DNA of 33,368 nucleotides. It comes from Candidatus Eiseniibacteriota bacterium (GTDB taxonomy: Bacteria > Eisenbacteria > RBG-16-71-46). The stretch covers positions 1 through 33,368 of the forward strand of contig JANLWX010000071.1 in the NCBI GenBank assembly GCA_031364845.1. Reading direction: 5' to 3'. Below the pieces are notes generated by a model. The model was not told the origin of the DNA. It did not search any database and saw nothing but the letters and a program-made list of their open reading frames with translations. A program made the position numbers and the translations under genes. Each line of letters starts with the position of its first letter. The stretch's first letter is position 1. Shown here piece by piece: positions 1 through 33,368 of this stretch.

Positions 1-1614
1 GAAGTGATCGATGTACGCCCACTCCACACCGTACAGCTCGTCGACCTTGCACACGCCGCGCGCGTGTCCGTAGTACTTGCGCACGAGGTCGAGGTAGAGC
101 TTCGACATGTTCTCGCCGGTCAGCGTCTCGCCCTTCTCGGCGCGCTCGTGGATCGCCAGCTCGAACTCCGCGAACATCGTCTGGCGGAACAACGTGCCGC
201 GCAGGTTGTCGAGGTAGCTGCCGAGCAGGAACAACCGCGTGTCGCGATCCGGCTTGCGATTCAGCATGTCGTGCAGCAGCAGGTTCTCGTTGAGCGTCGA
301 GGCGACTTCGGCGACAAACGTGGCGTAGTCGCTCGACACATACGGCTGGTGCTTGTACGAGAAGTACGTGTGCATCGAGTGGCCGGACTCGTGCGCGAGT
401 GTGGAAACTTCCTCGTAGAGCCCGGTGAAGTTCTGCAGCTGATACGGATGCACGTCGTAGGCGCCGGTGCTGTAGGCGCCGCCCGACTTGCCGGTGGTCG
501 GCATCCAGTCGACCCAGCCGTTCGTGAACGACTTGCCGAGCACCTCGCCGTACTCCTTGCCGAGCGGCTTCACGGCTGCGAGCGTCAACTCCATCGCCTG
601 CTCCGGTGTGTACTTGAGATCCACGCTCTTGATGATCGGCGCGTAAAGGTCTTCGTAGCGCAGCGTGTCGACGGCCATCATGCGCTTGCGCAGCTTGAGG
701 TAGCGGTGGAGCGTCGGCAGGTTCGCGTTCACGTCGGCGATCAGCTGCGTGTAGACGCGCGAGGGAACGTTGTCGCGGAACAGCGATGCTTCGAGGCCGC
801 TCTTGAACTTGTGGACGTCCTTGTTGAAGATCGACGTGCGCATCTCGGAATTGAGCGAGGCGCCCAGCGTGCCCTGGAACTCGCGATGCTTGCCCCAGAA
901 CGCCTGGAACACCTTGATGCGATCGGCGCGATTGGGCAGCGCGCGATACTGGGTGTAGGCGGCCTGGTCGATGCGGATCTTCTCGCCGGTCGAGAGTGTG
1001 ACTTCGGGATACGGCAGTTCCGCGTTAGTGAGCTGGCCGCGGATGGTGCCCGGCGCGCCGCCCATCAGGCCGGCCTGTGCGGCGATCTTTTCCTCTTCCG
1101 GCGTCAGCGTGTGCGGCGCGCGCCGCAGGATGTCGTCGAGATACATTCGGTACTTCGTGAGCCGCGAATCGCCGCTCACGAACCCGCGCACGCGATCGGA
1201 GCCGATCTTCAGGATCTCGGGGCGCACGTAGGCGGTGGACGAACGGAACTCCACCAGCAGCTGATCGGCGGACTCGCGCATCGCGACGTTCTGGCTGATG
1301 CGATTGTCTTCATCGCTCAGCATGCTCGAGTAGGTGTAGAGCCGCGACAGGTTCTTGTCGAGATCCATGATCGCATCGAGCGCGCGCGCGAGGGTTCCCG
1401 ACGAATCGCCGAGATGGCCCTGGAACTTGGCGAGGCTCGGGATGCGCTTGGACAGCGCCGTCTTCTCCGCCTGCCACGCCGGTACCGACTTGTAGAGATC
1501 GGTGAGATCCCACCGGTACTTGGCCGGAATCTCCGAGCGCTCGGCGCTGGTCGCGGGAATCGCGACGGCGAGCATCAGAAGCGTGAGCAGAAGGCGTGCG
1601 CGCGGCATCGACAT
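1..1614 (-). CDS. pepF: Oligoendopeptidase F (peptidase M3B) with N-terminal signal peptide; 3' end lies outside the window
   Basis: Not in the ORF track because the stop is outside the window. Manual translation from ATG 1614 gives MSMPRARLLLTLLMLAVAIPATSAERSEIPAKYRWDLTDLY. The zinc motif LAHESGHSMH is present (HExxH at 379-393), and EWAYIDHF lies at the window edge. SD-like GAGAGG upstream. Confidence 0.93.
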   Translation of the reverse strand, partial: MSMPRARLLLTLLMLAVAIPATSAERSEIPAKYRWDLTDLYKSVPAWQAEKTALSKRIPSLAKFQGHLGDSSGTLARALDAIMDLDKNLSRLYTYSSMLSDEDNRISQNVAMRESADQLLVEFRSSTAYVRPEILKIGSDRVRGFVSGDSRLTKYRMYLDDILRRAPHTLTPEEEKIAAQAGLMGGAPGTIRGQLTNAELPYPEVTLSTGEKIRIDQAAYTQYRALPNRADRIKVFQAFWGKHREFQGTLGASLNSEMRTSIFNKDVHKFKSGLEASLFRDNVPSRVYTQLIADVNANLPTLHRYLKLRKRMMAVDTLRYEDLYAPIIKSVDLKYTPEQAMELTLAAVKPLGKEYGEVLGKSFTNGWVDWMPTTGKSGGAYSTGAYDVHPYQLQNFTGLYEEVSTLAHESGHSMHTYFSYKHQPYVSSDYATFVAEVASTLNENLLLHDMLNRKPDRDTRLFLLGSYLDNLRGTLFRQTMFAEFELAIHERAEKGETLTGENMSKLYLDLVRKYYGHARGVCKVDELYGVEWAYIDHF

Positions 1615-1687
1615 GGAAATCCTCTCAGGTCGGGTGGAGCGTCACCGCGCGATGGGGCGCGGAACGGCGTCGTAATCGGGACGCCGC

Positions 1688-1696
1688 ATGCTATCA
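1688..1696 (-). promoter_or_regulatory. Putative extended -10 promoter (TGaTAGCAT) for pepF
   Basis: Minus strand reads TGATAGCAT about 75 nt upstream of the pepF ATG. Motif match only. Confidence 0.4.
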
Positions 1697-1782
1697 CCGC
1701 GCTGAGGTTGGCGGCGACAGGCCCCGCACCAGCGCGCCGGAAGCGGTGGCGAGCGGGGGAGTGCATGCGGAATGGCCGGTCC

Positions 1783-2784
1783 TCAACGCCCCATCATCAT
1801 GTGGATCTGCCACAGGTCGCGGCTGTGCGTGCGCAGGAACGGCAGAATCGCGAGCCGCCCGGCGGGGCCGATCGAGCGTTCGAGAAACCTCAGCTCCTCG
1901 AAGTTTGATTGGACCTGGGGATCGACCGGCAGCGCGATGCCGGCGGAGCGTGCGATCAGAATGCCCTTCGCGCGCAACGAGAGTTCGAGCTGGATCTGGA
2001 GCAGGCACAGGATGTCCGCGACGACGGCAGGCGGAAAGCGGTGCTTCAATGAATCGAGATAGCGTCCCACACGCGTGCCCGAGATCTCGCCGTTCATGAT
2101 CAGATCGAGCAGCTCGGATTCGGTATCGAGGCTCATGCCGAGCCACTCGCGGGTCGCGCGTTCGCTGCGCGTGAACACCACGATCAGCAACAACGGCATC
2201 GTCACCAGCATGATCGCGATCGTGATCAGCGGCTGGAATGTGAGGTGGTTGAAGGCCGCATGCGCGACGACGGCGATGGCGAGGCCGGGGAGGAACCACG
2301 CGAGCGCCTTCGAGCGATGGCGATCGGTGAGGTCCTTGGAGACCACGGCGGCGATCGCCGTGGTGCAACCGTGCATCACCGCCGTTCCGAGACCACGCAC
2401 GATCCACAGCAGCGGGTTCGGATCTCCGATGGCGCGCATGTAGTAGAGGTTCTCGACCAGCGCGAAGCCGGCGCCGATCGCGAAGCCGAGGATGCCCGCG
2501 TCCACCAGGAAGCCGGCGCGATCGCGCCGGATGATCACGATCACCCACGCCAGCTTGAGCGATTCTTCGATGATCGGCGCGATGACGCCTTTGAGCGCAG
2601 CCGGTGGAGCATGCGCGTAACGCAGAGCAAGAAGGTTGGCGCCGTAGGCGACGAGCGCCGCGATCGCGCCTAGGGTCAGCGCGCGCAGCACCGTGCGGCG
2701 CGCGACCAACTGATAGCGATCCATCATCAGCAGCGCGCCGAGGAACAGCAGCACCGGCAGCAGCCCGGCGGCGAACGGAATCAC
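1783..2784 (-). CDS. prsW: PrsW-family intramembrane glutamic protease with C-terminal soluble extension
   Basis: Motifs APIIEESLK, GFALVENLYY, MHGCTT and AHAAFNH lie in a multi-TM protein. The likely GTG start (2784) overlaps the anti-sigma stop (GTGA). The upstream part of the 600-aa ORF overlaps the anti-sigma gene in another frame. Confidence 0.9.
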   Translation of the reverse strand: MIPFAAGLLPVLLFLGALLMMDRYQLVARRTVLRALTLGAIAALVAYGANLLALRYAHAPPAALKGVIAPIIEESLKLAWVIVIIRRDRAGFLVDAGILGFAIGAGFALVENLYYMRAIGDPNPLLWIVRGLGTAVMHGCTTAIAAVVSKDLTDRHRSKALAWFLPGLAIAVVAHAAFNHLTFQPLITIAIMLVTMPLLLIVVFTRSERATREWLGMSLDTESELLDLIMNGEISGTRVGRYLDSLKHRFPPAVVADILCLLQIQLELSLRAKGILIARSAGIALPVDPQVQSNFEELRFLERSIGPAGRLAILPFLRTHSRDLWQIHMMMGR

Positions 2785-3533
2785 TGTGAGCTTCGGTTCA
2801 ACTCGCCGCGGCTCGTCATTCCACCCGAGCGCAGGGTGACGCGCATCGGACGCTTCGCCGCCTTCGCACCTTTGAGCAGCACTGTGCAGCGCATCTCGCC
2901 TGCGAATTCGAGCCCGATCGTTCCGGTCGTGAGCGCGACGCGCAGCGGCCGCCCCTCGATCTCGCGCACCGACTCTGCGGTGAGCGTGGCGTCGTGCTCG
3001 ATCACGATCTCTGCGGTGCCACCGGCGTTGGTCTCCATGCGCGCCGCGATGCCCTTCGGCATCGCGACGAGTTCGATCATGAGCGTCGAGGTGCCCGCGG
3101 CGAGCGACAGCCGGTCGATGGTTGCGGTGCCGGGTTCGGGCATCATCGTTCCGCTCGTGGGCAGGTTGCGCAGGTCGCCGCGGTTTGCGACAAGCGGCCA
3201 GATCAGGATGCCCGCGACCGCACCGATCGCGAACGCCGAAGCGAGCCGCAGTCCGATCGCGCGCCCGATGCGTTCCCGCGCACCTTCGAAGTGACCCGTT
3301 GCCGACGACTGACGATCGGCGTGAACCGCGCGCATGATCGCGGGCTTGAGATCGAGCGGAGGTTCCACGTTGCGGACTCGCGCGAGCGTCGTGTGCGTGG
3401 TTTCGAAATCCAGCCACCGTTCGCGCGCCGCGGGATCCGAAGCGAGGCGCGCATCGAGTGTCGCGCGCTGCTGCGGTGTCGCGTTGCCGTCGAGCACGGC
3501 GTGGGCGAGTGCGTCGAACGCTTCGTCGATCAT
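2781..3533 (-). CDS. Membrane-anchored anti-sigma factor
   Basis: N-terminal anti-sigma-like helices (AVLDGNATPQQRATLDARLASDPAARERW), one TM segment (LASAFAIGAVAGILIWPLV) and a C-terminal extracytoplasmic domain. ATGA overlap with the ECF sigma stop. Confidence 0.8.
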   Translation of the reverse strand: MIDEAFDALAHAVLDGNATPQQRATLDARLASDPAARERWLDFETTHTTLARVRNVEPPLDLKPAIMRAVHADRQSSATGHFEGARERIGRAIGLRLASAFAIGAVAGILIWPLVANRGDLRNLPTSGTMMPEPGTATIDRLSLAAGTSTLMIELVAMPKGIAARMETNAGGTAEIVIEHDATLTAESVREIEGRPLRVALTTGTIGLEFAGEMRCTVLLKGAKAAKRPMRVTLRSGGMTSRGELNRSSQ

Positions 3534-4075
3534 GCGGAGGTGATCCCTCTCTGGCGCAGCCGGGCGCCGAGCAACTGGCGCGCACTGTAGAGCCGCGACT
3601 TCACCGTCTTCTCGGGGATCGACAGAAGCTCTGCGATCTCCTGATAGGCCAGCTGTTGAAAGTGACGCAACACGATCACCTCGCGGTATTCGGGAGTCAG
3701 CTCCATCAACGCGCCCTGAATGTGTTGTGTGATCTCGCTTGCGTGCGCTTCGTCATCGGGCTCGGCGTCCGATGATGGCATCCGTTCATCCAGCTCCGAG
3801 TGTTTGCGACGGCGCTGCACGAAGTTCAACGACTCGTTGAGCATGATCCGGTAAACCCAGCTGTAGAAGCGATGTCGGGGATCGTAGCTCGCGAGGTTGC
3901 GCCACACTTTGAGAAACACCGTCTGCGTGAGGTCGCGCGCATCCTCGCCACTGCCCGTCATCCGAAGCGCCAGGTTGTAGAGCACGCCCTGGTACTCGTC
4001 GACCAGCGCTTCGAACGCCCGGGCGTCGCCATTCTGAGCTCTGCGAATCACGGCCAGCTCTGCGTCGTCGGACAT
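3530..4075 (-). CDS. ECF RNA polymerase sigma-70 factor (RpoE/SigW-like)
   Basis: Region 2 (DARDLTQTVFLKVWRNLASYD, FYSWVYRIMLN) and region 4 (LTPEYREVIVLRHFQQLAYQEIAELLSIPEKTVKSRLYSAR). Start MSDDAEL at 4075 with GGAG upstream. Confidence 0.95.
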   Translation of the reverse strand: MSDDAELAVIRRAQNGDARAFEALVDEYQGVLYNLALRMTGSGEDARDLTQTVFLKVWRNLASYDPRHRFYSWVYRIMLNESLNFVQRRRKHSELDERMPSSDAEPDDEAHASEITQHIQGALMELTPEYREVIVLRHFQQLAYQEIAELLSIPEKTVKSRLYSARQLLGARLRQRGITSA

Positions 4076-4133
4076 CAATACACGGCTCCCGGGCCGAGGT
4101 TGGCGAAGATCTGAGGCAGGTCGGACATCGGCT

Positions 4134-4418
4134 CTATTCGATCTGAAGCAAACGGTCGAGACCCGCGTAGGCAAACACGTTACGCACCCGCGGCTTCATG
4201 TTGGTGAGGCGGAACGAGTGCCCGGCGGCGGTGAGCCGTTTGTAGGTCTCGATCAGTACCGCGATCCCGGCGCTCGAGATGTACTCGAGGTCCGCGAAGT
4301 CGGCGACCAGCGGATGATCGAAGCCGCGAAACACCTGGTAGGCGCGCTCCGACTGTGCCGCATCGAGCCGGCCGATCAGCCGGATGTTGCCTGCGGCGCC
4401 GATCTCGACGTCGAACAT
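4134..4418 (-). CDS. STAS-domain anti-anti-sigma factor (SpoIIAA/RsbV-like)
   Basis: GRLDA and DFADLEYISSAGIAVLI with the conserved phospho-acceptor Ser. ATG 4418 overlaps the upstream TGA (TGATG). Confidence 0.9.
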   Translation of the reverse strand: MFDVEIGAAGNIRLIGRLDAAQSERAYQVFRGFDHPLVADFADLEYISSAGIAVLIETYKRLTAAGHSFRLTNMKPRVRNVFAYAGLDRLLQIE

Positions 4419-4819
4419 CAGACGAGCCTCGTGGTCACGGTGACGATGCTCGTGCGATCGCGATAGGCGTAGCGGAAACTCTCGGCGATGCGTTTCACCA
4501 GATGAATGCCGAGCCCGCCCGGGCGACGTTGTTCGAGCGGTGCTTCGATGTCGACCTCGGGTGAGCGCGTCACGTCCCACTCATCGACGCCGAAATCGCG
4601 CAGCTCGATCGTGAGCCGCGCGGGATCCGCAGCGAGCCCGATCGCGATATCCTCATGGCCTCCGCCGTACTTCACCATGTTGGTGAACACTTCCTCGATC
4701 ACGAGATCCGCATCGTGCGCATGTTCCGCATCGATCCGGCGCTCGGCCAGGAATGCGTGAACGAACGCGACGATCGACTCGAGCGAAGCCACGGTCCTTG
4801 GAAAGCGGCGCATCTCCAT
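4418..4819 (-). CDS. RsbW/SpoIIAB-like anti-sigma kinase (HATPase_c_2)
   Basis: N-box EEVFTNMVKYG, G1 IELRDFG, G2 RRPGGLGIHLVKRI. Start MEMRR at 4819. Confidence 0.9.
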   Translation of the reverse strand: MEMRRFPRTVASLESIVAFVHAFLAERRIDAEHAHDADLVIEEVFTNMVKYGGGHEDIAIGLAADPARLTIELRDFGVDEWDVTRSPEVDIEAPLEQRRPGGLGIHLVKRIAESFRYAYRDRTSIVTVTTRLV

Positions 4820-4825
4820 CGCCGG

Positions 4826-4854
4826 AAGGTAGGGGCTCGAAGCGCGCGATTCAA
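4826..4854 (-). promoter_or_regulatory. Sigma70-type promoter TTGAAT-N17-TACCTT; predicted start at the ATG (leaderless)
   Basis: -35 at 4854-4849 and -10 at 4831-4826, then 6 nt to ATG 4819. No SD. Confidence 0.6.
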
Positions 4855-4901
4855 TGCGGAACGCGACGCGCGCCGCGAGCCCTGCGCGGCGCCGCCGCCC
4901 G

Positions 4902-4930
4902 TTGCGAGCCGAAGGGGACCCCGCTAGCAT
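4902..4930 (+). promoter_or_regulatory. Sigma70-type promoter TTGCGA-N17-TAGCAT for the DUF853 operon
   Basis: -35 at 4902-4907 and -10 at 4925-4930 with an exact 17-nt spacer. Divergent from the rsbW-like promoter. Confidence 0.55.
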
Positions 4931-4986
4931 GGGACGCTGTTCCCCGCGTATCGCGCCGTCGCTCACCCGCACGAGGTTCTCCGCCC

Positions 4987-6537
4987 ATGGATCCGAAGTT
5001 CATCGAGGCCGTTCGAGTCACCTATCCCGCCGCGGTCGCTTCGATCACGGTCGGCGCTCCGGTGCTCGGAACCGAATGCCATCCCGAGCCGCTCGTCTCG
5101 ATTCCGATCGCGATGATGAACCGCCACGGGCTCGTGGCCGGCGCCACCGGCACCGGAAAGACCCGCACGTTGCAGTTGCTCGCGGAACAACTGTCGGCTG
5201 CGGGCGTGCCGGTATTCCTGTCGGACGTGAAGGGCGACGTCGCGGGCATCACGATGCCGGGCGAAGCGAGTGACCGCGTGAACGCGCGCGCCACGGAGAC
5301 GGGCTACGCGTGGAAGCCGCTCGGATGTCCGGTCGAGTTCCTGAGTCTGTCCGGCAAGCGCGGCGCTCAATTGCGCGCGACGGTGTCGTCGTTCGGCCCG
5401 TTGCTGCTCGCCAAGGTGCTGGGCTTGAACGCGACGCAGACCAGCGTGCTCACGATGGTGTTCAAGTATTGCGACGATCAGAAGCTGCTGCTGCTCGACT
5501 TCAGCGACTTGCGCGCGGTGTTGCAGCATCTGAGCGGCGATGGGTCCGAGGCGCTCAAGGAATACGGCGGCATGTCCAAGACCACGGTCGGGGTGCTGCT
5601 GCGCGAGATGGTGGAACTCGAGTCGCAAGGGGCCGGCGCATTCTTCGGCGAGCCCGAGTTCGACCTCGACGACCTGATCCAGACCGAACGCGACGGCCGC
5701 GGACTCATCTCGGTGCTGGAACTCGCCGACGTGCAGGACCGTCCCGCGTTGTCGTCGACGTTCATGATGTGGCTGCTCGCGCGGCTCTACGCCGAGTTGC
5801 CCGAAGTGGGCGACATCGACAAGCCCAAGCTCGTGTTCTTCTTTGATGAAGCGCATCTGCTGTTCGACGAAGCGAGCAAGGACTTCTTGAACGAGGTCGA
5901 AAAGGTCGTGCGCCTGATTCGCTCGAAGGGTGTGGGCGTGTTCTTCGTGACCCAGAACCCGAAGGACGTGCCCGCGGACATCCTGGGCCAGCTCGGCCAC
6001 CGCGTGCAGCACGCGTTGCGCGCGTTCACGGCCGACGACGAGAAGGCGCTCAAGGCGGCGGCGCGCACGTATCCCAAGACCGAGTTCTACGATGTCGAGG
6101 AAGTGCTGACCTCGCTCGGCATCGGCGAAGCGTTCGTGACCGTGCTGTCGCCCAAGGGCGTGCCGACGCCGCCGTTCATCACGCGCGTCGTGCCGCCGGC
6201 CGCGCGCATGGGGCCGCTCACCGACGGCGAGATGGCGCAGCGCATCGGGGCGTCCGAGCAGGTCAAGCACTACGCCGAGGCGATCGATCGCAACAGCGCG
6301 CGTGAGATGCTCGCCGCGCGCGCGGGAGCGGAGACGGCCGCCGAGGCGCCGGCGGCCGGCGCTGCCCCCGCGCCGCGCTCGAGCAAGGAGCAGGACGCCG
6401 CGCCCAACATCGGCGACATGCTGAACTCGCCGCTCGCGCGCACGATCGCGGGCACGCTGACGCGCGGACTCATGGGCGCGCTGCTTCCGCGCCGCACGAC
6501 GACGCGGCGCTCGACCGCGCGCCGGCGCATCTTCTGA
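4987..6537 (+). CDS. DUF853/YjgR-family HerA-like P-loop ATPase
   Basis: MMNRHGLVAGATGTGKT (Walker A), DVKGDV, PKLVFFFDEAHLLF (Walker B), RLIRSKGVGVFFVTQNP, QLGHRVQHALRAFT. Start MDPKF at 4987. Confidence 0.93.
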   Translation: MDPKFIEAVRVTYPAAVASITVGAPVLGTECHPEPLVSIPIAMMNRHGLVAGATGTGKTRTLQLLAEQLSAAGVPVFLSDVKGDVAGITMPGEASDRVNARATETGYAWKPLGCPVEFLSLSGKRGAQLRATVSSFGPLLLAKVLGLNATQTSVLTMVFKYCDDQKLLLLDFSDLRAVLQHLSGDGSEALKEYGGMSKTTVGVLLREMVELESQGAGAFFGEPEFDLDDLIQTERDGRGLISVLELADVQDRPALSSTFMMWLLARLYAELPEVGDIDKPKLVFFFDEAHLLFDEASKDFLNEVEKVVRLIRSKGVGVFFVTQNPKDVPADILGQLGHRVQHALRAFTADDEKALKAAARTYPKTEFYDVEEVLTSLGIGEAFVTVLSPKGVPTPPFITRVVPPAARMGPLTDGEMAQRIGASEQVKHYAEAIDRNSAREMLAARAGAETAAEAPAAGAAPAPRSSKEQDAAPNIGDMLNSPLARTIAGTLTRGLMGALLPRRTTTRRSTARRRIF

Positions 6538-6560
6538 ATCGCGAAGACGAGCCCGGGCGC

Positions 6561-8663
6561 ATGAAGACCCGTCCTCGCGCGGACGCCGGCTCGGCGATGT
6601 CACGCGCCCGTGGCCGGCGCGCGTGGCCCGGGTTGCTCTTGTTGGGACTCGCGGTCGCCGCGGCAATCGCGCTCTACATCCCCGCACTCGGGACCTCGTT
6701 CTTCGCCGACGACTATTTATTCCTGGATCAGGTGCGGCAGAAGTCGCTGATCGCAGCACTCGGCACTCCGGACCCGCTGAGCAACTTCTATCGCCCGATT
6801 TCGCGACAGCTCTACTTCTGGACCGTGGCCGGAACCAGCAACGAATCCGCGCGCGTGTTCCACATTGTCGGGCTCGCGTGGTTCTCGGTGCTGCTCGCGC
6901 TTTTGTTCGGACTCGCGCGCCGGATCGCGGGCACCTATGCCGCGACCATCGCAACGGTGTTCGTGGCACTCCACTACACCGCCGATGTTCCGATCCGCTG
7001 GGCGTGCGGCAGCCAGGAGCTGCTCTCGGTGAGCGGCGCGCTCGCCGCGTTGTGGCTCCACCTGAGCGGACGGCGCGGACTCGCGGCGGTGGCCATGGCG
7101 TTCGCCGCTTTGTCCAAGGAAGTGGTGCTGCTCACTCCCTTGATCGCGGTGGTCGCCGACCGGCGCACCGGTGAAGCGTGGATCGCTTCGGCGAAGCGCG
7201 CGTGGCCGCTCGCGATCGGTGTGGCGGTGTGGGTCGCCGTGTGGGTGTTCGCGCCGCACACGCGCCAATCGGCCGGCACCGAGATCGAGCTGAATCCGTG
7301 GAGCCCGATCGCCACCTACATTCACCTGATCCAGGTGACGTTCGGCGCCGAAGCGCGCATGAACGAACTGTGGCGCCTGCCGACCGTCGGTCCGCCGCTC
7401 ATTCCGCTGGCGCTCGCGATCGCCGCGATCTTCCTGGCCGGAGCGGGCGGACGGCTGCGCGGTCTCGAGCTGAACCGCGCCGATGGAGAGAAGGTGCCCG
7501 ATGCCACACCCGCGCGCCGTCATGCGATCGTGACCGGCATCGTGTGGGCGCTGTGCGCGACGCTGCCGGTGGTCGCGGTCGCCGTGCTGTGGAGTGCCTA
7601 CTACTTCCTGTTCGCGATGTGCGGTGTGGCGATCGCGCTCGGCGCGTGGCTCAGCCTGCGCTCGCGCTGGTGGGCGGTGGCCGCGATCGGCTTGCTCGCG
7701 TGGGGCTCGCACAGTGCGCGTCACGTTCAGGAGTTCGCCACCCCGCGCAGCCCGTGGACCGCGATGTCGCACATCAACAAGTTCTACATCGAGCGCGCGA
7801 CGCGCTACTGCGAGCGCTATCTTGAGGACCTGATGCGCATGCAGCCCAAGGTTCCCAAGAGCAGCACGCTGTTCTTCGCGGGTCTCAAAGGCAACGTCGC
7901 GTTCCAGGTCGCCAACGGTCCGCTGATGCGCTGGGCCTATCGCGACTCCAGCGTGCGCTCGTACTACCTCAACAACTTCTCGCTCGAGAAAGCCCGGCGC
8001 GGACCGCACTTCGTCTACATCGGCTCGCGTGATTCGCTGCGCGAGATGGAGCGCGACGCGGAGATGTACGCGCGCATCGCCTACACCTTGCTCGTGAACG
8101 AATCGCCGGCCGGGGCACGCGATGCGCTGGTGCTCGACCTCGAACGCCGCCCCGACCATGCGCGATCGCGCTACTGGATGGCGTGGAGCCAGATGGCGCT
8201 CGGGGACATCGAAGCCGCGCGCGCCGAGCTGCAGCGCGCCGGTTACGATCCTTCGCCCGGACCCGCGGCCGAGATCGCCGAAGCGCGCGCGATCGCCCAG
8301 CGCGGCGACATCGCCGGCGCGCTCGCGATCGTGCGACCCGCTGTGCGGAGCCATGCGCTCGATCCCGCGGCCCACGCGCTGCTCGCCGACCTGCTGCTGA
8401 TCGCGAACCCCGAAGATCCCGCCGGGCCGATGGAAGCCTTCGCCGTGCGCGCGCTCGCGCCCAACGACGCGCTCTCGTGGCGGCGCTGGGGTTCGATCCA
8501 GCTCTATCGCAAGCGTTACCTGGAGGCGCTCGCGTCATTCGACCGCTACTTCAAACTCGCGGGGCTCCCGGGGCAGGGCGACGTCGAAGCGAAGAACTGG
8601 GTCGCCGAGATCAAGCGCGCGCTGCCCGGCGGCGACATCGCGCCCGAAGGACTGCGCGAGTAG
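6561..8663 (+). CDS. Polytopic membrane protein, GT-C/TMTC-like glycosyltransferase with C-terminal TPR repeats
   Basis: FFADDY after the first TM, NFYRPISR, ALSKE, many TM segments, and TPR-like helices in the last ~190 aa. Alternative start at 6597. Confidence 0.65.
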   Translation: MKTRPRADAGSAMSRARGRRAWPGLLLLGLAVAAAIALYIPALGTSFFADDYLFLDQVRQKSLIAALGTPDPLSNFYRPISRQLYFWTVAGTSNESARVFHIVGLAWFSVLLALLFGLARRIAGTYAATIATVFVALHYTADVPIRWACGSQELLSVSGALAALWLHLSGRRGLAAVAMAFAALSKEVVLLTPLIAVVADRRTGEAWIASAKRAWPLAIGVAVWVAVWVFAPHTRQSAGTEIELNPWSPIATYIHLIQVTFGAEARMNELWRLPTVGPPLIPLALAIAAIFLAGAGGRLRGLELNRADGEKVPDATPARRHAIVTGIVWALCATLPVVAVAVLWSAYYFLFAMCGVAIALGAWLSLRSRWWAVAAIGLLAWGSHSARHVQEFATPRSPWTAMSHINKFYIERATRYCERYLEDLMRMQPKVPKSSTLFFAGLKGNVAFQVANGPLMRWAYRDSSVRSYYLNNFSLEKARRGPHFVYIGSRDSLREMERDAEMYARIAYTLLVNESPAGARDALVLDLERRPDHARSRYWMAWSQMALGDIEAARAELQRAGYDPSPGPAAEIAEARAIAQRGDIAGALAIVRPAVRSHALDPAAHALLADLLLIANPEDPAGPMEAFAVRALAPNDALSWRRWGSIQLYRKRYLEALASFDRYFKLAGLPGQGDVEAKNWVAEIKRALPGGDIAPEGLRE

Positions 8664-8666
8664 GTT

Positions 8667-9875
8667 GTGACCAAGATCCCGAACGTGATGCGCGCTGTGC
8701 TGCGCGCTGTGGCGCTGGCGCTGATCGCCCTCTACGTGCTCACGTTCGCGCTGAAGAACGTGGCGCTGCAGTGGGACTTCAAGTCGTACATGCTCGCCGC
8801 GCGTGCCGCGTTCGCGGGACTCGACCCGTATCAGATCGATTCCTTGAGTGCGATCGCGCAGAAGCCGGTGTCGATTCCGTTCCTCTATCCGCCGATCGCG
8901 CTGGCGCCGTTCGTGACGATGGTTCCGCTGTCGCCCGAGATCGCGGCGATGGCATGGATCGCACTCAAGTGCTGGATCCTGCTCGCCCTGATCGTCGCCT
9001 GGAAACGCGGGATCGTGCCCGAGGCCGGCGTGCTCGCGATGGCGATCGTCGCGGTGTTCGGATGGAACGCCGCGGCACTCGCCGATCTCAGATCCGGCAA
9101 CGTCGCCCTGATCGAATGCGGGCTGCTGTGGGCTGCGTTGTTCTGCTTCATCGCCGAACGTCGCGGCGCGTTTGCCGCGCTCGTCGTCGGCGCTGCAGTT
9201 TTCAAGGTGATGCCCGCGGCGTATCTGCTGTTGCTGCTCGTGCCCACGCCACGCCATCGACCTGAACCAGCGCGGTTGTTGTGGGCGGCCGCCGCGTGCG
9301 TCGTGTTGATCGGAGCGCCGCTTCTGATCGGGCCCGCGACGCGATGGGAGGGCTTTGGGTTGAACATCCCGTGGGCGTATGCCCTCGGTGACTCGAACCC
9401 GAGCGCGTTCGCGCTCGCCGTGACGGTGGCCGGTGCGTTCGGAGTGACGGGGGAATCGATGAAGCCCGTGGCCGCAGGCATCTGGATGGCGTACGTCATC
9501 GTGCTCATCGCGGTGAGCGTGCCCTATCTCAAGGACGCTTGGCGCGCGAAGGATGCGCGACGCTGGGTCGTGATCGCGGTCGTTCTCGACCTGCTGATCG
9601 CGCCGCGTCCCATGTCCTACGGCTTCGTGCGGCTCGGGCCCGCACCGTTGTTCTTCGGCTGCGCCCTGCTGCCGCGGCCGGGGTGGGGAGTGCTCGTCGC
9701 GCTGATCTTCGCCGCGCAAGGGCTCGCGCTCAGTGCGCATCAACGGATCGACACCACCCTCGTCACATTTTCGCCGTTGCTGCTGACGCTGGGACTGTGG
9801 CTGATCGTCGTGCTACGGCGTTCCCGCGAGTTTGACCCCCGCCCCGGCACTGGTGTAAACACCTTGTCCCGCTAG
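8667..9875 (+). CDS. Glycosyltransferase family 87 / DUF2029 membrane protein
   Basis: WDFKSYMLAARA...GLDPY, PFLYPP, LRSGNVALI, AVFKVMPA; highly hydrophobic. Confidence 0.8.
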   Translation: MTKIPNVMRAVLRAVALALIALYVLTFALKNVALQWDFKSYMLAARAAFAGLDPYQIDSLSAIAQKPVSIPFLYPPIALAPFVTMVPLSPEIAAMAWIALKCWILLALIVAWKRGIVPEAGVLAMAIVAVFGWNAAALADLRSGNVALIECGLLWAALFCFIAERRGAFAALVVGAAVFKVMPAAYLLLLLVPTPRHRPEPARLLWAAAACVVLIGAPLLIGPATRWEGFGLNIPWAYALGDSNPSAFALAVTVAGAFGVTGESMKPVAAGIWMAYVIVLIAVSVPYLKDAWRAKDARRWVVIAVVLDLLIAPRPMSYGFVRLGPAPLFFGCALLPRPGWGVLVALIFAAQGLALSAHQRIDTTLVTFSPLLLTLGLWLIVVLRRSREFDPRPGTGVNTLSR

Positions 9876-9877
9876 GT

Positions 9878-9953
9878 GGGGCTGTAGCTCAGTTGGGAGA
9901 GCGCTTGACTGGCAGTCAAGAGGTCGACGGTTCGATCCCGTTCAGCTCCACCA
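9878..9953 (+). tRNA. tRNA-Ala (anticodon GGC)
   Basis: 76-nt cloverleaf GGGGCTGTAGCTCAG...CTTGA-CT-GGC-AG-TCAAG...GGTTCGATCCC...CAGCTCCACCA, with the G3:U70 alanine identity pair and encoded CCA. Confidence 0.98.
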
Positions 9954-10021
9954 TATGTCTTTAAGGCCCCCGGTGGCCGACAGATCCGGCCGAGCTGAAT
10001 TGCGCCTGATCGCCGCCATGG

Positions 10022-10051
10022 TTGGCGCGCGAGGCGCCTTGGGCTTATTCT
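10022..10051 (+). promoter_or_regulatory. Putative sigma70 promoter TTGGCG-N18-TATTCT for the ankyrin gene
   Basis: -35 at 10022-10027 and -10 at 10046-10051, immediately before the structured leader. Confidence 0.4.
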
Positions 10052-10058
10052 CCCCGCA

Positions 10059-10185
10059 GGCGTTCGCAGGACGCCGCCCGTCCGCGGGAAGGGCTGCGCC
10101 CACCTGTCGCTCTCACTCGCCGTAGCCATACCGACCTTTCTTCAGCCCATGTGCGGACGCGGGCGCTCGTTGAAGGAGGTCGTCT
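10059..10185 (+). promoter_or_regulatory. Structured 5' leader with mutually exclusive helices, including an anti-SD helix (candidate cis-regulatory RNA)
   Basis: 10075-10085 pairs with 10153-10165; 10091-10096 with 10143-10148; alternatively 10092-10098 with 10121-10127; anti-SD 10132-10144 pairs with 10171-10182 over AAGGAGGT. Confidence 0.5.
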
Positions 10186-11703
10186 GTGCTCACGCCGAAC
10201 ACACCCCGCGTTCCCCGCAACCTCGAACAGCAGCGCAAGCTCGCCAAGGATCTGATCCGCGCAGCGCGTGATGGCGACGCGGCCGCACGCGCGCGCATCC
10301 GAGCGGTTTGCCACGATTTCGCCGCACCACCCGAAGGGCTCAAGCTCGCCGATGCGCAGCTCACTCTGGCGCGCGAAGCCGGTTTCGAGTCGTGGCCGAA
10401 GCTCGTGGCGGCGCTTCAGCATCGCGATGTCGAAGCATTCCTCGACGCGGTTCGGGCCGGCGACGTTTCCGCAACGCAACAACTCCTCGCGTCAGAGCAT
10501 GTCGCCAAGCGGATCAACGAGCCGATGTTCGACTTCGGCCAGCGCGCGGCGCACATCGCCGCGAAGAATGAGCCCTTGATCGAGCTCTTGATCGCTGCCG
10601 GTGCCGACGTGAACAGGAAGAGCGACTGGGGGAATGGCCCCTACACCGTGCTCGACAACACCGACGAGCACACGGCGCGACTTCTTCTCAGGCACGGCGC
10701 GAAACTGACGCCAAACGTGGCCGCGCGCCTGGGTTGGCTCGATGAATTGCGATCGCTCGTGGACGCGGATGGCTCGCTCGTTCACGCGCGTGGAGGAGAC
10801 GGTCAGCAGCCGCTCCACGAGGCGAGGACCGTCGCGATTGCCGACTTCCTGCTCGACCGGGGCGCGGATATCGATGTGGGCTGCATCGATCACCGGTCCA
10901 CGCCGGCGCAGTATGCGCTGGTCGATCGTCCGGAGGTGTGCCGGCTTCTGCTCGAGCGCGGGGCCACGCCGGACATCTTCATGGGGGCCCGCCTCGGCGA
11001 CATCGCGCTCGCAACCCGCTTGATGGAAACCGATCCAGCCTGCGTCGCCGCTCGTATCAACCAGCCCGGATATCCGCCGGTTCCTCCTTCGAATATCTAC
11101 TGCTGGTCGCTCGGATTCGGCATGTCTCCGCACGAGGTCGCCTTGAAGTTCGATCATCGCGAGGTCCACGACCTGCTCGCGGCGCGAAGCCCGGCACGGG
11201 TTCGGTTCGTGAACGCGGTCTCGATGGCGAACGAGTCCGCGTCTCGGGCGATTCTCGCTGAAGATCCATCGCTCATGGCTTCACTTGCAGGCGAAGAGCA
11301 CGCGCATCTGGCGCTCGCCATCTTCTACGAGCGTTTCGACGCGGCTGCGCTGATGCTCCGCCTCGGCTTCGATCCGGCCGCACCCGGCATCGACGGCGGG
11401 ACCGCTCTGCATGCGGCGTGCTGGGTGGGCAGCGTGCGGATGGTCGAACAACTCCTTGCGCGCGGCGGCGTGCCGCTCGATGCCCGAGATCCGACGCACC
11501 AGAGCACGCCGCTCGGGTGGGCCGCGTTCGGATCCGTGCATCGCCGGGCGACAGGGGCGCATTACCCGGCGGTCGCGGACCGACTGGTGGCGGCTGGCGC
11601 GGACATCAATACCGTCGGGAACGGCGCGGGTCGCACATTGCTGCAAATGGCCGACGGCAATCCGGCGATGCAGGAGGCCCTGCGCCGCCACGGCGTCGCG
11701 TAA
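10186..11703 (+). CDS. Ankyrin-repeat protein with N-terminal LEQQRKLAKDL...LADAQLTLAREAGFESWPKL helical domain
   Basis: Ankyrin motifs (GQRAAHIAA...LIAAGADVN, GQQPLHEA...LLDRGADID, GTALHAACWVG, STPLGWA). GTG start with a strong AAGGAGGT SD. Confidence 0.9.
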   Translation: MLTPNTPRVPRNLEQQRKLAKDLIRAARDGDAAARARIRAVCHDFAAPPEGLKLADAQLTLAREAGFESWPKLVAALQHRDVEAFLDAVRAGDVSATQQLLASEHVAKRINEPMFDFGQRAAHIAAKNEPLIELLIAAGADVNRKSDWGNGPYTVLDNTDEHTARLLLRHGAKLTPNVAARLGWLDELRSLVDADGSLVHARGGDGQQPLHEARTVAIADFLLDRGADIDVGCIDHRSTPAQYALVDRPEVCRLLLERGATPDIFMGARLGDIALATRLMETDPACVAARINQPGYPPVPPSNIYCWSLGFGMSPHEVALKFDHREVHDLLAARSPARVRFVNAVSMANESASRAILAEDPSLMASLAGEEHAHLALAIFYERFDAAALMLRLGFDPAAPGIDGGTALHAACWVGSVRMVEQLLARGGVPLDARDPTHQSTPLGWAAFGSVHRRATGAHYPAVADRLVAAGADINTVGNGAGRTLLQMADGNPAMQEALRRHGVA

Positions 11704-11871
11704 ACGCTGCTCGTGAAGGCTGACAGAGCCGCGTCCGCCGGATCGGGTACCGTTGCCTCACCGCTCAAACGGTCGCGCCTCCCGGTGCTTTGGAAGTATT
11801 CTACGATCGACGCCGTAATTGCGAGCCCGAGTTCGCGAACTTCTTCACCGATGAAGTGTGAGGCACCTGAG

Positions 11872-14114
11872 ATGACGACGGACACCCTGGTCGGCAAAAC
11901 CGTTTCGCACTACCGGATCACGCGCCCTCTGGGCGCCGGTGGCATGGGCGTCGTCTACGAGGCGGAAGACACGCGACTCGGTCGCCGGATCGCGGTCAAA
12001 TTCCTCTTCGAAGAGGCGCAGCGCGATGCGTCGATCCTCGAACGTTTTCAGCGCGAGGCGCGAGCGGCTTCGGCCCTGAACCATCCCGGGATCTGCACCG
12101 TGCATTCGATCGAGCAGCACGAGGGGCAGCACTTCATCGTGATGGAGTTGCTCGAGGGCGAGACTCTCGCCAGGCGTATCGGGCGCCAGCCGCTCGAACT
12201 GGACGAGATCCTCGATCTCGGCGTCCAGATTGCCGACGCGCTCGAGTCGGCGCATTCCAAGGGGATCGTTCACCGTGACCTGAAGCCCGTGAATCTCATC
12301 CTCAATGCGCGCGGGCAGATCAAGATCCTCGACTTCGGGCTGGCGAAGATCAGCGCGGTGACGAACTACTCGAATGAGCCGGACTCGGGGTCGCATCTCG
12401 AGACTTCGGTGAAGCGCGGTGACCTCACCGTGGCGGGAACGGTCATGGGGACGGTCCACTACATGTCGCCCGAGCAGGCGCGCGGGCTTCCGACCGATGC
12501 CCGCACCGATCTGTTCTCGCTGGGCGCGGTGCTCTACCAGATGGCGACCGGCTTGATGCCGTTTCAGGGCGACACTCAGGCGGTGGTGTTCGAGGCGATC
12601 TTGAACCGCGACCCGCGTCCGGTGTCTGAGGTCAATCCGGCGATGCCGCACGCACTCGAGCAGATTCTGGGGAAGGCGCTCGAGAAGGATCGCAGCCTCC
12701 GCTGCCAGACCGCTACCGAGCTGAAGACCGACCTGCTTCGATTGAAGCGCGATTTCGATTCGGGTCAGCGCCGCGCGGCCGAGATGTCCGACTCGAAGAG
12801 CCGATCCGACGCTTCGGCCGAACGGTCGGTCGCGGTCCTTTACTTCGAGAACCTGAGTGGTGCCAAGGAGGACGAGTACTTTCGCGACGGGATCACCGAA
12901 GACATCATCACCGAGCTGTCGAAGATCAAAGGGCTGAACATCTTCTCGCGCACGACGGTCCTGGCCTATCGAGACAAGCAGGTGACGGCAGTCGAGATCG
13001 GCAAGCAGATTCGAGCCGGATGCGTGCTGACCGGAAGCCTGCGGCGCGCGGGGGAGCGGCTGCGGATCAACGCGCAGCTCATCGACACCCAAACGGACTT
13101 TCCGCTCTGGTCGGAGCGCTACGATCGTGAGATGAAAGATGTATTCGAGGTGCAGGATGAGATCGCGCGCAAGATCGCCGAGGCGCTGCGCGTGACGCTC
13201 ACGCCGCAGGAACAACGTGAGCTCGCCGCCAAGCCGACCGAGAACCTCAAGGCGTACGATCTCTACTTGAAGGGCAAGAGCTACGCGCGGCGGCTGACGC
13301 GGCAGGATTCGGAGTTCGCGCTCCAGATGTACGAGAACGCGGTGGCCGAGGATCCGAGCTTCGTCCTGGCCTACGCGGCAATCGCCAATGTGTGCGCGAT
13401 GTACCACTACTGCTACGACAAGGGTGCCACCTGGATCGATCGCGCGCGGGCGGCTTCCGAGAAAGCCGTTGCCCTGCAGCCCGAACTGCCCGAGGCCAAG
13501 GTGGCGCAGGCGTGGATCCTGTATGCCCGGGGCGAGTACGAGGATGCCGGACGAATCGTCAGCGCGGTGATCGCGCTCCAGGTCGAGACCGAAGGCGCCT
13601 ACTATCTTCTGCTCCGATCGCTGTTCGCATCGGGCAGGTATCAGGAGATCGCCAACATCGCCGAGGAGGCGCTCGAAGCGAGTGGCAGCGACTACAACGT
13701 CTACATCCCGATCAGCAACGCACTCGGCGCGCTGGGGAAACAGGAGGCGTTGCGAAACATGCGCCACCGGAAGATTCAGGTGTTCGAGGCGCATCTGCGG
13801 GACGTGCCCGAGGACGCGCGAGCGCGCATCCTGCTCGCCGGCGACTACGCAGACGAGGGACGCGAAGAAGACGCCGTGCGCGAAGCCAACCTCGCGATCG
13901 TGTTGCGGCCCAACGAGGCGACGGTGCTCTACAACACGGCCTGCACGTTTTGCGCTCTGAATCGCAAGGCTGACGCTCTCGACGCAATGTTGAAGGCGTG
14001 GCGTGCCGGTTTCCGCGACGCCGACTGGGCACGGCGCGATCCCGACCTCGCAATCCTCCACGGCGAACCGGAGTTCGAGAAGCATTACCCCGAAAGGGAC
14101 ACGGGGCACGGACG

Positions 14115-14118
<4 letters not shown>
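11872..14118 (+). CDS. Cytoplasmic Hanks-type Ser/Thr protein kinase with TolB-like domain and TPR repeats (copy 1)
   Basis: LGAGGMGVVY, IAVK, HRDLKPVN, DFGLAK, YMSPEQ; then SVAVLYFENLS...DGITEDII and TPRs; no TM segment. Start MTTDTLVGK matches copy 2. Confidence 0.95.
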
Positions 14119-16346
<2,228 letters not shown>

Positions 16347-16367
16347 TCGGGAGGCAGCTTCCGAGAC

Positions 16368-17198
16368 CTATTCGGGTTTGGTCGCCGTCACGGCAATCAA
16401 CCCCCGTCGCGCAAGGACGGCCTGCCCTTCCGCCGACAGCACCATCTCCACGAACGCCCTCGCCGCATCCGGATGCTCCGAGCCTGTGACTATCGCGATC
16501 GGGTACGACGCGACGATGTTCGAGCTCTCCGGAATCTCGATCACGCGAACGAATCGCGCCACCGCAGGCGTGACGTCGGAGCGATAGACCATGCCCGCGT
16601 CGGCCTCGCCCAACTGAACTTTACCGACGACCGATTTCACGTTCTCTTCCTCCGAGACGACGTTGCGAAGCGTGAGCGTCGCGAAGTCGCTCCCGAATGC
16701 CGGATCACGCGCGAGGTTCCGCAGAACGATCCGGCTGTATCGCCCGACAGGCACGGCGTCGGCTCCGAGCACCAGCTTCAATCCGCCGCGCGAGAGATCG
16801 CGAAGCCCACGGATCCGTGCAGGGTTCGTCTTCGGAATGATCACGACGAGGCGATTGCGCGCGAACACGGTGATGTCGCCCGACACGAGGTCGCGATCCT
16901 TCGCGTACGTCATCCAGCGCTCATCCGCCGACGCGAAGACGTCGGCTCTCGCACCTTGCTCGATCTGCATCGCGAGCTGCTGCGAGCCGGCGGAATTCAA
17001 GCGAACGGCGAGGCCGGGGCGTTGGCGCTCGAGCTTGTGCCCGATTTCCTTCAAAGCGTCGTTGAGCGAGGCGGCGGCAAAGACCTGCAACGCCGTCGAC
17101 GGTTGTGCCGCCTCAGCCGGGGCGGTCGCCACGGCACAAACCCAGGCGAGGGCGGCCATCACCCTCGCGAAACCCATCGTCTTCATACGGCGGGTCAT
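16368..17198 (-). CDS. modA: Molybdate ABC transporter substrate-binding protein
   Basis: VFAAASL, AGSQQLAMQIEQGARADVFASAD, VPVGRYS, EENVKSVVGKVQLGEADAGMVYRSD; signal peptide; GGAGGAG SD before ATG 17198. Confidence 0.95.
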   Translation of the reverse strand: MTRRMKTMGFARVMAALAWVCAVATAPAEAAQPSTALQVFAAASLNDALKEIGHKLERQRPGLAVRLNSAGSQQLAMQIEQGARADVFASADERWMTYAKDRDLVSGDITVFARNRLVVIIPKTNPARIRGLRDLSRGGLKLVLGADAVPVGRYSRIVLRNLARDPAFGSDFATLTLRNVVSEEENVKSVVGKVQLGEADAGMVYRSDVTPAVARFVRVIEIPESSNIVASYPIAIVTGSEHPDAARAFVEMVLSAEGQAVLARRGLIAVTATKPE

Positions 17199-17262
17199 TC
17201 GGTTGCACTCCTCCGGTCTTGTTCGTGATGAGGCCATTATCGCTATCGATGCGCGATGAACC

Positions 17263-17573
17263 TCACCCCATCAGCGTCGCCTTGCTCGAAACCATGTGGC
17301 CGTCCTGCGTCAGACGCAACAGGTACACGCCGGCTCCGACGTTGCCGATCGACTGCACGTGCGGTCCGGGCGGCCCCGCGGCGCGGGCATGTCGAGCGCC
17401 ACCCAGATCGGCGCGTCACGCGGCACGAGTGCCGTCGATCCGTTGTACGTGGTGTCCCAGTAATGACGAAGCACCACCGAACAGCGCCATCGCGTTGGCC
17501 ACCGGATCGTAGGCAGCGACGAGATCGACCTGCGCGACCGGCGGAGTGCCCGCAACCATGAGCTGGGTCCAGC
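17263..17573 (-). pseudogene. Two fused fragments of a paralogue of the kelch-repeat gene (20682-23300)
   Basis: 17263-17367 aligns to 20682-20786 (9 mismatches in 105 nt, includes the stop codon). 17367-17573 aligns to 21309-21526 (~26 mismatches, a 12-nt deletion and a +1 frameshift near 17461). Confidence 0.92.
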
Positions 17574-17668
17574 CCTGAACCGCGGCTCGTCCGCGTTGCT
17601 CTTACGAGCACCCTCACGCCCGAGCGACTGCAGCGGGAGGAGTTCGACCTGGTCGAAACGGGCCTTGG
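17574..17668 (+). pseudogene. Fragment of a paralogue of the M14 carboxypeptidase gene
   Basis: Ungapped alignment to 23608-23702 with 9 mismatches in 95 nt (PEPRLVRVALTSTLTPERLQREEFDLVETGL vs PEPRLVRVALTGTLTLERLQQEGFDLVETGL). Confidence 0.92.
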
Positions 17669-17753
17669 AAGTTGCTGCCCAATGCGGGATCACGCGTGAG
17701 GTTCTGAATGACGATTCGGCAGCAACGCCGACCGGTATGGTGTCGACTCCGGG
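17668..17753 (-). pseudogene. modA: Internal fragment of a second modA copy
   Basis: Aligns to 16683-16769 (~19 mismatches plus a 1-nt deletion in 87 nt). RCCRIVIQNLTRDPALGSNF vs ModA RYSRIVLRNLARDPAFGSDF. Confidence 0.85.
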
Positions 17754-19541
17754 CTATTTCAGTAGCATGACCTTGCGGGTCGCCGAGCGCCCGGCGGAAA
17801 CGAACCGATAGTAGTACACGCCTGGACGAACGGCGTGCCCGTGATCGTCGCGGCCGTTCCACCTCACCGCATTCGCGCCGGCCCGGCCGATGCCGCTGAA
17901 TCCGGTCACTCGCCTGCCGCTCGCGTCCACGACCGCGATCTCATAGGAGTCGGTCGCGGGAAGGTCGAAGCGCAGTTCCGTGCTGCCACTGAACGGGTTC
18001 GGGGCGCTCGACAACAAGACCCCGGGCATGATGCTCGGAGCTTCCACGTCGGCGACTGAGGCGGCTTCCCAGTAGATGTCATCGGCGGCGAACTGACAGG
18101 CCGTACCGTTCTCCTCGAGAATGACGAACGCATAGCTCAGCATGCGCAGGTCGATGGCCGTGCCGCGCAGTTCGCTGATCGGGATCGAGGCCTGGCCCCA
18201 CGCGCCGTTGCGCACGAGCCCGTACTTGGTCTGGTTCGCGGGGAGTTGGACGTAGTTCTGATTGCCCCACGAATCGATGATGCCGATCTTGAACGTGACG
18301 TTCGCGGGAATCTTGATCCGGAACTTGAGATGTCCGTCGCCGAGGTTGAACAAGTTCACCGGCTGGTGCGACATGATGCCGGCGCCAAACCATCCCTTGC
18401 CGTTGGTGTTCCATGAGAGGACGTTGCTTCCCTCGAAGGGCGCGATCGTGCCGTTCACCAGCGTGCTTTCCCACACGAAGACGTCCGAGGTGACCCCGGT
18501 CACGAGGCCGGCGGTGGTCGGCGTCGTGTCGGTGAACAGCCCGAACCGCCCGGCCTGCCACGCGGGCGGCCCCAGCGCGACCTCGCCCTGGCCGTTCCAC
18601 TGGTAGACCCGGACGTAGTCGACGTACATCGTGGCGGGGAACGGCATCGAGATCGGTTGGCCGCTGCCGGGATCGCCCAGGCGGTAGGCGTCGGTGTACG
18701 TGCCGCCGATCGCGAGGTTGGCGAGCAGATAGAACGGCTGGCGGAACTCGGCGGCGTCGCTACCGAAGATGAAGGGCTGCGCGTAGAGGTCGTGTTCGAC
18801 ACCATTGTCCACGACGGTGAAACGCATCGAGTTCTGGTCCCAGTAGAGGCGGTAGATCAGGAAGCGGCCAGCGAGTGGATTGGCGTAGTTGTAGTAGGGG
18901 CGATCGCTGACGTCGGTCGGATCGTAGGCGAGACTTGCGGCGCCCGAAGGGTTGCCGGGGCTGACCGCTCCGGCGGAGTACCAGATCGCGTTCGCGCCGG
19001 TCATCTGGTTCACGGTCGAGTTGTTGAGCCCGTTGCCACCATTGTGAGTGTCGTGCAGATCGCGGAACGCCTTGCTGGCGCCCATCTCCATCAGATCGAC
19101 CTCGCCGCTGGCGGGCCACCCGAAGTTGGTCGTGCCAAGCATCCACAGGGCGGGCCAGCCGCCCAGGTTCAAGTTCGGTACCTGAACGCGGGCCTCGATC
19201 ATTCCGTACTGGATCGATACGAATGACCTGCTGACCACTTTGCCCGATGTGTAGCTGAGGGGATTGCCCCACTGGTCGACGATGCCCGGGCCGCTTTCCT
19301 GCCGGGCAATGATCCGCAGGGCTGAGTTTCCGGGCTCGCCGGGAACACCGGCGATATCGACGCTCTCGTTCCGGTAGTACTGCAGTTCGCCGTTGCCCCA
19401 GCCCCAGTTGCCGTTGCCCGTGACCTTGAGCCAGTTGTTCAGGTTGTTGAAGTTGTCTTCCCAGATGAGGCTGCCGACTTGCGCGTGGGCCGGCGCGCTG
19501 GTGGCGAGCGCGAGCGCGATGACGATGAGGACCTTCCGCAT
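17754..19541 (-). CDS. Secreted glycoside hydrolase family 16 (beta-1,3-glucanase/laminarinase-like) with C-terminal FlgD-Ig-like domain
   Basis: Signal peptide; WGNGELQYY, YTSGKV, GWPALWMLG; catalytic SGEVDLME (ExDxxE); PFYLLANLAIGG, MYVDYVRVYQ; tail SAPNPF...GVYYYRF...RKVMLLK. Confidence 0.93.
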   Translation of the reverse strand: MRKVLIVIALALATSAPAHAQVGSLIWEDNFNNLNNWLKVTGNGNWGWGNGELQYYRNESVDIAGVPGEPGNSALRIIARQESGPGIVDQWGNPLSYTSGKVVSRSFVSIQYGMIEARVQVPNLNLGGWPALWMLGTTNFGWPASGEVDLMEMGASKAFRDLHDTHNGGNGLNNSTVNQMTGANAIWYSAGAVSPGNPSGAASLAYDPTDVSDRPYYNYANPLAGRFLIYRLYWDQNSMRFTVVDNGVEHDLYAQPFIFGSDAAEFRQPFYLLANLAIGGTYTDAYRLGDPGSGQPISMPFPATMYVDYVRVYQWNGQGEVALGPPAWQAGRFGLFTDTTPTTAGLVTGVTSDVFVWESTLVNGTIAPFEGSNVLSWNTNGKGWFGAGIMSHQPVNLFNLGDGHLKFRIKIPANVTFKIGIIDSWGNQNYVQLPANQTKYGLVRNGAWGQASIPISELRGTAIDLRMLSYAFVILEENGTACQFAADDIYWEAASVADVEAPSIMPGVLLSSAPNPFSGSTELRFDLPATDSYEIAVVDASGRRVTGFSGIGRAGANAVRWNGRDDHGHAVRPGVYYYRFVSAGRSATRKVMLLK

Positions 19542-19570
19542 GACGGCTTCCCCTGGGATGCTCGGAAATA

Positions 19571-19602
19571 GAATCGGCCCCGCGTTTGGGCGGGGCCGAT
19601 TC
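19571..19602 (-). terminator. 13-bp GC hairpin, intrinsic terminator or mRNA stabiliser between the 19615 gene and GH16
   Basis: GAATCGGCCCCGC-N6-GCGGGGCCGATTC, followed on the minus strand by TATTT, 12 nt after the 19615 stop. Confidence 0.7.
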
Positions 19603-19614
19603 CTGAAGGAAGGG

Positions 19615-20325
19615 CTACCGGTACAGCGACTTCACGCTACCCCACGTCGTCTTGTGTGCCGGAACCGCGACTTCGGGTCCGATGGTGACCGATCCGAACG
19701 GGGCCACGTCCGTGACCCACACGTTGACACCCACCATCTGGAATCCGTACTGCACATGGCGAGCGGGATCGTTGACGGTGGCCAAAGAAATGCTGAAGGG
19801 CCCCGATGCCGGCAGGGCAACGCTGCTGATATTGAACGACGAGAAATCAGACGCAAAGTCCTTGATGAACGCGGTGACCGTGTGTGCCGAGGTCAACGTG
19901 TTGCTCTGCACGTTCCCGATGAACGTCACGGTCTGCCCGGGAAGCGATCCGGCCGGCTCCGCATAGGCGTTCGCTTCCATGATCTTGTTGCCCGGCGCGC
20001 CGGGGCCGCCGCAGTTGGGCGGTGTTGCTGCGCCGACGCACTTGTACCAGAACTCGTTGGGATCGCCGATGGTGTTGGGCCCAAGCGTCAGGTTGCTCCC
20101 GGAGTACACGCCGGTCAGGTCGGCAAGGCCCCACCCGGTGCCGAACACGTGTGCGCCACCGTCGCCGGGGAGATTGAAGACATTCATGTATGCGTTGGTG
20201 ATCGTGGCGGGATCGACTGTGACCGTGACATCGGCCCGTGCGGTCCCTGCGCTCATCGTGCAGGCGACAAGTGCTCCCAGCACCAGACTTCTGAGTGCCG
20301 ACCCCCTCTGAAGCAATGTGTTCAT
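19615..20325 (-). CDS. Secreted hypothetical protein with C-terminal TWGSVKSLYR motif
   Basis: Signal peptide ending ARA; beta-rich body (AYMNVFNLPGDGGAHVFGTGWG); ends VPAHKTTWGSVKSLYR. AGAGGAGG SD spacing favours ATG 20325 over 20331. Confidence 0.8.
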   Translation of the reverse strand: MNTLLQRGSALRSLVLGALVACTMSAGTARADVTVTVDPATITNAYMNVFNLPGDGGAHVFGTGWGLADLTGVYSGSNLTLGPNTIGDPNEFWYKCVGAATPPNCGGPGAPGNKIMEANAYAEPAGSLPGQTVTFIGNVQSNTLTSAHTVTAFIKDFASDFSSFNISSVALPASGPFSISLATVNDPARHVQYGFQMVGVNVWVTDVAPFGSVTIGPEVAVPAHKTTWGSVKSLYR

Positions 20326-20488
20326 GACCATTCCTCCTCTTTCTGCGGGGCTTGCGGCCCCCCATTAGCCACACTCGTCACGGAACGATGAAGTGCAGCC
20401 GCGGTCCGAAGTTCCATCTTCGAATGCCTTGCAGAGACCTGCAGGGACTTGGGTTCTCAGTGGCGGCGAACAGTGTTGATCGACCTCC

Positions 20489-20547
20489 AGAATAGACTAT
20501 GTTCGGATGCCGCACAAAGTATTTTCTTGACCACCGATCTTTGGTCA
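20489..20547 (-). promoter_or_regulatory. Putative promoter TTGTGC-N17-TATTCT with an upstream TGACCA-N8-TGGTCA inverted repeat
   Basis: -35 at 20517-20512, -10 at 20494-20489; inverted repeat at 20528-20547 in an AT-richer patch. Confidence 0.5.
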
Positions 20548-20681
20548 GAACGCCTCCCGCCGGGCCGAAATCCATTCTTCGCTGGGAAGGGGCGACCTGG
20601 GGGCGCGAGGGCATGAAAAACCGGCCCACGGGATCACTCCCGCGAGCCGGAATGCTATGGGCAACTTTCAAGCACGAAACG

Positions 20682-23300
20682 TCAGGGCATCAGTGTCGCC
20701 TTGCTCGAAACCATAATCCCGTCCTGCGTCAGACGCAGCAGGTACACGCCGGCTCCGACGTTGCCGATCGACTGCACGTGCGGTCCCGCTCCGAGTGCGC
20801 CGACTTCGCGCGTGAACACGGTGCGTCCGGACACATCGATCACTTCGAGACGCGCGGGCGAGCTGTTCTTCAGACGGAACGCGACGCTGCCGTTACGCAC
20901 CGCGGGATTGGGCTGGAATCCCGCGAGCGCGAGTTCGAGCGCCGGGACGTTCACCCACGCTTCCGAAATCGTAATTCCACCGCCCGCGACGGGCACGTTG
21001 AGCCGGTATCCATAGCGGTGACCGGCGACGATGTCCCGGTCCTCGTAGCGCACCATGCCGGTGCCATCGGGACTGCGCATTGCGACCGCCTGCCATCCGC
21101 TGCCGTCGTTGCGATCGATGCGGAGGTTCGCGGCGTCGCTCGAAACCGCCCACGTCACCGCGACGCGGTTCAGCAGCGAGAACGCACTCACGAGCGATGC
21201 GGTCACGGGGGTCGCGCGATCGAACGTCGAGACCCACGTGTCGTTCAACGTTCCGCAGCATCCGCCGGTGACATACATCATTCCCGACGCAGGGTTGTAG
21301 GCGGTGACCGGGCGGCGCCGCGGTGCGGGCATGTCGGATCCGAAGTCGAGCGCCACCCAGATCGGCGCGTCACGCAGCACGAGTGCCGTCGATGCGTTGT
21401 AGGCGGTGTTCCAATCGGACGAGGCGCCTCCGAACAGCACCATGGCGTTGGCCACGGGGTCGTAGGCGGCGGCGACGTCGACCTGCGCGGTCGGCGGCGT
21501 GCCCGCGACCGTGAGCTGGGTCCAGCTCGCGGGGCCCGAGAAATTCAGCGACCACACCTGCTGGTCCGAAGGACCGCCGTAGATGACGAGTCGATCGTGC
21601 AGCGCGTCGTAGACGGCCGAGTGATTCGAACGGCCGCCGGGACCGCTGATCGCGAAGTCGAGCTGGCTCCAGACGTTGGTCGAAAGATCGAGCGCCCACG
21701 TGTCGTTCCCGCCGGAGCCGCCTTGAATGACCATGCGGTCGCGCAGGTTGTCATAGACCGCGACGTGCCACTGACGCGCCAAAGGAGGCCCGCCGGTCGT
21801 GGACACCAGACTCCACGTCGAGGTGCCGAGCGCGAGAGCATGGACGTCGTTGCGCGGTCCGCCACCGTCGAAGCCGCCGAACACCAGCATGCGATCGCGC
21901 ACCGGATCGTAGATCGCGGTGTGACCCATGCGCGCCGCGGGGACGGGGCCGGAGGGCGTGATCGGACTCCAATTGCCGGCGAGATCGAACGCCCACGTGT
22001 CGTTGAAATAGGCGGTCGGATACCACTGGCCGCCGAAGCTGATCAGCCGGCTGCGGACCGGATCGAAGATGCCCGCCGCGTCCTGCCGCCCCGGTGCACC
22101 GCTGCCGCCGAGTTGTGCCCATGCGGGCGCACCGCCGAGGTTCACCTTCCATGCGAGATCGGCCACCGACGCGCCGCTGGTGTCGCGGCATCCGTAGATC
22201 ACGAGTGCATTGGCCTGCGAATCGAACGCGCCGACCGGCATCTGACGCGGCGAAGGCGGCCCGCCCGACGGCGAGAGCTCCGTCCACGCGGGCGAGCCGC
22301 CGAGCGAGAGCGACCATAGATCGGTGTACATGATGTCGCCGTCACCGATGCCGCCGAACATCACCATGCGTCCCACGGCGGGATCCCAGATCGCCGGCGT
22401 CACCGCGCGGCCGCCGGGCGGAGTTCCCGCAGCCGACAACACGCTCCACGCCGGGCTGCCCGAGAGCGTCATCTGATAGAGGTCGTTGAGCATCGCGTTG
22501 CCGTCGAATCCGCCGAACACGACGAGCCGCTGCGCAGTACCGTCCCAGATCATCTGCGATGCCGCGCGCGCGCTCGGCGCGGAACCGCTCGGCGCAAGGG
22601 CGGTCCACGCGGGTGAGCCGGTGAGGTTGAGCGACCAGACGTCGGACAGCATGCCGGAGGGAGGACCTTCCTGGTCCACGGTCTGCGCGCCGCCGAAAAT
22701 CAGGAGGCGATCATTGAGTGAGTCGAGCGCGGCGGAGAGATAGGCGCGCGCCGCGGGCGGCGTCCCCGACGGAGACACCTGCGCCCATGCGAGCGGTTCG
22801 ACGCCGAGCGGCACCGACCATACGTCGTTGAGAGTCGCACCGGTCTCATCGCTGCCTCCAATCAGCCACAGCCGGTCGGTGGCGGGATCGTACGCCATTC
22901 CGCTGGCGGCCCGTCCAGAAGGACGCGTGCCGACGGTGGCGAGCAGGCTCCACGAGGGGCTCGGGCCGAGATTGAGCGCCCACAGATCGTTGCCGACGTT
23001 GTAGCCACTCGAGCCGCCGAACAGGATCAGACGATTGTGCGCGCGATCGTAGGCCGCGCTCGGCTCGTTGAGCAGGGGCGGAGGGAGCCGGGTCCACGTT
23101 CCGTTGCCGCCCTGAGTCTCGGAGCCGGGCTGCTGTGCGACGCGCTGCATGACTTCGCGCTGCCAATTGCTCAGCGAACGCTCGGTCGTCGTACCGCGCG
23201 GGGCGCGGGTGAAGCGCGTCGATGCAGGCACCTGGGTGGCAATGATGCCGCACGCGACACACGCGAGCGCAAGCGATGTGAATCGATATCGGACTCGCAT
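20682..23300 (-). CDS. Secreted kelch-repeat (12 repeats, probable double beta-propeller) protein with C-terminal FlgD-Ig-like domain
   Basis: Twelve A(x)YDxxxxR(h)4GG units; signal peptide; tail FQPNP...GVYLLRL...KATLMP; AGGAAAGGGAG SD before ATG 23300. Confidence 0.9.
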   Translation of the reverse strand: MRVRYRFTSLALACVACGIIATQVPASTRFTRAPRGTTTERSLSNWQREVMQRVAQQPGSETQGGNGTWTRLPPPLLNEPSAAYDRAHNRLILFGGSSGYNVGNDLWALNLGPSPSWSLLATVGTRPSGRAASGMAYDPATDRLWLIGGSDETGATLNDVWSVPLGVEPLAWAQVSPSGTPPAARAYLSAALDSLNDRLLIFGGAQTVDQEGPPSGMLSDVWSLNLTGSPAWTALAPSGSAPSARAASQMIWDGTAQRLVVFGGFDGNAMLNDLYQMTLSGSPAWSVLSAAGTPPGGRAVTPAIWDPAVGRMVMFGGIGDGDIMYTDLWSLSLGGSPAWTELSPSGGPPSPRQMPVGAFDSQANALVIYGCRDTSGASVADLAWKVNLGGAPAWAQLGGSGAPGRQDAAGIFDPVRSRLISFGGQWYPTAYFNDTWAFDLAGNWSPITPSGPVPAARMGHTAIYDPVRDRMLVFGGFDGGGPRNDVHALALGTSTWSLVSTTGGPPLARQWHVAVYDNLRDRMVIQGGSGGNDTWALDLSTNVWSQLDFAISGPGGRSNHSAVYDALHDRLVIYGGPSDQQVWSLNFSGPASWTQLTVAGTPPTAQVDVAAAYDPVANAMVLFGGASSDWNTAYNASTALVLRDAPIWVALDFGSDMPAPRRRPVTAYNPASGMMYVTGGCCGTLNDTWVSTFDRATPVTASLVSAFSLLNRVAVTWAVSSDAANLRIDRNDGSGWQAVAMRSPDGTGMVRYEDRDIVAGHRYGYRLNVPVAGGGITISEAWVNVPALELALAGFQPNPAVRNGSVAFRLKNSSPARLEVIDVSGRTVFTREVGALGAGPHVQSIGNVGAGVYLLRLTQDGIMVSSKATLMP

Positions 23301-23517
23301 GTTCGTAAACTCCCTTTCCTGGGGCGGTCGCTGAGGCTGGGGCATCCCCTGAAGCGCACGGCATCTTCAAAGCCTCGCGGCAGGTGGCGCCGCCGTACGA
23401 GGGGGTTGTCGGCATGCGCAACGCAATGCTCCAGTTCAGTCTCGGCGAACACGAATTGTGGTGCGGATTCGCGGTTCTCCGTGACGGATCTCCATGCCAG
23501 CCAGTAGGATCATGGAC

Positions 23518-26025
23518 ATGCGTGCCCGTGTGTTCCTGCTCGTTCTTACCGCGCTCCGATGGGCCGCTCCCGCGGTTCTCTTGGCCCCGACCGTGGCGTT
23601 CTGCGCGCCTGAACCGCGGCTCGTGCGTGTTGCTCTTACGGGCACCCTCACGCTCGAGCGACTGCAACAAGAGGGGTTCGACCTGGTCGAGACGGGCCTT
23701 GGCGGCGCCACGCTGCTCGAGTGGACAGGCGATGCGCAGCGGCTCGTCGCGCTCGGTGCGAGCACGCAAGTGATCGATGCCGATCCCGGGGCGTCTGCAG
23801 CGCGGCGCTCGGCCTCAGAACTTCGGGTGGTGGGAGCACCTGCCCGGCGTGTGCTGAGCGCCACGCGAAGCGACGGCGTGTTCCGCGCGGAGACGCTGCC
23901 GGCGTTCGGGTCCGGCAGCATGATGGGTTTCTGGACCACCGCCGAAGTGAAGATGAGGCTCGACGCGATGGTCGGCGACGACACGCGCGGTGTGGTCGCC
24001 GACAAGGTCGACACGCTCGGCTACTCGGCGCAGGGCCGTCCGATCTGGGGGCTGCGATTGGGACGCGCGCCATCGCCCGCGGTTCCCGCCGCATACTTCA
24101 ACGCGCTCACGCATGCGCGCGAACCTGAGGGCATGCAGGCGCTGATGTATTTCGCGACCGATCTGATCGCGGGCTATGGAACCAATTCATGGGCGACGTC
24201 GCTGCTCGATCGCCGCTCGATCTATCTGGTGCCGATCGTCAATCCCGATGGCTACGTCCTCAACGAAGCATCCTATGCCGGCAACGGCAAGCCCGGGTTC
24301 TGGCGCAAGAGCTGCCGCGACAACGACGGCGATGGTTTGTTCAACTCGTGCTGCGACGGCGTCGATCTCAATCGCAACTACGCATATCAATGGGGCTACA
24401 ACGACATCGGTTCCAGCCCGAGCAAGTTCGCGAGCAACTATCGCGGCACCGCGGCGTGGTCCGAGCCCGAGATCCGCGCACAGCGCGATCTGATCACGTT
24501 GCGCCGACCCGCGGCAGCCTTGTCGTTTCACACCTATCAGGACGTGCTGCTTCACGCCTGGGCCTACACCGCGGCCGCGCCTCCGCATCTGACGGCGTTG
24601 CGCGAGTGGGATGACTGGCTCACGCGAAGGAATGCGTTTCAGTCGGGGCCCGCGAGCACCATGCTCTACGAGTCGAACGGCGAGTTCAACGACTGGTGCT
24701 ACGGCGACACGCTCGCCAAGCCGCGGACGTGGTCGTGGACCGCCGAAGTCGGCTCCGACAACGACGGCTTCTGGCCGTCGCCCTCGCGCATCACACCGCT
24801 CGCGCGCGCGCAGACGTTCGGATGTTACTTCGTCGCGTCGATCGCGGGATCGTTCGTTCAGGCGGAGCGCTGGGATCTTGCCGAGTCCGCGCTCAACGCG
24901 GGCGACTGGGCGCATCTGCGGATCGTCGCGCGCAACGTCGGCTCGGCGAGCACCGGCGGCCCGATCTCGGCGCGCGTGACCGCACTCGATCCCGGCGCCT
25001 ACGTGCTTGCGAGCTCCGCGACTTATCCCACGCTCGCGTCGCGTTCGAGCGGCTCTCCCGCGAGCGCCACGTTTCAGATCGCGGCGCACGATACGGTGAC
25101 GCCCGGGCGCCTGCTGCGATTCGCGATCGCGTTCACCACGCCCGACGGGTTCGTATCGCCCGACACGATCGCGATTCCGTGCGGAACGCCGACGGTGGTG
25201 GAGTTCGACAACGCGGCCAGCGGGCTTGGCAAGTGGAGTCCGGGTTCGTGGGGCATCACGAGCGATCCCGATCATCCGGCGCCGTTCTTCGCGGAGAGTC
25301 CGACCGGCGGCTATGCGAACGGTGCGAACAACAGCATGCAGCTGACCACACCGCTCAACCTTACACACGGCGTTCACGCGTACGCCGAATTCGGTTCGCG
25401 CTGGGACGTGCAACGGGATTACGACGGCGCGGTCGTCGAAGCGAGCCGCAACGGTTCGGCATGGACGCGGCTTGCGGGCACCGGCACGAATCCGGGCACC
25501 GGCATGAGCAACGCGCAGACGGCAGGGCAGCCGATCTACTCGGGCTCGCGCCACCGCTGGCGGCGCGAGCGTGTCGATCTGTCTTCGTTCACCGGGTCCG
25601 GTACGGCCACCGTGCGCTTTCGGCTGCGCATGCTGGCGGACAACGCGGGGCAGTACGACGGCTGGAACTTCGATTCGCTGCGGATCGTGGCGTACGATCT
25701 GGCGATGCAGCCGTCACCGGTGGCGGTCGATGATGCCGCGGCTCCCGAGCGACTTGATCTCCGGGCCCCGAGCCCTAATCCTGCGTCGGGCCGCGTGCGT
25801 CTGGACTTCGCACTGCCCCGCGCGGGACACGCGCGGATCGAAGTCTTGGATCTCGCCGGACGGCGGGTCAGGCGCGTATTCGACGGCCCGCTCGGCGCGG
25901 GCGCGCATGTGTTTCACTGGGATGGTCTGCGGGACGGAGGGACGGCGATGGCGGCGGGGATCTACGTGATTCGTCTGAGCGCGGATGACGAGAGTCGCTC
26001 GCGCCGCGTTGCCATCGTAAGGTGA
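23518..26025 (+). CDS. Secreted M14 zinc carboxypeptidase (carboxypeptidase T-like) with C-terminal FlgD-Ig-like domain
   Basis: HARE, PIVNPDG, WRK, GVDLNRNY, SFHTY, WTAEVG; tail PSPNP...GIYVIRL...RRVAIVR. Start at 23518, or 23512/23494. Confidence 0.93.
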   Translation: MRARVFLLVLTALRWAAPAVLLAPTVAFCAPEPRLVRVALTGTLTLERLQQEGFDLVETGLGGATLLEWTGDAQRLVALGASTQVIDADPGASAARRSASELRVVGAPARRVLSATRSDGVFRAETLPAFGSGSMMGFWTTAEVKMRLDAMVGDDTRGVVADKVDTLGYSAQGRPIWGLRLGRAPSPAVPAAYFNALTHAREPEGMQALMYFATDLIAGYGTNSWATSLLDRRSIYLVPIVNPDGYVLNEASYAGNGKPGFWRKSCRDNDGDGLFNSCCDGVDLNRNYAYQWGYNDIGSSPSKFASNYRGTAAWSEPEIRAQRDLITLRRPAAALSFHTYQDVLLHAWAYTAAAPPHLTALREWDDWLTRRNAFQSGPASTMLYESNGEFNDWCYGDTLAKPRTWSWTAEVGSDNDGFWPSPSRITPLARAQTFGCYFVASIAGSFVQAERWDLAESALNAGDWAHLRIVARNVGSASTGGPISARVTALDPGAYVLASSATYPTLASRSSGSPASATFQIAAHDTVTPGRLLRFAIAFTTPDGFVSPDTIAIPCGTPTVVEFDNAASGLGKWSPGSWGITSDPDHPAPFFAESPTGGYANGANNSMQLTTPLNLTHGVHAYAEFGSRWDVQRDYDGAVVEASRNGSAWTRLAGTGTNPGTGMSNAQTAGQPIYSGSRHRWRRERVDLSSFTGSGTATVRFRLRMLADNAGQYDGWNFDSLRIVAYDLAMQPSPVAVDDAAAPERLDLRAPSPNPASGRVRLDFALPRAGHARIEVLDLAGRRVRRVFDGPLGAGAHVFHWDGLRDGGTAMAAGIYVIRLSADDESRSRRVAIVR

Positions 26026-26121
26026 CGGACCCGCGACACGCACCCGATCCGCGACGAGCGTGACAGGGTGGGCGCGAGGGAGGCTGCCTCCGCTAGACCC
26101 TTGCGCGTTGCAAGTATCCGA

Positions 26122-28782
26122 CTACAGCGCAATCACGCAGCGTCGGGCGATACTCTTGCCAGCGGCCTGCAGGCGAATGAAGTAGATCCCCGAACCCGGC
26201 ACGTTGCGCAAGGCTGCTCCGCTCCATTCAACCCGATGACGACCCGCCGAGCGGCGACCGCTCGCGATGCGTGCAGCAATGCGGCCCTGCAAATCGAGAA
26301 GCGTAAGGGTCATCTCGCATTCGCGCGGGAGGTCGAATGAGATCGTCAAGTGGCCGTTCGACGGAATCGGAGACACATTGCTGAGTGCCAGCCCGACGAC
26401 TGGGTGGGACGCGGACGCTTCGAGCGGATTCGAAATCCAGGTCCGATCCGCGTCGTTGATCACGAGGCGGTACCAGCAGGAGCGGCCGGGTGACTGTTCG
26501 CGGTCGATCACGGTCCAGTCACTGCCCCTGTGTTCGGGCTCGGTGACGAGGGCAGACCATGTTCCTTCCGGCGTTGCCGCCTTCTCGATCTGGCAGCGCG
26601 TGGACCATTGTTCGTCCGCAAGGCGCCAGCGGATGACGACGCCTTCGTTCGAGATCTCCAACTGCAAGAGCGTCACGAGGGTCGCGGTTGCCCGTTCGTC
26701 GGGCAAAACGGCGAGATAAGAACGCGGCAGATTGCCATTCAGTTCGAAGTCCCCGCCTGCAAACACCACGTTGTCACCGAACGCGACGGCGCGAATCGTT
26801 CCATTGAGTCCCGGATTCCAACTCCTCAGGGCGCCGGTGGCAATGTCGACCGCCGCGATGCGGGACCGCGATTCGTCACTGACCAGGTCGAACTCGCCAC
26901 CGAGATAGGCCGTGTTTGCGGACAGAGCAAACGAACGAACCGGCCCACTGGCTTTTGGGTCAAACATCGTGGGGACACCCGAGATAAGGTCGATGGCTGC
27001 CATGCGGCCCCGCTTGATTTCGCCGACCCTGGAGAAACGTCCGCAAACGTAGAGCAGAGGTCCGCGCGCAGCGAGGGCATACACATCATTATTGGGTGAC
27101 GGATTCCAGTCCAGCACGGCGCCCCCGGCAGAGTCGATCGCCGCCAGCCTGCTGCGCAATTGCCCGCCCGCCACCGAAAAATTTCCGCCCGCGTACACGG
27201 TCCCGCCGGTTGTGATCAAGGCGTGCACGGTCGCATCCACACTTGGATTCCATGGCAGGAGACCCCCGGTGGCGGTATCGACCGCGGCGATGCGGCTGCG
27301 AAACTGGCCCTGGATCTGCGTGAAGTCACCGCCGAGATAGACCGTGCCGCCTGAGACAGCAATTGCTTCGACGTCATTGTCGGCATCCGGATTCCATGCG
27401 GTGAGTGCGCCGGTGGCGATGTCGAGCGCAGCGACATGATTACGAACCTCTCCGTTGATCCTGCGGAAATTTCCACCGACATATACGACGGATCCCGACA
27501 CTGCGAACGCCTTGATCGTACCTTCGGAATTGGCGGTCCAGGGTTCGACGATGCCGATCTGGGCATCGAGAGCGCCAAGGCGATTACGGATACTCGCTCC
27601 GAATGTATTCATGCCGGCCCCCACGTAAACAATCGAATCGGCCGCCGCGAGGGTCAGGTAGTCGCTTAAAGACGGCGGAGGATGCCAGTCACGCGGCGCT
27701 CCGGTCATCGCATCGAACGCGGCAGGGGCAAACTGGCCGGCGCAGTAGAGAGTTGATCCCGCGAGGCTCAGATGTGCGCATTCACCCGATACGCCCGGGT
27801 TCCAGTCGCGGGCGAGGCCGGTCCGGATGTCGAGGGCCGCGAGCTTCTGACGGTTCTGGTTGCCGAGGCGAAGGAAATTGCCGCCTGCGTACAACGTGCT
27901 ATCGCGAAGCACGAGGGATCGCACTCGGAACGTGGATAAGCTGTCTTCACTGTACCAAGGGACCGCGTTTCCGTTGGAAGCATCCAGTGCAGCGATGCTG
28001 TATCGGCTCTGGCCGCCGAACGATTTGAAGTAACCTCCGACAAACACCAGCGAATCGTTCGCGGCAATGGCCTCGACCGAATGCTGGCCCTCGGAATCGC
28101 TGCCGGGGCTCCATCCGGCAATGAGATCTCCGGTGGCTGCATCCAGAGCAGCTGCGCCGGGTGACTCAAAATAGGTCGTGTCTCGCAGGAGCATCCGGAA
28201 GTCGCCGGCCACGTAGAGCCGACTTCCGCAAACGGCCAAAGCGCGGATTTCGCCGTTGGTCGTTTCCGCCAGCCGGGACACGTCTGCGGAGTGTCGATCG
28301 GCTTTGTAGAGCGCAGAGTTGCCGCCAGGGATCGCTGCGGCGATGTAGACATTGGAATCCGAGGCCACCAATGTCGTCACGGTGCCGTTCACGGCCGGCG
28401 CCCAGGCGGTGACGAGGTGGCTCGCATCGATGTGTGCAATGTTGACGCGCGAGCTGCCACCCACGAATACGAAGTCTCCACCCAGGTACCATCCCCCGTT
28501 GCCGTCCGAAATGATCGCACGCACGGTCCCGGCGACATTGGGGAATCCGGACAGTTCACCGGTGATCGCGTTCGTGGCAACGGCACCGCCGTAGGCGGGT
28601 CCCAGGGCCCCGATTTCGCCGCCGACGTAGATCCGGGCGCCATGACGCAGCAGGGTGTGGACCGGGGCATTCGTGGTATGGGCCCCTGCAAGCGGGGCCT
28701 GGGCGGCACAAGGCAGGGCCGGAAACGTCAGGAGCAATGCTGCAATCAGCGGCAGGTTCATGGAAGGGGAGGTCAGATTCAT
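26122..28782 (-). CDS. Secreted beta-propeller repeat protein (14 repeats) with C-terminal FlgD-Ig-like domain
   Basis: Fourteen VxAL....(V/L)YxGGxF...R..LAAxD..TG....WNP units; signal peptide; tail VSPIP...GIYFIRL...RRCVIAL. Alternative start at 28761. Confidence 0.85.
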   Translation of the reverse strand: MNLTSPSMNLPLIAALLLTFPALPCAAQAPLAGAHTTNAPVHTLLRHGARIYVGGEIGALGPAYGGAVATNAITGELSGFPNVAGTVRAIISDGNGGWYLGGDFVFVGGSSRVNIAHIDASHLVTAWAPAVNGTVTTLVASDSNVYIAAAIPGGNSALYKADRHSADVSRLAETTNGEIRALAVCGSRLYVAGDFRMLLRDTTYFESPGAAALDAATGDLIAGWSPGSDSEGQHSVEAIAANDSLVFVGGYFKSFGGQSRYSIAALDASNGNAVPWYSEDSLSTFRVRSLVLRDSTLYAGGNFLRLGNQNRQKLAALDIRTGLARDWNPGVSGECAHLSLAGSTLYCAGQFAPAAFDAMTGAPRDWHPPPSLSDYLTLAAADSIVYVGAGMNTFGASIRNRLGALDAQIGIVEPWTANSEGTIKAFAVSGSVVYVGGNFRRINGEVRNHVAALDIATGALTAWNPDADNDVEAIAVSGGTVYLGGDFTQIQGQFRSRIAAVDTATGGLLPWNPSVDATVHALITTGGTVYAGGNFSVAGGQLRSRLAAIDSAGGAVLDWNPSPNNDVYALAARGPLLYVCGRFSRVGEIKRGRMAAIDLISGVPTMFDPKASGPVRSFALSANTAYLGGEFDLVSDESRSRIAAVDIATGALRSWNPGLNGTIRAVAFGDNVVFAGGDFELNGNLPRSYLAVLPDERATATLVTLLQLEISNEGVVIRWRLADEQWSTRCQIEKAATPEGTWSALVTEPEHRGSDWTVIDREQSPGRSCWYRLVINDADRTWISNPLEASASHPVVGLALSNVSPIPSNGHLTISFDLPRECEMTLTLLDLQGRIAARIASGRRSAGRHRVEWSGAALRNVPGSGIYFIRLQAAGKSIARRCVIAL

Positions 28783-28955
28783 GCGTTCAAGTGTACATGA
28801 TGGCTGTGTGCAGGATCGCCCTCGACTTGCGGGGTGGGTCCATGCTCCACTGGAGGCGTTCACCGACGAAGGACGCAAGTTCCCACGCAGTACATCCTCG
28901 AGCGTTCCGCTGACGAACCGTCGCGAATGCTCGCCTCATAGGTAGCCCCAGCGCC

Positions 28956-31373
28956 ATGACCGGCCGGCTCCAATTCTATCTCGGCGTCTTCCTGCTCACC
29001 GGTTCCACGATGATGCTGGAGGTCGTCCAGACCCGGCTGCTCTCGGTCGTGACCTGGTACCACCTCGCGTTCTTCGTGATCAGCTCGGCAATGTTCGGCA
29101 TGACCGCCGGCGCCGTGTGGGTCTACCTGCGGCGCGACCGGTTCACGCCCCAGATACTGACGCGCGACCTCGCCGCGACTACCACCGCGTTCGCGATCAC
29201 GACCGCATTGTCGCTCGCCTTCCAGGTGACACTGGCCCCGAGTGTGTCGCGCTCGGTCACCACGATCGTGGTGTTCGCCGAGCTGTCGCTCGCGATGGCG
29301 ATCCCGTTCTTCTTCAGCGGTGCCGCGGTGAGCCTCGCACTGACGCGCAGTCCGTACCCGGTCGGCGTGGTGTATGCGGTCGATCTGGCGGGAGCGGCAC
29401 TCGGATGTCTCGGAGTGCTCGCGATCCTCCAATGGACCGACGCGCCTTCGGCGATCCTGCTGATCGCGGCGATGGCGGCCGCGGCCGCGATGTTGTTCGC
29501 CGGTGCGAGTCCGAAGGCGAGCATCGCCCCCTCGCCAGGTCTGCCGTCGTTCGTGCGTCCGGGAGTGGTGTGCCTCGTGTTGGTCGTGCTCGGACTCGTG
29601 AATAGCGCGACGCCCTATGGGCTGCAACCGATCGTGGTCAAGGACTCGGTCGAGCGCAAAGCGGGCGAGTTCCTGTATGAGAAGTGGAACTGCTTCTCGC
29701 GGATCATCGCGATGGCGCCGGAACGCATCGAGCCGGCGCTGTGGGGACCGTCGGTCACGTTACCGCCGAACGAGAGCGCGCGGCAGATCGCACTCAACAT
29801 CGACGGGGCGGCCGCGACCACGATGTTCCGCTTCGATGGCCGCCGCGATTCGGTGCGCTACCTCGAGTACGACCTCACGAATCTCGCGTACTTCGTGAAG
29901 CACTCAGGACGCAGTGCGGTGATCGGCGTGGGCAGCGGGCGCGATCTGCTGTCGGCATCGGTGTTCGGCATGAAGGACGTGACCGGCATCGAGATCAATC
30001 CGATCTTCGTCGACCTGCTCACCGCCCGCGCGCCGTTCCGCCAGTTCGCGGGATTCGACGCGCTGCCGGGCGTGCGGTTCGTGGTCGACGAGGCGCGCAG
30101 CTGGTTCGCGCGCACCGACGAGAAGTTCGATCTGATCCAGATGAGCATGATCGACACATGGGCCGCGACCGGCGCGGGCGCGTTCACGCTGACCGAGAAC
30201 GGGCTCTACACGGAAGAGGCGTGGGAGATCTTCCTCGGCCGGCTCGAGGAGCGCGGCGTGTTCACGGTGAGCCGCTGGCACGCGCCCGGGGAGATCAACG
30301 AGACCGGCCGCATGATGAGTCTCGCCGTGGCCGCGCTATTCCGGCGCGGCGTGAGCGATCCGCAGCAGCATCTGTTCCTCGCCTCGACCGGTCCGATCTC
30401 GACGCTGATCCTCTCGATCTCACCGCTCGATACGGTGCAACTCGCGACACTCCGCGACGTGTGCGCGCGTTACCGCTACGACGTGCTGTTGAGCCCCGGG
30501 CAGCCGGCGGGATCGGAACTGTTGCAGCGCATCGTCACCGCGAAGGACCGCGACGAGCTGCTGGAGCGCACGGCGCACGGAGATCTCGACCTGTCGCCGC
30601 CAACCGACGACCGCCCGTTCTTCTTCAACCTGTTGCGGATGACGCGCGCCCATCGCGCGTTTCAATACCTGAGGAGCGGGGGAGTCGTGGGCGGCAATCT
30701 GATCGCGACCCTGAGCCTGCTCACGATCCTGATCGTCGCGGCGATCCTGGTGGTGATGACGATCGTCGTGCCGTTGCGGCACTCGGTGCGCGACGTGGGT
30801 CGCTCGCTGGTCTACGGAGGCACGCTCTACTTCGCCTTGCTCGGGCTCGGCTTCATGTTCGTCGAGATCGGACTGCTCCAGCGGCTCAGCGTGTTCCTCG
30901 GCCATCCGGTCTATTCGCTGAGCATCGTTTTGTTCGGCCTGATCCTCGCGACCGGCGCCGGCAGCCTTATGTCCGAGCGTGTGCGGCTCGAGTCGCGCGG
31001 CGCGGTTGCGGTGTGGGCCGGGGCCATCGCCATCTATCTCGTGGCGCTCCCGATGTGGCTGCCCGCGGCGATGCGTGCGTTGCAGTCGGCGGACATTCTT
31101 GCGCGGGCGGGGCTGGCGACCGGCGTCATCGCGCCGGTGGGCATTCTGATGGGACTCGCGTTTCCCACCGGCATGCGCATCGTCCAGCAGCGCGACGGCC
31201 GCCCGACGCCGTGGTTCTGGGGCATCAACGGTGCAGCGGGTGTGCTGGCGTCGGTGCTCGCGGTGGCGCTCAGCATCGCGTTCGGGATTCACACGACGCT
31301 GTTTCTGGGGGCACTCTGCTACCTGGGATTGATCCCTGCCTCGGGCATCATGCAGAGCGCTCGCCGGGCCTGA
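28956..31373 (+). CDS. Spermidine-synthase-like SAM-dependent methyltransferase fused to N- and C-terminal membrane domains
   Basis: N-terminal TM block (MMLEVVQTRLLS, YAVDLAGAALG); SAM motifs VIGVGSGRD, GIEINP, DEARSW, FDLIQMS; PTDDRPFFF; C-terminal TM block (LGLGFMFVEI, PWFWGING). Confidence 0.85.
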   Translation: MTGRLQFYLGVFLLTGSTMMLEVVQTRLLSVVTWYHLAFFVISSAMFGMTAGAVWVYLRRDRFTPQILTRDLAATTTAFAITTALSLAFQVTLAPSVSRSVTTIVVFAELSLAMAIPFFFSGAAVSLALTRSPYPVGVVYAVDLAGAALGCLGVLAILQWTDAPSAILLIAAMAAAAAMLFAGASPKASIAPSPGLPSFVRPGVVCLVLVVLGLVNSATPYGLQPIVVKDSVERKAGEFLYEKWNCFSRIIAMAPERIEPALWGPSVTLPPNESARQIALNIDGAAATTMFRFDGRRDSVRYLEYDLTNLAYFVKHSGRSAVIGVGSGRDLLSASVFGMKDVTGIEINPIFVDLLTARAPFRQFAGFDALPGVRFVVDEARSWFARTDEKFDLIQMSMIDTWAATGAGAFTLTENGLYTEEAWEIFLGRLEERGVFTVSRWHAPGEINETGRMMSLAVAALFRRGVSDPQQHLFLASTGPISTLILSISPLDTVQLATLRDVCARYRYDVLLSPGQPAGSELLQRIVTAKDRDELLERTAHGDLDLSPPTDDRPFFFNLLRMTRAHRAFQYLRSGGVVGGNLIATLSLLTILIVAAILVVMTIVVPLRHSVRDVGRSLVYGGTLYFALLGLGFMFVEIGLLQRLSVFLGHPVYSLSIVLFGLILATGAGSLMSERVRLESRGAVAVWAGAIAIYLVALPMWLPAAMRALQSADILARAGLATGVIAPVGILMGLAFPTGMRIVQQRDGRPTPWFWGINGAAGVLASVLAVALSIAFGIHTTLFLGALCYLGLIPASGIMQSARRA

Positions 31374-31386
31374 GTTCGTTGCCCGG

Positions 31387-31953
31387 CTACAACGCGCCTT
31401 CCGGCGCGTTCGCTTCGTCGCGCACCACACTCGTGATGACCGCGCGCGTCTCGGGCGCGAACCAGTCGACTTCGCCCGGCTGCGACACGAAGATGCGCCC
31501 ATGGCGATCCAGCAGATACGTGTAGGGCACGCTCGGACACGGCAGCACGTGCGCCAGCGAGCGCTCGTGATCCAGCAGCACCGTCAGGTGCAGCCGATTG
31601 CGCGCGATGAACCGCGCCACCGAAGGAAACGGATCGAAGCACACCAGCACGACCTGGACGCTGTCCATGCCGGGTGCCTGCCGCAACGAATCGAGCAGCG
31701 CCGCCTGCGCGAGACTGTGGCGCTCCCACGGTGCCCAGTAGTGGACGAGCGTCACGCCGCTTCCGCTCTTCAGGCGATGCATCCCGACCGGGACCTTGGG
31801 GAGCGCGAGATCGAGGCTCGCGTCCGCGCGGCTCGCCGCCGGCAACATCGTGAGCGGCCGCGCTTCCTCGCCCGGCCGGCTCACGACGAACAGCTCGCGA
31901 CGCCATACGACGAGCGCCGCGAGGATCAACACCGCGATCACGATGCGGCGCAC
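31387..31953 (-). CDS. Membrane-anchored TlpA/ResA-like thioredoxin-fold protein lacking the CxxC motif
   Basis: N-terminal TM anchor from GTG 31953; VTLVHYWAPWERHS at the WxxWCxxC position; SVPYTYLLDRHGRI cis-Pro loop; GEVDW. Confidence 0.75.
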   Translation of the reverse strand: MRRIVIAVLILAALVVWRRELFVVSRPGEEARPLTMLPAASRADASLDLALPKVPVGMHRLKSGSGVTLVHYWAPWERHSLAQAALLDSLRQAPGMDSVQVVLVCFDPFPSVARFIARNRLHLTVLLDHERSLAHVLPCPSVPYTYLLDRHGRIFVSQPGEVDWFAPETRAVITSVVRDEANAPEGAL

Positions 31954-31954
31954 G

Positions 31955-32071
31955 TCAGACCGCCGCTTCCGGCATCGGCGCGCTCGGCGCGGGAATGAGA
32001 AACGCGCCGTAGGTGCGGTAGGCGATGATCGCGACCAGCGCCGAGATGGTGACGAGATACAAAGCCAGCAT
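31955..32071 (-). pseudogene. cstA: 38-codon remnant of a carbon starvation protein A (CstA) gene, probably internally deleted
   Basis: Manual translation gives MLALYLVTISALVAIIAYRTYGAFLIPAPSAPMPEAAV*. The first 25 aa resemble the CstA first TM helix (..AYRxYGxFL). Below the ORF-track size cut-off. Confidence 0.6.
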
Positions 32072-32077
32072 GGCGGG

Positions 32078-32107
32078 AGTCTATGCAGTGGGGTGCGGGC
32101 GAGGCAA
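32078..32107 (-). promoter_or_regulatory. Sigma70-type promoter TTGCCT-N18-TAGACT; predicted leaderless start at ATG 32071
   Basis: -35 at 32107-32102, -10 at 32083-32078, then 6 nt to the ATG. Confidence 0.55.
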
Positions 32108-32144
32108 GGATGGTCCAACTCGCCGGTGGCGAGCACAACGAAGC

Positions 32145-33029
32145 TCAGTGATCCGGAATCCTTTGGACGACCGGTTGCAGTTTCAATCCCGTGGGCGTGA
32201 CCGAAACGACAGTATCGATGCTGTCGAAGGGAAGCCCGAACACGGGGATGTTTCCCTGATCGTCGATCACCAAGCGCTCGAGGCAAGCAATAGCGTCGAG
32301 GGTGTCGCGCGATGTCTGGGTAACGGGTAGGAGAAGACGAGCGCCGACCACTGCAACGAATGCGCAGCCATGAATGCGCGTGCGAGGCCTTCGAACCACA
32401 GTCGGCGTATGTTCGATCGCAGGGCCGATTATGGTTCGAATCATCTCAGTTCCAAGAGTCCCGGCACGTTTGTCGACGTTCGTGATTCGCACCAAGATCA
32501 CTGATGTGCCGGAAAGCAACCAATTGCTCGCGATGCGCACACCCTCGGTCGCCAAGAGAGATGCAAGACGACTGTATGTACCGGGGTCGGACATCGGTCG
32601 ACCATCGAGAGAGTCAGGGTTCCTCGTGCAGTCCAGGTTGTCTGGGTCGAGGCAAGTGAGCAAGGAACCATCCGGCATGAGCTTGGTGAGGTTACCCACC
32701 ATGGAGACTGGATGGGGTTCGGGCTGTGCGACCGTGGCGTAAGGACGTACCCACGAAGCTGTCCCTAGAACCACGCTGCCCGTCTCAAATCCGATTGGGT
32801 TCGTGTTCAGAACGATGTTCGAGTCGGGCACGGTTCCATGAAGAATTCGGGTGATGTGCAGGGGGATTTTCCCTAAATAACTCCTACCAGAGACGACACC
32901 TTCGAAGGCGATGTCGGAGTTCACTACTCTCGAAATGATTCCCAGGCGGCTCGAAGCTGCGGTGCCCGTCAGGACGCACAGAAGCGAGAGGCAGAGCACA
33001 GCTTGTGAGGATCTCTTGCCATGGAACAT
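32145..33029 (-). CDS. Hypothetical exported protein (lower-GC region)
   Basis: 294-aa ORF with an N-terminal hydrophobic signal-like segment (AVLCLSLLCVLTGTAASS), no recognised family, and visibly more A/T at third codon positions than its neighbours. Confidence 0.6.
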   Translation of the reverse strand: MFHGKRSSQAVLCLSLLCVLTGTAASSRLGIISRVVNSDIAFEGVVSGRSYLGKIPLHITRILHGTVPDSNIVLNTNPIGFETGSVVLGTASWVRPYATVAQPEPHPVSMVGNLTKLMPDGSLLTCLDPDNLDCTRNPDSLDGRPMSDPGTYSRLASLLATEGVRIASNWLLSGTSVILVRITNVDKRAGTLGTEMIRTIIGPAIEHTPTVVRRPRTRIHGCAFVAVVGARLLLPVTQTSRDTLDAIACLERLVIDDQGNIPVFGLPFDSIDTVVSVTPTGLKLQPVVQRIPDH

Positions 33030-33368
33030 GCATGACTCACAAGGACGGTTGTTTCCGTGGCTGTAGGCCGGCTCTTCCGATTCCGCCGAAGTCTACGCCT
33101 TTCTCGTCGCCGGTCACTCAATCATCACGGGTCCAAGCTCAGCCCTGCGCGAGATTGCTTCGCTCCATGCACCTTACGCTGCATGAATTCGATGCCAAAC
33201 GTCTGCTCCGCCTCGAATTGATTGTGTGCCCGGCTTGCGACAGGCAAAGCCTGAGAAAGGGGGATTCGCTGATGAAGCGGTGAAACCTTTCGCTGGAACC
33301 CTGCAGGTAACCAGTCCTGCCCGGTCAAGGCTGGCAACCAACCGGAACCGAGTGTTGCGTGGTCGGAG

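Follow-up and report, generated by a model that had tools for sequence, protein, structure and literature searches.

What is the stretch of DNA that separates a tRNA gene from an ankyrin-repeat gene at this locus, and does it control the gene behind it? In the window, by which we mean the whole 33,368 nucleotides that were analysed, the leader (10059-10185, forward strand) is flanked by a tRNA (9878-9950, anticodon GGC as taken from the alignment) and by a 505-aa ORF with a GTG start (10186-11703, forward strand), which encodes a basic four-helix N-terminal domain, here called ND (approximately residues 8-81; 10186-10434, forward strand), followed by ankyrin repeats. It had been proposed from the letters alone that the leader is a translational switch of no recognised class which alternates between two incompatible folds, that ND might be its ligand, and that the two would form a portable module. 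When checked in the letters of the window, the sequences and coordinates of this sequence-only reading were all found to be correct, namely TATTCT (10046-10051), CGCCCGTCCGC (10075-10085), GGGCTG (10091-10096), CAGCCC (10143-10148), the anti-SD strand (10132-10144), the SD arm (10171-10182) and the GTG at 10186. The predicted promoter consists of a -35-like hexamer, TTGGCG (10022-10027, forward strand), and the -10-like TATTCT on the same strand. Upstream of the 123 aligned leaders described below, 58 of 105 TTG[AC] matches fall at -39 to -35 from the first helix, P0, and 102 of 190 -10-like matches at -15 to -12; those of the window lie at -38 and -14, so that TATTCT is placed where the homologous hexamers cluster. 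This clustering suggests that transcription would begin at or just before P0. A strict promoter and terminator scan of the window stretch called nothing, and no conserved upstream ORF was found (AUG occurs in 55 of the 123 leaders and in no conserved column). The gene lies just 3' of tRNA-Ala(GGC), the pair spanning 9878-11703 of the window, and the neighbours on either side (4753-9875 and 11872-14118) include a HerA-like ATPase, a TPR membrane protein, a GT87 glycosyltransferase and a Ser/Thr kinase with TPRs, none of which has a link to the leader.

As judged by comparison of homologous sequences, the leader is a real, widespread, structured and apparently undescribed cis-regulatory element, in which a conserved and complex 5' UTR fold appears to overlap the expression platform, the general mark of a riboswitch. 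The suspicion that it belongs to no catalogued class was borne out, as Rfam 15 at gathering threshold returned only the tRNA in the window, no leader match in 20 homologous loci at E <= 5, and only tRNAs in 20 further homologous loci. A single likeness, to Ms_AS-8 (RF02466; 16.7 bits and E 0.5 against a cut-off of 48 bits), was treated as chance because it is weak and absent from the 40 homologous loci; nor is the leader among the Ms_AS-8 matches of the window's genome. Ms_AS-8 itself is named in print by two papers, in each as a list entry and no more. A search of the open literature found no description of the leader, and none of the motif surveys listed contains either 'ankyrin' or 'glyoxalase'. 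By term search the motif was absent from the main texts of PMC11109978, PMC8632094 and PMC5737381; it was also absent from one supplementary file of PMC8632094 and eight of PMC2864571, and the supplements of PMC5737381 and PMC11109978 could hold it.

The first 80 residues of the protein were matched in 25 of 151 genomes of its own phylum, a tally that includes the G015 locus, which is also part of the ND seed profile, and a near-identical core was present upstream in 23 of the 28 own-phylum loci. Used as a DNA pattern, the 5' core was found at no fewer than 120 loci, and the total was estimated from 5 of the 64 parts of the collection at about 1,900 stretches. Among the matches listed, the records are labelled Acidobacteriota, Gemmatimonadota, Actinomycetota (Streptomyces, Nonomuraea), Rhizobium, Ensifer, Cerasicoccus, Isosphaerales, Limnocylindrales, Rhodothermales and Ca. 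Eisenbacteria. With a covariance model (E <= 0.01), 14 of 141, 4 of 141 and 28 of 101 genomes were positive in three further samples, with up to five copies per genome; in the window's own genome the leader is a single copy and no second was found. Viral contigs yielded no pattern match and no confirmed relative. Seven fetched model matches below 30 bits were rejected as chance, as they had no ND behind them and those inspected lacked the 3' hairpin or lay in coding sequence.

Taken alone, the window leader folds no better than its shuffles (z = 0.17), and its helices were therefore judged by homologues only. For this a structure-blind alignment of 123 leaders was used (about 87 effective at 80% identity), from which partial, over-long and near-duplicate leaders had been excluded; 88 of its rows were pattern-selected, and the pattern fixes part of the 5' core. 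A model of seven helices has 88.0% of its cells paired in this alignment compared with 82.9% in shuffles, two-sided change in 29 of 36 pairs compared with 17.5, and a score of 0.226 compared with 0.144 in shuffles and at most 0.115 when slid, these being comparisons that ignore kinship and are not probabilities. By corrected mutual information, pairs of the model hold ranks 1, 2, 3, 4, 6, 11, 12 and 13 of 7,699, while the near-invariant pairs rank low. Covariation was thus looked for upstream of the homologues and is present, supporting P0, P1, P1a, P2, K, P3 and P4, of which P0, P1, P1a, P2 and P4 had no place in the sequence-only reading.

All of these helices lie on the forward strand. P0 pairs 10059-10063 with 10071-10075 (paired in 91.6% of cells, with two-sided changes numbering 24 at a single pair; mutual information rank 6 of 7,699), and its loop contains the 5' strand of P1, giving an H-type pseudoknot. 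P1 itself (10066-10070 with 10103-10107; 83.6% paired; ranks 3, 12 and 26) closes a three-way junction made up of P1a (CC 10077-10078 with GG 10086-10087; 99.6% paired), the unpaired RMA (10088-10090), P2 (10091-10094 with 10098-10101; 98.2% paired; ranks 1, 2 and 11) and A10102, and the junction bases CGC, RMA and A are invariant or nearly so. Within the 7-nt loop of P1a lies K5, GUCCGC (10080-10085), the 5' strand of a kissing helix, K, of 6 bp, whose other strand K3, GCGGAC (10153-10158), is in the loop of the P4 hairpin (10145-10164; GCCC 10145-10148 with GGGC 10161-10164; 90.7% paired; ranks 4 and 13). K is paired in 98.6% of the cells, and the linker between the two domains (10108-10131) is variable, measuring 14-38 nt in homologues with no conserved sequence or pairing. 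The stem of P4 runs on into P3, in which the anti-SD strand (10132-10144) pairs with the SD arm (10171-10182) containing AAGGAGGU at 10173-10180; P3 is paired in 74.5% of cells, with two-sided change in 10 of 10 pairs. This predicted burial of the SD, which had been read as the OFF pairing, holds across the alignment, since the duplex of each anti-SD with its own SD (-14.5 kcal/mol) is stronger than that with the SDs of other leaders (-10.5) or shuffled ones (-8.1), and 48 of the 123 anti-SDs rank their own SD within the best 5% of partners. In 45 held-out leaders, the two helices that the covariance model cannot fit were preserved, K being 100% paired with all six pairs changed on both sides and P0 94.4% paired. 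The covarying helices are, on this comparative evidence, mutually compatible and form one set that includes the 5' pseudoknot, the kissing helix and the SD-burying hairpin, and from this compatibility it would follow that all of them can be formed at once.

The leader is closely tied to ND. Among the pattern matches listed, at least 120, a broadened ND profile places ND directly downstream in 112 of the 116 that were usable; the remaining 8 of 120 comprise four at a contig edge and four broken genes, with an early stop, a deletion, a frameshift or a disrupted 3' half. A newly fetched set of 36 covariance-model matches at 40 bits or more, a subset of all those listed, has ND behind 33, and the three exceptions are a gene with ND deleted, a contig end and a truncated leader. 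A constant position upstream of the gene of its candidate binder is what is expected of an autogenous operator, and in neither the pattern set nor the model set was the leader found before an intact gene without ND. Conversely, a leader precedes 46 of 54 ND genes found through the protein, two of the 46 being partial; 38, of which many are training rows, reach at least 15 bits with nhmmer, where random controls score no higher than 3.9 bits, and the model added eight (E <= 0.05). Duplicates, an internal repeat, a wrong-frame match, a start-cut gene, the G015 locus and four weak protein matches had been dropped before this count, and as the four weak matches have no leader the floor is 46 of 58. 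The eight genes without a leader by both models include several with an intact ND, and a loss of basic residues is not consistent among them (two of six, by eye). Ankyrin repeats are the cargo in 55 of 65 scanned proteins, others being LRR, beta-lactamase, APH, DUF1835, TIGR03067 and regions of no family, and no neighbouring gene recurs from lineage to lineage, the largest cluster covering 5 of 116 loci. It is thus ND, and not the ankyrin part, that the leader accompanies, and this speaks for the portable leader/domain module that had been suggested. Five loci (L004, L022, L199, L213 and L253) are natural deletion mutants, in which only the 3' half of the leader remains, a 5' stub is fused to the RBS, ND is deleted or the leader is truncated, and they may be useful as such.

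What kind of domain is ND? A Pfam scan of the window protein gave ankyrin matches only, with none in ND, and the matches from NCBIfam and PADLOC were all either below cut-off or in the ankyrin region. ND is predicted to form four helices (pLDDT 76.7), carries a charge of +3.6 in the first 80 residues compared with -2.3 per 80 residues in the rest of the protein, and is marked by three conserved basic positions, residues 17, 21 and 63 being K or R in 97-98% of 62 rows. No solved relative was found by sequence or by fold (best structural Z 4.1), Foldseek gave no match at E <= 0.001, both being weak tests for so small a helical domain, and the ESM Atlas returned only unnamed clusters under 0.9 or nothing. 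The family is large, with 10,776 clusters at 50% identity (E <= 0.001). Profile comparison indicates homology between ND and the N-terminal part of Pfam Glyoxalase_8 (PF20066), with an hhalign probability of 97.0 and E 1.1e-10 over 53 columns, and PF20066 was matched by 13 of the 62 ND rows at E <= 0.1. Domains of the PF20066 type match positions 6-57 of PRK05973; compared with Glyoxalase_8, the ND of the window has an inserted helix, and this ND has no Pfam match of its own. Many records probably owe the name 'glyoxalase superfamily protein' to a single fusion partner, and no link of the Glyoxalase_8 N-terminal region to RNA was found in print. ND-type domains also head PRK05973 (annotated as a DNA helicase), Lon substrate-binding proteins and an MvaI/BcnI nuclease (L274, L277). 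In L002, L064, L174, L201 and many other ND matches a second or third, more degenerate copy stands right after the first, which hints at dimeric action. The ND of the window is about 80% identical to proteins labelled Vicinamibacterales or Acidobacteriota and 38-57% identical to homologues of its own phylum, which suggests that the gene was gained horizontally.

Like ND, its Glyoxalase_8 relatives are preceded by a structured leader. Of 251 Pseudomonadota genomes sampled, 22 contain Glyoxalase_8, and 20 of the 23 loci examined, two C-terminal-only matches having been left out, have a sister leader with another core sequence and the same topology (L259-L276, L282 and L283, about 150 nt upstream of the start codons). 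In these a 5' hairpin loop pairs 3' of a conserved GGUGAA, forming a 5' pseudoknot, and a long 3' hairpin, with the SD at its base, carries in its apical loop one of two hexamers that pair with each other. When the 20 were aligned blind, pairing was complete (100%) in the kissing helix, three pairs of which co-vary, and reached 75% in P1. Rfam gave no match at the 20 loci, nor did the covariance model of class I, R1, detect the sister class. The cargoes differ as well (Glyoxalase_7, Lon substrate-binding and no-family regions). What the sister class keeps is the topology and not the junction bases, and a homologous domain accompanied by a sister leader of the same topology is as expected of co-divergence between an RNA and a protein. 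By eye, L196 (ND with a YozE-like domain) and L278 (ND with a HEPN/RES-NTD1-like domain, relatives of which occur in 14 phage records) have a third variant, with complementary CGCCCAC and GUGGGCG segments and an SD hairpin, and the 150 nt upstream of L172 (ND with Glyoxalase) fit neither class and show an SD-pairing hairpin.

We propose that the leader is a portable operator for translational auto-repression whose predicted binder is the gene's own ND, and we give this reading a probability of about one half. We prefer it on two grounds: the leader tracks ND rather than the cargo, and the sister RNAs change their core bases with the ND subfamilies while keeping their shape. In the proposed mechanism the transcribed leader would fold so that the 5' pseudoknot and three-way junction present GUCCGC in a loop, which would dock on GCGGAC in the loop of the 3' hairpin. 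In the absence of the protein this hairpin would breathe and permit a low level of translation; as the protein accumulated, ND might bind the docked complex through its conserved Lys and Arg residues and clamp P4 and P3 shut, limiting further translation. Promoter, leader and ND would then make up a cassette for dosage control that is portable and has been joined to many cargo domains. Several observations count against auto-repression. The leader and ND are adjacent, so that linkage alone would move both together. The 3' hairpin is already strong (median -23.4 kcal/mol on its own; in nested folding models the SD has a mean unpaired probability of 0.18 and opening it costs a median of 8.0 kcal/mol), and extra repression may therefore seem unnecessary, in which case the docked state could be the ON state. 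Finally, there are ND genes without leaders, no covarying ON fold, and no match of ND to a solved RNA-binding fold, although for so small a helical domain this last point says little.

The conserved junction itself can be read in another way, since junction bases conserved over several phyla are also typical of metabolite-binding RNAs, according to PMC5737381. The leader might be a new small-molecule riboswitch in which a metabolite or a toxic compound is recognised by the junction (CGC, RMA and A) and the signal passes through the kissing helix to the SD hairpin. Such a function would suit an RNA that has two pseudoknots and, in several phyla, a three-way junction whose unpaired bases are invariant; the relay would follow the logic described in PMC10327014 for the L5-L13 interaction of cobalamin riboswitches, and several cargoes are detoxification-like (APH, beta-lactamase and a bleomycin-binding-like domain). 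However, in the sets examined the leader never precedes a transporter or an enzyme that has no ND, no metabolite common to the cargoes is evident, and the sister class does without the junction bases despite having the same topology; we regard a riboswitch as unlikely. The tie to ND could also be incidental, if another trans-acting factor or stress (an RNA-binding protein, a nuclease, a small RNA or the state of the ribosome) reads the leader, with ND, the 5' end of the cassette, simply being carried with it. Linkage would account for part of the coupling, the eight leaderless genes among the 54 would be explained, and the default fold, with its SD already buried, must be opened by something. 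Nevertheless, apart from broken genes, the leader is not retained once ND is lost, and sister RNA classes track sister ND subfamilies; this explanation seems to us improbable.

The two-state switch, close to what was first proposed from the letters, places K in an SD-open ON fold that excludes P4 and P3. When the SD was forced open, K appeared in 66 of 123 nested ensembles, and among SD-open folds of this one sequence the ON fold of the sequence-only reading is the most favourable (-42.6 kcal/mol, against -51.1 for the MFE). Nested folding is, however, unable to show K together with P4, and the loop sizes (3-7 + 6 + about 2 nt) would leave room for a kissing complex. The helices particular to the ON fold lack compensatory changes; for example, 27 rows have an A in P2, and the partner is C in all 27. 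From the proposed 11-bp ON helix the GUCCGC/GCGGAC part survives as K, whereas the CGCCC/GGGCG extension is paired in only 53%. The second ON helix, GGGCUG/CAGCCC, is 73.5% paired and does no better in held-out leaders than in shuffles (67.2% against 68.6%), and ON-only pairs hold mutual information ranks from 282 to 6,062 of 7,699. The pairing thought to assist the OFF state, GGCUGCG/CGUAGCC, is specific to the window (own and cross both -3.95, the strength seen in the window being reached in 1 of 123). GGRMAG with the anti-SD, considered as an ON fold, showed no covariation (own -5.72 against cross -5.75), and no covarying SD-open fold was found among the 123 leaders, although an expression platform may work in the absence of an alternative that covaries. 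The claim of two incompatible folds is thus not supported, as the covarying helices are compatible and K can coexist with the SD hairpin, and a switch of this form is quite improbable. A fixed attenuator or 5'-end stabiliser without ligand, or a self-cleaving or processing RNA, would fit the single state that accommodates all conserved helices and the location of P0 at the predicted 5' end, yet neither the two pseudoknots nor the invariant junction bases would be needed if a plain hairpin were to dampen translation, class I has no conserved bases beside K3 and no Rfam ribozyme was matched; we consider such an element very improbable.

A broader proposal can be made, to which we would give somewhat less than even odds: that a superfamily of cassettes exists, comprising a promoter, a double-pseudoknot kissing leader and a small new RNA-binding domain, at the front of thousands of unrelated proteins and with at least two co-diverged RNA classes. 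Were this true, such cassettes would serve ankyrin, LRR, Lon-N, glyoxalase-like, APH, beta-lactamase and DUF1835 cargoes across phyla, and would offer both a new RNA-binding fold and a ready-made orthogonal part for translational feedback. An RNA found in several phyla, with two pseudoknots and a conserved junction, is rarely missing from Rfam, and the strict tie to one unannotated domain names a candidate ligand, reducing the question to a 130-nt RNA and an 80-aa protein. Should ND bind, a large unannotated family would gain a function and the 'glyoxalase superfamily' label would prove to be a fusion artefact; should it not, the leader would be a strong orphan riboswitch candidate, and there would be new biology either way.

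Small helical proteins that bind RNA of this general kind are known. Rop/Rom of ColE1 binds a kissing complex, and the anti-CRISPR-associated Aca2 binds its own leader; no sequence or fold match of either to ND was found, and they may serve as an analogy only. Among regulatory leaders the nearest comparisons are cobalamin riboswitches and the S15 leaders, and the leader belongs to neither. In cobalamin (corrinoid) riboswitches such as btuB and env8, as described in PMC10327014, a loop-loop kiss between the 5' domain and a 3' stem favours an RBS-burying hairpin. Like them, the present leader combines a kissing loop with an RBS hairpin, where the pairing is indicated by covariation and the coupling would be by inference. 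Unlike them, it does not match the Rfam cobalamin model (junction core and B12 box), its 5' domain is about 50 nt with an H-type pseudoknot and three-way junction, the genes downstream are ND fusions rather than B12 transport or metabolism genes, and it is strictly tied to one protein domain. As with S15, for which PMC4684408 describes different RNA structures in rpsO leaders serving homologous proteins, a precedent for several RNA structures within one protein family, the encoded protein would be repressed by its own attachment to a structured part of the transcript; unlike S15, the gene is not ribosomal, and the putative binder is a small domain carried on unrelated cargoes.
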